Origin: a virus
Taxonomy: Duplodnaviria; Caudoviricetes
Reading direction: 5' to 3' (one strand)
Virus record (IMG/VR): IMGVR_UViG_3300024308_000049
Span: 1-36,023 of that record
DNA length: 36,023 nucleotides
Part shown: one piece after another, positions 1-36,023 of the stretch
How the letters are laid out: each line of letters begins with the position of its first letter
Numbering within the stretch: the first letter of the stretch is position 1
Notes under the pieces: generated by a model
Told to the model about the DNA's origin: nothing
What the model saw: only the letters and a program-made list of their open reading frames with translations
Database searches by the model: none
Made by a program: the position numbers and the translations under genes

Positions 1-1659
1 GTAGGCAATGCCGCCGCTCGGCGTAGCGCTCAGCACCATGACCACCTCGCCAGAGGCGTAAGCGATGGTGCCGGTGCCGCCCGTGCCGCTCAGCACGCCC
101 TGGCCGTTGTCAGTGAGCGTGCGCACGGTGCCAGCGGTGAAAGTGGCCGAGAATGAACCCGGCAGCACCCCGCCTTCGGGCAGGGTGTAGCGCACCTCAA
201 GCGATGGCACGACGCTACCGCCCGCACGCTGGGTGATGGCGTTGTCGGCCGAGCTGACGTAGCTGTACACCAGCGAGCTGCCAACGTCCGGCAGCGCGTT
301 GAGGGTCAGCGATACCGAGCCGGTGCCAAACGCAATGGTGCCAGCACCCTCACCGGTCAGCAGGCCGTCGCCGTGGTCGCGCAGTTCGTACCACTTGCCC
401 AGGGCCATGTAGCTGACGCTGAGCGTGCCGGCGCGCGGCACGGCGCCGGACAGGTTCAGCGTGTACACATAGCCACGGTTACCCAGGGTGATTTCTACTT
501 CACCGGTAATGGTGTCGCCGGTCGCTGCGGCGCCGGGGCGATAGGTGCCGTTCGCGCTACCCGTCCAGCTGGTGCCGGTACGGGCCAGGGTGATCTCGCC
601 GGTCTGGTAATCCACCCGGCCGGAGCTGAGCCAGTTGCTGCCGCTCACGTAGCGCAGGCCGCCCTTGCTGTCATCGCTGTAGGTGCCGCCGTTGGCCACG
701 AGGGTCAGCGTACCCGGCGCACAGCCGGTGCCGAGGAAGGTGCGGGACTCGCCCGCCAGCGCGCCGGCAGCAACGGTGAGCGCAACCGAACGGGACGGCC
801 CGGCCGGCACGTAGATCTGCCGCTGGTAGCCGCCCAGCACGTCGACCAGGGCGCTCTCTTTAGTGGTGCTCGGCACCAGCTGGCTGTAGACCGACTGCAC
901 GCGCAGGTTCAGCGCGCCCGGCGCGACGGCCTCGGCCAGCGGGCTGATGCCGTAATAGCGTGCAGCGTCCGCCACCTGGGTGGACAGCACGCGGGCCTTG
1001 GCCGCGCCGCTCAGCGCAGTGGGCGAGGTGCCGGCCGGCGTGACCTGGCCGCCCGGGAACTCATGCAGCAGCGGCGCACTGATGGACAGATCCAGCCGGC
1101 GCCGAGTGAAGTTGACGAAGTTGCCGTTGCCGTAGTCGTAAGTGAACTGCTCAAGGCGGGCGTCAACGCTGGTCAGGCGCACGTATTGCGCGGCGCTGGC
1201 GGTGACCAGCTGGAACACCTCACCGATCTCCGGCACGCGCTGTTCCTCACGCTGCACGCAGGCGATGGCGCGCTGGCCGGCCAGCTGGGTGCCCAGCAAC
1301 TCAAACTGAGCGGTGGTCGCGGCCGCCACGTAGCTCTCGATGGCGTTCTGCGCATCGCGGCGTTCGTCGATCTGGCTGCCAGTGTTGAACAGCAGCACGC
1401 TCACGCGCGGGTCAGCCGGGGCTTTCGTGACGATGCCATGGGCGCCCAGGTAGGCGTCGGCGTTCTGCGTCATCGGCCCGCCGAACAGCTTGCGCAGGTT
1501 GATGCGGCCGGTGGTGCGGTCGAGCCGGCTGATGTCGGGGAACACGTTGTTCACTTCGCCATCGACCACGGCATTGCCGGTGGCACGCCCGCCGCCGTCG
1601 TTTTCGTCGGTCAAGCGTTGGCTTTTCAGCACCTTTACGTCAGTTGCGGCAATGGTCAT
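1..1659 (-). CDS. Large tail-tip/baseplate-type virion protein, 3' end runs off the window (MTIAATDVKVLKSQRLTDENDGGGRATG...)
   Basis: Translated by hand: open frame from ATG 1659 to base 1, GGAG RBS upstream. Gly/Thr/Ser-rich, downstream of tape measure. Absent from the ORF track because it is truncated. Confidence 0.8.
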   Translation of the reverse strand, partial: MTIAATDVKVLKSQRLTDENDGGGRATGNAVVDGEVNNVFPDISRLDRTTGRINLRKLFGGPMTQNADAYLGAHGIVTKAPADPRVSVLLFNTGSQIDERRDAQNAIESYVAAATTAQFELLGTQLAGQRAIACVQREEQRVPEIGEVFQLVTASAAQYVRLTSVDARLEQFTYDYGNGNFVNFTRRRLDLSISAPLLHEFPGGQVTPAGTSPTALSGAAKARVLSTQVADAARYYGISPLAEAVAPGALNLRVQSVYSQLVPSTTKESALVDVLGGYQRQIYVPAGPSRSVALTVAAGALAGESRTFLGTGCAPGTLTLVANGGTYSDDSKGGLRYVSGSNWLSSGRVDYQTGEITLARTGTSWTGSANGTYRPGAAATGDTITGEVEITLGNRGYVYTLNLSGAVPRAGTLSVSYMALGKWYELRDHGDGLLTGEGAGTIAFGTGSVSLTLNALPDVGSSLVYSYVSSADNAITQRAGGSVVPSLEVRYTLPEGGVLPGSFSATFTAGTVRTLTDNGQGVLSGTGGTGTIAYASGEVVMVLSATPSGGIAY

Positions 1660-1679
1660 GCCATCAATCTCCAGGCAAC

Positions 1680-1702
1680 AAAAAGCCCGCACGGGGCGGG
1701 CT
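1680..1702 (-). terminator. Intrinsic terminator inside the tail operon
   Basis: AGCCCGC-cccgt-GCGGGCT followed by a T-run on the minus strand. Confidence 0.75.
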
Positions 1703-1703
1703 G

Positions 1704-2153
1704 TCAGGGTTCGGGGTCGGGTTCCGGCTCAGGGTCGGGCGGTGGTGGCGCTACGGTGATCAGGCGCAGGGTGAGCTGATAGAGCCAGTCCGGGCCAGGC
1801 GCGACAGTGCGGTGTACAGGCACAGCCTGAACGACAGGCCCCGCGACGCGGTTCCACGTCACATAGTGCTGTTCGCCGCTCGGCAGCGTGAGCAGGTGCA
1901 CAGACCCGCGCACACTGGCCATGGCTTCCAGCGCACGAACAGTGGCCAGGGTGAACCAGGCGCCGCCGTTGCTGCTGAGCGTGATCGGGCGGCCGTAGAG
2001 CTTGACGCCCTCCTGCACGATCAACGCACCGGTCAGCGAGCGTTCCTGCTCCTGCTCGATAGCGTTCCAGTCCCACTCGTCTACCCACTCCATCTGTTCG
2101 CCGCCCAGCTCCGGATCGGCAGCCAGGTCGAGGTCATCCAGGGTCAGTTGCAT
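1704..2153 (-). CDS. Minor tail protein (distal-tail position) with Pro/Glu/Asp low-complexity C-terminus
   Basis: 149 aa ORF whose start overlaps the tape measure stop; position in the operon. Confidence 0.65.
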   Translation of the reverse strand: MQLTLDDLDLAADPELGGEQMEWVDEWDWNAIEQEQERSLTGALIVQEGVKLYGRPITLSSNGGAWFTLATVRALEAMASVRGSVHLLTLPSGEQHYVTWNRVAGPVVQAVPVHRTVAPGPDWLYQLTLRLITVAPPPPDPEPEPDPEP

Positions 2154-5100
2154 TACAGGCTCCTCAAGCCAGCTTGTTCGAGAATGCTAAGCAGGTTGGT
2201 CTCGGCGGCGTCATCGCTCACCGCCACGTCCACCGCCGGCCGGCCCGGAATCTCCAGGCGGATGACCTTGCTCGGCGTTTGCGCTGCCTGCTGTGCGGCC
2301 GGCTGGGTAGCCTGCTGCGCCTCCATGCGCTTTTCCTGTTCCTCGGCCTGGCTGGCCTGCTGCGCCTCCATGCGCTTTTTCTGTTCCTCGGCCTGGCGGG
2401 CCTGGGCGCTTTCGGCCTCGATCTGCCGCAGCAGGCCAAGGGCACGACTGGCATTGGCCACCGCCTGGGCGTCGCCGCCCGCCTGCGCCTCGGCGAGCTG
2501 TGCCTGTAGCTCGCGCTGGCGAGCGGCGAACCGGCGACGCTCAATGTCGTCTTGCCGGCCCTGCAAACCATCCAGCTCGTCCTGCAGGCTCTCCAGCGTG
2601 CTGCGGGTCGAGTCGCCCATCTGCTTCATGCGCTGGTTGGCGGCCTCGATAGCCGACTCCAGCCCACTCAGGTCGGATTCATCCAGCAGGCTCAGTGCGT
2701 TCTTCATGCCGCTTGCACGGCGCACGAACTGCTGCGCGGTGAGCGAACCGCGCTCATAGTCACGCATCAGCGATTGCAGACTGGCCTTCTGCGACAGAAA
2801 CGCCTGCTGCGTCTGCAGGCTGGCCTGCTGGGTTTCTGCCATCCAGCGGGCTAGGCTGCTTTGCATCGGCATCGCGAGGGCGGCGCGCACATCACCCAAC
2901 GCCTTGGATACCGACTCCAGGCTGGTGCGCGTTGCATCCAGGCTGCTGGTGTCGATGCTCGGCGCCGCTGTGGTGAGGCCGCGCATTTGGTCGAACAGCT
3001 CCAGCGCGGCCCGGCTCAGCGCCGCCACCGGCTCGCGGGCCCGGTTCATGACGCCGCTGTAGAAGTCCTCCATGGCGGACATGTCGCGCTGTGAGCTGTC
3101 CTTCAGGTCGGTGAGCCCCTTGCGCTCTTCTTCCATCCTCTGGCCGGAAATGCGCCGTAGCTCTTCATTGGTGGCGATGCCGTCTTCCAGGGCATCGTTG
3201 TACATCTCCTGCGAGCGCAGCAGCTTGTCGCCGGCGTCCTTGCCGGCGTCGCCGGTTTTCTCGATCTCGCCTTTCAGTTCGCGCTGCCGATCGCTGGCCC
3301 GTTTCAGCTCCTGGTTGTACTCGGCCGCCGTGATGGCGCCGTCACCGTAGAGTTTGCGCAGCGCCGCACGGATATTGTTGATGTCCACATCCGTGCGGGC
3401 GTTGCTGATGGCATCCTGCACTGACTTCAGGTCGCCCAGCTTATCGTCGAGATCCGATACCAGGTCAGCAGCACCACCGGCAGCAGTGCCCAGGTCACGC
3501 AGCCGCGCATTCAGAACGCCAGTCGCCTGGCTGTATTCTTCCTGGCTGAGCCGGCCTGACTGGTACGCAGCCAGCAACGCTTTGCGCAGCCCTTCGAGCT
3601 GCTCACGGGTGCGGGCGGTGTCGATCAGGTTCAGGGCATTCCCCATATCCGTGATCGCTGCCGTGCCAGCCACCGCTGCGGCTATGGCTTCATCACGCAC
3701 CTTGTGCTGATTGGCCACCAACTGATCAGCATGCGCCTGGTCGAGCATTCGCTGCTGTTCCAGCTCAGACTTGACCGCATCGGTCGTGGACTTCGCCGCT
3801 TCCTTGGATGACTCCGCGGCATCCTTCCCGGCAGCACCGAGCGAGTCGGCAAGGTCTTTAGCGTCCTGCTTGACGCCATCGATCGATTCCTTGATGCCTG
3901 CCCTGACTGCACTGGCGGCCTCATCGATCTTCGCCTTCCACTTCGCCCCGCCAAGCGCGTCGGGCAAGGTGCCTGCCAACAGGCTGGCAGCCTCAAGCAC
4001 ACCTAGCTTGAAGGCTCCCCAGAACGTGCTGGCAGCATTGCCGGCTAGAGTCAGGGCATTCCAGAACTGCTTGGTGCCTGAGATAAACGAATCGAATGTT
4101 TTGAGCGACTTACCCAATCCATCGTCGAATCCATTCAGCCAACGAGTGCTGTCATCGATCAGCTTGGAGAAATCCACCTCCACCAGCCGACCGATAAACT
4201 CTTTGACGCGCTCGGCGCCCTTGCTGAACGCATCCGACAGCGACTGAGCCAGCTTATCCAGACGGCCATCACGATCCATCTGCTCGATGTAATCGGCCAC
4301 GCCAGCCAGTTGCTGCTTGGCGTACTCGAGCGCCCCGCTCTTCGCGATGCGGTCAAGAAAGTCCGTCCAGGTGTCCGATAGGTTGCTCACTAGGCCGGTG
4401 AGCGTGCCCATGTTGTCGGCCGCAGCACCCTGCGCACTGGCACCAATCTCTTTGACCAGCGCAGCGATTACATCGCGACCCAGCCGCCCCTTACTGGCCA
4501 GGTCGGCCAGTTGCGCGGCGTTCTTGCCGGTCACCTTCTCCAGCATCGACCACACGGGCACGCCGCGTTCGACGAGCTGCAGGATCTCCTCGGTCTGCAG
4601 CTTCTGCTTGGCGTAGGCCTGGCCAAGGGCCGAGGCGATGCCCTGCAGGCGCTCCATCCCGCCACCGAGCTGCTCGTTCTTGTCGACCACTGCCTGCAGC
4701 GTGCCGTCCATGGGATCGAGCCCGTAGGACTTCAGCAGCGCGAAGGCCTCGGTCACGTCCTGCACTTGCAGCGGCGTATCTTTGGCAAACTGCTTGATCC
4801 AGGCGGTAGCCTGTTCGCCAGCGGCAACGCTACCCATCAGGGAAGCCATGCGCTTGCCGAGCAGCTCGAAGTCATCGCCCGTAGAGAGCATCGAACGGAT
4901 GCCATCCTTTACCAGCCCAACGCCAGCAGCCAATCCCTGGAGTGCTTTATCGACTAGATAAATTGTGACCAGCCACTTACTGAAATTGACTGCAGCCTGA
5001 GTTACGCCAGTCTTTATCGACTCAATAGCAGAGGCATGCTCAGATGCAGAACGAGCCGCAGCAGCCTGCTCGCGCTGCGCTGCCTTGAGCTGAGCGTTGT

Positions 5101-5569
5101 TGGCATCGAGCGCCTGCCGTGCCTTGTCGACCTCGGCAGCCAGGCGCTTTTCTTCATCGGCCAGGTTGTTGGTATCGATACCGGCGGCACGCGCCGCCTT
5201 CTCCTGATCCGCCAGCCCAGCACGCAAATTATCGAGGCCGCGCTGCAAACGGCGCGCTTCGCGCTCGGCTTCCTTGAGCGACTGCTGCAGGCCTGCTGAG
5301 CCCGGCGCCGCATTCAGAGCGTCCCGCAGTTCCTTTACCTGCAGGTCGGCCTGTACCAGACTGCGCTCGGCTTGTTCGGCGGCGCGCTGGGTCTGCTGTA
5401 AGCCCCGGGCAAGGCTGCGCGCATCCTTGGCTGTATCCAGCGCCTGGCCGAGCTGCTCGCTGGCTTCCTTCAGGCTGTTAAGCGCCTCCTCGGACTTTTT
5501 CGCCTCGGGCGAGAGCTCATCCTTGCCGCGCAGCACGAACTGAATCAAGCGCTCTTTCAGGCTGGCCAT
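2153..5569 (-). CDS. Tail tape measure protein (start MASLKERLIQF)
   Basis: About 1138 aa Ala/Gln-rich helical protein with a tape-measure domain signature (FAKDTP...ALGQAYAKQKLQTEEILQLVERGVPVW). ATG 5569 has a GGAG RBS; the ORF-track extension crosses a terminator. Confidence 0.93.
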   Translation of the reverse strand: MASLKERLIQFVLRGKDELSPEAKKSEEALNSLKEASEQLGQALDTAKDARSLARGLQQTQRAAEQAERSLVQADLQVKELRDALNAAPGSAGLQQSLKEAEREARRLQRGLDNLRAGLADQEKAARAAGIDTNNLADEEKRLAAEVDKARQALDANNAQLKAAQREQAAAARSASEHASAIESIKTGVTQAAVNFSKWLVTIYLVDKALQGLAAGVGLVKDGIRSMLSTGDDFELLGKRMASLMGSVAAGEQATAWIKQFAKDTPLQVQDVTEAFALLKSYGLDPMDGTLQAVVDKNEQLGGGMERLQGIASALGQAYAKQKLQTEEILQLVERGVPVWSMLEKVTGKNAAQLADLASKGRLGRDVIAALVKEIGASAQGAAADNMGTLTGLVSNLSDTWTDFLDRIAKSGALEYAKQQLAGVADYIEQMDRDGRLDKLAQSLSDAFSKGAERVKEFIGRLVEVDFSKLIDDSTRWLNGFDDGLGKSLKTFDSFISGTKQFWNALTLAGNAASTFWGAFKLGVLEAASLLAGTLPDALGGAKWKAKIDEAASAVRAGIKESIDGVKQDAKDLADSLGAAGKDAAESSKEAAKSTTDAVKSELEQQRMLDQAHADQLVANQHKVRDEAIAAAVAGTAAITDMGNALNLIDTARTREQLEGLRKALLAAYQSGRLSQEEYSQATGVLNARLRDLGTAAGGAADLVSDLDDKLGDLKSVQDAISNARTDVDINNIRAALRKLYGDGAITAAEYNQELKRASDRQRELKGEIEKTGDAGKDAGDKLLRSQEMYNDALEDGIATNEELRRISGQRMEEERKGLTDLKDSSQRDMSAMEDFYSGVMNRAREPVAALSRAALELFDQMRGLTTAAPSIDTSSLDATRTSLESVSKALGDVRAALAMPMQSSLARWMAETQQASLQTQQAFLSQKASLQSLMRDYERGSLTAQQFVRRASGMKNALSLLDESDLSGLESAIEAANQRMKQMGDSTRSTLESLQDELDGLQGRQDDIERRRFAARQRELQAQLAEAQAGGDAQAVANASRALGLLRQIEAESAQARQAEEQKKRMEAQQASQAEEQEKRMEAQQATQPAAQQAAQTPSKVIRLEIPGRPAVDVAVSDDAAETNLLSILEQAGLRSL
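2310..2399. repeat. 45-bp near-perfect tandem duplication in the tape measure 3' end
   Basis: 2310-2354 and 2355-2399 encode two copies of EEQ(K/E)KRMEAQQA. Confidence 0.9.
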
Positions 5570-5586
5570 ACCTTTCTCCAGGTAAT

Positions 5587-5608
5587 AAAAAACCCGCCGA
5601 AGCGGGTT
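5587..5608 (-). terminator. Intrinsic terminator after the moron gene
   Basis: AACCCGC-TTCG-GCGGGTT followed by further T's on the minus strand. Confidence 0.9.
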
Positions 5609-5625
5609 GTGAAATACGAGACCGG

Positions 5626-6012
5626 CTACTTGAACAAGCTCGCCAGCCCTGCGCCGACGAACGAAAGCACGCCGGCAAAAATGAACATCAGTATCAACAG
5701 TGCGGGAATTGAGGCCAGCGCCCACTTGATGATGAACACCACCATCGACCAAAAGCGCATTTGCACGTCTACAACAACAACTGGTTGAGCACCATCCAGG
5801 CCTCTTGTTGCCACGGCAACATGGTCGGCAGCCAACGTGAACGCAGGTTTTTTCGCAGGCGCAGGCTCAGAAACGGGTGATGCCGCGCGGGCCAGGGCGG
5901 CTGAGAGCTTCATCTTGAGCGCCTTGTCATAGTAGGCACCACACTTCGGGCAACGTAGCGGCTCGCCAAAATCAGCCTGCGGCGCTTCATGTTCACAACT
6001 CGGACACTGCAT
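5626..6012 (-). CDS. Moron: zinc-ribbon plus C-terminal transmembrane protein
   Basis: ATG 6012 with AGGGAGG RBS; CPSC...CPKC; long hydrophobic C-terminus; own terminator. Confidence 0.8.
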   Translation of the reverse strand: MQCPSCEHEAPQADFGEPLRCPKCGAYYDKALKMKLSAALARAASPVSEPAPAKKPAFTLAADHVAVATRGLDGAQPVVVVDVQMRFWSMVVFIIKWALASIPALLILMFIFAGVLSFVGAGLASLFK

Positions 6013-6171
6013 TGGGTTTCCCTCCCTATGGATATGGCAGGGAATGTAGCCGATCAGCAGACGCACTGGAACCCAGCACGGCCGGCGGCCTGTACGGATC
6101 ACCATCTATGACGAAGAGAGCCCTGCATAGTAGCCTCATGACCCACATCAAATGACTGCCAAGGAGCGGCC

Positions 6172-6828
6172 ATGCCATCAGCCAAACCAGATAAAGCCAG
6201 GATCAAGGCTGCAGCCCGTGCGCGAGATCGCGAAGAACTGCCGGACTTCTTCACGCCGATCAAAGAAGCCGCTCAACTGGCCGTTTCAGACGGCGCTCTC
6301 ACCCAGTCGAGAGCAGCCAACTTCGAGCTGCTTCTTTCGGCCCACCCGTACCTGGACTTCTTCCCCTACAACATGCTCAGAGCCGCGCTGTACCAGGCGA
6401 CTGACAGTGGTTGCTGGGAGCCAGTTGTTGAACGCGACCTTTTGGTACTGCTCACCACCCTATTCGCTGAGCGCTATGACGGCTTTCCGCTTCAAGACCT
6501 TGTCAAAGCCGACCTTCCGACCTTCGGGGACATTTACCCGAAGCTCTTCGATACACCTCCCGCCGACTTTTCCGTCACGGGAAAACTCTGCGACTTCACC
6601 GGCCCATTCAAAGATCGCTCCCGCCGCGAATGCTATGCCCAGGTCGACGCGCTTGGCGGAACCCCATCAGACATGGGGTGGTACACCGACTGCCTATTCG
6701 TGGCAGATGAGCACTTCCATAAGCGCGCGATCTCCAGCGGCCTGGAAGCTGCCGTGTTTACGCGAATGCGGCAAGGCACCCTCCGCATCTACCGGGAGTC
6801 TGTTTTCCCTGCGTCGATTGCCGACTAG
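6172..6828 (+). CDS. Moron: protein with C-terminal BRCT-like domain
   Basis: AAGGAG RBS; opposite strand to the late genes. GKLCDFTGPF...R...ALGG...TDCLFV matches the bacterial BRCT pattern. Confidence 0.7.
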   Translation: MPSAKPDKARIKAAARARDREELPDFFTPIKEAAQLAVSDGALTQSRAANFELLLSAHPYLDFFPYNMLRAALYQATDSGCWEPVVERDLLVLLTTLFAERYDGFPLQDLVKADLPTFGDIYPKLFDTPPADFSVTGKLCDFTGPFKDRSRRECYAQVDALGGTPSDMGWYTDCLFVADEHFHKRAISSGLEAAVFTRMRQGTLRIYRESVFPASIAD

Positions 6829-6849
6829 GCCATCCCTGGCCCAGCAGCA

Positions 6850-7602
6850 TCAAGCCGCCTTATCCACCAGGTTCATCTCGCAGAACTTGGACAGATCGGT
6901 GGCCGTGATCAGCGGATCGGCCAGCAGCTCGGCCGGGCCTTCCAGGCGCAGGTACTCCTGGCCCAGTACCGGCAGCTCGCTGAGCAGGCCGAACTTGGCG
7001 CGGCGCACCACCAGGCTGTAGGGCTCGCCGCTCTGCGCGTCGTTGAGGCCGGCGATAAGCAGCTCCAGCTCCACCTGGCTGCCGTTTAGCATCTGCACGG
7101 CGCTGGCTTGGCGCTTGGTGTAGGTGAGCTTTACGCCGGTATTGTCGATGCCGCTGCTGGCGGTAACGATGATGCCGTGCGGGGTCAGCAGGTAGTCGGT
7201 GCTGGCCTGCAGCGCGACATCGCCAGCCGTTTTCACGGTTACCGGCTGGGTGAGATCAGGCAGGTGCTTGAACGGGATCAGCTCCCCCTCGACACCCGCG
7301 CTGATGCGCAGCTCATCGGTAACGGTGCCCGCAGCCACGGCGACAACGGTGGAGCGCGTCGAGCGCGCCAGGTTGGTGGCGGTCATGTCGTACATGCCGA
7401 TGGTCGAGGTCACGTCCGTGACGATCTCGCGCACGTTGCGGTTGCCACCGCCGCCACGGAAGTTGCGCAGCGGCTGGCGGTCGCTGGTGAAGCTGATGTT
7501 GAAGGTGTCGCAGTTGCCGATATCCAGCAGCGGATCCTGAGACTGGTAGGCGCGAGCGTAGATGATGCCCTCGCCAATGAACGAACGGTCGATCTGAGCC
7601 AT
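6850..7602 (-). CDS. Major tail tube protein
   Basis: 250 aa, AGGAG RBS, located after the head-tail genes; IGNC-x-TFNI type N-terminal motif. Confidence 0.8.
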   Translation of the reverse strand: MAQIDRSFIGEGIIYARAYQSQDPLLDIGNCDTFNISFTSDRQPLRNFRGGGGNRNVREIVTDVTSTIGMYDMTATNLARSTRSTVVAVAAGTVTDELRISAGVEGELIPFKHLPDLTQPVTVKTAGDVALQASTDYLLTPHGIIVTASSGIDNTGVKLTYTKRQASAVQMLNGSQVELELLIAGLNDAQSGEPYSLVVRRAKFGLLSELPVLGQEYLRLEGPAELLADPLITATDLSKFCEMNLVDKAA

Positions 7603-7642
7603 GGGACTCTCCTAGTGATCGTGGGGTTTGCGGGAGGGGCGG

Positions 7643-7834
7643 TTACTTGTTGTCGCCGGCCGGTTGAGCTTCAGGCTCGGCGGCACCGGCCTTGGCCTTC
7701 GGGGCGACCAGATAGCCGCGCTTCTCGGCGTGCTCGGCTACATCGTCGTCCACGTCTTGCTCGCCCTTTTTGAAGAGCTGCACGTTGCCGCCCTTCTGGT
7801 AGTTGAAGGGCTTGGCCACATTGATCTTGGGCAT
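7643..7834 (-). CDS. Small hypothetical virion-module protein
   Basis: 63 aa, GAGGA RBS, in operon. Confidence 0.7.
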   Translation of the reverse strand: MPKINVAKPFNYQKGGNVQLFKKGEQDVDDDVAEHAEKRGYLVAPKAKAGAAEPEAQPAGDNK

Positions 7835-7844
7835 GGGGTGTTCC

Positions 7845-8288
7845 TCACTTGAGGGGCTGCACGTAGGGGATCTGTACCGGCATCACCTGGGCAGCCCAAC
7901 GCCGGCCGTTGCGCGGCGCCATGGGGGTTTCGGGTTGGAAGGCGCCCTGCTGCACGCCCTGTTGTTTGAGGCCGAGCTTGGTGCCGGCGAGCTGCACCTT
8001 CACCGCCAGGCGCCCTGCACGCAGCGCGGCGAGGTAGTCACGACGCCGCGTCATGAGGGTGATGTTGACGGTGAGCCGCTCACGCACGCTGTTCGATGCC
8101 TGCCGCTCGACTTCCTCTGTCATACCGGGCTGCAGGATGATCAGGTCATCCGGCAGACCTTCGTCGTCGGCATCGATCACGCGCAGCACGTCATCCTCGA
8201 TCACCTCGGCGCCGAAGTTGGGCACCTGGGCGAGTAAGGCCTTCAGCTCGGTGAAGATCGCCGACTGCATGTCAATGGGTTGGGTCAT
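7845..8288 (-). CDS. Tail terminator-like protein (lambda gpU position)
   Basis: 147 aa; size and synteny. Confidence 0.6.
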   Translation of the reverse strand: MTQPIDMQSAIFTELKALLAQVPNFGAEVIEDDVLRVIDADDEGLPDDLIILQPGMTEEVERQASNSVRERLTVNITLMTRRRDYLAALRAGRLAVKVQLAGTKLGLKQQGVQQGAFQPETPMAPRNGRRWAAQVMPVQIPYVQPLK

Positions 8289-8289
8289 G

Positions 8290-8601
8290 TCAGGGCACCA
8301 CGTAGAGGGTGATCATGTGGCCGTCATCGCGCTCGATGCCGTCGATGTGCCAGGTTTTGCCGTCCATGACGAAAGCGCCTTGGCGGTCGAACGGTTGCAG
8401 GTAGCGCTTCTGCACTTCGTGCGTGCGCACCCGATCAACCGCCCCGCCCTCGCCGAAACGCTCGACGTCCTTCTCGACAATCACCGGCACACCTTCCGCC
8501 AGCACCTGGCCGGAGCGGCTCAGGTAGGTGGCGGTGCCATCGCTGAGGCTGTCCATGATCATGTCGTCGAGTTCGCTGACCAGATCAGGGAAGCCGCTCA
8601 T
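8290..8601 (-). CDS. Head-tail joining protein (gpFII-like)
   Basis: 103 aa beta-rich protein, C-terminal DGKTWHIDGIERDDG pattern; synteny. Confidence 0.7.
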   Translation of the reverse strand: MSGFPDLVSELDDMIMDSLSDGTATYLSRSGQVLAEGVPVIVEKDVERFGEGGAVDRVRTHEVQKRYLQPFDRQGAFVMDGKTWHIDGIERDDGHMITLYVVP

Positions 8602-8810
8602 TACTCACTACCGCTGAGCAGGTCGGGCGCTTTGAAATGGGCGGCTGCAGCCTTACCCGCTTCGCTATCCGCCTCGACGATAGTGCCTGCCGCAACCAGC
8701 TTGCGCTCCCACTCAGGGCCAGGTGGCGTGTAGGGCTGGCCCTTCACGAAGGTTTCTGAGCCTTCCTGAATGCAGCCGTCAGCCACGACATACTCCGCTT
8801 TCTTGGCCAT
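8601..8810 (-). CDS. Small head-associated hypothetical protein (gpFI position)
   Basis: 69 aa, directly after the capsid gene and overlapping the next start. Confidence 0.6.
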   Translation of the reverse strand: MAKKAEYVVADGCIQEGSETFVKGQPYTPPGPEWERKLVAAGTIVEADSEAGKAAAAHFKAPDLLSGSE

Positions 8811-8811
8811 G

Positions 8812-9834
8812 TCACACCACCTTGGCGAAGATGAAGGCGTCGGGCTCCAGCAGGGCAGCCAGCGGCGCGGATTGCAGTTTCAGCCAGCGAGCGCTCGGCT
8901 CCGGGGTGACCCAGGATTTCGGGAAGCGACGCGCTTCTACCAGGCCGCTCTCGATGGCATCGAGATCCTGAATGGCGCCGCACAGCACACCGTTACGGGT
9001 ATTGGTGGAACCGAGAATGATGCCGCCCGCGCTGATGATCGGCTGCTCAACCTCCTCGGCATCCAGGTACCACTCGTCGTAGGCATACAGATCGATGCCC
9101 GGATCGTTCAGGTAGCCCAGGTAAGTGACGCCATCCGGCAGCTCTTCGGGCTTGATGATGCCCAGGTCAACACGGCGGGTGTTGAGCATCTTCATCACCA
9201 TGTCGTTGGCCTGGAAGGCGTCGACAGCCTCGGCGCTCATCACACCGACGTTGGCGGTGCGGCCGGAGTCTTTCGCGATCTTGCGCTTCCAGCCTCGCAG
9301 GTTACCGATGGGGTTGGAGCCGGCGGCATCCCACTTACCGGTGGTGAGGGTGATCTTGTGGTCGGATGCCATCAGGAAATCGATGGTGTCATCCACGCCC
9401 TCACCCACCACACGAATCTGGCCGGTGGTCAGCGCCTGGGCGCACATCCACTCTTCACGGCGGGTGATTTCCTCATCCAGCTCAGCCAGATCCTTACCGA
9501 GCTGTTCGGCGGCACGCATGGCCGGCGGCTTGCTGGCGTAGGGGTTCTCACCTGGCGAGCGCTTCAGAATCAGTTCCGCCTCAGTCTCGCGCTTCGGCTG
9601 AATGTAGGGCGGAGTGTAGGTGTCGCTGCGGAAGCCTTCACGAAGGCTGTTGCTGCCGGGCAGGCGCGGGTGAACGAACGGCGCCATCTTGCGCTTGCCT
9701 TTGACGATGTCGATCTCCACCGTCTTGGTCGGGAAGGTGCGACCGGCACGGAAGAAGGTATCCATCAGGAAGCGGCGCGCCGGCTTCATCTGCTCGACGG
9801 CGTCGAGCATGGTACGGGTGTCGAAAATATCCAT
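8812..9834 (-). CDS. Major capsid protein, lambda gpE family
   Basis: 340 aa with MAPFVHP, PPYIQPK, RREEWMCAQAL and C-terminal QSAPL motifs. Confidence 0.95.
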   Translation of the reverse strand: MDIFDTRTMLDAVEQMKPARRFLMDTFFRAGRTFPTKTVEIDIVKGKRKMAPFVHPRLPGSNSLREGFRSDTYTPPYIQPKRETEAELILKRSPGENPYASKPPAMRAAEQLGKDLAELDEEITRREEWMCAQALTTGQIRVVGEGVDDTIDFLMASDHKITLTTGKWDAAGSNPIGNLRGWKRKIAKDSGRTANVGVMSAEAVDAFQANDMVMKMLNTRRVDLGIIKPEELPDGVTYLGYLNDPGIDLYAYDEWYLDAEEVEQPIISAGGIILGSTNTRNGVLCGAIQDLDAIESGLVEARRFPKSWVTPEPSARWLKLQSAPLAALLEPDAFIFAKVV

Positions 9835-9849
9835 CGGTGTCTGCTCCTA

Positions 9850-10200
9850 TCAGCGGACGAACAGGGAAAGGGGGCGCAGCGCGGCTTTCACCGCGGCAAC
9901 GGTATGGCCGGTGCCAAGGGTCAGCTCAGCGCCGAGCACTTCGCCGGTGAGCATCAGCGGCGCTGGTGCAGCGCCACCCGTGGTGTCGATGTCGACATCG
10001 AGCACCACGACAGGCACTTCGGAGCCGTCCGAGGCGGCGGCCAGCGAGAGCTTGTACTGGCCATCGGCGGTGACTTTGCCAAGCACGGCGCCGCGCACCA
10101 GCTGCTGGCCAGCGGCGATAACGCCGGACTCTTTCACCTGCGGGAAGTCGCCCGCGATCAGGCGATCCGGGGTGTAAGTGACACGAGTAGGGTTCGGCAT
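9850..10200 (-). CDS. Head decoration protein, lambda gpD family
   Basis: 116 aa with L-x-RGAVLG...SDGSEVPVVVL; lies between protease and capsid genes. Confidence 0.9.
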   Translation of the reverse strand: MPNPTRVTYTPDRLIAGDFPQVKESGVIAAGQQLVRGAVLGKVTADGQYKLSLAAASDGSEVPVVVLDVDIDTTGGAAPAPLMLTGEVLGAELTLGTGHTVAAVKAALRPLSLFVR

Positions 10201-10212
10201 GACGGCCTCCTA

Positions 10213-10608
10213 TCAGCGGGCATTGGCGCCGGCGACAATCGCGGCGACAGTGGATTTGTGCTCGGCCTGGGCTTTCTCGTCGGCCGTTTTGGTGGCGGCA
10301 GTCTTGACGCCTTGGGCGTCCGACTTGATGCCGTCGATGCTGATGCCGCGATCCTGCGCAGCCTTGAACAGCGCCAGGGCGGTAGCTTCGACGCTGGAGC
10401 CGTTCTCGATGGCCGCACTGATCTCGGCCTCGAAGCCCTTAACAGCCAGGGCGTTGATGCCGTTGATGCGATCACGCTCGGCCTTGGCGGCTTCCGACTT
10501 CACCGCAGCAGTGTCGACCTGCTCAGGCGCGGCGATCTGGATGGTCTGCGGGTCAGTGCCGGCCGCCAGTGCCTGCTGCAGCTCCGCTGTGGTTTTCACA
10601 ATGGTCAT
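10213..10608 (-). CDS. Putative nested scaffolding protein (Nu3-like), in frame within the protease gene
   Basis: In-frame ATG 10608 preceded by GAGGAAACTCAGC; 131 aa Ala-rich product; same layout as lambda C/Nu3. Confidence 0.6.
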   Translation of the reverse strand: MTIVKTTAELQQALAAGTDPQTIQIAAPEQVDTAAVKSEAAKAERDRINGINALAVKGFEAEISAAIENGSSVEATALALFKAAQDRGISIDGIKSDAQGVKTAATKTADEKAQAEHKSTVAAIVAGANAR

Positions 10609-11436
10609 GCTGAGTTTCCTCGTGGTGTTGCTGGCAGGGCCGGCCAGTTCGGCGATCAGGGTTTCCAGCGAGCCCAGGCGATGCGCCAGGCCCGCCTTGA
10701 CAGCGGCGGCACCGACCATCAGGCCGCCGTGGTCGCCCATTGCGGGCACCTTGTCGGCATCGACACCGAGGTTGCGTGCGACCTTGGCGACGAACACGTC
10801 ACCCAGGGCGTCGATGGTTTTGGAGATTTCGGCCCGGCCCTCTTCGGTGGAGATGTCAGGGCGCTTGTTGGGAGCGTTGCGGCTGGTGATCGTCCACCGC
10901 TTCTCGCCCTCGCGGGCTTCGCGGGTGAGCACCTCCACAACGACACCGATGCTGCCCATCAGGGCGGTATCGTCGACGACCAGTTCATCAGCGGCCGAGG
11001 CGACCCAATAGGCACCGCTGGCCACACTGCCGCCGCCGTATGCTTTGATGGGCTTCTTGCCCCGGGCGGCGTGGATCATGTCGGACAGTTCGTTGATGCC
11101 GTTGGCCTCGCCACCTGGGCTGTCGACGTTGAAGACGATGGCCTTGACCTTCGGGTCGTCCAGCGCCGTCTGGAAGTCGGTGGCCAGCTCCTGCGTGCTG
11201 GTCGCCCCGCTGATGCGGGTGAACAGGTTCGCGTAGCGCATGATCGGGCCGACCACCGGAATGATCGCCACGCCGTTGCGTACAGTGACGGCACGAGTGT
11301 TTTCCAACTGGCGACCCAGGCGCGCCTCCAGCGCCTCCGGGTCGCCTTGCCGATCAGCAATCGCCATCAGCCCATCCAGGGCGTCAGGCAGCATCAGCCA
11401 GGGCCGCGAAGCGGCCAGCTCAAAAGCTCGGGACAT
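10213..11436 (-). CDS. S49 family head maturation protease (lambda gpC-like) with C-terminal scaffold
   Basis: VDSPGG, ASGAYWVASAAD and GSIGV motifs. Confidence 0.95.
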   Translation of the reverse strand: MSRAFELAASRPWLMLPDALDGLMAIADRQGDPEALEARLGRQLENTRAVTVRNGVAIIPVVGPIMRYANLFTRISGATSTQELATDFQTALDDPKVKAIVFNVDSPGGEANGINELSDMIHAARGKKPIKAYGGGSVASGAYWVASAADELVVDDTALMGSIGVVVEVLTREAREGEKRWTITSRNAPNKRPDISTEEGRAEISKTIDALGDVFVAKVARNLGVDADKVPAMGDHGGLMVGAAAVKAGLAHRLGSLETLIAELAGPASNTTRKLSMTIVKTTAELQQALAAGTDPQTIQIAAPEQVDTAAVKSEAAKAERDRINGINALAVKGFEAEISAAIENGSSVEATALALFKAAQDRGISIDGIKSDAQGVKTAATKTADEKAQAEHKSTVAAIVAGANAR

Positions 11437-11439
11437 GAG

Positions 11440-13053
11440 TTATTCCTCGTCGGGGTTCGCCGGGGGCTTTGCTGGCTCCGGCGTGCCGTTCTTGGTGTCG
11501 TAGGGCATGCCGGCTACGCGCCGTTGTTCCACTTCGCGGCGGCGCTGGGCAAACACCATTTGCCAGGGCTCACCGGTCATGGCGGCGGTTTCCAGGGTTT
11601 CGTTGCTGAGCCCGCCTTCGATCCGCTCACGCGCGGCCTTGGCTTCCTTGAGCTCGTCGATTGCGCCGCGGGCCGGCCCGATCCAGAGCGCCTGGCAGTA
11701 AGCCTTGCGCTTGGCTGGGTCGTTGTAGCCAGGGAGGCTGATCATTCCCCGCGCCACAGCTTCGTCGATGATCAGTTCCCGGCTGGGCTGGCAGAAGTCA
11801 CAGGTCAGCCACCAACGCCGCAGGATGTAGAAGCGCCAGGCCTGCAGCATCGCGGCACGCGCTGCGCTGTAGCTGCTGTTGTAGTGCAGCAGCAGCTCCT
11901 CGAAAGGCAGCTCAAGCGCCGCGCCGATTTCCTTCACCACGGCCACGAAGAACGGATCGAACTGCGCGTTTGGCCGAGCCGGGTTGGCGATGCTCGCCTT
12001 CTCGCCCTTGCCGAGATCGACAATGGCACCCTCGCCCAGCGCGATATCCTCCCCACCCGCATCGTCGGTGCTGTAGCCCTCATCCCCTCCGGCAAGGGCA
12101 GCCAGGCTCATCTTGCCTTCGTCGAAGTCACCGCTCTTCTCGATGAAGACGGTGAACATCGCAGAGATGACTGCGGCCATCAGTTCGGCGCTGCTGTAGC
12201 GCTCGAGCTTCTGCAGGGGCTCCAGCACAGCAGCCAGGTAAGGGGCGCCACGCTTCTGCATGGGGCGATCCTTGTCCGCCATCACATGCAGCACCCGGCG
12301 CCGGCCGGTTTCGGCGCCAACAGCCTCGAGGGTTTCCCAGGCCATCGCCCCGCCCACGTCGTACTCACCCGGGTAGCCCGAGCAAACGTGGTAACGGATG
12401 GCGTCCCCCAGTGCACCGAACTCGACTCCATCCACCAGGTTGGCGGTATCAGGATGAAGGTTCGGGTTGCACACGCGCTCCGACTCGATCAGCTGCAGGC
12501 GCGTACTGAACAAGCATCCGGGTCGTTCCTCGTCGGGGCTGGCCACGAACACGTCACCACCAACCAGAGCAGACACCAGTACCAGCGCTTGAAGCTGGTA
12601 GTGGTTCAACGCGGCCTCGGCATCGCACTCGCGCGGGTCATCGGCATACAGCGACCAGATGCGGTCGAGCTGGCCATTCAGCTGCTCACCCTCTTCTTCG
12701 GTGAGGCCCAGCGCCTGGTAGTCCACCTGTGCCCGGCAAACCAGCCCGGTACCGACGATGTTGGTGCGGCAACGCATGATCGCGGCGCGCGCGATCAGGT
12801 GGTTACGCAGGGCGTCCCGCGACCTAGCCACCAGCATCGCCCGTTCGTTGGCTGGCAAGGATCGGCGCGGGCTAGAAAGCCCAGGTATCCAACTGGCCAT
12901 GCTGCGCAGGATTCGCGAAGCACCACGCCAACGCGTCTCGACCCCACCACCACCGCCTTGGGCGACGATCTTCTCCGGTGTCGCCGTTGCACGTGCCAAG
13001 CGAATGGCCTCTCGCATCAGCAGCTCTTCAGGCTTCTTTCGGAAAAAGCCCAT
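11440..13053 (-). CDS. Portal protein, lambda gpB family
   Basis: 537 aa with ARSRDALRN, LQLIESERV, YSAARAAML and IDELKE motifs. Confidence 0.95.
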   Translation of the reverse strand: MGFFRKKPEELLMREAIRLARATATPEKIVAQGGGGGVETRWRGASRILRSMASWIPGLSSPRRSLPANERAMLVARSRDALRNHLIARAAIMRCRTNIVGTGLVCRAQVDYQALGLTEEEGEQLNGQLDRIWSLYADDPRECDAEAALNHYQLQALVLVSALVGGDVFVASPDEERPGCLFSTRLQLIESERVCNPNLHPDTANLVDGVEFGALGDAIRYHVCSGYPGEYDVGGAMAWETLEAVGAETGRRRVLHVMADKDRPMQKRGAPYLAAVLEPLQKLERYSSAELMAAVISAMFTVFIEKSGDFDEGKMSLAALAGGDEGYSTDDAGGEDIALGEGAIVDLGKGEKASIANPARPNAQFDPFFVAVVKEIGAALELPFEELLLHYNSSYSAARAAMLQAWRFYILRRWWLTCDFCQPSRELIIDEAVARGMISLPGYNDPAKRKAYCQALWIGPARGAIDELKEAKAARERIEGGLSNETLETAAMTGEPWQMVFAQRRREVEQRRVAGMPYDTKNGTPEPAKPPANPDEE

Positions 13054-13055
13054 GG

Positions 13056-13271
13056 TCAGATCCTCGCAAAGACGATGCGGCTACGACCACGGCCGGTGCG
13101 CTGGGCTTGTTCCGCAGCGACCTCGGCTGCCAGTTGCCCCTCAAGCACGCGCAGGCTGGCCAGCTCGGCGCGCTGAACCTCTCGGTCGCCCTTGCGCACG
13201 CGCTGACCCTTTTCAAGGATGGAGCGAATCGCCGCCCGGCAAGACGCCAGGCGCTGTTGTGCATCGGTCAT
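13056..13271 (-). CDS. Head completion protein gpW-like
   Basis: 71 aa between terminase and portal; GQRVRKGDREVQRAELASL. Confidence 0.8.
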   Translation of the reverse strand: MTDAQQRLASCRAAIRSILEKGQRVRKGDREVQRAELASLRVLEGQLAAEVAAEQAQRTGRGRSRIVFARI

Positions 13272-13279
13272 GGTTCACC

Positions 13280-15298
13280 TCAGTGGCCGGCGCGGCTGCG
13301 CGTACCTCGGCCACGTGGCTTGGCACGGCGAGGCGTGGCGTTTACAGGTTGCTCGGCGCTGGAGAACAGCGTCGGCTGCATCAGTTGCTGCTCGATCTGA
13401 TCCCATTCGGAATCGCGGAGCAGGTGTGTTTTCAGGCTACGCGCGGCATGCAGGGCGTACACCTCGCAGTCCAGCGCTTCGTTGCGCCGTCCGGCCTTCT
13501 TCTGCCAGACCATCTTGCTGGGGCTGCGCGGGTGCGGTGCCAGCACTTCGTTGGTCAATTGCTCGAAGTAGTCCGGCCGGATCTCGGCGTACCAGTGCAT
13601 GCGGCCAGGGCCAGACCCGGGCAGCCGAAGCCGCGCATCGATCAGCGTCTTCGCCTTGTGGGTGCCGACGATGTGCACACGCAGGCCGTACTTGGCGGCC
13701 TTGGTGTTCGCCTGGTTGGTGTCAACGGACTGCGGTGGCTTGGAGTAGATTTCCTTATCGCGGCTGTCCACTGAAGCGCCCTTGATCGCCATGATGTTCA
13801 CGTGCGACCGATTGCGGACGTAGGTGTAAACCGCGTCGTTGGTGTTGCCGTCCGAGCTGTCGATGCTCACGCCGGCAACGGCCAACTGGCAGCCGTACTC
13901 CGACGGGATCGGCGTGGCGAGCAGCTTGTCCAGCTCAGTCCATACCGGGTCGTTCGGGTCGATGGGGTTGCCCGGCAGTTCGCCCCAATAGATGCGCCAC
14001 GACTCCTCACCACGGCCATAACCAACGATGGTCACCGCAAGGCGGTCGCCCTGTACGTCGACACCAGCCGTGACCAATAGCACGCCCTTCGGCGCAGTCA
14101 GTTCGGCGTAGGCTTCGGCGCGCTTCGCCAGTTCGTCCGTCTTCGGCGCGTCACTTTTGTACTCGTAGCTTTCGCCCTTCTGGCTGTTGGTGAAGGCGAT
14201 CATCGGGCCGATGTTGCCGCGCTCGGCGGCGTACTCGGCCTGCAGTTTCTTCTCCATCAGCACTTGGAAACGCGAACCGTAGAACGTGGCATACAGCTCG
14301 TTCAGCACGTAGCCAGCAACACCACGGAACTCGGCAGTAGCCACCCAGCGGCCATGCTTCAGGTTGGCGTTCTTCTGGTTATCGTCCCAGCTACAGCCAC
14401 AATGCGGACAGGCGTAGTAAGTCAGCTCGGGGCGCTTGTGCCCGTAGACCTCATGATGGAAGTCAGGGTCGTCCGCGCAGTGCAGGTGATCGAAGCTCAG
14501 TGCATGCTCTTCGCCGCATTCGTGACAAGGGACCATGCCCAGTCGCTTATCGGATAGCTCCATCTCGGCTTCGATGGCCGAGAGACCCTTGAGCGTTGGC
14601 GTACCGCCGATGATCAGCTTGCTGCGCCGGAACGTCTTCATCCGTTCCTTTGCCAGCTTGATGCTGTCGCCCTGCCCCCGAAGGTTCAGGTTGCAGTCGT
14701 CCGGCTCTTCCACGCCAACGCGCGGTACCGGCGTCGACTTCACACTGGCCGGGCTGTTGGAGCCGACCATCTTGAGGAAGCCGCCCGGAAACTTCTTGAA
14801 GTCCTGACGCTGCTGCAGCCGGCGGCTGCGCATATCGACCCGCTTACGGAGCCGCGGCGTCGCCTCGATCATCGGCTCCAGCTTCTCGCCCACGTACTGC
14901 TTGACGGCTTCAGCCTTCGGGAACAGCACGAGGATCGGCGACGGGTCGATGTCGATCCATTTCGCGATGGCATTCCCCAGCACGCCGGACGTCCACGCCA
15001 CCTGGGCCGACTTGATGCCGACCACCTCATGTACTGCAGGATCATCAATGGCTTCGAGCGGGCCGCCTGGCCAGATCAGATGCGGGGTAATATCGAAGCG
15101 GTACTTGCCGGGGCGCGCAGCTTCGACCGGTGAGAGCCAGCGGTACTTGGTCGCCCATTCGATAATGGACATACGCGGTGGCGGCGCCCACTTGCGACTG
15201 ATGCGCTTGAGCGCCTTAGTCGCCGTCTTCTTCAGCTGCCTCCGAATCATCCGATTCGTCAGGATCCCCGTCTGACGGGTCGTCGTCATCCAGGTCAT
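13280..15298 (-). CDS. Terminase large subunit, lambda gpA family (true start may be somewhat downstream)
   Basis: KSAQVAWT Walker A variant, VGVEEPD, GVDVQ nuclease motif, RRNEALDC. Confidence 0.95.
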   Translation of the reverse strand: MTWMTTTRQTGILTNRMIRRQLKKTATKALKRISRKWAPPPRMSIIEWATKYRWLSPVEAARPGKYRFDITPHLIWPGGPLEAIDDPAVHEVVGIKSAQVAWTSGVLGNAIAKWIDIDPSPILVLFPKAEAVKQYVGEKLEPMIEATPRLRKRVDMRSRRLQQRQDFKKFPGGFLKMVGSNSPASVKSTPVPRVGVEEPDDCNLNLRGQGDSIKLAKERMKTFRRSKLIIGGTPTLKGLSAIEAEMELSDKRLGMVPCHECGEEHALSFDHLHCADDPDFHHEVYGHKRPELTYYACPHCGCSWDDNQKNANLKHGRWVATAEFRGVAGYVLNELYATFYGSRFQVLMEKKLQAEYAAERGNIGPMIAFTNSQKGESYEYKSDAPKTDELAKRAEAYAELTAPKGVLLVTAGVDVQGDRLAVTIVGYGRGEESWRIYWGELPGNPIDPNDPVWTELDKLLATPIPSEYGCQLAVAGVSIDSSDGNTNDAVYTYVRNRSHVNIMAIKGASVDSRDKEIYSKPPQSVDTNQANTKAAKYGLRVHIVGTHKAKTLIDARLRLPGSGPGRMHWYAEIRPDYFEQLTNEVLAPHPRSPSKMVWQKKAGRRNEALDCEVYALHAARSLKTHLLRDSEWDQIEQQLMQPTLFSSAEQPVNATPRRAKPRGRGTRSRAGH

Positions 15299-15743
15299 AG
15301 TTCGCTAGCTCATTCAGGATGGTTTCCAGCGGCTCGCGAATCAGCTGGATATCAACATCGATTCCGTAGCGGGCCGAGAGGTCGGCGGCCAGGTTCTCGG
15401 TGTAGGTGTTGAGCAGTTCGACCTTGGCGACGGTGATCATCGACTCGAAGCGCTCCAGCAGATCGCCGAGCACCACTACCTCTTCCAGGTCTTTCGCCAG
15501 GGCCAGCTCTTCGCGGTCGCCCTTGATGCGGTCAAGTCGGTCGCGCACCGACTCTTTCTTGCCGTTGAGCGCAGCCACCTGCACAAGCCAGCCGATCACC
15601 TCTTCGGTGTCGTACTGGTTTTCGTTGCCGCGACCCAGGCCGATCTCTTGCACCGGCATGCCTTCGCGCTGCCAGCGGCTGAGGGTGCGTTCATCGCGTC
15701 CAACAATCTCAGCCAGGCCGGCCTTGGAAACCTTCAGGCCCAT
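15216..15743 (-). CDS. Terminase small subunit (Nu1-like)
   Basis: N-terminal winged HTH VSKAGLAEIVGRDERTLSRWQREGMP. Confidence 0.92.
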   Translation of the reverse strand: MGLKVSKAGLAEIVGRDERTLSRWQREGMPVQEIGLGRGNENQYDTEEVIGWLVQVAALNGKKESVRDRLDRIKGDREELALAKDLEEVVVLGDLLERFESMITVAKVELLNTYTENLAADLSARYGIDVDIQLIREPLETILNELANYDLDDDDPSDGDPDESDDSEAAEEDGD

Positions 15744-15789
15744 ACCTAACCCCTTGAAAAGACGGACATCCCTAGCAAAACCTCAGCTA

Positions 15790-15845
15790 GAGAGAAAACG
15801 TGGCTCGAATTACCCGTACCCCCCTCGGGGTAGCAGGGAGGACCC
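15790..15845 (-). other. Putative cos site (cosQ plus cosN)
   Basis: Minus strand GGGTCCT (15845-15839, identical to lambda cosQ), then 23-24 nt ending TAC(G), then GGTAATTCGAGC CACGTTTTC, just upstream of the small terminase as in lambda. Confidence 0.7.
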
Positions 15846-15873
15846 GCTGCCGATTGCGGCACGCCAATCCCCC

Positions 15874-16647
15874 TCAGCGGCGCCGGCGGCTCGGCAGGCT
15901 GGGCAGCCGACCGGCCAACGCATCGGCGATGGCCTTGTCGATGTTCGCTTCGAGCTGCGCGTCGTTCTCTGCGACCCGGCGCACCACGTCATGGAACTTG
16001 AAGCGCTCGCGGTACTGCGGTTGGCGGACGAAGGCGAGCACCATCGCCACGCTCTTCCCACGCCGCTCGGCAATACCGATGGGCGTCTTGCCGCGCTTCA
16101 TCACGAAGAACGCCAGCGCGTGCCCCTTACGCAGTGAGCGCCGGCTATCAGTCGCAGCGTTGTCCGAACCCGATAGCTTCATCGCCTTCAAGCCCGACAG
16201 GATCTGCGTCATGTGCCCCTTCTGGATATTCCCGTAGGCATCCAGCCGAGCACCGGCCGCCGGCACGACGAAGCGGCCAGCCGGCAGAATCCCCGACTCG
16301 CGCAAGTACTTCTCCGACCGGCGCGTGATCCGCTCCCCGCCTTCGACTTGCGGCAGCAGATAGTCCTCAGCGCTGAATGGATTCTTGCCCGTGCCCTGAT
16401 CCTGTACCCACACCGCTGCTTCAGGGTCAGCCGATGGCTTGGCGTGGATGATACGAATCGAGTTAAGCACCCACGGCGTTGGCCTCGGGTTGAACACATC
16501 TTCCATCTCAGCCCGCAGCGCGATGCGCGCTTGGTTGGCCGTATGGTTGAGTGCATCCGCCAGCGCCCGAGGAGCGAGCCCGCCGCCCAGCTTCTGCAGC
16601 GCGGCCAGTGCATCGTCCAAGTCCCGGGCGTTGATGCTGCCCTTCAC
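15874..16647 (-). CDS. Putative tail-completion/neck protein (gpZ-like N-terminus)
   Basis: 257 aa basic protein; RALADALNHTANQAR pattern resembles gpZ-type proteins; start overlaps the holin stop. Confidence 0.55.
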   Translation of the reverse strand: MKGSINARDLDDALAALQKLGGGLAPRALADALNHTANQARIALRAEMEDVFNPRPTPWVLNSIRIIHAKPSADPEAAVWVQDQGTGKNPFSAEDYLLPQVEGGERITRRSEKYLRESGILPAGRFVVPAAGARLDAYGNIQKGHMTQILSGLKAMKLSGSDNAATDSRRSLRKGHALAFFVMKRGKTPIGIAERRGKSVAMVLAFVRQPQYRERFKFHDVVRRVAENDAQLEANIDKAIADALAGRLPSLPSRRRR

Positions 16648-16988
16648 TCGCCCGTCTCGCGCGGCGGCACATCACACACCCCCGCCCGCTTGGCCAGCCA
16701 GCGCTCATACAACCCGCTGGCTACGTCAGCGCCCATGGTGGCAACCACGAAGCCGATGGCCGCAGCAACCAGCACATGTGCGCCGGCCGCCCAGATCAGC
16801 AGTAACGTACTCAGGCCAAACACAACCGAGGCCCCGGCTCTGAGCGCAACTCGATAGACCAGATCCCAGCCCCGCAACCCAGCCTTGTCCGCGCGCCACA
16901 TCTCGCCGCTGAATCCAGCGACGATGGCGATAACCACAACTACCCAAATGGGCAGCTCAGCCAAGGCCTGCTGTTGCTCTTGAGTCAT
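16644..16988 (-). CDS. Holin, Pseudomonas pyocin PA0614-like
   Basis: 114 aa with hydrophobic segments; SGEMWRADKAG and GLYERW motifs recalled from the R/F-pyocin holin. Confidence 0.88.
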   Translation of the reverse strand: MTQEQQQALAELPIWVVVVIAIVAGFSGEMWRADKAGLRGWDLVYRVALRAGASVVFGLSTLLLIWAAGAHVLVAAAIGFVVATMGADVASGLYERWLAKRAGVCDVPPRETGE

Positions 16989-17011
16989 AACCGCACCTCA
17001 CAGGCCAGAAT

Positions 17012-17032
17012 AAAAAACCCGCGTGCCGCGGG
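17012..17032 (-). terminator. Second late-leader terminator
   Basis: CCCGCG-gca-CGCGGG-TTTTTT on the minus strand. Confidence 0.75.
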
Positions 17033-17068
17033 AACGGCTGCCGCCCCTGCCACGGTAGCGTCAGCCAG

Positions 17069-17096
17069 AAAAGACAAAGCCCCGCAAGGCGGGGCT
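17069..17096 (-). terminator. First late-leader terminator (tR'-like)
   Basis: AGCCCCGC-ctt-GCGGGGCT-TTGTCTTTT on the minus strand. Confidence 0.75.
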
Positions 17097-17176
17097 CTGA
17101 ATCCGAGTCGGGTCTCGGGTTGTGCGACACAGCACGTGGCGCTCTGTTGCTCGGTAGGCGTACCTATCGAATCGTG
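17069..17176 (-). ncRNA. Candidate ~105-nt late-leader small RNA (pR' to tR')
   Basis: Lies between a candidate promoter and a terminator; multi-hairpin; contains CCACGUGCUGUGUCG, complementary to motifs in the early transcripts. Ends are inferred. Confidence 0.5.
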
Positions 17177-17181
17177 GTGAC

Positions 17182-17210
17182 TTTGTACCCCTCGAGTGAC
17201 AAACCGAAAA
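17182..17210 (-). promoter_or_regulatory. Candidate late promoter pR'
   Basis: TTTTCG-17 bp-TACAAA, located between the Q-like gene and the terminators. Confidence 0.4.
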
Positions 17211-17262
17211 GTCCCTTTTATGGGTTATCCCAGCCGGCGCCCTTCGGAGCCTTGCCAGCGCC

Positions 17263-17805
17263 TTATGGAGCCGAGTCGCCCGACGAGCGGTCAACCTTCA
17301 ACTCAAGGCCACGCCCGCGGTGGGCCGCATCCGCCTGCTTCAACGATGCCCGGCGCACACGGTCGCCATCCCGGCGCGACTCCCGCCGCATCACCGTCAG
17401 CTTGCCCTGGCGTTCCAGCAGCCCGGCCTGCAGGCGCTCATGCAGCACGCCCACCTGCCGGTAGTACGCCCGCCGCCCTGCATCGCCGCGCCCCAGCTCC
17501 AGGGCATCCACCTGCTCGTCGATGGTCAGCCTGGGTTCGTTGCGGTACCGCGCATAGGCCAACCGCACCAGTGCCGCGCCGCCCTCCTGCCGCTCGATGC
17601 CGTACAGCACCTGGTTCACCTCAGCCGCTGCGTAATCCGGCCCGGCGCCGGCAACCAGCAGCTTCGCGCCATACACCCCGCCACGCGGCGCACAGCCGGC
17701 GAACTCGACGATAGTGCCCATGGTGCTGGGCAAACCGCCCCCCAGGCCGTTCTGGGCCAACTGCTCGCCCCAATGCCTCAACAGCGTCTCGACAGCCTCG
17801 ATCAT
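17263..17805 (-). CDS. Putative late antiterminator (Q position; resembles pyocin-locus PA0613)
   Basis: LLRHWGEQ N-terminus and C-terminal sigma4-like helix (LAYARY...RRAYYRQV); directly upstream of the terminated leader and holin. Confidence 0.6.
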   Translation of the reverse strand: MIEAVETLLRHWGEQLAQNGLGGGLPSTMGTIVEFAGCAPRGGVYGAKLLVAGAGPDYAAAEVNQVLYGIERQEGGAALVRLAYARYRNEPRLTIDEQVDALELGRGDAGRRAYYRQVGVLHERLQAGLLERQGKLTVMRRESRRDGDRVRRASLKQADAAHRGRGLELKVDRSSGDSAP

Positions 17806-17827
17806 TGTTGTGCCCGCCCCGTAGTGA

Positions 17828-18220
17828 TCAACGATTCAACAACCGCTCTTTCTCAAACTCGGCGTCCAAGCGGAGCTTGCGAGCAGCAAGCGGCTCAAGC
17901 ATTTTCACCACAGCCAGGAAGTCCGCCAGCGCCTCGGCAGCGTCAATCAGGATGTAATCAATATTTGATTCATCGATGTTCACATCGAACACGTAGACCA
18001 CGCCAGGAAGTTCATCTGCAGCCCGGACAGCAGCATCGCGGCGGTAGAGCACATAGACGCCATCCTCTTCGTCGTAGCGCACGAATCCTAGGCCCTTGTA
18101 CATCAGGTCATCGTCAAAATTCTCCCAGTTGGCCAGGCTTGGTTTTACAAGCTCCTCCAATGTCTCACCAACCCTCACCAACCCGCCCTTCTCAACCCTG
18201 TAAACGGCCATTTCATTCAC
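17828..18220 (-). CDS. Acidic hypothetical protein
   Basis: 130 aa ORF, AGGAG near the start (exact start uncertain), lower GC than its neighbours. Confidence 0.7.
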   Translation of the reverse strand: MNEMAVYRVEKGGLVRVGETLEELVKPSLANWENFDDDLMYKGLGFVRYDEEDGVYVLYRRDAAVRAADELPGVVYVFDVNIDESNIDYILIDAAEALADFLAVVKMLEPLAARKLRLDAEFEKERLLNR

Positions 18221-18237
18221 TCCTACGGTTAAAAACT

Positions 18238-18462
18238 TCTGTCGGAATTCTGTCGGAATTCTGTCGGAATTTTTTATTTATTAAAAACAATAACTTAACT
18301 CTGTTTCCGACAATCCGACAGGTATTTTAAAAACTCTCACGTGTATGTAGGCGCGTGCGCGCACGTGAGAAAACCTCAAAAAGCTGTCGGAATGTCGGAA
18401 CGCCCGCCGCACTAGGCTTGCGGCCTGTCGGAATGCTGTCGGAAGTCTGTCGGAATGTCGGA
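18238..18462. repeat. Putative replication origin: 11 TGTCGGA iterons, AT-rich tract and central palindrome
   Basis: TGTCGGA at 18240, 18251, 18262, 18385, 18393, 18426, 18437, 18448, 18456; inverted copies at 18306 and 18314; AT tract about 18268-18300; TCTCACGTG/CACGTGAGA at 18335-18370; immediately after the primase-helicase. Confidence 0.8.
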
Positions 18463-18466
18463 AACA

Positions 18467-20992
18467 TCAGTCCAATGCTCCCGGCGCAGGGATAGACCGT
18501 CGATCAAAGTGCGCACCAAACTTGCGGCACTGCACCCCCGCCTCAGCCGCCCAGCTACGCCCAAGCTCAGCCTTGCGTGCCGCGAAGGCTGGCGTCACGT
18601 AAATGCGCGTCGTCTTGAAGTCATCCGAGGTTGTCGGGTACTTGATATCAGGCCGCTCTCGCAGCAAATCGCGCCCAGCCTCCTGCTGGAAGTCGCGCTC
18701 GCGCCGCTTGAACTCGTTCGCACCCTCGCACCACTTACAGAACGCCTGCCACAGATCGGCCTGCGTCACCGCACCGGTGACCGGAAACTCGGTTTCCCCC
18801 GCCATCCAGCGCCGCACGAAGTACCGAGGCGCCGCCAGGCTGCCATCGATCAACGCCTGCTTCTCATCGTTCAGCGGCGGCTTGCTGTGCGGGCTGAACC
18901 CGGTCAGATCCAGATTCATCAGGTAGTGGTAGAACGCCTCGATGCCACCGTTTTCGATCTCCTGCACCAGCGCCTGAAAGTAACCGGCCGGCGGCACGCG
19001 ATCGACATACAGCACCAGGTAGCGCCGGTCACCATCATCCAGAGCCAGCGGCACCGTAGAGTTCGACAAGAACACGAAGTTGAGGTGGTTCGCCTCCTCT
19101 CGCACAGGCATGTTCTTCTCGTTGATCTGCAGCGTCTCACCGGTCACCAGATGCTTGAGCACGCCCTTGTAGTGGCGCATCTCTTCACGGCTGACCACCT
19201 CCTCTGCCAGCGCGAACAACTTGCGACTCTGCCAGCCCGTGAACTGGCTTTCGAGCTGGGCCTGGCCGATGGTCGTGCCGTACTCGCCATAGATGCGCCG
19301 CACCACCTGTTCCCACAGCAAGCTCTTCCCTGGGCCCTCAGCGCCGAACATCACCACCGCCGTGGCCATCTTCGCGCCAGGGTTTTGCAGCGGGTAGGCA
19401 ATCCACTTCAACAGGAAGGTGTACTCATCCACCCGGTTATTGCACAGCAGGCCAAGGTGCTTGCGGATCAGCAAACAACCATCGGCCCCGCGCTCATCCT
19501 GCTGCACCTTGAACCCGTCATACAGATTCAGCAGCAACGGCCCGCAGCGCTCGGTCGGATCGAACACCACATCCTGCGCCATGCGCCGATGCTCGCTCTC
19601 CTGCCACCACTTGTAGCGGGTACGCCCGACCGCCTCACGAATCGCCGACAGCTTCACCATCCGCGCACGCTTGCAGTCCCACGCCGTATCGGTGCCGTAC
19701 ACCACCACGAAATCGCTCACCAGCTCCTGCTCACTGATGCGAAAGCCCCCGCCCCCCGCGTGTGTGTGAGCGAGCGCGCCATCGTCGCCCTGGCCGGAAT
19801 CATCCTGGCCAGCGCACTCAAGAGAAGGGGCGCAGGGAAGAGAATCGCCACCATCAGCCGCGAACGCATCAAACGCCTCGAGCGCGGCCAACTCCAGCGC
19901 CGCCACCAACTGCTCACGCACCGCATCCAGCCCTTCGGCCACCTGCAGGTCGTTCCAATCCTTGCCATGGCCACCGGCCGGGAACACCGCCACGCCGCCA
20001 ACCTCCAGCGCAGCGGCCTCGGCCTTCGTGCGCCCCGGGTTGCCCGGCTTGGTTGGGTCATCATCACCACACAGCACAATGCGCGCCGCTGGGTGCTTCG
20101 CCCGAATGGCCCTGGCCACCGCTGGCATATTCCCCGAGTCCACCGCCATCACCACCGGCCAGCCAGCAGCCTCCAGGCAACTGGCAGCCGTGGCGTAACC
20201 CTCAGCAATGCCGATCACCTCAGTGGCCAGGTGCTCGCCCAACACGTGGAAGCAACCCGCCTTGCGCCCGTAGCGCGGGAACAGCTTATTGCCCAGCGGG
20301 TTGATCTGCTGCAGCGACTGAATCACCCCCAGCTCATCGCGCAGCGCAATCACCAGGTCACCACGCTTGAGCACCAACATCGACAGATGCGCCGGCCGAG
20401 GCTTCGGCACCGACTTCAGGAAGGTCTGCGCGTGCTCGCCCTCCCAGATCTGGCAGCGCTGCTCTTGGTCATCGATCTCCAGCACCACCGTGCGCGCCAT
20501 AAAGCGCACGCCCCAGGCCTGCACCTGCTTCTTGTCCAGATACGGGCTGCTGCCCTGCTCGCTGGCATGCTCAGCCCAAATGCGCTGGCAGGCACCGGCC
20601 ACGGCGGTACGCATCACCGCCAGCAAGGCTTCGTCCGCCTCGATCTCGGCCTGGCGCTTCGCCCGGCGAGCCTCCTGCTCGCGCACGAACTGGCGCTTCT
20701 GCTCGGCGGTCAGCTCCTTCTTCTCTGGCGTCCAACCGTTGTCCTGGGCCAGCTTGATCACCGAGCCCAGGCCGGTACCGCTCTTGCGGAACGACTTCCA
20801 CACCGACTTCGCGTCGGCCAGCTTGTAGCCGGTGCCGCTCTGGCTCCAATCGTTCCAGGCATCCCAGCCCGCCTCGCCAAACTCGGCCTTGATGCCCATG
20901 CCGACCGCCACCCACGTCTCCCGGCTATCAGCCGGGATAAAACGCAGCAGCAACGGCAGCTCAGAAAGGGAAAGCGGGATATTGTCAGACAC
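18467..20992 (-). CDS. Primase-helicase (PriCT-2 + TOPRIM + D5/P4-like NTPase)
   Basis: RETWVAVGMGIK (PriCT-2); AEGYATA, DSGN, CGDDD, DWNDL (TOPRIM); GAEGPGKS (Walker A). GTG 20992 has a GGAGG RBS. Confidence 0.93.
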   Translation of the reverse strand: MSDNIPLSLSELPLLLRFIPADSRETWVAVGMGIKAEFGEAGWDAWNDWSQSGTGYKLADAKSVWKSFRKSGTGLGSVIKLAQDNGWTPEKKELTAEQKRQFVREQEARRAKRQAEIEADEALLAVMRTAVAGACQRIWAEHASEQGSSPYLDKKQVQAWGVRFMARTVVLEIDDQEQRCQIWEGEHAQTFLKSVPKPRPAHLSMLVLKRGDLVIALRDELGVIQSLQQINPLGNKLFPRYGRKAGCFHVLGEHLATEVIGIAEGYATAASCLEAAGWPVVMAVDSGNMPAVARAIRAKHPAARIVLCGDDDPTKPGNPGRTKAEAAALEVGGVAVFPAGGHGKDWNDLQVAEGLDAVREQLVAALELAALEAFDAFAADGGDSLPCAPSLECAGQDDSGQGDDGALAHTHAGGGGFRISEQELVSDFVVVYGTDTAWDCKRARMVKLSAIREAVGRTRYKWWQESEHRRMAQDVVFDPTERCGPLLLNLYDGFKVQQDERGADGCLLIRKHLGLLCNNRVDEYTFLLKWIAYPLQNPGAKMATAVVMFGAEGPGKSLLWEQVVRRIYGEYGTTIGQAQLESQFTGWQSRKLFALAEEVVSREEMRHYKGVLKHLVTGETLQINEKNMPVREEANHLNFVFLSNSTVPLALDDGDRRYLVLYVDRVPPAGYFQALVQEIENGGIEAFYHYLMNLDLTGFSPHSKPPLNDEKQALIDGSLAAPRYFVRRWMAGETEFPVTGAVTQADLWQAFCKWCEGANEFKRRERDFQQEAGRDLLRERPDIKYPTTSDDFKTTRIYVTPAFAARKAELGRSWAAEAGVQCRKFGAHFDRRSIPAPGALD

Positions 20993-21143
20993 AGACCGCC
21001 CTCCATGCGTTGGCAGCCTGCCAGTAAGCCTGCAGGGCGACCTTGATGCCTTCCCAGTCGCGCATCGCGTGCAGTTCACGCAGGCGCTGGGCGGCACGAT
21101 TAACTTTGGCGCGCAGATGGGCGCGCAGGGCTGGGCGGTTCAT
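20985..21143 (-). CDS. 52-aa hypothetical protein (MNRPALRAHLRAKV...)
   Basis: Translated by hand; ATGA overlap upstream and overlap with the primase start; fills the operon gap. Confidence 0.65.
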   Translation of the reverse strand: MNRPALRAHLRAKVNRAAQRLRELHAMRDWEGIKVALQAYWQAANAWRAVCV

Positions 21144-21406
21144 TTGCCACCCCCATCAACCAGATGCAGCGACTCTCGCGCCACGGTGCTGTTAGCTTCC
21201 TTGAGCATATCGAGCACGAAGGCGGCGTCAGCAATGCCAAGATCTGCCGCCATGGAGCCACCCACTGCCCCGATAAAACCGGCATACAGGCGGGCGCGCT
21301 TCGCTGGCGTATCCAGGCCGTTGGCCAGGGCGATATCCATGAAGGCCCCGCCGAGCATCTCCCACATATCCGAGCCAAGCTCGGCAGCGTTGATTTCTTC
21401 AGCCAC
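21140..21406 (-). CDS. Hypothetical protein
   Basis: 88 aa, overlaps genes on both sides, GGAGG RBS. Confidence 0.7.
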   Translation of the reverse strand: MAEEINAAELGSDMWEMLGGAFMDIALANGLDTPAKRARLYAGFIGAVGGSMAADLGIADAAFVLDMLKEANSTVARESLHLVDGGGK

Positions 21407-21605
21407 GCCGCACCTCCATCAACCCCTGGCAGCTCACGCAAAAACGGCAACCCGGCACTGCTTGGCGCCGGGCTTCGGGAATGTCGTCACCACAGCTGTC
21501 GCACTCGGTCGCGCTCTCGCCCTGGTACACCACACGGTTATCGATGGCCTGCTGCAGGCGCGCCTGCTGGGCCGCTTCAGCCATTTCCAGTACGCGCTCA
21601 TCCAT
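21399..21605 (-). CDS. TraR/DksA C4 zinc-finger protein (PtrB-like)
   Basis: CDSCGDDIPEARRQAVPGCRFCVSCQ. Confidence 0.93.
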   Translation of the reverse strand: MDERVLEMAEAAQQARLQQAIDNRVVYQGESATECDSCGDDIPEARRQAVPGCRFCVSCQGLMEVRRG

Positions 21606-22107
21606 CGTGGCGCTCCTCCCCAGCCAGCATGGCCTGCTCGGCGCCGGCGATGATCGCCAGCACCTGGCGAATCACCTCATGCCCGTGGTGCCGCAGCGCC
21701 ACAACCTCATGCGCCTGCCAAACGTTGTCGGCCGCACCGTCGTGCAGGCTGCCCACGAACTCCCCCTCGCGCTGCAGCAAGTCACCCACCGCCTTCAAGG
21801 CATCGCGGGTCGCCTTCACCGGCACCGGCTTGAACCACACCGCCCCGGCCGGACGCATCAGCGCGTCCAGCAGGCGCGGGTCATTGGTCAGGCGGATGAT
21901 GTCTTCAAGCTCGTCCGGGTTTGGCCAGCGGCGTTCCTCGGTCGGGTTCAGCTTCTTCTGCAGGGTGTCGTAACCCGTTACCAGGTCGAGATGCATATCA
22001 GTGGCCAGGGCGCCAATGCCGCCCCGATGGTCACGCCCGGCGCGGTAAAGCGCGTGGCGCAGGGAGAGCACCGGGCCAGCGCCCGGCAGCAGATCTTGTC
22101 GGCTCAT
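21598..22107 (-). CDS. Phage CII-family regulatory protein
   Basis: YDTLQKKLNP HTH and D.RLLDAL motif; position downstream of cro. Confidence 0.75.
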   Translation of the reverse strand: MSRQDLLPGAGPVLSLRHALYRAGRDHRGGIGALATDMHLDLVTGYDTLQKKLNPTEERRWPNPDELEDIIRLTNDPRLLDALMRPAGAVWFKPVPVKATRDALKAVGDLLQREGEFVGSLHDGAADNVWQAHEVVALRHHGHEVIRQVLAIIAGAEQAMLAGEERHDG

Positions 22108-22117
22108 ACCTACCCCA

Positions 22118-22461
22118 AGCCGGCCCCAGGCGGGGCCGGCTGTTGTGTGCTGTGTCTGCCGAGCTGGGCAGTCAGAGTTGCCCCGCTCGACCCCTTCCGT
22201 GCCGAGGGTCAGAGGCCCCGGCGCGGTTACTACCTAAAACCGCCGTTTAACGACATAGCCAGGCAGCCAGGGTTTCCCCTACTATTCCGGCTACGGCGAC
22301 TCGATGTTTCCACGTGCTGTGTCGGCATCGAGCGTCGTGCGCCTGGCGAGGGGTCAGAGCCTCGCCAGGCACCGGTGCAAGGGGTCAGAGCCTTGCACCA
22401 CCCCGCCCACCTGTGTGTCAGAGCTCAGGTGGGCAACCCGCTGGCCCCTTCGGGGGCCAGC
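22118..22461 (-). ncRNA. Highly structured leader between cro and cII: hairpin array with five CUCUGAC loops and two GACACAGCAC boxes
   Basis: GTCAGAG (+ strand) at 22171, 22208, 22353, 22384 and 22417, each enclosed by a different inverted repeat; GTGCTGTGTC at 22147 and 22314; flanking hairpins at 22118-22141 and 22440-22461. Confidence 0.7.
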
Positions 22462-22523
22462 ACCTTTGAGGGCTTAGCGCCCTCTCTCTCTTTCTGCATC
22501 AACCTGCTTCTGGAGAGAAACCA

Positions 22524-22706
22524 ATGCCTGCTCAACCAGATTTTGCTGCAGCCCTTGCAGCGCTAGACCAAGCGCTGGCTGCATTGCCGCCAACAGCTGT
22601 TGGAGATCAAGAGCCGAAGTTTCGCCTGGACTACCTTCGCTCGATTGAGCAGCTACTGGCTGCCCAGATGCGGATTCACAAGCTTCAGGGGAAATACAAG
22701 CCGTAA
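22524..22706 (+). CDS. Small hypothetical protein, antisense to the PR operon
   Basis: 60 aa helical-looking ORF with GGAGA RBS; competes with the overlapping minus ORF 22474-22755. Confidence 0.45.
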   Translation: MPAQPDFAAALAALDQALAALPPTAVGDQEPKFRLDYLRSIEQLLAAQMRIHKLQGKYKP

Positions 22707-22751
22707 GCTCCAGCGTGATGCCGAAAGCAGTGAAACCTTGAGAAAGGCGGA

Positions 22752-23006
22752 TCATGCGGCCTCCGAGTGATTAAGCTCAGCCTCAGGCACGCCGAAATGC
22801 TGCAAGACCTCACAAAGCGAAACCTTCCCCTCACTTTCCCGCGCCAAGGCGCGCAGTAAGCGGAAGCGGGGTTCCTTGCGGGCGTACAAAACGTGCACCT
22901 TCATGTAACCGATAGTCACCCCGCAGCGGCTTGCATACGCCTCAAGCGGGTTACCACCCGGTTCACGCGGGCTATCAATGCTGCGGATGTAGTCGACGAG
23001 TTTCAT
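22752..23006 (-). CDS. cro: Cro-like HTH regulator
   Basis: Divergent from the repressor; ATG 23006 with GAGGTGA RBS; HTH YASRCGVTIGYMKVH. Confidence 0.75.
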   Translation of the reverse strand: MKLVDYIRSIDSPREPGGNPLEAYASRCGVTIGYMKVHVLYARKEPRFRLLRALARESEGKVSLCEVLQHFGVPEAELNHSEAA

Positions 23007-23030
23007 TCTGGTCACCTCGGTCGACATAAT

Positions 23031-23083
23031 TACCGAACGGGTAACGAATAGCAATACCCGACAGGGAATTTACCCGGCGGGTA
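23031..23083. promoter_or_regulatory. OR operators (3 x TACC-N5-GGTA) overlapping PR/PRM
   Basis: TACCgaacgGGTA at 23031, TACCcgacaGGGA at 23055, TACCcggcgGGTA at 23071. Confidence 0.8.
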
Positions 23084-23104
23084 ATTACTGGCTCAATCTC
23101 TCTT

Positions 23105-23791
23105 ATGAGCAAATACCCCACGATCCCCGAAATACGACACGCCAACCTGCGCCGGGTAATGGACGAGCAGGACATTGGCCCGGCCGAACTCGCTCGCCGA
23201 CTTGGCAAATCACCGAGCCAAGTTGGGCAATTCGCCGGCCCAACTAGATTCAAGGGCATCGGCGATGACGCCGCGCGCGAACTCGAAGAGCTGCTTGGCC
23301 TGGCTCCCTACGACCTAGACAACCCAATCGTATTGCTCGGCCTGAGCACTGCCGAATCCGGTAGCTATCACACGGATGCGACCTTCCAGGCGTACACCAA
23401 GGGCAAGATACCTGTAGTAGGTGTCACAGCGGCAGGAGCTGCAATGGAAGTAATCGACCTCTACCAACCAGGCGTCGCCGAGGAATGGATAGACGCTCCG
23501 AAGAACTACACCCCTGGCTCCTTTATCCTGCGCCTGTCCGGCTTCTCTATGCAGCCTAAGTTTTGGGATGACGACCGCGTGATGATTGAGCCAGCCCTAG
23601 CCTGGTCAGTCGGCGACTTCGTATTCGCTAAGCGTCCAGCCCACGGCGACGGAACCTTCAAGAAGCTGGTAGAAGAAGATGGCCGCATGTTCCTGTTTGC
23701 GCTCAACCCAGACTTCAACCCCCGCTACATTGAAGTGACGCAGGATTGGCACATCGTAGGCAAAGCCACATTCCGGCTAGATAAACTCTAA
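23105..23791 (+). CDS. cI: CI-like repressor (HTH + S24 autopeptidase)
   Basis: N-terminal XRE HTH, Ala-Gly site (TAAG), catalytic Ser (GFSM) and Lys (TFKK). Confidence 0.95.
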   Translation: MSKYPTIPEIRHANLRRVMDEQDIGPAELARRLGKSPSQVGQFAGPTRFKGIGDDAARELEELLGLAPYDLDNPIVLLGLSTAESGSYHTDATFQAYTKGKIPVVGVTAAGAAMEVIDLYQPGVAEEWIDAPKNYTPGSFILRLSGFSMQPKFWDDDRVMIEPALAWSVGDFVFAKRPAHGDGTFKKLVEEDGRMFLFALNPDFNPRYIEVTQDWHIVGKATFRLDKL

Positions 23792-23796
23792 ATAAA

Positions 23797-23839
23797 TACC
23801 CATCAGGTATTTACAAGCATTACCCAACAGCTATAGATT
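23797..23839 (+). promoter_or_regulatory. OL operators and PL promoter
   Basis: TACCcatcaGGTA at 23797, TACCcaacaGCTA at 23821; TTTACA at 23810 with TATAGATT at 23832. Confidence 0.75.
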
Positions 23840-23875
23840 GATCGCGTACCCACACTCTGACCCCCGGAGTACGCG

Positions 23876-24067
23876 ATGCAACAGACACAGCACACATCCG
23901 CCCAGGTGCTCCTGCACCCGGCATGCACCACCAACCCGGACGCCGTCCGCGCTGTTCAGCAGGCCACTGGCCGCTTTGTAGTGCTCGTAGGCGGCCGCCC
24001 CACGCTGAAGCAGCCCCAAACCCTGCCCGCCTTCGAGGACTTCGGCCCTTGGGGAGGCGCAGCATGA
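23876..24067 (+). CDS. First early (PL) gene, hypothetical
   Basis: 63 aa, GGAG RBS within a hairpin, ATGA overlap with the next gene. Confidence 0.75.
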   Translation: MQQTQHTSAQVLLHPACTTNPDAVRAVQQATGRFVVLVGGRPTLKQPQTLPAFEDFGPWGGAA

Positions 24068-24342
24068 GCACCCACAACGAGCACGAACTCAAGGCCTACC
24101 GCGCCCGACTGCTCAGCCTGCTGACGCGGGTTCGCAACGCGCCCGACCTCCCATCGATGGACGCCGACTTCTACATCGTCCTCGGCTGGATCAGCGCCGG
24201 CCACTGCCTGGACGCCATCAGTATCGGCGCAAGTGACAGCCTGCATGATCTGGTACTCAACGCCAGTCAATACCGCTCCGCCGAGTTTGCCCACCAAGCC
24301 GAGGCCCAGCGACTGGCCCGCGCACAGGAGCGTGCAGCATGA
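24064..24342 (+). CDS. Hypothetical protein (MSTHNEHELK...)
   Basis: ATGA-coupled on both sides, GGAGG RBS. Confidence 0.75.
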   Translation: MSTHNEHELKAYRARLLSLLTRVRNAPDLPSMDADFYIVLGWISAGHCLDAISIGASDSLHDLVLNASQYRSAEFAHQAEAQRLARAQERAA

Positions 24343-25181
24343 CCTACGCCCTTACCCCAATGTCCGCCCGCGCTATTGGCGTTTTGCTGAACGCCGGCGG
24401 CGGCTCCGACGCGATCCTGCTGCGCCGCCCCGAGAGCGAACTGCGCGCAGAACTGCACATTGAACGCTGCGGCCGCACCCTCACGGCCACCATCCTGCTC
24501 GGCCATCAGCGAAGCAGCCTGACACTGCAAGATGGTGACGGCGCCAACCAGCTGAACCTGGCCGAGCAGATCGAAGCCATCGCCAACGGCACAGCCGACA
24601 CCGCCGAAACCGGCGCGATCGGCACCCCGGCCACGCTAAAAACCTGCTGCAAGTGCGGCGGCGAGGCCATCGGCTACGACTACGCGATACCCGGCACCGA
24701 GTATCGCCACGGCGTGAAGTGCCGGCACGGCGACTGCCAGGCGGTCGAAGGCGCCACCACGGCGGACGAAGCCCATGCCGCCTGGAACCGCATCCAGGCC
24801 GAGAAGCTGGACGAGCCCACCGCCCATCCCGCCGACATGGTCAACCACCCTCCGCACTACAACGGCCACCCCTCTGGCCTGGAGTGCATCGAGGTGACCG
24901 AGCTGCTGCCGTTCAACCTCGGCAACGCTTTCAAGTACGTGTTCCGCCACCGTAGCAAGAACGGCCGCGAGGATCTGGAGAAGGCCCGCTGGTACCTCAA
25001 CCGCGAACTGGAGCGCTGCGAGCGCGGCGGCATCAGCATCGGCTACCTGCAGGCCACCCACGCCCTGGCCGGCCGCATCGCCGCGCACGAACCGTACCCG
25101 GTTGGCGCTGCGCTGGTGGCGATTGCCGCCGACGAGCCAGCCGAAGCACTGCACTGGATCGAGCACCTGCTCGCAGCCTGA
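24339..25181 (+). CDS. Mosaic protein: Lar-like zinc ribbon plus DUF3310 domain
   Basis: CCKCGGEA...C..GDC...AWN; DMVNHPPHY...FNLGNAFKYVFR...KNGREDLEKARWYL. Confidence 0.8.
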   Translation: MTYALTPMSARAIGVLLNAGGGSDAILLRRPESELRAELHIERCGRTLTATILLGHQRSSLTLQDGDGANQLNLAEQIEAIANGTADTAETGAIGTPATLKTCCKCGGEAIGYDYAIPGTEYRHGVKCRHGDCQAVEGATTADEAHAAWNRIQAEKLDEPTAHPADMVNHPPHYNGHPSGLECIEVTELLPFNLGNAFKYVFRHRSKNGREDLEKARWYLNRELERCERGGISIGYLQATHALAGRIAAHEPYPVGAALVAIAADEPAEALHWIEHLLAA

Positions 25182-25191
25182 GGGCCACGCC

Positions 25192-25476
25192 ATGAACCGC
25201 ACCGTGAAAGAGGCCGCCCAGGTACTGGGCATCGCCGAGAGCCAGCTGCGCGCCCACCTGCGCAGCATCAACGCCCTCAACCGCGACGGCACCCTGGCAG
25301 CGCGCCACATCGGCGGCGGCAAGCTGTTCATGGATCCGCGCGTGACCACTATCAAGCGCATCGGCATCCGCAAGCACTACGCCCCAGTGATGGTCACCGA
25401 AGCCGGCATTGACTGGCTGGCCAAGCAGCTCGGCATCGCCATCACCGAACTCCCGGCAAAGGACAGCGCCGCATGA
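25192..25476 (+). CDS. Antirepressor KilAC-like domain protein
   Basis: TVKEAAQVLGI...VMVTEAGIDWLAK; ATG 25192. Confidence 0.75.
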   Translation: MNRTVKEAAQVLGIAESQLRAHLRSINALNRDGTLAARHIGGGKLFMDPRVTTIKRIGIRKHYAPVMVTEAGIDWLAKQLGIAITELPAKDSAA

Positions 25477-25850
25477 ACAAGCCCAACCCAATCGCCGACG
25501 CCATCGGCGTCGTCAAGCTGGCCAGCATGCACCACGCCAACCCGGGCACCGTCAGCGCCGCCACCGTGCGCGACGCTGCAGACGAATGCATCGAGCGCCT
25601 GCAGGGCATTCCGCCCCAGGCGCTGGAGCTGGCCGCACTGTACTGCGCGCTGTTCGCCCTGCTGCCGAACCGCTGGCTGCCCTACGTCACCCTCACCGGC
25701 GACACCGAGCGCCCGTTCGGCGCGGTGATCACCGACGAAGCCGGCAACATCGCCGCCACCACCATCGGCAAGAGCGTCGAAGGCGTCACCGCAATCATCG
25801 CCGCCAAGCTCAGCCACCCCACGGCGGGGTGCGGGGAGGTGGTGCAGTGA
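25473..25850 (+). CDS. Hypothetical protein
   Basis: 125 aa, overlaps genes on both sides. Confidence 0.75.
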   Translation: MNKPNPIADAIGVVKLASMHHANPGTVSAATVRDAADECIERLQGIPPQALELAALYCALFALLPNRWLPYVTLTGDTERPFGAVITDEAGNIAATTIGKSVEGVTAIIAAKLSHPTAGCGEVVQ

Positions 25851-26086
25851 GCAACACGTTCGAACTGCTCCAGCAGCGCCACAAGGCCAACAGCCTACCG
25901 CTGGATGAAGTGCGCGCCGAGTACTTCTCGCACATCAAGACGGAGAAGCGCCTGCGCCACCTCATCCGCACCGGTGAGGTGCAGCTGGCCACCTTCAGGA
26001 TATCCGATTCGCGCCTGGCGCCGCTGCACGTGCGCCTGGCCGACCTCGCCGCCTACCTCGACGCTCGCGCCGAGCAAGCGGCTTAA
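25847..26086 (+). CDS. Pyocin activator PrtN-family protein
   Basis: GTG 25847 with GGAGG RBS; NTFELL...LPLDEVRAEYF...SRLAPLHVRLADLAAYLD. Confidence 0.82.
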   Translation: MSNTFELLQQRHKANSLPLDEVRAEYFSHIKTEKRLRHLIRTGEVQLATFRISDSRLAPLHVRLADLAAYLDARAEQAA

Positions 26087-26137
26087 CCCCCGCGCCCGGC
26101 GGCACCGGGCAATTCTCTGACAACCGAGGCACAGCAC

Positions 26138-26482
26138 ATGAAACCCACTGACAGCTCCGACTTCATCCAGTCCCTCAACGCCGGCGTCTTCGCCGAGCAG
26201 TTCGGCCGCGCCCTATCCGACGTCGCCGCTGGCGTGGTCGACCACGGCAAGGAAGGCACCGTAACCCTGACCTTCAAGCTCAAGCAGATCGCGCAGACCA
26301 ACCAGGTGAACGTGACGCACAAGCTCGACTTCTCGCAGCCCACCAAGCGCGGCAAGAAGCGCGAGGACACCACCCTCGACACCCCGCTGTATGTCACCCC
26401 GGACGGCCTGCAGTTGTTCCAGACCAACCCGACCGATCAGCTCTTCCGCAAGGAAGACACGCCCGTTCACGCGCGCAGCTGA
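26138..26482 (+). CDS. YfdP-like phage protein
   Basis: 114 aa with VAAGVVDHGKEG.VTLTF and TPLYVTPDG motifs; the usual partner of DUF2303. Confidence 0.75.
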   Translation: MKPTDSSDFIQSLNAGVFAEQFGRALSDVAAGVVDHGKEGTVTLTFKLKQIAQTNQVNVTHKLDFSQPTKRGKKREDTTLDTPLYVTPDGLQLFQTNPTDQLFRKEDTPVHARS

Positions 26483-26542
26483 TCACCCCGAACCGCAACA
26501 CAGCACCACCTAACCATCCTTACTCTGACAAGGACTACAACG

Positions 26543-27334
26543 ATGTTCGATCACAAAGCACTGGAAACCCTTAACGCCCAGGCCGTCGCAGCCGCCAACG
26601 TGCGCATTGAGCATGGCGGCAGCACCCTGGCCGTTACTCCGGCGAGCTGCACGCTCACCAATCTGGAGCCCTACCAACTCTCGCGCGACCGCTTTCGCGG
26701 CAACCTGAACACCCACTCGCTGAAAGCCTTCGCGGCCTACGTCGAGCGCCACATCGGCGGCGAAGACGACAAGGGTGCATCTGGCTTCGTCGATCAGGAC
26801 GCCATGCGCGCCACTGTCATCTTCAACCTGGGCACCCCGGACGATGCCGGCCATGGCGACGACCGCGCCACCCTCACCCTCAAGCCCACCGCTGCCTACA
26901 AGGCACTCGCCGAGGTGGTCGGCCGCTCTCTCAGCCAGCAGCAGTTGGCCGAGTTCCTCGAGGACTGGGCGCCGCACATCACCGCCATCAACGTTGTGCG
27001 TCGCATGCAGATCAAGGCCACCTCGGAGCTGAACAGCGAAGTCGGCGACATGAGCAACCGCCGCAGCGCGATGGAAGAGATCGAAGCGCGCAGCCTCGAA
27101 ACCCTGCCGACCACCTTTGTGTTCAGCACCAAGCCCTACGACCCGCTGAGCGTCGCCGACATCACCCTGCGCCTGTCGGTGATCACCGGCGACAAAGCCC
27201 CGGTGCTCAAGCTGCGCTGGGTCGGCCAGGAAGCGCAGCAAGAAGCCTTCGCCGAAGAGTTCCAGCAGGTGCTCGAAGGTGAAATCGGCGGCCTGCTGCC
27301 GCTGACCATCGGCACCTACCAGCAAGGCCACTAA
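26543..27334 (+). CDS. DUF2303 (YfdQ family) protein
   Basis: R.RFRG, VIFNLG..D.AGH.D and AEFLEDW motifs. Confidence 0.88.
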   Translation: MFDHKALETLNAQAVAAANVRIEHGGSTLAVTPASCTLTNLEPYQLSRDRFRGNLNTHSLKAFAAYVERHIGGEDDKGASGFVDQDAMRATVIFNLGTPDDAGHGDDRATLTLKPTAAYKALAEVVGRSLSQQQLAEFLEDWAPHITAINVVRRMQIKATSELNSEVGDMSNRRSAMEEIEARSLETLPTTFVFSTKPYDPLSVADITLRLSVITGDKAPVLKLRWVGQEAQQEAFAEEFQQVLEGEIGGLLPLTIGTYQQGH

Positions 27335-27397
27335 GCCCCAACTCCCTGCGCCAGAGACTCTGACCCCTGGCGCAGGGCACCAACGGAGACACAGCAC

Positions 27398-28195
27398 ATG
27401 ACCGTTTCACACATCACCCTCGCCGTTATCGGCGCGCTCGCCATCATCGCGCTGCTCGGCCTGGCCTGGCTGGCCTACGTCAACGCCGAAACCGCCCGCA
27501 CCAATGGCTATGACCAAGGCTACGGCGACGCCCGCAAGGCAGCCGCCGACTACACCACCAGCCTCGAAGGGCAACTCGCCAACTCCGTGGGCCGCTATGC
27601 CAAGGCCAAACGCGAGCATGACCAGCAACTGCAGGACGCCGACCGCCGCATCGCCATCTACGCCGGCCGCAGCTACACCCGCGACGAGCTCACCAGCATC
27701 CGCCGCGCAGCCAAACAGCTCAAGCTGGCAGCCCTGACCTACAGCCAACTCAGCACCAACCAGGTGCTGGAGCTGAGCGACCAAGCGCGCCACGCCCTCA
27801 CCGTATGCGGCGAACTGGAGCAGATCGCCCAGCGCATCGAGGATCAGCTCGAAGGCACCGCCCCGACCGCACTGCCCAATACCCAGCAAGAAGCAGAAGC
27901 CGCCCTGCTTGAAGCGGCTGCCTTCGCCGCTGGCGTACCCAACGGCAAAAGCTGGCTCGTCTACGGCCCCGAAGGCTGCGGCAAAACCACCAACGCCCAG
28001 GCCATCGCCGACGCACTCGGCCTGACGGAGATCGTTGACGACTGGCAGCCAGGCGACCCCGCGCCGATCACCAAAGCCCTGGTGCTGACCAACCACCTCG
28101 GCCCCGACTTCCCGCCCTTCTACCGCCGAGCCCTCTCGTATGAGCAGGCCATGTCGCTGGTTGCCGCCAAGGCCAAGCCGGGGGTGGCAGCATGA
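27398..28195 (+). CDS. Membrane-anchored coiled-coil protein with C-terminal P-loop domain
   Basis: N-terminal TM helix; LVYGPEGCGKTT...IVDDW. Confidence 0.7.
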   Translation: MTVSHITLAVIGALAIIALLGLAWLAYVNAETARTNGYDQGYGDARKAAADYTTSLEGQLANSVGRYAKAKREHDQQLQDADRRIAIYAGRSYTRDELTSIRRAAKQLKLAALTYSQLSTNQVLELSDQARHALTVCGELEQIAQRIEDQLEGTAPTALPNTQQEAEAALLEAAAFAAGVPNGKSWLVYGPEGCGKTTNAQAIADALGLTEIVDDWQPGDPAPITKALVLTNHLGPDFPPFYRRALSYEQAMSLVAAKAKPGVAA

Positions 28196-29367
28196 AAACC
28201 TTGTGCATCTACCACGCCAATTGCGCCGATGGCTTCGGCGCCGCCTGGGTCGTTCGCCAAGCGCTGGGCGCCGACAACGTCGAGTTTCACGCCGGCCACT
28301 ACGGCAAGCCCGCACCGGACGTCGAAGGCCGCGACGTGATCATCGTCGACTTCTCCTACCCCTATGAACTGCTGGTTCTGCTCGGCCACCAGGCCCGCTC
28401 GATCCTGATCATCGACCACCACAAGACGGCAGCCGAAGCACTGGCCCAACTGCCGCAGGCCCCCGCCAGCTTTGCAGAATGGGCGCCCTCCACCCAGCGC
28501 GTGGGCACCGTGTTTGACATGAACCGCAGCGGCGCCGGCCTCACCTGGGACTACTTCAATCCAGGCGCGCCCCGCCCTGCCCTGATCAACCACATCGAGG
28601 ACCGCGACCTCTGGCGCTTCAAGCTGGAGGGCACGCGCGAGATCCAGGCCAACCTGTTCAGCTACCCCTACGACTTCGAGGTATGGGACGCGCTGATGAA
28701 CACGCTGACTAGCCAGCTACTGGCGGACGGCAAGGCCATCGAGCGCAAGCACCACAAAGACGTGGCCGAGCTGGTGGCGGGCAGCAAGCGCCGCATGGTC
28801 ATCGCCGGGTTTGACGTGCCGGTAGCGAACCTGCCCTACATCCACTCCAGCGATGCCGGACACCTGATGGCCATCGGCGAACCCTTCGCCGCCTGCTATC
28901 AGGACACCAGCGAGCACCGCTACTTCTCCCTGCGCAGCCATGATCAAGGGCTGGATGTTGGCGAGATCGCCAAGCGATACGGCGGCGGTGGCCACCGCAA
29001 CGCGGCCGGCTTCAAGGTGCCGTTCGATCATGAGCTGGCATGCTTTGCCACAGCCCGGATACTGACCTGTGTCTACTGCGGCCACGAGTACCCGCAGGAC
29101 ACCCCAGCCGCTGGCGACCAGGTGCTGACTGACCATATCCGCACCTGCGCCAAGCACCCGATGCGCGAGGCGCAGCAGGCCATTGCGAAGCTGCATTCAG
29201 CGCTCGCCGGGCTGGTTGGCGAATCGACTCCCCAAGGTCTTTCCCAGTTGGAAGTGGGCTTGAAACTGGTGCCGATGCCGGCAACAGAGAAAGCCCTCAT
29301 GAGCGCCGCCATCCAGGCTCTGCGCGACACCGCCGGGCTCATCACCGCCACGGAGGTGCAGCCATGA
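28192..29367 (+). CDS. DHH/DHHA1 phosphoesterase with C-terminal zinc-finger extension
   Basis: YH..CADG, IVDF, IDHH, SLRS and GGGGHRNAAG motifs; CVYC...HIRTC tail. Confidence 0.9.
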   Translation: MKTLCIYHANCADGFGAAWVVRQALGADNVEFHAGHYGKPAPDVEGRDVIIVDFSYPYELLVLLGHQARSILIIDHHKTAAEALAQLPQAPASFAEWAPSTQRVGTVFDMNRSGAGLTWDYFNPGAPRPALINHIEDRDLWRFKLEGTREIQANLFSYPYDFEVWDALMNTLTSQLLADGKAIERKHHKDVAELVAGSKRRMVIAGFDVPVANLPYIHSSDAGHLMAIGEPFAACYQDTSEHRYFSLRSHDQGLDVGEIAKRYGGGGHRNAAGFKVPFDHELACFATARILTCVYCGHEYPQDTPAAGDQVLTDHIRTCAKHPMREAQQAIAKLHSALAGLVGESTPQGLSQLEVGLKLVPMPATEKALMSAAIQALRDTAGLITATEVQP

Positions 29368-29942
29368 GCTGGATTCTCACCCGCAGCGGCCGGAAGTTCG
29401 ACCTGGCCAACCCCACCGCCGACATGGTGGACCCGACCGATATCGCCCACAGCCTGAGCATGCAGTGCCGCTTCAACGGCCACACCCGCCACTTCTACAG
29501 CGTGGCCCAACACTGCTATCTGGTGTCCGACCTGGTGCCGGCCGAGTACCGCCTGGAAGCGCTGCTGCACGACGCCACCGAAGCCTACGTGGGCGATCTG
29601 GTGCGCCCGCTCAAGGAAGGCATGCGCGAGTTCTACGAGTGCCAGAACCTCGAATCACTCTACGACGCAGTAGAGCGCCGGGTCTGGATCGCCATCTGCG
29701 CACGATTCGACCTCGACCCCATCCTGCCGGACTGCGTGAAGCACGCCGATCTGGTAGCGCTGGCCACCGAAAAGCGCGACCTGATGCCCGAGCACCCGGA
29801 GCCCTGGCCATGCCTCGAAGGCATCGAACCCATCCCCCAGTTCATCGACCCCTGGCAGCCCAGCACGGCAGCCATCCACTACCACGGCCGCCTGCTCGAA
29901 CTGCTGGCCACCACTCACCGGCGGAGGGGCAATCATGGCTGA
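29364..29942 (+). CDS. HD-domain 5'-deoxynucleotidase-like protein (YfbR/YfdR family)
   Basis: RFNGH...YSVAQH...LLHDATEAYVGD...P.K. Confidence 0.9.
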   Translation: MSWILTRSGRKFDLANPTADMVDPTDIAHSLSMQCRFNGHTRHFYSVAQHCYLVSDLVPAEYRLEALLHDATEAYVGDLVRPLKEGMREFYECQNLESLYDAVERRVWIAICARFDLDPILPDCVKHADLVALATEKRDLMPEHPEPWPCLEGIEPIPQFIDPWQPSTAAIHYHGRLLELLATTHRRRGNHG

Positions 29943-31092
29943 CCGCACTGGGATTGAATGGACCGACGCGACATGGAACCCGATCAGGGGCTGCTCGCGT
30001 GTCTCGGAGGGCTGCCGGCACTGCTACGCAGAAGGCCAGGCAGCCCGCATCATCGCCATGGACCGCGGCCGAGGCGGCGCCGATGGCAAAGGCAGCTACG
30101 ACGGACTGCTTGCCAAGGGCGGCCAATGGAACGGGAAGGTGCGGAAGGTTCCTGAGCTGCTGGATCAGCCGCTGCGCTGGACCAAGCCGCGCCTGATCTT
30201 CGTCAACAGTATGTCGGACCTGTTCCACGAGGACGTGCCGTTCGAATTCGTCGCCGCCGTGTTCGGCGCCATGTCGCATGCACGCCAGCACACCTTCCAA
30301 GTGCTTACGAAGCGCCCCGCACGCATGCTCGAGTTCTTCACCTGGCTGCCTCAGCAGACGTCGCACAAGGAGGCCTGGGTCGCTACCGTGAACCAGGCAG
30401 AGTTCGTCTGCGGCGAAGATAGGGGGCGGCGTGGTTCCGAGAATGCAGCCGTCGAGGCCTGTGCCAGCGCTGCGTACTACAAGCGCGAGCAGATCGCGGC
30501 AGGTCGAAGCCTGCCACATAGCTTCTGGCCGAAATGGCCGCTGCAGAATGTCTGGATCGGCGTCAGCATCGAGGACCAGGCCGCCGCTGATGAGCGCATT
30601 CCGCTGTTGCTGGAGGTTCCGGCCGCCGTGCGGTGGCTGAGCATGGAGCCGCTGCTGGCGCCTGTCGACCTGTCGCGCTGGCTTGAGCTGGGAAGCCTGG
30701 ATACAGACCGGGGTTTGTCAAACCCAGGAATCGACTGGGTGGTAGTAGGCGGCGAATCAGGACCGAAGGCGAGGCCGATGCATCCCCAGTGGGCACGCGA
30801 CCTGCGCGACCAGTGCTCATTGGCCGGCGTACCCTTCCTGTTCAAGCAATGGGGCGAGTGGGCTCCAGGCGAATGCGTCACCCGGAATAGCGGCGTGGTT
30901 CCTACTGCGTCTCTGAGCTGGGAATGGCAATTCAGCACCGAAAACCTCGCACGCGAAGGCGGCCACGTCGACGACGAGCCCGACCTGTACCGCATCGGAA
31001 AGCGTAATGCCGGGCGCCTGCTCGACGGCGTACAGCACGACGGCTATCCGGTGTCCGACCTGGCTATTCGCACGGAGGCGACCCAGCCATGA
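29935..31092 (+). CDS. Phage Gp37/Gp68 (DUF5131) family protein
   Basis: IEWTDATWNP..GC..VS.GC.HCYA, FVNSMSDLFH, LTKRP, EPLL, GGESG and FKQWG motifs. Confidence 0.92.
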   Translation: MADRTGIEWTDATWNPIRGCSRVSEGCRHCYAEGQAARIIAMDRGRGGADGKGSYDGLLAKGGQWNGKVRKVPELLDQPLRWTKPRLIFVNSMSDLFHEDVPFEFVAAVFGAMSHARQHTFQVLTKRPARMLEFFTWLPQQTSHKEAWVATVNQAEFVCGEDRGRRGSENAAVEACASAAYYKREQIAAGRSLPHSFWPKWPLQNVWIGVSIEDQAAADERIPLLLEVPAAVRWLSMEPLLAPVDLSRWLELGSLDTDRGLSNPGIDWVVVGGESGPKARPMHPQWARDLRDQCSLAGVPFLFKQWGEWAPGECVTRNSGVVPTASLSWEWQFSTENLAREGGHVDDEPDLYRIGKRNAGRLLDGVQHDGYPVSDLAIRTEATQP

Positions 31093-32876
31093 CCGCCACC
31101 ACCTACCGCATCCACCCACAACCCAGCTTCAACTTCGGCGGCTTGGTGATCGACAACTTCGCCGGCGGCGGCGGCGCATCCACCGGCATTGAAATGGCCC
31201 TGGGCCGGCCGGTGGATATCGCCATCAACCACGACCCCGAAGCGATCGCCATGCACGAGATCAACCACCCGCACACCAAGCACTACTGCGAGAGCGTGTG
31301 GGAGGTCGACCCGCGCGAGATCACTGGCGGGCGACCCGTCGACCTCTGCTGGTTCAGCCCGGATTGCAAGCACTTCAGCAAGGCCAAGGGCGGCAAGCCG
31401 GTGAAGAAAGAGATTCGCGGCCTGGCCTGGGTGGCCATCCGCTACGCCGCCACCGTGCGCCCGCGCGTCATCATGCTGGAGAACGTCGAAGAGTTCGTCA
31501 CCTGGGGCCCACTGGCCGAAGGCCGCCCATGCCCTAAGAACAAGGGCCGTACCTTCAAAAGCTTCGTCAACGCCCTGCGCCGCCACGGCTACCAGGTCGA
31601 GTGGCGCGAGCTGCGCGCCAACCAGTTCGGCGCCGCCACCATCCGCAAGCGCCTGTTCCTGATCGCCCGTTGCGACGGCCAGCCCATCGTCTGGCCAAGC
31701 CCGACGCACCTGGCAGCCGCCAGTGCCGAGGTCAAGGCCAAGCAGGCCAAGCCGCAGCGCCTGGCCGCCGATATCATCGACTGGTCGCTGCCCTGCCCGT
31801 CGATTTTCACCCGCAAAAAGCCCCTGGCCGAGGCCACCCTGCGCCGCATCGCCCAGGGCATTCAGCGCTATGTGATCGATGCGGCAGAGCCCTTTCTGGT
31901 CAAGGTCAACCATGGCTATGACTATTTCCGTGGCCAACCCCTGGACGAACCGCTGCAGACCATCACCAGCAAGCTGGGCACCGGCCTGGTAGTGCCGACC
32001 CTGGCCCCCTTCATCACCGAACACGCCAACGCCAGCACCCAGCGCAACATGCCAGTGGAAGCCCCACTGCGCACCATCTGCGCCCAGGTCAAGGGCGGCC
32101 ACTTCGCCGTGGTTGCCCCCACCTTGGTGCAGCTCGGCTATGGCGAGCGCCCAGGCCAGGCGCCACGCGCGCCCGGGCTGGACAAGCCACTGGGTACCGT
32201 AGTGGCCGGCGGCGGCAAGCATGGCCTGGTGGCGGCTTTCCTCGCCAAGCACTACGGCGGCAACTACACAGGCCCAGGCGCCTCACTGGACGAGCCGGCA
32301 CCAACCGTAACGACGGTGGACCATAACGCCCTGGTGCTCGCCCACATCCAGCGCGACTTCGGCGCAAGCGTTGGCCATGCTGCTGACGAACCACTGGGCA
32401 CCGTGACCGCCGGCGGCGGCGGAAAATCCGCACTGGTCGCCAGCAGCTTGATCAAGCTACGCGGCACCAGCCGCGACGGCCAGCCCGCGACCGAGCCACT
32501 GCACACCGTCACCGCATCTGGAAACCACCTCGGCGAAGTGCGCGCCTTCCTGCTCAAGTACTACGAGCACGGTACCGGCCAGTCCCTGACCGAGCCCCTG
32601 CACACCATCACCACCAAGCACCGCCTGGGCTTGGTGATGGTCAAGGGCGAGCCCTACCAGATCGTCGATATCGGCATGCGCATGCTGGAGCCCCACGAGC
32701 TCTACGCCGCCCAGGGCTTCCCGGCCAACTACATCCACGACCGCACCATAAGCGGCAAGCGCCTGAGTAAAGCCAGCCAGGTACGCATGTGCGGCAACAG
32801 CGTCTGCCCACCCGTCGCCGCCGCCCTGGTGCGCGCCAACCTCGTGGAGCAGCAGCAGAGCGAGGTGGCGGCATGA
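31089..32876 (+). CDS. Orphan DNA cytosine-C5 methyltransferase with large repetitive insert
   Basis: FAGGGG, SPDC, ENV, R.RLF and GNSV motifs; repeated PLxT(V/I)T units. Confidence 0.92.
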   Translation: MTATTYRIHPQPSFNFGGLVIDNFAGGGGASTGIEMALGRPVDIAINHDPEAIAMHEINHPHTKHYCESVWEVDPREITGGRPVDLCWFSPDCKHFSKAKGGKPVKKEIRGLAWVAIRYAATVRPRVIMLENVEEFVTWGPLAEGRPCPKNKGRTFKSFVNALRRHGYQVEWRELRANQFGAATIRKRLFLIARCDGQPIVWPSPTHLAAASAEVKAKQAKPQRLAADIIDWSLPCPSIFTRKKPLAEATLRRIAQGIQRYVIDAAEPFLVKVNHGYDYFRGQPLDEPLQTITSKLGTGLVVPTLAPFITEHANASTQRNMPVEAPLRTICAQVKGGHFAVVAPTLVQLGYGERPGQAPRAPGLDKPLGTVVAGGGKHGLVAAFLAKHYGGNYTGPGASLDEPAPTVTTVDHNALVLAHIQRDFGASVGHAADEPLGTVTAGGGGKSALVASSLIKLRGTSRDGQPATEPLHTVTASGNHLGEVRAFLLKYYEHGTGQSLTEPLHTITTKHRLGLVMVKGEPYQIVDIGMRMLEPHELYAAQGFPANYIHDRTISGKRLSKASQVRMCGNSVCPPVAAALVRANLVEQQQSEVAA

Positions 32877-33193
32877 GCCAGCTCGAACTATTCACCGCCC
32901 AGCGTCAGGCCATTGCATCCAGGCACGAACCCTACGCCCCCTTCGACAGCACCAAGGCCCGCCAGATCATCCTCAGCCGCCTGCTGAAAGCCGGCGGCGC
33001 CTGGATTCGCCGCAGGGAGTTGCGCAAGGCCACCGGCATGCGCCCTGCTCACGTCAGCAGTGTGCTGCGCGAGCTGAACTGCGCGGGAGTGATTGAGCGC
33101 ACCGACACACTGCCCATCGTCCACCCTATGCATGGCCACATGGGGCAGACCACCGGGTACCGTATTCGTCAGCCCTTGCAGGTGACGGCATGA
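32873..33193 (+). CDS. Winged-helix HTH protein
   Basis: ATG 32873 overlapping the MTase stop; RRELRKATGMRPAHVSSVLREL...GVIER. Confidence 0.7.
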   Translation: MSQLELFTAQRQAIASRHEPYAPFDSTKARQIILSRLLKAGGAWIRRRELRKATGMRPAHVSSVLRELNCAGVIERTDTLPIVHPMHGHMGQTTGYRIRQPLQVTA

Positions 33194-33357
33194 CCAACCT
33201 CAGGCGCATTACCACACCGAACGGTGCCCCACTGCAGAACCTCGAACTGCCGTCTCGCTGCGACCAGTGCGGCAACCCGCGCAACAAGGGCAACCACCGG
33301 CGCTGCTCGCAACGCCGGCAGGCACTCAACAAGCACAAATGGATGGGCAGGCCATGA
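33190..33357 (+). CDS. 55-aa Cys/His zinc-binding hypothetical protein
   Basis: Translated by hand (CDQCGNPRNKGNHRRCS); ATGA overlaps on both sides. Confidence 0.7.
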   Translation: MTNLRRITTPNGAPLQNLELPSRCDQCGNPRNKGNHRRCSQRRQALNKHKWMGRP

Positions 33358-33659
33358 GTTGCACCATCATGTACATCACCAACGCCCAGCCCGGGCAGGA
33401 TGCCCGCGCTCATAAGCGCGGTCGGATCCCGCACAAGCCGGTGCAGTGGCAGGCCAGCGTCTGGATGATCGCTCCAGGCGGCGAGAAGACCACCCACTCC
33501 ATCACCGTCCCGGCATGCACCGCACAGGATCTGATCCCCGCCATCGGTGACCGCATCGATGACCTGGCGCGCGAGAACGGCCAGCTCTGCGTCCAGTTCG
33601 GCTGGACGGCAAGCGCCCACGGCGGCGTGAAGAAGAATCGCAAGGGAGGAAAGCGCTGA
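33354..33659 (+). CDS. Hypothetical protein (MSCTIMYIT...)
   Basis: Coupled to both neighbours. Confidence 0.65.
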   Translation: MSCTIMYITNAQPGQDARAHKRGRIPHKPVQWQASVWMIAPGGEKTTHSITVPACTAQDLIPAIGDRIDDLARENGQLCVQFGWTASAHGGVKKNRKGGKR

Positions 33660-33862
33660 TGTTCCTCACAGAGTCTGAACTGCAAATCCTCTCCGGCAAG
33701 GTGAAGCCCAGCGCCCAGGTGCGCTGTCTCAAGTCTGAGAAGATCGCCCACATCATCGGCCTGGCATGGCTCGCCATCCCCGCCGAAATAACCCTCACCG
33801 AAGCCCAAGCCGAGGGCGTCTTCGACGCCTTCGGCGCCTGGCGGGCAAAGGAGGCAGCATGA
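33659..33862 (+). CDS. DUF4224-like small protein, possibly chimeric
   Basis: MFLTESELQILSG...AQVRCL N-terminus. Confidence 0.55.
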   Translation: MFLTESELQILSGKVKPSAQVRCLKSEKIAHIIGLAWLAIPAEITLTEAQAEGVFDAFGAWRAKEAA

Positions 33863-34182
33863 GCGAACCCATCAATCAACTGCCCGAGGACCAGGGCAGC
33901 CTGCTCGCTGCCCTGCAGGATCTGGTCGCCCAGCTCAAGCGCCCGCAGGTGCCGGCCGAGGATCAGCTATGGACCGCCGAGGACATCGCCGACTACCTCA
34001 AGCTGGCGGTCGACACCACAGAGCGTCGCGTCGTGACCCGGCCGGACTTCCCCGCGCCGCTGCAGCCATGCGATACCGGCCCGCGCGCGGCCAAGCGCTG
34101 GTTTGCCGTCGACGTGCGCGCATGGGCCAGGAAGAACGCCTCGAAAATTCCCACCGGCAGGGCCGCCCGCAAAGCCGCTTGA
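33859..34182 (+). CDS. Excisionase/AlpA-like recombination directionality factor
   Basis: AGGAGG RBS; LWTAEDIADYL...PDFPAP...KRWFAVDVRAWA; convergent with the integrase. Confidence 0.75.
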   Translation: MSEPINQLPEDQGSLLAALQDLVAQLKRPQVPAEDQLWTAEDIADYLKLAVDTTERRVVTRPDFPAPLQPCDTGPRAAKRWFAVDVRAWARKNASKIPTGRAARKAA

Positions 34183-35181
34183 TCAATCCAACCGACCGGC
34201 CACCTCGGTGGCCGTGGCGTTGTAGTACACCATCAACGAACGTGGATCACGGTGCCCGGTCATCCGGGCCAGATCCAGCACATCGAGCTTCCTGGCCAGT
34301 CGCGTCGTGGCCTCATGCCGGGTATCGTGAAAACGCAGGTCGTTGATCTCCAGCCGGTCCCGCACCTTCCTGAACAACGCATCAGCGTTGGCCGAGCTGA
34401 CTGTGAAGAGATTGTCCCTCCCCTCGGCCGCATCGAGCAGGATCTGCAGCAGCTGCACCGCGCGCTTGGTCAGCGGTACGTTGCGCGCGTCACCGTTCTT
34501 GGTCTTGGCCAGGCGCACATAGCGATCAGCAAGCCGAGTGGCAGGCTTGGTCAGCCCCAGGATCTCGCCCTGGCGCATTGCCGTTTCCAGGGCGATCAGG
34601 AAGGCATAGGCCACTTCTTGCGTTTTGGTGGTGGGCGGCTGCCCTTCTACATAGCCCATGCCATCGAGCAGGGCCTTTTCTTCCTCGGCGCTGATGCGTC
34701 GATCACGCGGCCGGTTGTTGCCGGGGCGCTTCACCTCGCGCACCGGGTTATGCCGGCACCACTTCCACTCGGTGCGCGCCTGCTCGAACACGCTAGACAG
34801 CAACGTCATCTCGCGCCGCACGCTCGGGCCTTCCACCAGCTTCAGCCGGGCATCACGCCACTCGGCGATCTGGTCCGCCGTCACGTCGCCCAGGCGCTCG
34901 CCGACGAACTCCAGTTCATTGAGCAGCTTGTCTAGGCGCACTTCCTCCCAGCGCTTGCCCTCCTTGGTCGGCGTCACCTCAGCCTTGTACCGGCCGATGG
35001 CATCTGCCAGAGTGGAATTGCTGCCGGACGAATGGCCAGGGATCGCGGCCAGAATCTCGGCCTCGCGCTGAGTCGCCCAGGCCACCGCCTGAGCCTTGGT
35101 CGGGAAGGTCTGAGACTCCCGCACACCGCGCTTTACGATCTCAGCCCGCCAGCCCCCGCTACGCTTCCTGTACGACGCCAC
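34183..35181 (-). CDS. int: Tyrosine integrase (Rci/HP1-like type)
   Basis: GTG 35181 (MASYRKRSGGWRAEI); catalytic R (TAMRQGE), K (KTKNG), HDTR, GH and Y (VYY). Confidence 0.95.
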   Translation of the reverse strand: MASYRKRSGGWRAEIVKRGVRESQTFPTKAQAVAWATQREAEILAAIPGHSSGSNSTLADAIGRYKAEVTPTKEGKRWEEVRLDKLLNELEFVGERLGDVTADQIAEWRDARLKLVEGPSVRREMTLLSSVFEQARTEWKWCRHNPVREVKRPGNNRPRDRRISAEEEKALLDGMGYVEGQPPTTKTQEVAYAFLIALETAMRQGEILGLTKPATRLADRYVRLAKTKNGDARNVPLTKRAVQLLQILLDAAEGRDNLFTVSSANADALFRKVRDRLEINDLRFHDTRHEATTRLARKLDVLDLARMTGHRDPRSLMVYYNATATEVAGRLD

Positions 35182-35336
35182 GCCCGCCCCCCCTGTTTGG
35201 CGTAATTTTGGCGTAAACACTAACACGTAACTGCCCGAAACTGCCCCGACCTGCGGCATAGCAAAACGGCGAAACCCTTCTAATACGGGGCTTGCACGGA
35301 ACTGGCAGAAACTGCCGCTAACTGCCACTCTACTTA

Positions 35337-35356
35337 GAGTCTCCCCCGGGGCACCA
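35337..35356 (+). other. att core = 3' fragment of a tRNA (probably tRNA-Leu CAA)
   Basis: GAGTCTCCCCCGGGGCACCA reads as T-loop end, T-stem 3' strand, acceptor strand and CCA; no 5' half present. Isotype recalled from Pseudomonas tRNA-Leu. Confidence 0.75.
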
Positions 35357-35367
35357 CGAAACAAACG

Positions 35368-35396
35368 AAAGGCCTTGATTTTCAAGGCCTTTTTTT
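35368..35396 (+). terminator. tRNA-type intrinsic terminator after the att core
   Basis: AAAGGCCTTGA-tttt-CAAGGCCTTT followed by a T-run. Confidence 0.88.
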
Positions 35397-35456
35397 ATGC
35401 CTGGCGTAATCTTGGCGTAACGACTTTACAGCCTGGCGCTGGCAAATCGCAGGCAC

Positions 35457-35503
35457 AAAAAAAGGCCCGGTGCCGCGGGGGCATCCCCACGGCACCGGGC
35501 CTT
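35457..35503 (-). terminator. Long-stem intrinsic terminator, minus strand
   Basis: GGCCCGGTGCCGTGGGG-atgc-CCCCGCGGCACCGGGCC-TTTTTTT. Confidence 0.8.
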
Positions 35504-35594
35504 TCTCGCCCGTCCTGGGCAACTACTCTCCCCTACGAGCAATCCCGCCGGAAAACTGCAAAATACCGTTCGTCGGTCTAGTGTCAGAAAGTAC

Positions 35595-35623
35595 TTGCTA
35601 TAAACTCTTAAAGGTTTATATTA
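35595..35623 (+). promoter_or_regulatory. Sigma70-type promoter overlapped by an inverted repeat (Aca-type operator candidate)
   Basis: TTGCTA at 35595 and TATATT at 35617; TATAAAC-N8-GTTTATA at 35599-35620. Confidence 0.7.
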
Positions 35624-35693
35624 ACACCCATGGAAGGCGAACAACGCCAACCACCGCCCCGGCGGCTCCGGGCTTCCTGATAGGAGCAACACC

Positions 35694-35921
35694 ATGGAAC
35701 TGAAGATCAACTCTCGCAAACTGGGCCGCACCATTACTTTCTCGCGCCCTGGCTCCAGCTACATCTTTGCCGACCTGAACGGGAAGTCGGGCACCTTGGG
35801 CTGCCAGATTTGCAGCGGTGGCGGCACCATGGGCTCCACGCTTTCCTATGACGGCGACGACCAAGCGCAGTTTGAGGCCATCTGCCGCCGCTGGTATCGC
35901 GCACACGTGCGCGGTGAGTGA
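35694..35921 (+). CDS. acrIE9: Anti-CRISPR protein AcrIE9-like
   Basis: 75 aa with AGGAG RBS; near-identical to the AcrIE9 sequence as I recall it (INSRKLGRTITFSRPG...FEAICRRWYRAHVRGE); acr-type promoter. Not database-checked. Confidence 0.78.
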   Translation: MELKINSRKLGRTITFSRPGSSYIFADLNGKSGTLGCQICSGGGTMGSTLSYDGDDQAQFEAICRRWYRAHVRGE

Positions 35922-35946
35922 TCACCAGGCCCGGCTCCGGCCGGGC

Positions 35947-35974
35947 TTCTACTGCCGAACAGGCAGCCTCAATC
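35947..35974 (+). ncRNA. Solitary type I-F CRISPR repeat-like unit (candidate Racr)
   Basis: ACTGCC-GAACA-GGCAGC at 35951-35967 reproduces the Cas6f/Csy4 hairpin of GTTCACTGCCGTATAGGCAGCTAAGAAA; intergenic, single copy, in an acr operon. Confidence 0.65.
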
Positions 35975-35992
35975 AACGCAAGGATCAAGACC

Positions 35993-36023
35993 ATGGAACT
36001 TTTCAAAATTCTCGATGCTGTAA
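35993..36023 (+). CDS. Start of the next gene in the putative acr operon (MELFKILDAV..., truncated)
   Basis: AAGGA RBS at 35980; ATG 35993; open to the window end. Confidence 0.55.
   Translation, partial: MELFKILDAV

Follow-up and report, generated by a model that had tools for sequence, protein, structure and literature searches.

The window, that is, the whole stretch of 36,023 nucleotides analyzed here, corresponds to a virus record of 36 kb and is a lambda-like Pseudomonas prophage, with P. chaetocerotis and Ectopseudomonas as its closest genome matches. Late genes are transcribed leftward, starting at the holin gene (16644..16988, minus strand; PF16085, E 3e-44), and the early operon of the rightward type, comprising cro, cII, a TraR-like gene, primase and a Q-like gene, likewise runs leftward in the window; cI and the other (left) early operon run rightward. 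The late-leader stretch sits between the holin gene and the Q-like late antiterminator gene (17263..17805, minus strand). The Q-like protein gave no Pfam match and no PDB sequence match; in the case of its structure model (mean pLDDT 74.8) phage 21 Q ranked first, with moderate scores, both in Foldseek (E 0.45, probability 0.80) and in VIA-align (Z 8.7, 102 aligned, rmsd 3.2). A 130-aa ORF without family match (17828-18220, minus strand) separates it from primase.

The lysis-lysogeny region contains a CII-like regulator of the phage 186 type (21598..22107, minus strand; PF06892, E 4e-14, phrog_101), a gene called cro-like by position only (23006-22752, minus strand) and, divergent from it, a CI-like repressor (23105..23791, plus strand; phrog_4, PF00717). 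Between cro and the cro-cII spacer the window has a 93-aa ORF (22474-22755, minus strand) with no PHROG or Pfam match, unlike most relatives inspected, where the spacer lies directly 3' of cro.

Late leader between the Q-like and holin genes

We predict here a late-leader RNA of ~109 nt (17067..17175, minus strand), its ends being placed by the promoter and the U-tract, that consists of a 5' hairpin, a seed hairpin, a third hairpin and an intrinsic terminator (17067..17099, minus strand). Its fold reaches -46.9 kcal/mol (z -4.86), a value that none of 200 shuffles equaled or bettered. The predicted late promoter (17182..17210, minus strand) has a -35 element TTTTCG (17210-17205) and, after 17 nt, a -10 element TACAAA (17187-17182), and CACGAT at the predicted start resembles the -10-like pause element of lambda pR'. 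The arrangement is thus that of a lambda-type late leader, between a Q-like gene upstream and the holin gene downstream, with promoter-like elements, a predicted start and a covarying intrinsic terminator. Since the -35 is poor, constitutive firing is not assured. In many relatives an inverted repeat CCGAAAA...TTTTCGG, a possible protein site, overlaps the late -35 (~17225-17203 in the window), and a second terminator-like hairpin (17018-17032, minus strand), also present in close relatives, lies between the leader and the holin start.

A set of 99 loci was gathered by way of the Q-like protein; for statistics we used the 72 loci with a cII match whose leader could be delimited and whose upstream sequence was 9 kb or longer, reduced to 53 after removal of sequence overlap. 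TGCTGTG was present within 330 nt past the Q stop in 97 of the 98 loci with downstream DNA (the 99 loci plus the window, less two that have none). The only seed variant among these 98, L064, differs by one base and has unchanged early boxes. The leader measures 100-129 nt in the relatives, counted from a conserved ACGAT to the terminator; TTTTCG and TA(A/C/G)AAA promoter elements were found in 47 of the 53 loci, and TTGCTG/TTGATG-17-TATAAA occupies the same place in sister phages. In an alignment of 25 sequences the TGCTGTG columns are invariant and the first and third hairpins vary freely; the RNAalifold consensus retains the seed stem and the terminator only. Compensatory changes affect 5 of its 14 pairs, all of them in the terminator (5 of 10 terminator pairs), where the G-U changes fit the late (minus) strand; the seed stem shows one-sided changes from G-C to G-U.

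A model of the leader matched 15 of 151 family genomes at E ≤1e-5, four of them already sampled, and its weaker true matches still have TGCTGTG; two of 16 places, in L137 and L138, were false matches to the terminator alone and were discarded. In L142 the late leader seems to be interrupted by insertion-sequence-like DNA ~20 nt past its predicted start. The seed stays fixed across Q identities of 40-100% while the flanks vary, and it lies 38-54 nt downstream of the predicted start. The conserved element is a predicted terminated leader of ~110 nt whose single seed, (G)UGCUGUG, hardly varies; its copy in the window is GUGCUGUG (seed A'; 17128..17135, minus strand), picked out by conservation and by the single peak of the sliding scan described below.

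The seed is partly open in the predicted leader, with unpaired probabilities of 0.43-0.58 for its first four bases and 0.04-0.30 for the last three, and it is exposed in a loop of the local fold in 34 of 53 loci. Apart from the terminator the leaders have little structure (mean z -0.7), and in 42 of 53 it is the opposite strand that gives the better fold. As for expression data, four raw-read RNA-seq runs contained 0 reads on the P. aeruginosa-type relative L101, the phage itself being unrepresented in them, and in four contig runs the stretch is found within long pieces that carry no information on ends or level; run X12 has a gap at L101 10016-10102 that coincides with the leader, but it proves nothing.

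Complementary words in the early operons

The preliminary description had pointed out that 17125-17139 is the exact reverse complement of 22310-22324 and that both regions are transcribed leftward; both statements hold, the two regions belonging to the leftward operons of the holin (PF16085) and CII-type (PF06892) genes. When the 142-nt stretch was shuffled with its dinucleotides preserved, 13 of 2000 shuffles had a complement of at least 15 nt elsewhere in the window. Among the 53 non-redundant relatives the full 15 nt are found in four, at least 13 nt in six and 8 nt in 27, the long match being limited to close relatives. The 15-mer complement is real but incidental: the 15/15 target proposed for the leader in cro-cII is exact, although its length is not conserved, and it is the template-strand copy of the first loop of a predicted antisense RNA of the cro-cII spacer, which has the same 15-mer as the leader. 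Rfam contained nothing relevant in the window or in four related cII loci.

CACAGCAC occurs nine times in the window (shuffle mean 2.89; nine reached in 1 of 100 shuffles), six times in early sense (22147, 22314, 23886, 26130, 26499 and 27390) and three times reading GUGCUGUG in its own transcript (8981, 17128 and 20070). CTCTGAC also occurs nine times (shuffle mean 4.6; nine reached in 6 of 100), always in the early sense, and the six early-sense CACAGCAC and nine CUCUGAC boxes lie exactly where they had been described.

These boxes mark five start regions. In the cII leader (22147..22214, minus strand), at a site lying outside the gene for the spacer RNA, CUCUGAC is present twice (22214-22208 and 22177-22171) and is followed by CACAGCAC (22154-22147). 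The first left-operon gene (ATG 23876; site 23855..23893, plus strand) has CUCUGAC upstream of the Shine-Dalgarno (SD) sequence and CACAGCAC in its early codons; a yfdP-like gene (ATG 26138; 26115..26137, plus strand) has CUCUGAC and then CACAGCAC between SD and AUG, an order reversed in yfdQ (DUF2303, ATG 26543; 26499..26529, plus strand), where CACAGCAC precedes CUCUGAC. In the case of gene 27398 (27358..27397, plus strand) CUCUGAC lies in a hairpin loop and CACAGCAC again between SD and AUG. When cofolded with the leader, the five regions ranked 1, 3, 5, 6 and 7 of 36, the first left-operon gene being rank 1. Rank 2, which may be chance, was the start region of a DNA methyltransferase at 31089 (plus strand), without box. 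A weakly Ant-like gene at 25192 (phrog_63, E 0.001) has neither box in its start region; being part of the left operon, it could be reached indirectly.

A sliding scan with leader 8-mers over the 53 loci gave a single peak, at GUGCUGUG, with 4.08 sense targets per locus vs 0.21 on the wrong strand, all offsets outside the seed giving at most 0.64 sense targets per locus. In the left operons CACAGCAC was counted 158 times in sense and never in antisense; the right operons had 71 sense vs 14 antisense, most of those 71 being the spacer hairpin and not independent. Considering CACAGCA, 196 of 289 sites are at or next to a start codon: 102 between SD and start, 40 directly 5' of the start and 54 just past the ATG. 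Moreover, the pattern SD-box-AUG had eight matches in five host genomes, all within 12 kb of a leader, and none in the control. A box at the Q start was found in two of 53 loci only. In late genes the box appeared once in sense vs 11 times in antisense before removal of redundancy; in the non-redundant set it was 0 vs 3.7 expected, an avoidance matched by 6.8% of comparable 8-mers and not significant.

The sequences thus support the proposal of a conserved, terminated leader whose seed could pair with boxes near gene starts in both early operons. The bias of the boxes in strand and position, with its strict 158:0 in the left operon, argues against an orientation-independent DNA site, which the preliminary description had named as the alternative, and their positions at ribosome-binding regions fit translational control.

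Predicted antisense RNA of the cro-cII spacer

On the strand opposite to cro-cII we predict an antisense RNA of ~176 nt with five hairpins (22292..22467, plus strand; fold -112.3, z -8.03). Its loops expose seed A' (22314-22321) and three copies of GUCAGAG (22353, 22384 and 22417), and the last hairpin has a UUCG loop and a short U-tract. The predicted promoter (22256..22285, plus strand) is formed by TAGCCA (22256-22261), 18 nt and TACTAT (22280-22285). A promoter-like TAGCCA-N17/18-TA(C/T)NNT is found opposite cro-cII in 51 of 53 loci, the remaining two having TAGTCA, and it points to a train of hairpins: the first has a GUGCUGUG loop, the next one to three have loops that could pair with the second box, and the last has a short U-tract. 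This strand folds better than the opposite one in 44 of the 47 loci that could be delimited, and seed A' is more open here (unpaired probability 0.76-0.90) than in the leader.

The second box exists as phage-wide alleles (CUCUGAC, CUCUCAC, CUCUUAC, CUCUAC and CUCUAUU). The loop allele is the commonest box allele of the left operon in 50 of the 52 loci with an allele, L010 and L020 differing; one further locus of the 53 has none. The cII tree demands at least 8 changes of allele, five of them forced by well-supported branches, a count that also fits block descent of the early region. P. aeruginosa-type prophages have two alleles, with matching boxes in each, and the complement to the second box (B) averages 6.4 nt with the own allele vs 1.8 nt with a foreign one. 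In Halomonas phage H4907 and three similar loci (L140, L142 and L152) the loops are UUGGUUUG and GUGGUGG, and CAAACCAA stands in the same SD-AUG slots. In RNAs of the c4 type two separate seeds recognize the two parts of the target, and this is what the predicted spacer RNA offers in its A' and B' loops; the two-seed, c4-like RNA of these phages is predicted to be the spacer RNA and not the leader.

Some variants were seen. The spacer element is duplicated in L028, and in L059 and L067 it extends over ~265 nt with extra seed copies. Several loci (L010, L024, L053, L098 and others) have an inverted repeat ACCGTAAA-N7-TTTACGGT just 5' of the cII start; it adjoins the -35 of the antisense promoter and surrounds the cII Shine-Dalgarno, and is a candidate CII site or translation hairpin.

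Comparing both RNAs over 151 box sites, the spacer RNA forms 10.5 contiguous Watson-Crick pairs and the leader 8.6. Own boxes are slightly preferred over foreign ones by the spacer RNA (10.5 vs 10.1, p 0.015), whereas the leader displays no preference (8.59 vs 8.58). The co-variation of seed and targets expected across relatives was not found for the leader, the variant seed of L064 facing ordinary boxes; since the box is invariant in this clade, such co-variation cannot be shown. The spacer RNA alone suffices to explain the boxes, and it is a stronger case than the leader itself.

The seed hairpin of the leader is built like the first hairpin of the spacer RNA. A parallel with a different word is seen in three related loci of the Halomonas type (L151, L152 and L112), where an element of the late leader, past its first terminator, has the GUGGUGG seed of their own spacer RNA; in L151 and L152 10-11 nt of this element are identical to the spacer RNA. 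In two sister families (80 and 41 loci) the sequences inspected had short late leaders without an antisense seed. In the large sister family L153-L232 (e.g. L146, L154) the spacer antisense RNA ends in a strong, U-tailed terminator; the late leaders are short, and many of them carry a sense box, CACACCACCACAC, just 5' of their own terminator, complementary to the spacer RNA of that family.

Possible roles and comparison with known systems

Taking both RNAs together, we favor by a small margin over an even chance (about 0.55) a leader that acts as a single-seed sRNA: in lysogens, or late in infection, it would back up the spacer RNA at the start regions that both address. The late promoter would fire without Q and transcription would stop at the terminator, as for lambda 6S and StxS, yielding a small RNA of ~110 nt whose seed loop would open and pair over 8-10 nt with the CACAGCAC boxes of the early start regions. 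Such pairing would block translation, and fewer ribosomes would load on the first left-operon gene, yfdP, yfdQ, gene 27398 and cII. These sites would be controlled mainly by the spacer RNA, able through the same seed and the GUCAGAG loops to bind both boxes of each site; the leader would be a one-seed copy of its first hairpin, repressing at another time.

That time may be the lysogenic state or late infection, at about even odds. As CII of the 186 type is an activator of establishment, and judging by the position of the spacer promoter, this promoter may fire only on infection; in lysogens the leader would then supply the first seed, provided that the spacer promoter needs CII and that the late promoter is constitutive like lambda pR'. 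Alternatively, the leader would act late, as genome copies rise. The suggestion that Q read-through switches the RNA need not apply to the seed, since the seed stays in the longer transcript.

The alternative that survives best, although unlikely, accepts the pairing but not a leader that represses translation: the leader would pair with the CACAGCAC loop of the rightward cro-cII transcript and so protect the spacer RNA from titration, or the early mRNAs would tune termination or stability of the leader. Pairing is indeed symmetrical, the longest match in the window is with that very loop, and the CACACCACCACAC sense box before the terminator in sister phages indicates that late leaders can be on the receiving side; however, the long match of at least 13 nt is confined to six of 53 loci, all close relatives, and the boxes sit at ribosome-binding regions.

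A lower probability attaches to the reading of the GUGCUGUG loops of both RNAs, or of the sense boxes, as protein sites, with CUCUGAC as part of a boxA-like nut element and the leader complementarity as a by-product. The placement would suit it, as CUCUGAC is found in the left leader at 23855 and its copies after cro at 22353-22423, and we take CUCUGAC, CUCUCAC and CUCUUAC, before the first left gene and after cro, to resemble lambda boxA at the nutL and nutR positions; alleles changing in concert could also follow the specificity of a protein. Yet a search started from the ORFs of five CUCUGAC phages brought up no gene within 10 kb on either side of Q, such as one for an N-like RNA-binding protein, that tracks this allele, and the product of the first left gene is not rich in arginine. 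The spacer, on its part, has a predicted promoter for antisense transcription, its better fold is that of an antisense RNA, and distant phages switch loops and boxes to other complementary words.

Slightly less probable again is a conserved word that serves in cis, in the DNA or the nascent RNA, when Q loads or when transcription pauses or terminates, or that is a relic of duplication without present role. The seed does lie at 38-54 nt past the predicted start, where Q acts, and GCACGTGC is palindromic in many copies, but the left half of the palindrome is variable and TGCTGTG invariant, the seed is missing in sister phages whose promoters are related, and the 158:0 strand bias of the boxes would not follow; a relic, on its part, would not stay fixed at Q identities of 40-100%.

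The identity first proposed for the leader, a c4-like RNA with GUGCUGUG and UCAGAG as its two seeds, is largely refuted: UCAGAG is indeed found at 17100-17095, overlapping the terminator as described and within the 5' arm of its stem, and both words are present in the window and eight further loci, but it is found in these nine of 53 leaders only, is missing in 10 of the 18 phages using CUCUGAC boxes and is retained in L084 although the boxes there are CUCUCAC, while UGAGAG is in no leader and the scan has no second peak. As UCAGAG is neither conserved nor tracks the box alleles, the leader has one seed. No other antisense source of the second seed was detected within 10 kb of Q or at a shared place in the whole Turba genome. 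The preliminary description had thus recognized the right RNA and its first seed, the second seed belonging to another RNA, predicted on the opposite strand of the cro-cII spacer.

A wider picture, which we offer tentatively and would not expect to hold in full, is that of two RNAs with the same seed, from an establishment-type and a late promoter, that would silence coded early start regions at different stages beside CI and Cro; the terminated late by-product would be the standing RNA repressor of the lysogen, and the allelic second seed would set RNA-based immunity groups. If true, leader and spacer RNA add a post-transcriptional layer to the lysis-lysogeny switch, one that might set immunity groups independently of the repressor, in a prophage family ranging from P. 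aeruginosa phages (Turba, Lodos) to Azotobacter, with other seeds in Halomonas phage H4907. Since both the seed of the late leader and its sites within the genome can be named, late-to-early RNA feedback is testable by simple compensatory mutations. Both RNAs are apparently unpublished: our literature search returned no paper on either, unannotated entries being possible in sRNA catalogues or supplements (e.g. P. putida KT2440, 10.1128/AEM.03236-16), and the matching portions of the text and supplement of PMC2864571 contained nothing pointing to the leader element.

As regards known systems, lambda 6S RNA was seen in lysogens, with one early-operon target by RIL-seq, in a 2024 preprint that states its role as undetermined (10.1101/2024.10.31.621285), and StxS is described as made from pR'-tR' in lysogens and blocking the stx1B RBS (PMC7873438). 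The leader is like both in its place between Q and the lysis genes, in its own terminator and as a predicted by-product of Q control. It differs from them in being directed, by prediction, at several early start regions of its own phage that share a built-in box, in that its seed is common to a second phage RNA, and in having no Rfam sequence-family match.

The spacer RNA, and not the leader, is like c4 of P1/P7 (RF01695), with short loop seeds against ribosome-binding regions and allelic seeds, a likeness extending to the boxes, 196/289 CACAGCA sites lying around the ribosome-binding region or start; searches with the C4 covariance model found nothing in the window (E up to 1), nor at four related cII loci. 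c4 is described as underlying P1/P7 heteroimmunity (PMC12197685). With c4 the leader shares the logic of a seed directed to the RBS, as outlined for c4-type RNAs (PMC12197685, PMC4825925, PMC3632133, PMC8201110), but it has one seed, and it would address 3-5 genes, lying in two operons at a distance of 5-10 kb, instead of ant; neither by the model nor by seed number is the leader a member of the C4 family. P4 CI is reported to be processed from the transcript it controls, with termination at seqA/seqC (PMC4825925). Unlike P4 CI, the spacer RNA has its own predicted promoter on the opposite strand.

The cII gene here is of the 186 type (PF06892) and the antisense promoter lies just upstream of it, pointing to cI, a position that we take to be like that of phage 186 pE; unlike that of the 186 establishment promoter, the transcript here would begin with seed hairpins and a terminator-like end. 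CII of 186 is described as an activator that primes CI expression to establish lysogeny (PMC7708051). Finally, P22 sar, lambda OOP and aQ are short phage RNAs that tune switch genes (PMC12197685); each acts on one overlapping or adjacent mRNA, whereas here two RNAs with a shared seed have dispersed predicted targets.

Follow-up and report, generated by a model that had tools for sequence, protein, structure and literature searches.

A conserved hairpin array between the cro- and cII-like genes of Pseudomonas temperate phages and a predicted multi-target antisense RNA

INTRODUCTION

The C4 RNA of phages P1 and P7 carries the seeds a and b, is processed from a precursor, and figures in the heteroimmunity of these two phages; the CI RNA of P4 triggers premature termination. 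In lambda, the nut sites combine a hairpin, whose boxB loop is purine rich, with a single-stranded box; one lies between cro and cII and another where the other early operon begins, and the sites exist as phage-specific alleles. As far as the accessible parts of the published reports go, C4 represses the icd-ant operon (PMC8198154), and in phage 186 the CII protein binds an inverted repeat with half-sites at −38 and −58 (20 bp apart) of pE, a promoter that is convergent to pR and drives cI (PMC6593788). Excerpts of other accounts place the OOP RNA over the 3′ end of lambda cII (PMC7067206), trace lambda aQ to a CII-dependent promoter (PMC12197685), and describe StxS as a small RNA derived from pR′-tR′ of Stx phages that targets stx1AB and rpoS (PMC7547250).

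Here we analyzed a window of 36,023 nt, the whole 36-kb record of a temperate phage in which profile searches identified an integrase, TraR, a primase-helicase, a holin, and a terminase. Its named relatives include prophages of Ectopseudomonas and Pseudomonas as well as cultured phages of P. aeruginosa and Stutzerimonas. A preliminary description of this sequence had reported, in the gap between the cro- and cII-like genes, a series of hairpins with unrelated stems and one fixed loop, and had proposed that they form a landing pad in the cII leader. We compared this array across related loci and with the systems above.

RESULTS

The cII-like gene of the window (21598..22107, − strand) matched Pfam Phage_CP76 (PF06892, E = 4e-14) and PHROG 101; PDB matches to its profile were exclusively chains named "Regulatory protein CII" and were weak (E about 0.08). 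The cro-like gene (22752..23027, − strand), for which Pfam and PHROG returned no family match, was named by position and has annotated equivalents in two relatives (L018 and L019). A cI-like repressor gene with a Pfam Peptidase_S24 domain follows on the + strand (23105..23791). Relatives were assembled as 262 sequences, comprising 261 loci and the window, from which we retained 183 unique leaders that extend 330 nt or more upstream of cII. At one locus (L014), an integrase-like coding sequence replaces the leader and abuts the cII ribosome site, which suggests an insertion.

The array between cro and cII is real and conserved. As first described, five inverted repeats (22161-22188, 22197-22226, 22341-22370, 22374-22399, and 22405-22434) enclose the loop GTCAGAG on the + strand (at 22171, 22208, 22353, 22384, and 22417), the third and fourth have perfect stems of 11 and 9 bp, and a further CTCGATG/CATCGAG hairpin lies at 22300-22332. 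The − strand of positions 22110-22470 folded at −199 kcal/mol (z = −6.75), a value that none of 100 shuffled sequences equaled. Within 260 nt one 7-mer occurs five times, whereas in 30 locally shuffled windows the highest count of any 7-mer was 4. The count of GTCAGAG over the whole window is weak evidence by itself: there are 9 matches, a number that 4 of 100 shuffles also attained (mean, 4.8). The stems do differ from one another, but the hairpins at 22341 and 22374 have in common a 14-nt core around the loop, so "unrelated" was too strong a word; two relatives (L006 and L007) lack one of this pair (22374..22399). The proposal that selection acts on RNA structure was upheld. Across 15 relatives, 15 of the 58 base pairs changed on both sides, 96.8% of alignment cells remained paired, and the loops stayed fixed while the stems accumulated compensatory changes.

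The array also appears to be new to Rfam, as had been suspected: the window and seven related loci gave no match at gathering score. At E values of up to 10, the window gave 10 weak matches, none of them to the C4, c4-2, or IsrK family. Weak matches to radC (E = 0.96), isrJ, and isrK fell below threshold and were dropped. A blastn search with the cro-cII gap of the window matched no cultured phage; the element itself is carried by the cultured P. aeruginosa phages Turba, Lodos, Presto, Meadow, and LPPA56, and we estimate that about 290 IMG/VR stretches match one pattern of it.

The middle of the array (22227-22292) is weakly structured and contains a σ70-type promoter pattern on the + strand, at a position of the pE/pRE type: a −35-like TAGCCA (22256-22261), an 18-nt spacer, and a −10-like TACTAT (22280-22285). 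Because the pattern was derived from the same loci in which it was counted, the strand contrast and the column profile count as evidence and the rate does not. Of the 183 leaders, 180 had the pattern on the antisense strand and 1 had it on the other strand, with about 24 expected from shuffles; 176 had it when a downstream seed was also required. In these leaders, the hexamers are conserved, the sequence of the spacer is free, and its length is 17 to 18 nt. The −35 is a poor σ70 match, and a simple consensus scan gave no call for either the promoter or the putative terminator of the RNA predicted below. Just 5′ of the −35 lies an inverted repeat (22230..22255), a candidate CII site with half-site centers near −41 and −56 (spacing, about 15 to 16 bp). 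It is near-perfect in most relatives and degenerate in the lineage of the window, whose CII has a short insertion. In most relatives the repeat overlaps the cII ribosome site and could double as an RNA hairpin that presents the Shine-Dalgarno (SD) sequence.

Based on its position, the upstream inverted repeat resembling that of 186, and the weak PDB matches to CII, we predict that the + strand promoter is a pE-type establishment promoter activated by CII. A promoter that is fully explained as an establishment promoter for cI is, alone, no proof of a discrete small RNA. The conserved pattern does divide the array, which fails to support the earlier picture of a single landing pad of five loops in the leftward transcript. 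Relatives argue against a five-loop leader as well: the cII-side hairpins are missing in 155 of 176, and only 21, the lineage of the window among them, have the inserted cII-side stretch.

Downstream of this promoter, the + strand is predicted to encode a small RNA of ~175 nt (22293..22470, both ends being predictions) that is antisense to the cro-cII transcript. Folding of the + strand 3′ of the −10 gave five hairpins in 178 nt at −116.8 kcal/mol (z = −8.3). The predicted 5′ hairpin (22293..22338) contains GUGCUGUG (22314-22321), hereafter seed B′, of which only the first 4 to 5 nt are predicted to be unpaired. Three hairpins with a GUCAGAG loop (seed A′), fully exposed in the predicted fold, follow at 22341..22370 (11-bp stem), 22374..22399 (9-bp stem, the one absent in L006 and L007), and 22405..22434; the first and third are supported by covariation in addition to the fold. 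The last element (22440..22467) is a C(UUCG)G hairpin with a short U-rich tail, probably a weak terminator or 3′ end, for which fold, covariation, and the tails of relatives speak. Its UUCG loop is found in most of the lineage of the window. In folds begun at +6, 104 of 156 unique RNAs had a 5′ helix that started 7 nt downstream of the −10.

To assign strands to the hairpins, we used isolated wobble pairs and tails. In the gap hairpins, G·U fell on the antisense strand in 29 distinct contexts versus 9 (P = 0.002, the contexts not being independent), whereas the cII-side hairpins favored the sense strand (6 versus 1) and the seed-B hairpin had no bias (6 versus 5); the positive control of this test failed, because target hairpins of the opposite operon showed no strand bias (16 G·U versus 18 A·C). 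At least four U residues in the 12 nt after the last hairpin were present in 94 of 137 antisense tails versus 3 sense-side tails, the U tail being short and partly the complement of the cro stop codon. Taken together, the wobbles and the U tails favor reading the cro-side hairpins on the + strand and the cII-side hairpins on the − strand.

RNA contigs and gene content touch the same question. A P. aeruginosa-type relative was present as contigs in 14 RNA runs. In one RNA library, a contig of depth 27.5 ends at position 9920 of the relative L173, about 20 nt from the predicted start, and the cII contigs are at depth 3 to 4; these contigs carry neither strand nor transcript ends, and they fit the antisense RNA model. 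Three sets of raw reads contained none from the L173 stretch. An antisense open reading frame (ORF) with an SD sequence occurred in 9 of 154 cro-cII gaps. Six of the nine belong to two unrelated families, both encoded on the antisense strand 3′ of the element, and the remaining three look like chance. The first family includes a 60-aa ORF of the window (22524..22706, + strand), which recurs in L017 and L094, has a diverged homologue in L180, and matched nothing in Pfam or PHROG; the second is found in L173 and L175. A 93-aa ORF (22474-22755, − strand) was set aside because it overlaps this 60-aa ORF, which has a homologue. Inserted 3′ of the predicted RNA, these passenger ORFs are candidate accessory genes expressed in lysogeny. 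We conclude that the three cro-side hairpins likely belong to an undescribed small RNA transcribed from the + strand.

The preliminary description had treated the array as an element of the cII leader. Its motif instead proved to be part of a phage-wide two-part tag at the starts of early genes. Elsewhere in the window the motif matches four times (23855, 26115, 26523, and 27358), always as CUCUGAC on the mRNA strand of the rightward early operon and always paired with a second box, box B (CACAGCAC); the cII leader and the sixth hairpin have this box too. The tag of the first operon gene (23843..23893, + strand) has CUCUGAC in a loop at 23855 and box B within the first codons at 23885. Before the YfdP-like gene (26115..26137, + strand), CUCUGAC is followed by a box B that abuts the AUG; before the DUF2303/YfdQ gene (26498..26535, + strand), box B comes first and is followed by a CUCUGAC-loop hairpin with the SD sequence in its 3′ arm; and before a gene of 265 aa (27343..27397, + strand), a CUCUGAC-loop hairpin is followed by box B between SD and AUG. 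In the cII leader (− strand), folding predicted a 10-bp hairpin directly 5′ of the SD-like sequence (22118..22141), a largely unpaired box B, GACACAGCAC (22147..22156), 5′ of that hairpin, and the two cII-proximal CUCUGAC-loop hairpins (22161..22188 and 22197..22226). These two hairpins and GACACAGCAC are likely targets of the predicted RNA.

Matches of at least 7 nt to both motifs were found at 5 of the 39 gene starts of the window (one of them mis-set), namely those of cII and the four operon genes only. According to the ORF lists, the four tagged operon genes are the first gene plus each of the three preceded by a gap of >50 nt; the operon's other genes mostly overlap the stop codon of their neighbor, with the antirepressor-like ORF as a likely exception. 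In relatives, each motif had a density of about 50 per 100 kb in the mRNA sense of the operon and of about 1 per 100 kb on the other strand. The first gene (23876-24067, + strand; 63 aa) belongs to PHROG 13491, of unknown function, and is conserved at 54 to 86 aa in at least two sequence types that have the tagged 5′ end in common. There, box B is coding yet constrained at the nucleotide level: it is exact in 105 of 139 unique genes, the synonymous Gln codon CAA appears in 2 of 134 box codons versus 98 of 302 control codons, and the preceding rare A-ending codon is kept in 135 of 139. Duplex energies for seed B left the targets inseparable from the other starts, only exact-match length separating them (39 starts, one mis-set), and the polarity of variants at target sites revealed no clear wobble bias.

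Several further observations concern individual loci or genes. In L256, box B is CACAACAC in the gap as well as in the first gene, the one instance in which this box changed in concert. The gap of L019 (phage PG1) holds a diverged version of the element, with CUUACC-type loops and a CACAGCAC box near the end of cro, in which the promoter-plus-seed pattern was unmatched. In the rightward early operon of the window, a weak ANT/KilAC antirepressor-like ORF (25102-25476, + strand) lies downstream of a tagged entry site, and DUF5131 and C-5 DNA methylase genes (29935-32876, + strand) lie 3′ of tagged entry sites.

The loop varies between loci in concert with its counterparts. Gap alleles were CUCUCAC, CUCUGAC, CUCUUAC, CUCUAC-, and CUCUAU-. 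Removal of duplicates left 156 rows, of which 116 had a target called and 40 had none, and in all 116 rows with both called, the gap allele was the commonest target allele. Targets in CUCUCAC loci were CUCUCAC in 151 cases versus CUCUGAC in 1, and in CUCUGAC loci they were CUCUGAC in 42 cases versus CUCUCAC in none. Two of the 183 leaders contain both main alleles. The allele label changed about 15 times on a quick tree of CII, and for CUCUGA at least seven changes are forced by well-supported branches; this tree is other than the element's own tree, and linkage may contribute to the concordance. Complementary two-part sites and allele concordance agree, at the level of sequence, with the analogy to C4 and CI antisense targets that had been raised earlier. 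Concordance is equally expected if a protein reads the loops and therefore cannot tell RNA from protein.

A late leader may be a second source of seed B′. This pR′-tR′-like leader (17065..17175, − strand) follows a Q-like gene (Atlas features, 0.93) and has GUGCUGUG at 17128-17135. Among the loci long enough, 105 of 113 have GTGCTGTG 3.3 to 7.5 kb downstream of cII, nearly all in the late leader, between the Q-like gene and the holin and before a strong terminator. The GUGCUGUG of the late leader is the exact complement of the early-gene box and is mostly predicted to be paired; a complement of the loop is missing. UUCAGAG in the late leader was considered as such a complement and dropped: it is part of the terminator, persists in L016, where the loop is CUCUCAC, and is missing from other loci. 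Near the predicted start, the late leader also has a conserved CACGAT element, which we take to resemble the pause element of lambda pR′.

DISCUSSION

In our judgment, the best reading of these data, and a fairly probable one, is that a CII-linked, C4-like antisense RNA with multiple targets damps the translation of early genes. The + strand RNA would be made from the pE-type promoter when CII is active. Its GUCAGAG loops would kiss the CUCUGAC loops of the targets (7 to 9 bp), after which GUGCUGUG would pair with box B (8 to 10 bp), whether this lies in the SD-AUG spacer, within the first codons, or at a standby site. The targets would be the tags at the starts of cII and the four genes of the opposite operon, whose translation would be blocked. 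Since the tags mark the first gene and genes preceded by a gap, and most of the remaining genes overlap their upstream neighbor, one RNA would damp whole translationally coupled blocks, in this model during the establishment of lysogeny. Read-through past the RNA would serve the passenger ORF and cI. In the lineage of the window, the cII leader has two extra hairpins, which as targets would subject CII to negative feedback. Having several loops may increase avidity and may let the allele switch via mixed states.

The strongest competitor is a protein. The CUCUGAC hairpins and CACAGCAC boxes could be sense-strand sites for a phage or host RNA-binding protein, acting in nut-like antitermination or as a translational repressor; the gap array would then be a multivalent site or sponge, and the promoter merely pE for cI. 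The positions echo nutR in the cro-cII gap and nutL at the start of the other early operon of lambda, concerted allele switches would suit a cognate protein too, the wobble control on target hairpins had no strand bias, and a 186-like pE accounts for the + strand promoter independently. We nevertheless consider this reading unlikely. Features of the gap hairpins (the antisense-strand G·U bias, the UUCG loop, and the U tails) speak for a + strand RNA, and the tags sit at internal ribosome sites rather than once per operon. The first operon gene is not Arg-rich, has no family assignment that names a function, and has sequence types that are shared between alleles; in a nonexhaustive comparison of 11 allele-discordant pairs, no allele-tracking protein stood out. 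Finally, the late leader, a second short RNA, also conserves the exact complement of box B.

A second alternative keeps the RNA and its pairing with the tags and changes the outcome to premature termination, cleavage by RNase III or RNase E, or activation of some genes through opening of an SD hairpin. The tagged hairpins at 23855 and 26523 have the SD sequence in their 3′ arms, from which invasion could release it, and the two boxes stand in the opposite order at YfdQ. Against this, box B fills the SD-AUG spacer at two targets and covers the first codons at one, where pairing should occlude ribosomes; we think such outcomes quite improbable. A purely DNA-level role (as operators or cruciforms), or an origin as relics of local duplication, with no RNA function in either case, would suit the 14-nt core common to two hairpins and the copy number that varies among relatives, and is very hard to reconcile with compensatory stem changes around fixed loops, a strict mRNA-strand bias in both divergent early operons, and suppressed synonymous change in box B.

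If damping by a multi-target RNA is correct, the cro-cII gap in a common group of temperate phages of Pseudomonas adds a layer to the lysis-lysogeny switch, in the form of a trans-acting RNA that it encodes. The promoter position that drives cI in 186, according to the available part of that report (PMC6593788), would here also emit a multi-target silencer. Such a layer could explain superinfection patterns that are independent of the repressor. Natural allele pairs amount to ready-made specificity swaps, and the occurrence of the element in cultured P. aeruginosa phages opens the idea to direct testing. A bolder version, which we put forward tentatively and regard as doubtful, is that this widespread phage family links its CII-activated promoter with an antisense RNA of several loops, by which all independent ribosome-entry sites of the early operon are silenced; that the loop alleles (CUCUGAC, CUCUCAC, CUCUUAC, CUCUAC, and others) constitute RNA-level immunity groups that switch independently of the repressor; and that the short RNA of the late leader supplies the invariant GUGCUGUG seed.

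How does this locus compare with known systems? Like the lambda nut sites, it has a hairpin and a single-stranded box at the same two places, in phage-specific alleles. In contrast to nut, the loops are pyrimidine-rich CUCUGAC loops of 7 to 8 nt in several copies, with four gene-start tags in one operon, and no N-like first gene was found, the first gene of 63 aa not being Arg-rich. CsrB and RsmZ differ in displaying GGA where this array has CUCUGAC/GUCAGAG loops, and no Rfam match connected them. The lambda OOP and aQ RNAs and P22 sar are, like the predicted RNA, short phage antisense RNAs on the lysis-lysogeny switch; each of them is described with one target, whereas the RNA predicted here would act in trans on several leaders by means of short seeds and, unlike OOP, lies 5′ of cII. 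StxS offers a precedent for a late-leader by-product that serves as a regulatory RNA, to which the GUGCUGUG-bearing leader would be analogous, with the difference that the conserved seed here appears to match the phage's own early tags.

The putative promoter has its closest counterparts in 186 pE and lambda pRE, with which it shares convergence on a lytic promoter and location at the start of a CII-family gene; an inverted repeat 5′ of the −35, degenerate in the window, is a candidate counterpart of the CII site of 186 pE. By sequence pattern, 180 of 183 leaders have a putative convergent promoter at the cII start pointing to cI. Unlike those of 186 pE, the half-sites are at about −41/−56, and the transcript would start with a conserved multi-hairpin RNA; the accessible parts of two reports on 186 mention no such RNA (PMC6593788, PMC7708051). 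Nor does the available portion of a 2025 review of phage small RNAs (PMC12197685). The supplements of Weinberg 2010 (PMC2864571), searched for motifs, contained no matching family among the matches listed, and the RNA is undescribed in the literature searched (including the accessible parts of PMC5737381 and PMC2330248), in which subscription journals are poorly represented.

P1/P7 C4 (RF01695), P4 CI, and N15 CA share with the predicted RNA a small phage transcript, two short seeds directed at repeated two-part sites, and a putative repression of early functions. As in C4 and CI, two seeds are complementary to repeated, covarying two-part targets. The Rfam covariance models for C4, c4-2, and IsrK gave no match, and the seeds here are located outside the target operon: they lie on the other strand of the cro-cII gap, 3′ of a convergent promoter pattern of their own. 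In contrast to the C4 fold, the predicted RNA is a string of hairpins with one seed repeated, and its candidate targets, as far as 5 kb away, are divided between the two divergent early operons. Among the systems compared, the predicted RNA would thus work most like P1 C4, from which its Rfam result and gene position set it apart.

What the first reader, a model, noticed from the sequence alone, without database searches (positions are those of the whole stretch)
23841..27400. The same two motifs (CUCUGAC and CACAGCAC) recur as pairs at translation starts of the opposite early operon
Seen at four sites. (a) 23841-23877: stem ATCGCGTAC/GTACGCGAT with CTCTGAC in the loop covers part of the RBS and ATG of the first PL gene, followed by GACACAGCAC at 23884. 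(b) CTCTGAC at 26115 and GCACAGCAC abutting ATG 26138. (c) ACACAGCAC at 26498 and TCCTT-ACTCTGAC-AAGGA at 26517-26534, pairing the RBS of the DUF2303 gene. (d) An 11-bp stem at 27344-27377 with a CTCTGAC loop, and GACACAGCAC abutting ATG 27398. These are nearly all the sizeable intergenic gaps in the operon. Motif orientation flips with transcription direction on either side of cI, so they most likely act as RNA. Inference: a genome-wide post-transcriptional regulon of the early genes.
Basis: partly seen in the sequence, partly recalled or inferred. Interest (0 to 1): 0.85.

Follow-up and report, generated by a model that had tools for sequence, protein, structure and literature searches.

The report
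Phage multi-loop RNA targeting early genes
The two short words at the starts of this Pseudomonas-type prophage's early genes are the exact complements of hairpin loops in a predicted small RNA gene between cro and cII, and loops and words change together across related phages, so the phage likely uses one RNA to switch off translation of a whole early operon alongside its protein repressor.

Summary
CUCUGAC (B) and CACAGCAC (A) occur as pairs at the only four sizeable intergenic starts of the leftward (PL) early operon, always sense. The likely partner lies outside the finding. At 22293-22467 (+), between cII and cro, is a five-hairpin non-coding unit whose loops read GUGCUGUGUC (anti-A) once and GUCAGAG (anti-B) three times, behind a conserved promoter-like element with a CII-type inverted repeat. 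So five of the seven minus-strand copies are probably this RNA's guides, not sense copies. Across 46 related loci seven B-loop types occur and the start sites follow them: first gene 42 of 43 cognate, none non-cognate. RNA-seq contigs of a related prophage pile up on this stretch (one study, strand unknown). Best reading: a trans-acting, probably CII-driven antisense RNA that blocks initiation at each fresh start. It works like P1 c4 and P4 CI RNA but is no Rfam C4 member. Pairing, strand and repression are untested, and wobble tests gave no strand support. The regulon is early-gene only, not genome-wide. This scan found the same RNA family earlier on other DNA; my searches found no paper on it.

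The parts
23841..23893 (+). Target (a): hairpin over the SD and AUG of the first PL gene with B in the loop (perfect 10-nt match to the RNA at -21..-12), and A in codons 3-6 (+8..+17)
   Evidence: first-gene site holds the cognate B in 42 of 43 loci and an A-type word in 43 of 43
26115..26140 (+). Target (b): B at -23..-16 and A at -8..-1, flanking the SD of the yfdP-like gene
   Evidence: A-type word in 25 of 29 loci, cognate B in only 8 of 29
26498..26545 (+). Target (c): A at -45..-37 (poorly conserved) and B at -20..-13 in a 5-bp hairpin that pairs the SD of the DUF2303/yfdQ gene
   Evidence: cognate B in 27 of 29 loci, A in only 4 of 29
27344..27400 (+). Target (d): 11-bp hairpin with B loop (-40..-30) and A between SD and AUG (-10..-1)
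   Evidence: cognate B in 24 of 29 loci, A in 26 of 29
22293..22467 (+). Predicted small RNA of about 175 nt: hairpin 1 with anti-A loop GUGCUGUGUC (22314-23), three hairpins with anti-B loops GUCAGAG (22353, 22384, 22417), closing hairpin with cUUCGg loop (22440-61) and a short U tail
   Evidence: fold -110.6 kcal/mol; 14 of 57 consensus pairs show two-sided change in 9 sequences while loops stay fixed; RNA-seq contigs pile up at 22303-22406; strand inferred
22232..22285 (+). Promoter-like element at the PRE/pE position: inverted repeat 22232-54 (candidate CII operator, degenerate here), -35 TAGCCA 22256-61, -10 TACTAT 22280-85
   Evidence: 60 of 60 distinct relatives picked up by my pattern have TAnnnT 17 or 18 nt after the -35 word; 186 CII binds an inverted repeat at -38/-58 (PMC6593788, passage)
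22147..22214 (-). Three further likely targets in the cII leader (two B hairpins, one A), present in the window's clade and near clades only
   Evidence: stems show 1 G-U against 17 A-C on +, favouring the minus (cII mRNA) strand (stems not independent); B changes to CTCTCAC in L008 with its RNA loops
21598..22107 (-). cII-like activator, Phage_CP76 family; candidate activator of the RNA's promoter
   Evidence: Pfam PF06892 E 4e-14, PHROG 101
17065..17225 (-). Late-promoter leader: the same inverted repeat (17203-25), a second anti-A copy (17126-35) and an intrinsic terminator (17075-99); possible second guide RNA
   Evidence: (G)UGCUGUG in 45 of 53 distinct loci
23105..23791 (+). cI-like repressor; ends 50 nt before hairpin (a) on the same strand, with no terminator-like site found between them
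   Evidence: PHROG 4, Pfam S24; terminator scan
23810..23839 (+). PL promoter-like site (TTTACA-18-TAGATT)
   Evidence: one hit where 1.3 are expected by chance, so weak

Best explanation
The B and A words are likely the binding sites of a phage small RNA, predicted at 22293-22467 between cII and cro, whose hairpin loops are their exact complements and which would block ribosome loading at each of the four fresh translation starts of the PL operon. Shown: the complementarity (8-11 nt per site), its placement within about -45 to +17 of AUG, the joint change of loops and sites across relatives, the hairpin structure with compensatory stems, and a fixed-spacing promoter-like element. Inferred: transcription from the + strand; activation by CII at the PRE-equivalent promoter; loop-to-site pairing, with two loops engaging one start; repression. 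Nearly all other PL genes overlap their upstream neighbour, so closing four starts would silence most of the operon through lost translational coupling and possibly Rho polarity. The RNA would also be fully antisense to the cro-cII stretch of the PR transcript and, in this clade, match the cII leader. The net effect would be to help set up lysogeny and to stop read-through from cI into the early operon.
For: Covariation, (57 distinct loci): GUCAGAG-loop phages have 55 sense CTCTGAC, 3 antisense and 5 CTCTCAC in the PL region; GUGAGAG-loop phages have 111 CTCTCAC, 4 antisense and 1 CTCTGAC; GUGGUGGG phages have 12 CCCACCAC, and their A loop GGUUGUGU goes with 7 ACACAACC and 0 CACAGCAC; L111, with other DNA in the gap, has 1 B and 0 A. 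(46 loci, 7 seed types): near-diagonal matrix; first gene 42 of 43 cognate and 0 non-cognate, yfdQ 27 of 29. At least 7 seed changes on the CII tree. Twelve loci fetched through DUF2303, not CII, follow the same rule with two other loops and no antisense copies (one close clade; 9 of 12 include the gap). Strand: TAnnnT at 17 or 18 nt in 60 of 60 promoter regions despite a variable spacer; RNA-seq cover starts at 22303-05, just past the predicted start, and is low over the promoter; UUCG or CUCG tetraloop on + in 13 of 13 loci (that such loops stabilise RNA is recalled); the late leader carries the antisense form of A on its transcribed strand. Two loop flavours match two site flavours in the window (GGGGUCAGAG with a and d; UGUCAGAG with b and c). 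Precedent: P4 CI RNA pairs with seqA and seqC (PMC4825925, passage).
Against: Covariation alone cannot tell antisense pairing from one protein reading the same word on two sense strands. Wobble tests gave no support: B stems of the RNA 30 G-U against 30 A-C, A stem 13 against 6 (p 0.17), and PL target stems 10 against 25 on the mRNA strand, the wrong way; mismatches inside predicted duplexes were 12 G-U type and 10 A-C type, the latter more frequent per opportunity. RNA data are assembled contigs from one study of a related prophage; they cannot give strand, ends or level, and the signal fades at about 22406, 60 nt before the predicted end. The U tail is only three long and the scan did not call it a terminator. 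B loops in both RNA and targets are closed by strong stems, so pairing would be a kissing contact of about 8 nt. The operator is degenerate in the window's clade. The sign of regulation was not tested.
Confidence: 0.7

Rival explanations
1. An RNA-binding protein (phage N-like or host) reads B loops and A words in the sense strand of both early transcripts; the cro-cII cluster is a nutR-like or decoy array in the PR transcript and the + strand promoter is simply PRE for cI.
For: Constant loops on variable stems fit protein operators; the cluster lies where lambda has nutR and site (a) where it has nutL (recalled); wobble tests do not favour the + strand for the B stems; a promoter is expected at this position anyway.
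Against: Seven B types with 8-13 nt identity between loop and site would need seven protein specificities. The first PL protein has no arginine-rich stretch and no informative look-alike. The late leader carries the reverse complement of A. RNA cover begins right after the + strand promoter. Most sites sit on SD or AUG, not in untranslated leaders.
Confidence: 0.13
2. The RNA pairs with the sites but activates some of them, by opening the SD-covering hairpins at (a) and (c) or by antitermination, so it is a timing switch and not a brake.
For: At (a) and (c) B lies in the loop of a stem that hides the SD; the conserved stem at (a) covaries across phages. Gifsy-1 IsrK activates by refolding its target (PMC4825925, passage).
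Against: A lies between SD and AUG at (b) and (d) and in codons 3-6 at (a), and many relatives' A loops are complementary to the AUG itself. Pairing there should block the 30S subunit. A CII-type promoter implies a pro-lysogeny role.
Confidence: 0.1
3. The words are cis-only translation enhancers (C/A-rich start-associated sequences) or DNA sites, and the gap copies are incidental.
For: Leaders are C/A-rich; A is conserved more widely than B; the late copy can contain a short palindrome.
Against: A cis enhancer has no reason to change in step with loops 1.5-5 kb away. Compensatory stems around fixed loops indicate single-strand structure. The palindrome is not conserved (L005, L048). PL copies are almost only sense.
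Confidence: 0.07

Closest known systems
c4 antisense RNA of phages P1 and P7 (Rfam RF01695; a1b1 and a2b2 targets)
   Same: Phage RNA with two short exposed seeds that pair with paired target words; supports lysogeny beside the protein repressor (role in ant repression from PMC8198154, passages; the two-seed detail is recalled); seeds vary between phages.
   Different: No match to the Rfam model. c4 lies in the same operon as icd and ant; this unit has its own promoter-like element at the PRE position, is a train of 2-6 independent hairpins with repeated seeds, and matches four or five starts up to 5 kb away.
P4 CI RNA (seqA, seqC), with Gifsy-1 IsrK as a structural relative of seqA
   Same: Antisense pairing with two complementary sequences to shut an early operon in the lysogen (PMC4825925, passage).
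   Different: CI is processed out of the transcript it controls and causes termination; here guide and targets are separate units and the targets overlap ribosome-binding sites.
Lambda OOP, aQ and PRE transcripts; P22 sar
   Same: Antisense RNAs at the cII switch; aQ and PRE are CII-driven; sar blocks translation initiation (PMC12197685, passages).
   Different: Those are fully complementary to one target; this RNA has short repeated loop seeds for many starts, and lies 5' of cII, not 3' as OOP does.
Lambda nut sites (boxA-boxB) with N
   Same: A hairpin-loop word plus a linear word, after PL and after cro; phage-specific loop sequence (recalled).
   Different: Sites recur at internal start codons, an exact antisense copy exists, and no N-like basic protein was found.
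Phage 186 pE promoter activated by CII
   Same: Same Pfam family of CII (PF06892; that 186 CII belongs to it is recalled); inverted repeat at about -57/-39 here against -58/-38 (PMC6593788, passage); convergent with the lytic promoter.
   Different: The passages read describe no structured guide RNA at the 5' end of the pE transcript.

Membership tests
C4 antisense RNA (RF01695) | Match to the Rfam covariance model | tested here: not met
   No C4-type hit in the window up to E 5 nor in 5 related loci at gathering threshold
C4 antisense RNA (RF01695) | Two separate exposed seeds complementary to paired target words | tested here: met
   Anti-A and anti-B loops match paired A and B words at 4 PL starts and the cII leader; sequence level only
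C4 antisense RNA (RF01695) | Encoded within the transcript it regulates, between its target sites | tested here: not met
   Own promoter-like element; PL targets lie beyond cro and cI, 1.4-5 kb away
C4 antisense RNA (RF01695) | Cloverleaf-like fold matured by RNase P (recalled) | tested here: inconclusive
   Predicted fold is a row of simple hairpins; processing not testable
C4 antisense RNA (RF01695) | Controls an icd/kil-antirepressor unit | tested here: inconclusive
   A weak KilAC-like gene (25192-25476; Pfam ANT E 1e-4, below cut-off) lies downstream of site (a) but has no site of its own
P4 CI RNA type | Causes premature transcription termination of the early operon | not testable with these tools
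   Needs Term-seq or bicyclomycin tests
Lambdoid nut (boxA-boxB) with N | First PL gene encodes an arginine-rich-motif antiterminator | tested here: not met
   63-aa protein has 3 scattered Arg; PHROG 13491 unknown, no Pfam; Atlas hits all hypothetical and below 0.9
Lambdoid nut (boxA-boxB) with N | One site per early promoter, in untranslated leader | tested here: not met
   Four sites in PL, overlapping SD or AUG
CII-activated establishment promoter (186 pE type) | Inverted repeat near -38 and -58, convergent with the lytic promoter, just upstream of cII | tested here: met
   Repeat with at least 6 of 7 matches in 45 of 60 promoter regions; degenerate in the window's clade; positions
CII-activated establishment promoter (186 pE type) | Binding and activation by CII | not testable with these tools
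   Needs footprinting or reporters

The most novel reading that the evidence does not exclude
A programmable multi-guide RNA repressor built into the lambdoid switch: CII turns on a modular hairpin-array RNA (and perhaps a second anti-A RNA from the late-promoter leader, which shares the operator) whose exchangeable loops silence every fresh start of the PL operon and, in this clade, feed back on cII. Its seven or more seed types would form RNA-based immunity groups independent of CI, widespread in Pseudomonas prophages including cultured ones (Turba, Lodos, LPPA56, KT1, PG1, pAN).
Probability: 0.4. Interest if true: 0.85.

Novelty: new variant of a known kind. Interest (0 to 1): 0.7.

Why it matters
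The lambda-type lysis-lysogeny switch is treated as a protein circuit, and the cro-cII gap as home to nutR, tR1 and PRE. If this holds, a large group of Pseudomonas temperate phages places a multi-target antisense RNA there, wired to CII, and controls an early operon by closing only its non-coupled starts. The seed types predict allele-specific cross-talk between co-resident prophages and a second layer of superinfection immunity. Natural loop and site pairs from cultured phages make a compensatory test immediate, and a modular loop-guide RNA is of interest for synthetic gene control.

Tried and rejected
1. Rfam family (C4 and relatives): none. 2. Late leader as the anti-B partner: its UCAGAG (17095-100) is part of the terminator stem and does not change in L008 or L009, where B changes; rejected. 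Its anti-A copy is kept as a side finding. 3. A second wobble-type antisense source elsewhere in the window: the script's B read-out was faulty (empty matches) and only the A positions were usable; no further anti-A copy. The contig lacks part of the phage. 4. A leader peptide on the minus strand starting at the GTG after A in the gap: the codon is lost in L001 and the frame shifts in L005 and L006; rejected. 5. Strand by G-U against A-C: informative only for the cII-leader stems; null for the RNA's B stems; opposite to expectation for PL targets; null in duplexes. 6. First cross-matrix wrongly filtered out GUGGUGGG loops and kept only 29 loci; replaced. 7. Protein-rival test by comparing phages with different seeds: shared PL proteins 92-100% identical, except the first (75-77%) and the HD hydrolase (63%), and cI unrelated; not decisive. 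8. Operator scan of the window was partly circular (trained with the window's own half-sites); the second hit at 26258 is unexplained. 9. Strand from adapters in RNA contigs: both adapter types appear at the left end (adapter identity recalled), so no strand. 10. Nine answered literature searches on the element and its analogues and one on YfdQ found no description. PMC12360218 (passages) and PMC7067206 (passages) had nothing on it. 11. Search of earlier findings by sequence: nothing.
Full report
Context. The window is a 36-kb contig of a lambdoid Pseudomonas-type prophage (one contig). Late genes, a Q-position gene, primase, a DksA-like gene, a CP76-family cII (21598-22107) and a cro-position gene lie on the minus strand; cI (23105-23791) and a 17-gene PL operon lie on the plus strand. 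The closest named CII relatives are in Ectopseudomonas and Pseudomonas genomes.

Observation. All four sites are as described. Each word alone is only about two- to threefold enriched over shuffles, but placement is not chance. The PL region has five intergenic gaps; the four longer than 50 nt are sites a-d, and almost all other genes overlap their neighbour. All 8 of 8 sense hits fall in start windows covering 14.3% of the region, and simulated B-A pairs averaged 0.005 against 4 observed. Only 5 of 43 mapped starts carry a word, all early. Three other A copies on + lie at 8981 and 20070 (antisense within coding genes) and at 17128 (late leader).

The partner. Seven more copies lie on the minus strand at 22147-22423. 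I first suspected the late leader as the antisense source, but its anti-B did not covary. I had noted that a + strand transcript through the cro-cII gap would be complementary; earlier notes of this scan made me treat the gap as the RNA gene, and I then tested that. Read on +, 22293-22467 folds into five hairpins: one with GUGCUGUGUC in the loop, three with GUCAGAG, and a last with cUUCGg followed by three U. In 9 close relatives 14 of 57 pairs change on both sides while loops stay fixed. Perfect matches to the targets run 8-11 nt and sit at -23 to +17 for most sites; two loop flavours fit two site flavours.

Covariation. I fetched 117 loci through CII and DUF2303 and 6 from cultured phages. 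Among 57 distinct loci with at least 4 kb upstream of cII, GUCAGAG phages have 55 sense CTCTGAC and 5 CTCTCAC; GUGAGAG phages have 111 CTCTCAC and 1 CTCTGAC; antisense copies are rare (3 and 4). GUGGUGGG phages change both words. L111 has other DNA in the gap and almost no sites. In the 46 loci where the RNA and at least one orthologous start could be placed, seven B types give a near-diagonal matrix: first gene 42 of 43 cognate and 0 non-cognate (the miss, LPPA56, still has a 7-nt match), yfdQ 27 of 29, next gene 24 of 29, yfdP only 8 of 29 for B but 25 of 29 for A. The CII tree needs 7 changes for 7 types, four of them single-locus types, so the independent evidence is about seven events, not dozens. 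Twelve DUF2303-found loci of one clade show two other loops with matching sense sites and no antisense copies; 9 of the 12 include the gap.

Strand and promoter. Of 89 loci with a placed cII start, my pattern picked 60 distinct promoter regions; all 60 have TAnnnT 17 (46) or 18 (14) nt after a TAGCC-type hexamer, with a variable spacer. An inverted repeat precedes it, at least 6 of 7 symmetric in 45 of 60, with outer triplets at about -57 and -39. Phage 186 CII binds an inverted repeat at -58 and -38 of pE (PMC6593788, passages). In the window's clade a 125-nt leader separates cII from this element and the repeat, though degenerate, stays with the promoter, which suggests a DNA operator. That leader holds two B hairpins and one A whose stems favour the cII mRNA strand (1 G-U, 17 A-C on +), so cII is probably a fifth target here.

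Expression. Four RNA-seq runs of one study of a related prophage, held as contigs, give summed depths of about 7,600-35,000 over 22297-22404, against 36-117 for most of the prophage and 0-908 over the promoter bin; adapter-bearing ends sit at 22303-15 and 22403-06. Contigs cannot show strand, ends or level, and DNA may be present, so this is a hint only. A second pile at 22148-22277 is high in two runs and low or absent in the others.

Against. Covariation is symmetric between an antisense RNA and a protein that reads the same word. The wobble tests did not settle it: 30 to 30 for the RNA's B stems, 13 to 6 for the A stem, 10 to 25 the wrong way for PL targets, and 12 to 10 in predicted duplexes. 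The terminator is weak, which would allow read-through towards cI as PRE requires, and towards the small + strand ORF at 22524. Pairing and its sign are untested.

Mechanism. Most likely CII activates the PRE-like promoter; the 5' part of the transcript accumulates as a stable hairpin array; its loops pair with A and B at the four fresh starts and block the 30S subunit; coupled downstream genes fall silent and Rho may add polarity. This would also guard against cI read-through, since cI ends 50 nt before hairpin (a) with no terminator found. Confidence 0.7.

Comparison. It works like P1 c4 (PMC8198154, passages; PMC2864571, passages and supplement excerpts) and P4 CI RNA (PMC4825925, passage) but fails membership: no Rfam match, separate transcription unit, different fold. 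It is not a nut system by the tests run. A 2025 review of phage small RNAs (PMC12197685: passages with part of Table 1, and supplementary Table S1 whole) showed no such Pseudomonas prophage RNA in what I read. My searches found no description; the library lacks most subscription papers, and strain sRNA catalogues in supplements that I did not see could list it unnamed. PMC4776307 (search listing only) concerns E. coli yfdQ-T. This scan has already noted the same RNA family in 26 findings from at least 24 genomes; these are unchecked notes and I count them as leads only. What this window adds is the target-side map, the cII-leader sites and the late-leader seed with the shared repeat.

Verdict. 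A real feature; a new variant of phage antisense immunity RNA; interest 0.7.

Noticed in passing
window 17065-17225 (-): The late-promoter region has the same inverted repeat as the gap promoter, then TACAAA and CACGAT (like the lambda PR' -10 and pause element, recalled), an anti-A seed in 45 of 53 loci, and two terminators. L090 and L117 lack the seed; L117 and L089 (whose gap nearly matches L090's) have no A sites in PL. It may be a second guide RNA or a CII-repressed late promoter.
   Followed up: partly
window 22524-22706 (+): A 60-aa ORF with its own RBS just downstream of the RNA, same strand, no family hit; 98% identical in L115. LPPA56 and L105/L107 have other small ORFs at this spot, a possible moron slot using read-through.
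   Followed up: partly
window 22148-22277: A second RNA-seq pile over the cII leader, high in runs X14 and X16 and low or absent in X15 and X17, unlike the constant gap RNA.
   Followed up: no
window 26258-26280 (+): An operator-like inverted repeat inside the yfdP-like gene scored second in a partly circular scan; possibly chance.
   Followed up: no
window 26960-27010: The window's DUF2303 gene is about 12 codons shorter than close relatives; RNA contigs show 31 extra letters near 26982-26986.
   Followed up: no
L121 and L122 (phages PG1, pAN), first PL gene: The A word is tandemly repeated in the first codons, and a loop of the PG1 gap RNA carries a matching extended repeat.
   Followed up: partly
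L118:646-836 (-): Rfam RT-15 RNA (E 1e-41) in phage LPPA56.
   Followed up: no
window 25192-26086 (+): KilAC-like and PrtN/excisionase-like genes lie in the run of genes downstream of site (a).
   Followed up: no

Follow-up and report, generated by a model that had tools for sequence, protein, structure and literature searches.

A solitary type I-F repeat core between acrIE9 and a small downstream gene: a candidate RNA anti-CRISPR in a phage operon

Among the known RNA anti-CRISPRs (Racrs), RacrIF1-3 (Camara-Wilpert et al. 2023, PMC10651486) are single type I-F stem-loops with intact positions C6 and G20, located in intergenic regions of temperate phages beside acr genes, in host lineages that have type I-F systems. 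Cas6f protects ~16 nt of the stem-loop and remains bound after cutting at the 3′ base (PMC10651486). In RacrIF1, mutation of C6/G20 abolished Cas6f binding and inhibition, changes in the handle left substantial inhibition, and the inhibition comes from the product upstream of the cut; the 5′-OH Cas6f product is more stable than a triphosphate-ended transcript, and RacrIF1 loads Cas7f on 70–76 nt (PMC10651486). Bicistrons of a protein and an RNA anti-CRISPR have a precedent in type I-C, namely acrIC5 and RacrIC1, where a repeat mimic lies on the acr transcript shortly past the stop codon and protein and RNA act on the same subtype (PMC10651486). The CracrIF or viral crlRNA mini-arrays found in Pseudomonadaceae prophage acr loci have the same stem as the I-F repeat and a last repeat without a handle, and they need two repeats and a 17–21-nt spacer targeting a cas or creT promoter (10.1101/2024.10.29.618823). 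AcrIE9 is a Cas7-binding inhibitor of type I-E (PMC7913775; 10.1101/2025.05.07.652737; PDB 9wdl), and the passages of PMC7913775 and 10.1101/2025.05.07.652737 at hand describe no RNA element at its loci. A literature search that reached few of the subscription papers turned up no account of I-F cores without a handle within acr operons.

Here we analyze such a core in a linear virus record with a completeness estimate of 75% (Duplodnaviria; Caudoviricetes; IMG/VR record IMGVR_UViG_3300024308_000049), of which all 36,023 nt were considered (hereafter, the window). The following features surround it, L122 being a related acrIE9 locus.

34183..35385, minus strand: tyrosine integrase (PF00589, E 4.7e-21), bordering the acr operon
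35595..35622, plus strand: sigma-70-like promoter of the acr operon, 9/12 consensus matches, predicted start near 35629
35656..35693, plus strand: acrIE9 leader with a GC-rich hairpin and a ribosome binding site, common to other first genes of related acr operons
35694..35921, plus strand: acrIE9 (75 aa; PDB 9wdl_A, E 1.2e-47)
35918..35992, plus strand: in-frame extension of 25 codons through the hairpin, open from a GTG that overlaps the stop of acrIE9; probably unused
35927..35948, plus strand: 9-bp GC-rich hairpin at a cassette junction where relatives switch downstream genes; loose end at 35946
35947..35974, plus strand: full 28-nt repeat-equivalent span, positions 1–4 and 22–28 (handle) degenerate
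35951..35967, plus strand: type I-F repeat core (repeat positions 5–21), 5-bp stem and GAACA loop, predicted Cas6f cut after G35966
35980..35992, plus strand: ribosome binding site plus spacer ahead of the downstream gene; the L122 allele is nearer to consensus here
35993..36023, plus strand: first 10 codons of a downstream 84-aa gene, cut by the record end; whole gene at L122:619-873

The original prediction, a solitary type I-F repeat hairpin in sense orientation inside an anti-CRISPR operon, gave the sequence, coordinates, and orientation correctly: the hairpin lies between the acrIE9 stop (35921) and the next ATG (35993), 30 nt past the former and 26 nt ahead of the latter, on the same strand as both. 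The stem strands CTGCC (35952–35956) and GGCAG (35962–35966) enclose the loop GAACA (35957–35961) and are flanked by A35951 and C35967, with G35966 as the equivalent of G20 of the I-F repeat. Repeat positions 5–21 are kept except for two loop bases, 12 and 14, where the PA14 repeat has other bases; the 14 positions defining the I-F stem-loop, C6 and G20 among them, are all retained. The description of a preserved stem, loop pattern, and flanking A and C next to a degenerate handle is therefore confirmed, with no handle match at positions 22–28, and the span 35947–35974 reaches at most 21/28 identity to any of 51 handle-bearing repeats from the fetched loci. GAACA loops occur in natural repeats beside csy1 (L229) and, next to GAATA loops, within one array (L228); none was found in the one canonical host array read, and the literature searched held nothing usable on the loop tolerance of Cas6f/Csy4. 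It is the natural repeats that suggest that A12 and C14 are tolerated.

The hairpin is real and not a product of chance. In the whole window, ACTGCCGNANAGGCAGC has a single match even when two mismatches are allowed, and that match is exact; the expectation per window is 0.24 chance matches with two mismatches and 0.0008 for the exact 32-variant motif (order-1 Markov). Across 401 Pseudomonadaceae genomes, the exact 17-mer occurs at seven places in four genomes: five prophage-type mini-arrays, one site beside csy1, and one chance occurrence inside a gene.

As had been proposed, the upstream gene is AcrIE9-like: it matches the validated AcrIE9 (PDB 9wdl) over its full length and is nearly identical to it. 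The region of the acr promoter also precedes acrIE9 in L003 (Ectopseudomonas oleovorans), and the integrase marks the element, by gene content, as temperate. The 9-bp GC hairpin at 35927–35948, which received no terminator call, ends 3 nt before the I-F stem. No tRNA was found in the window, and a BLAST search of window positions 35550–36023 against phage and plasmid records gave no match. The promoter/leader module (window 35630-35696; L083, L084, L085) is reused ahead of many different first genes in Pseudomonadaceae elements, and loose ends at its ATG lead to at least three other genes, which makes it a guilt-by-association handle for new Acrs.

How far the hairpin resembles the described elements depends on the definition applied. 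With RacrIF1-3 it has in common the single I-F stem-loop with intact C6 and G20, the intergenic position beside an acr gene, and the temperate phage setting, whereas it matches only 17–18/28 nt and has no handle, and its function as an inhibitor is a prediction from sequence (PMC10651486). The I-F rows listed from the SRU table of that paper all cover at least 92% of a repeat, and the hairpin motif is absent from the table on both strands. While RacrIF1-3 are small RNAs of their own, the window hairpin is embedded between protein genes, ~330 nt from the promoter (PMC10651486). From RacrIC1 it differs in its predicted pairing of a type I-E protein with a type I-F RNA, and in that another gene follows 26 nt after the predicted cut (PMC10651486). 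Although an array of CracrIF layout in L003 contains the 17-mer of the window, the window has one repeat and no spacer (10.1101/2024.10.29.618823); no insertion or joint was seen at the hairpin in eight runs, and the missing handle match likewise sets it apart from the two-repeat Cracr, CreR, and CreA elements. SRUFinder, suggested originally as a check, would reject the hairpin: its rules demand at least 90% identity and at least 90% coverage to a known repeat, a bit score of at least 41.1, and the absence of any other repeat, full or partial, within 100 bp, and the best match is 18/28 nt with 36.2 bits, as compared with 51 repeats harvested from fetched loci instead of the 17,823-repeat set. 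The hairpin is nonetheless solitary, local alignment of both L122 flanks giving 14/28, the same as shuffled flanks; it is intergenic in an integrase-bearing virus record, and its Cas6f stem-loop is intact. The Rfam CRISPR-DR4 model matches at model positions 6–21 only, with 18.6 bits and E 0.65, below the gathering cut-off of 35. Taken together, these comparisons suggest an element that would work like RacrIF1, yet falls outside the SRUFinder definition and is no Cracr.

Predicted folding depends on how much flanking RNA is included. In the 28-mer, the hairpin makes up 98% of the ensemble (z −2.95; 1/200 shuffles as good), and folding of a 41-nt window is not unusual (z −0.28; 68/200 shuffles as good). 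Stem pairing is 0.98–1.0 in the local context, 0.58 in one L122 context, and 0.41–0.43 in the naked 395-nt transcript.

Comparison of acrIE9 loci revealed that the hairpin travels with the gene downstream of it. AcrIE9 searches yielded 20 loci, of which four were left aside: the window's own record, L133 and L134, which end inside the gene, and L126, which did not read as acrIE9 at the listed coordinates. Among the 16 usable others, the hairpin follows acrIE9 only in L122, one of the five close loci (L003, L122-L125). The other four run directly from acrIE9 through the GC hairpin to a 144-aa gene and a helix-turn-helix gene; in L122, the hairpin, the ribosome site, and the 84-aa gene are inserted between the GC hairpin and the 144-aa gene. 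The N-terminus of the latter matches AcrIF25, and we take the gene to be AcrIC6-like; the L122 allele (L122:874-984) lacks the usual start codon, an N-terminally shorter frame remaining. In the wastewater runs, one contig and one joint place the hairpin/84-aa cassette behind another upstream gene. The view of the hairpin as part of the acrIE9 unit must accordingly be given up in favor of a downstream 84-aa cassette. Conservation in homologous loci, one of the checks named with the original prediction, holds for homologous cassettes and fails for four of the five close acrIE9 loci.

Within the cassette, the core is unchanged in L122. In four of four wastewater runs from three studies, the differences listed include no change in L122 566–627 and many in the 84-aa gene; these runs were compared as contigs, of which X5 record 3 has two differences, both outside the hairpin, and X6, X7, and X8 have one, one, and five further differences beyond those listed, the two runs labeled 'RNA?' probably being DNA. 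In four subsurface runs from one study, alleles differ at 35909, 35939, 35985, and 35990, none of the listed positions falling in the core. Conservation among these close alleles is weak evidence because the flanking acrIE9 sequence is often identical too. In upstream-extended gene calls, close alleles have the peptide STAEQAAS and an allele of ~80% identity has STAAQAAS; the latter is compatible with an intact stem and a change at the second loop base, a reading that codon degeneracy keeps short of proof.

The 84-aa protein is acidic (pI 4.5) and predicted to be all-helical, with five helices (model pLDDT 90.8). It has eight close homologues among 13 candidates and 39 profile matches, some of which are repeat artefacts. 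Ectopseudomonas hydrolytica has a homologue (WP_437250214.1), and other homologues are 63–73% identical; a NGEW-type motif is conserved, and distant members occur as fusions, one of them behind an HTH domain (P0160). Searches found no family in PHROGs or NCBIfam, no significant one in Pfam, no PDB sequence match, and no match among phage and plasmid records. Fold searches were similarly uninformative, with a best Foldseek E of 0.75, a best Z of 7.0 (rmsd 3.3, 77 aligned) that lies within the background range, and a best ESM Atlas value of 0.81. The gene was not found in the viral contigs, the 151 relatives, or the 401 genomes of the family of G001 (the genome whose acrIE9 region is closest, at 96% over 398 nt); one search gave only short matches at the level of the hairpin. 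By position only, the protein is a candidate Acr.

The same arrangement recurs in other phages. Viral contigs were scanned for the core with a GNRNA loop followed by GGA and ATG, the control being the reverse-complement core followed by GGA and ATG. The scan returned 65 sense and 26 antisense loci, or 56 and 22 non-redundant matches; 27 and 3 were left on requiring that the downstream frame have at least 50 codons and that no same-strand frame of 100 codons cover the site, and 24 and 0 when the handle match was also limited to 6/8. Of the 24 sense matches, 5 are last repeats of mini-arrays and 19 are solitary. Solitary, handle-poor hairpins ahead of a gene hence make up 19/56 sense versus 0/22 antisense matches (Fisher p 0.0009), a contrast in which the antisense control tests loop orientation and not stem identity and with which a general sense-strand preference for such loops is still compatible. 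The repeat-type pyrimidine is present at loop position 4 in 15 of the 19; four (L167, L179, L189, and L190) look like chance, and L149, which the filters removed, appears by eye to be a further case, with an AcrF8 match upstream (28 bits, cut-off 27). In the usual layout, a stop codon is followed after a short gap by the hairpin, and then come a ribosome site and a small gene, the pre-start position being imposed by the scan pattern. Most neighboring genes have no family match, and L188 has an Aca1 homologue directly upstream. A GC hairpin followed by an I-F hairpin was found at 10 viral loci, one of which (L068, on the same contig as L039/L162) has the layout of the window. The claim that an acr operon contains a solitary core of the I-F repeat is thus borne out, with strand-specific recurrence in other phages.

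Several further matches deserve mention. In L188, L194, and L198, a solitary handle-poor hairpin (~801–817) occupies the leader of a tyrosine integrase gene, in two cases right after an Aca-like HTH gene; such hairpins could couple CRISPR presence to integration, or mark the attachment site. Zymomonas plasmid matches were rejected as solitary sites since they form a two-repeat mini-array: L235:1501-1580, from Zymomonas mobilis plasmids, has a 32-nt spacer and follows an Abi-C gene. Matches in lambdoid tape-measure genes were rejected as coding chance.

A particularly instructive case is the cultured Erwinia phage Midgardsormr38 (MN602881), in which the identical 17-mer, again without a handle, lies 7 nt past ORF85 and before the ribosome site of ORF84. 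By hand count, ORF85 is identical at 43/68 positions to the AcrIF15 sequence given in the PMC7648647 supplement, where the Aca5 row is similar to ORF84. The region L234:1287-1688 reads as an unannotated acrIF15-like/aca5-like operon with a promoter, the identical hairpin, and a terminator. L148 and L160 are homologous to this locus, ORF85 being 69% identical to the L148 gene. Across these three loci with acrIF15-like and aca5-like genes, variation within the 17-base core is confined to loop bases 2–3, leaving 15 invariant, while both flanks have diverged; this pattern is the best evidence that the stem-loop is under selection. Judged from such comparisons, the window hairpin is very probably a repeat-derived site maintained by selection.

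Its likely origin, as the sequences suggest, is the collapse of a viral two-repeat mini-array. The last repeats of viral mini-arrays are usually without a handle, as is that of the G001 array. L003:5157-5225 is a two-repeat I-F array with the same 17-mer, a 20-nt spacer, and a terminator, located after an AcrIF24 homologue, and CracrIF-type arrays of this kind are also present in L009 and L056. In L140 (785-850, 1521-1635), a mini-array is found 0.7 kb from a solitary copy whose 5′ flank is that of repeat 1 and whose 3′ flank is that of repeat 2; both lie within one duplicated gene cluster, and the solitary copy looks like a collapsed array. An uncollapsed form of the window cassette was not found in eight runs. 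Other arrangements exist as well: L228:1400-1620, in a prophage-like region of G038, has, after an HTH gene, an I-F mini-array of five repeats whose 18-nt spacers are nearly identical, and L229:1455-1525, next to csy1 in G019, is a CreR/CreA-like two-repeat element whose second repeat has a GAACA loop.

A connection of this phage lineage to type I-F is supported by the first spacer of the G001 type I-F array, which adjoins cas1f. Two stretches of the window are matched by spacers.

2490..2521, plus strand: protospacer, preceded by a CC PAM, that matches the first spacer in the type I-F array of G001 at 28/32
35809..35840, minus strand: acrIE9 stretch matched by a spacer from run X8 joined to a type I-E-like repeat, AAG PAM on the 5′ side, 30/32 nt covered by the contig

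The mismatches at the former are at spacer positions 6, 9, 12, and 18, and the other eight G001 spacers and nine reversed controls reach at most 21/32; the site falls in a putative tape-measure gene region. With an I-F spacer directed against the phage and an I-E-like spacer against acrIE9, both subtypes appear therefore to press on this lineage. The existence of a host with the matching subtype is indicated indirectly, through the G001 spacer.

On balance, we lean towards the hairpin being an RNA anti-CRISPR whose main function is that of a decoy. Host Cas6f would bind the hairpin within the phage mRNA and cleave the RNA after G35966; by remaining attached to the upstream piece it would be kept away from host crRNA precursors. 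The upstream piece, of ~338 nt and carrying acrIE9, would hold Cas6f and perhaps some Cas7f. Loading of Cas7f is doubtful because the GC hairpin ends so close to the stem and ribosomes occupy acrIE9, and a long Cas7f filament of the RacrIF1 type is less likely than plain capture of Cas6f. The downstream piece would have a 26-nt leader without a handle for Cas5f/Cas8f, so that no Cascade would be seeded over the ribosome binding site, and this piece is therefore predicted to stay translatable; the need to keep the following gene translatable may be the reason for the decay of the handle. One transcript would in this way hit type I-E through AcrIE9 and type I-F through RNA. We infer all of these steps, from transcription through binding, cutting, and inhibition to the cause of the missing handle. 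The stem is predicted to form only ~40% of the time in the naked full transcript, and a single site on each mRNA may not suffice to titrate Cas6f.

The Cas6f cut could instead serve to process the mRNA, reporting the presence of type I-F and altering the stability or translation of the genes downstream, here the 84-aa gene, the 144-aa gene, and the aca repressor, and in other phages aca5-like genes or integrases. We regard this as unlikely to be the main role, even though the greater stability of the 5′-OH product (PMC10651486) would suit it, accessibility of the L122 ribosome site is predicted to rise after the cut (mean unpaired ~0.63 vs 0.49), and the hairpin moves with its downstream gene, separating acr from aca in L148, L160, and Midgardsormr38 and preceding the integrase in L188, L194, and L198. 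The position ahead of the ribosome site was imposed by the scan and is no argument for regulation, and the downstream genes are of many kinds, which fits a decoy riding on any strong early transcript. A decoy function and mRNA tuning are not mutually exclusive. The wider proposition that phages commonly plant handle-less Cas6f sites in acr-aca and integrase operons as CRISPR sensors, which Cas6f would cut only in hosts with type I-F immunity and which would both remove Cas6f and re-tune downstream genes such as further Acrs, the Aca repressor, or the integrase, is likewise speculative and, in our estimate, improbable; if it were true, anti-CRISPR output, and even the lysogeny decision, would be conditional on the host immune system.

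Less probable still is a neutral relic, the last repeat of a Cracr-type mini-array after loss of the first repeat and spacer, at which a cut may occur but nothing depends on it. The absence of a handle from the last repeat in viral mini-arrays and in the G001 array, the flank combination of the L140 copy, which recombination would give, and the L003 array with the same 17-mer all speak for such a history; however, the stem is perfect while flanks and synonymous sites diverge, alleles vary in the loop and not in the stem, and eight runs yielded no uncollapsed cassette. The lambdoid boxB site also has a 5-bp stem and a G-N-R-N-A loop, and stable GNR loops would be favored on the sense strand without any link to CRISPR, which lends some plausibility to the hairpin being the target of a phage RNA-binding protein, in boxB-like antitermination or in control of translation, or a generic stabilizer. 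We consider such a hairpin a poor candidate, as the stem and both flanking bases are those of the I-F repeat across phages of 26–61% local G+C, and solitary sites grade into true mini-arrays. It is most improbable that the core merely encodes protein, reading TAEQAA in the 25-residue extension from the GTG at 35918: the frame is open, some gene callers use it (P0104, P0111), and the same peptide accounts for chance 17-mers elsewhere (e.g., L230), but for most members of the family the called start is the ATG, which has a ribosome site of its own, and distant homologues begin at the position equivalent to that ATG. The extension also varies in its upstream portion according to the upstream gene (P0115, P0134), and identical or loop-variant cores occur in short non-coding gaps of other phages.

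If these sites work, RNA anti-CRISPRs would be more common than catalogued, the 17-nt form being under published thresholds, and acr operons already examined one gene at a time would contain, between the genes, an RNA component that has gone unnoticed. Midgardsormr38, a cultured phage with the identical core in a two-gene operon, makes the question directly testable. If the cut also tunes the downstream genes, the hairpin would give the phage a way of sensing the defense system of its host.
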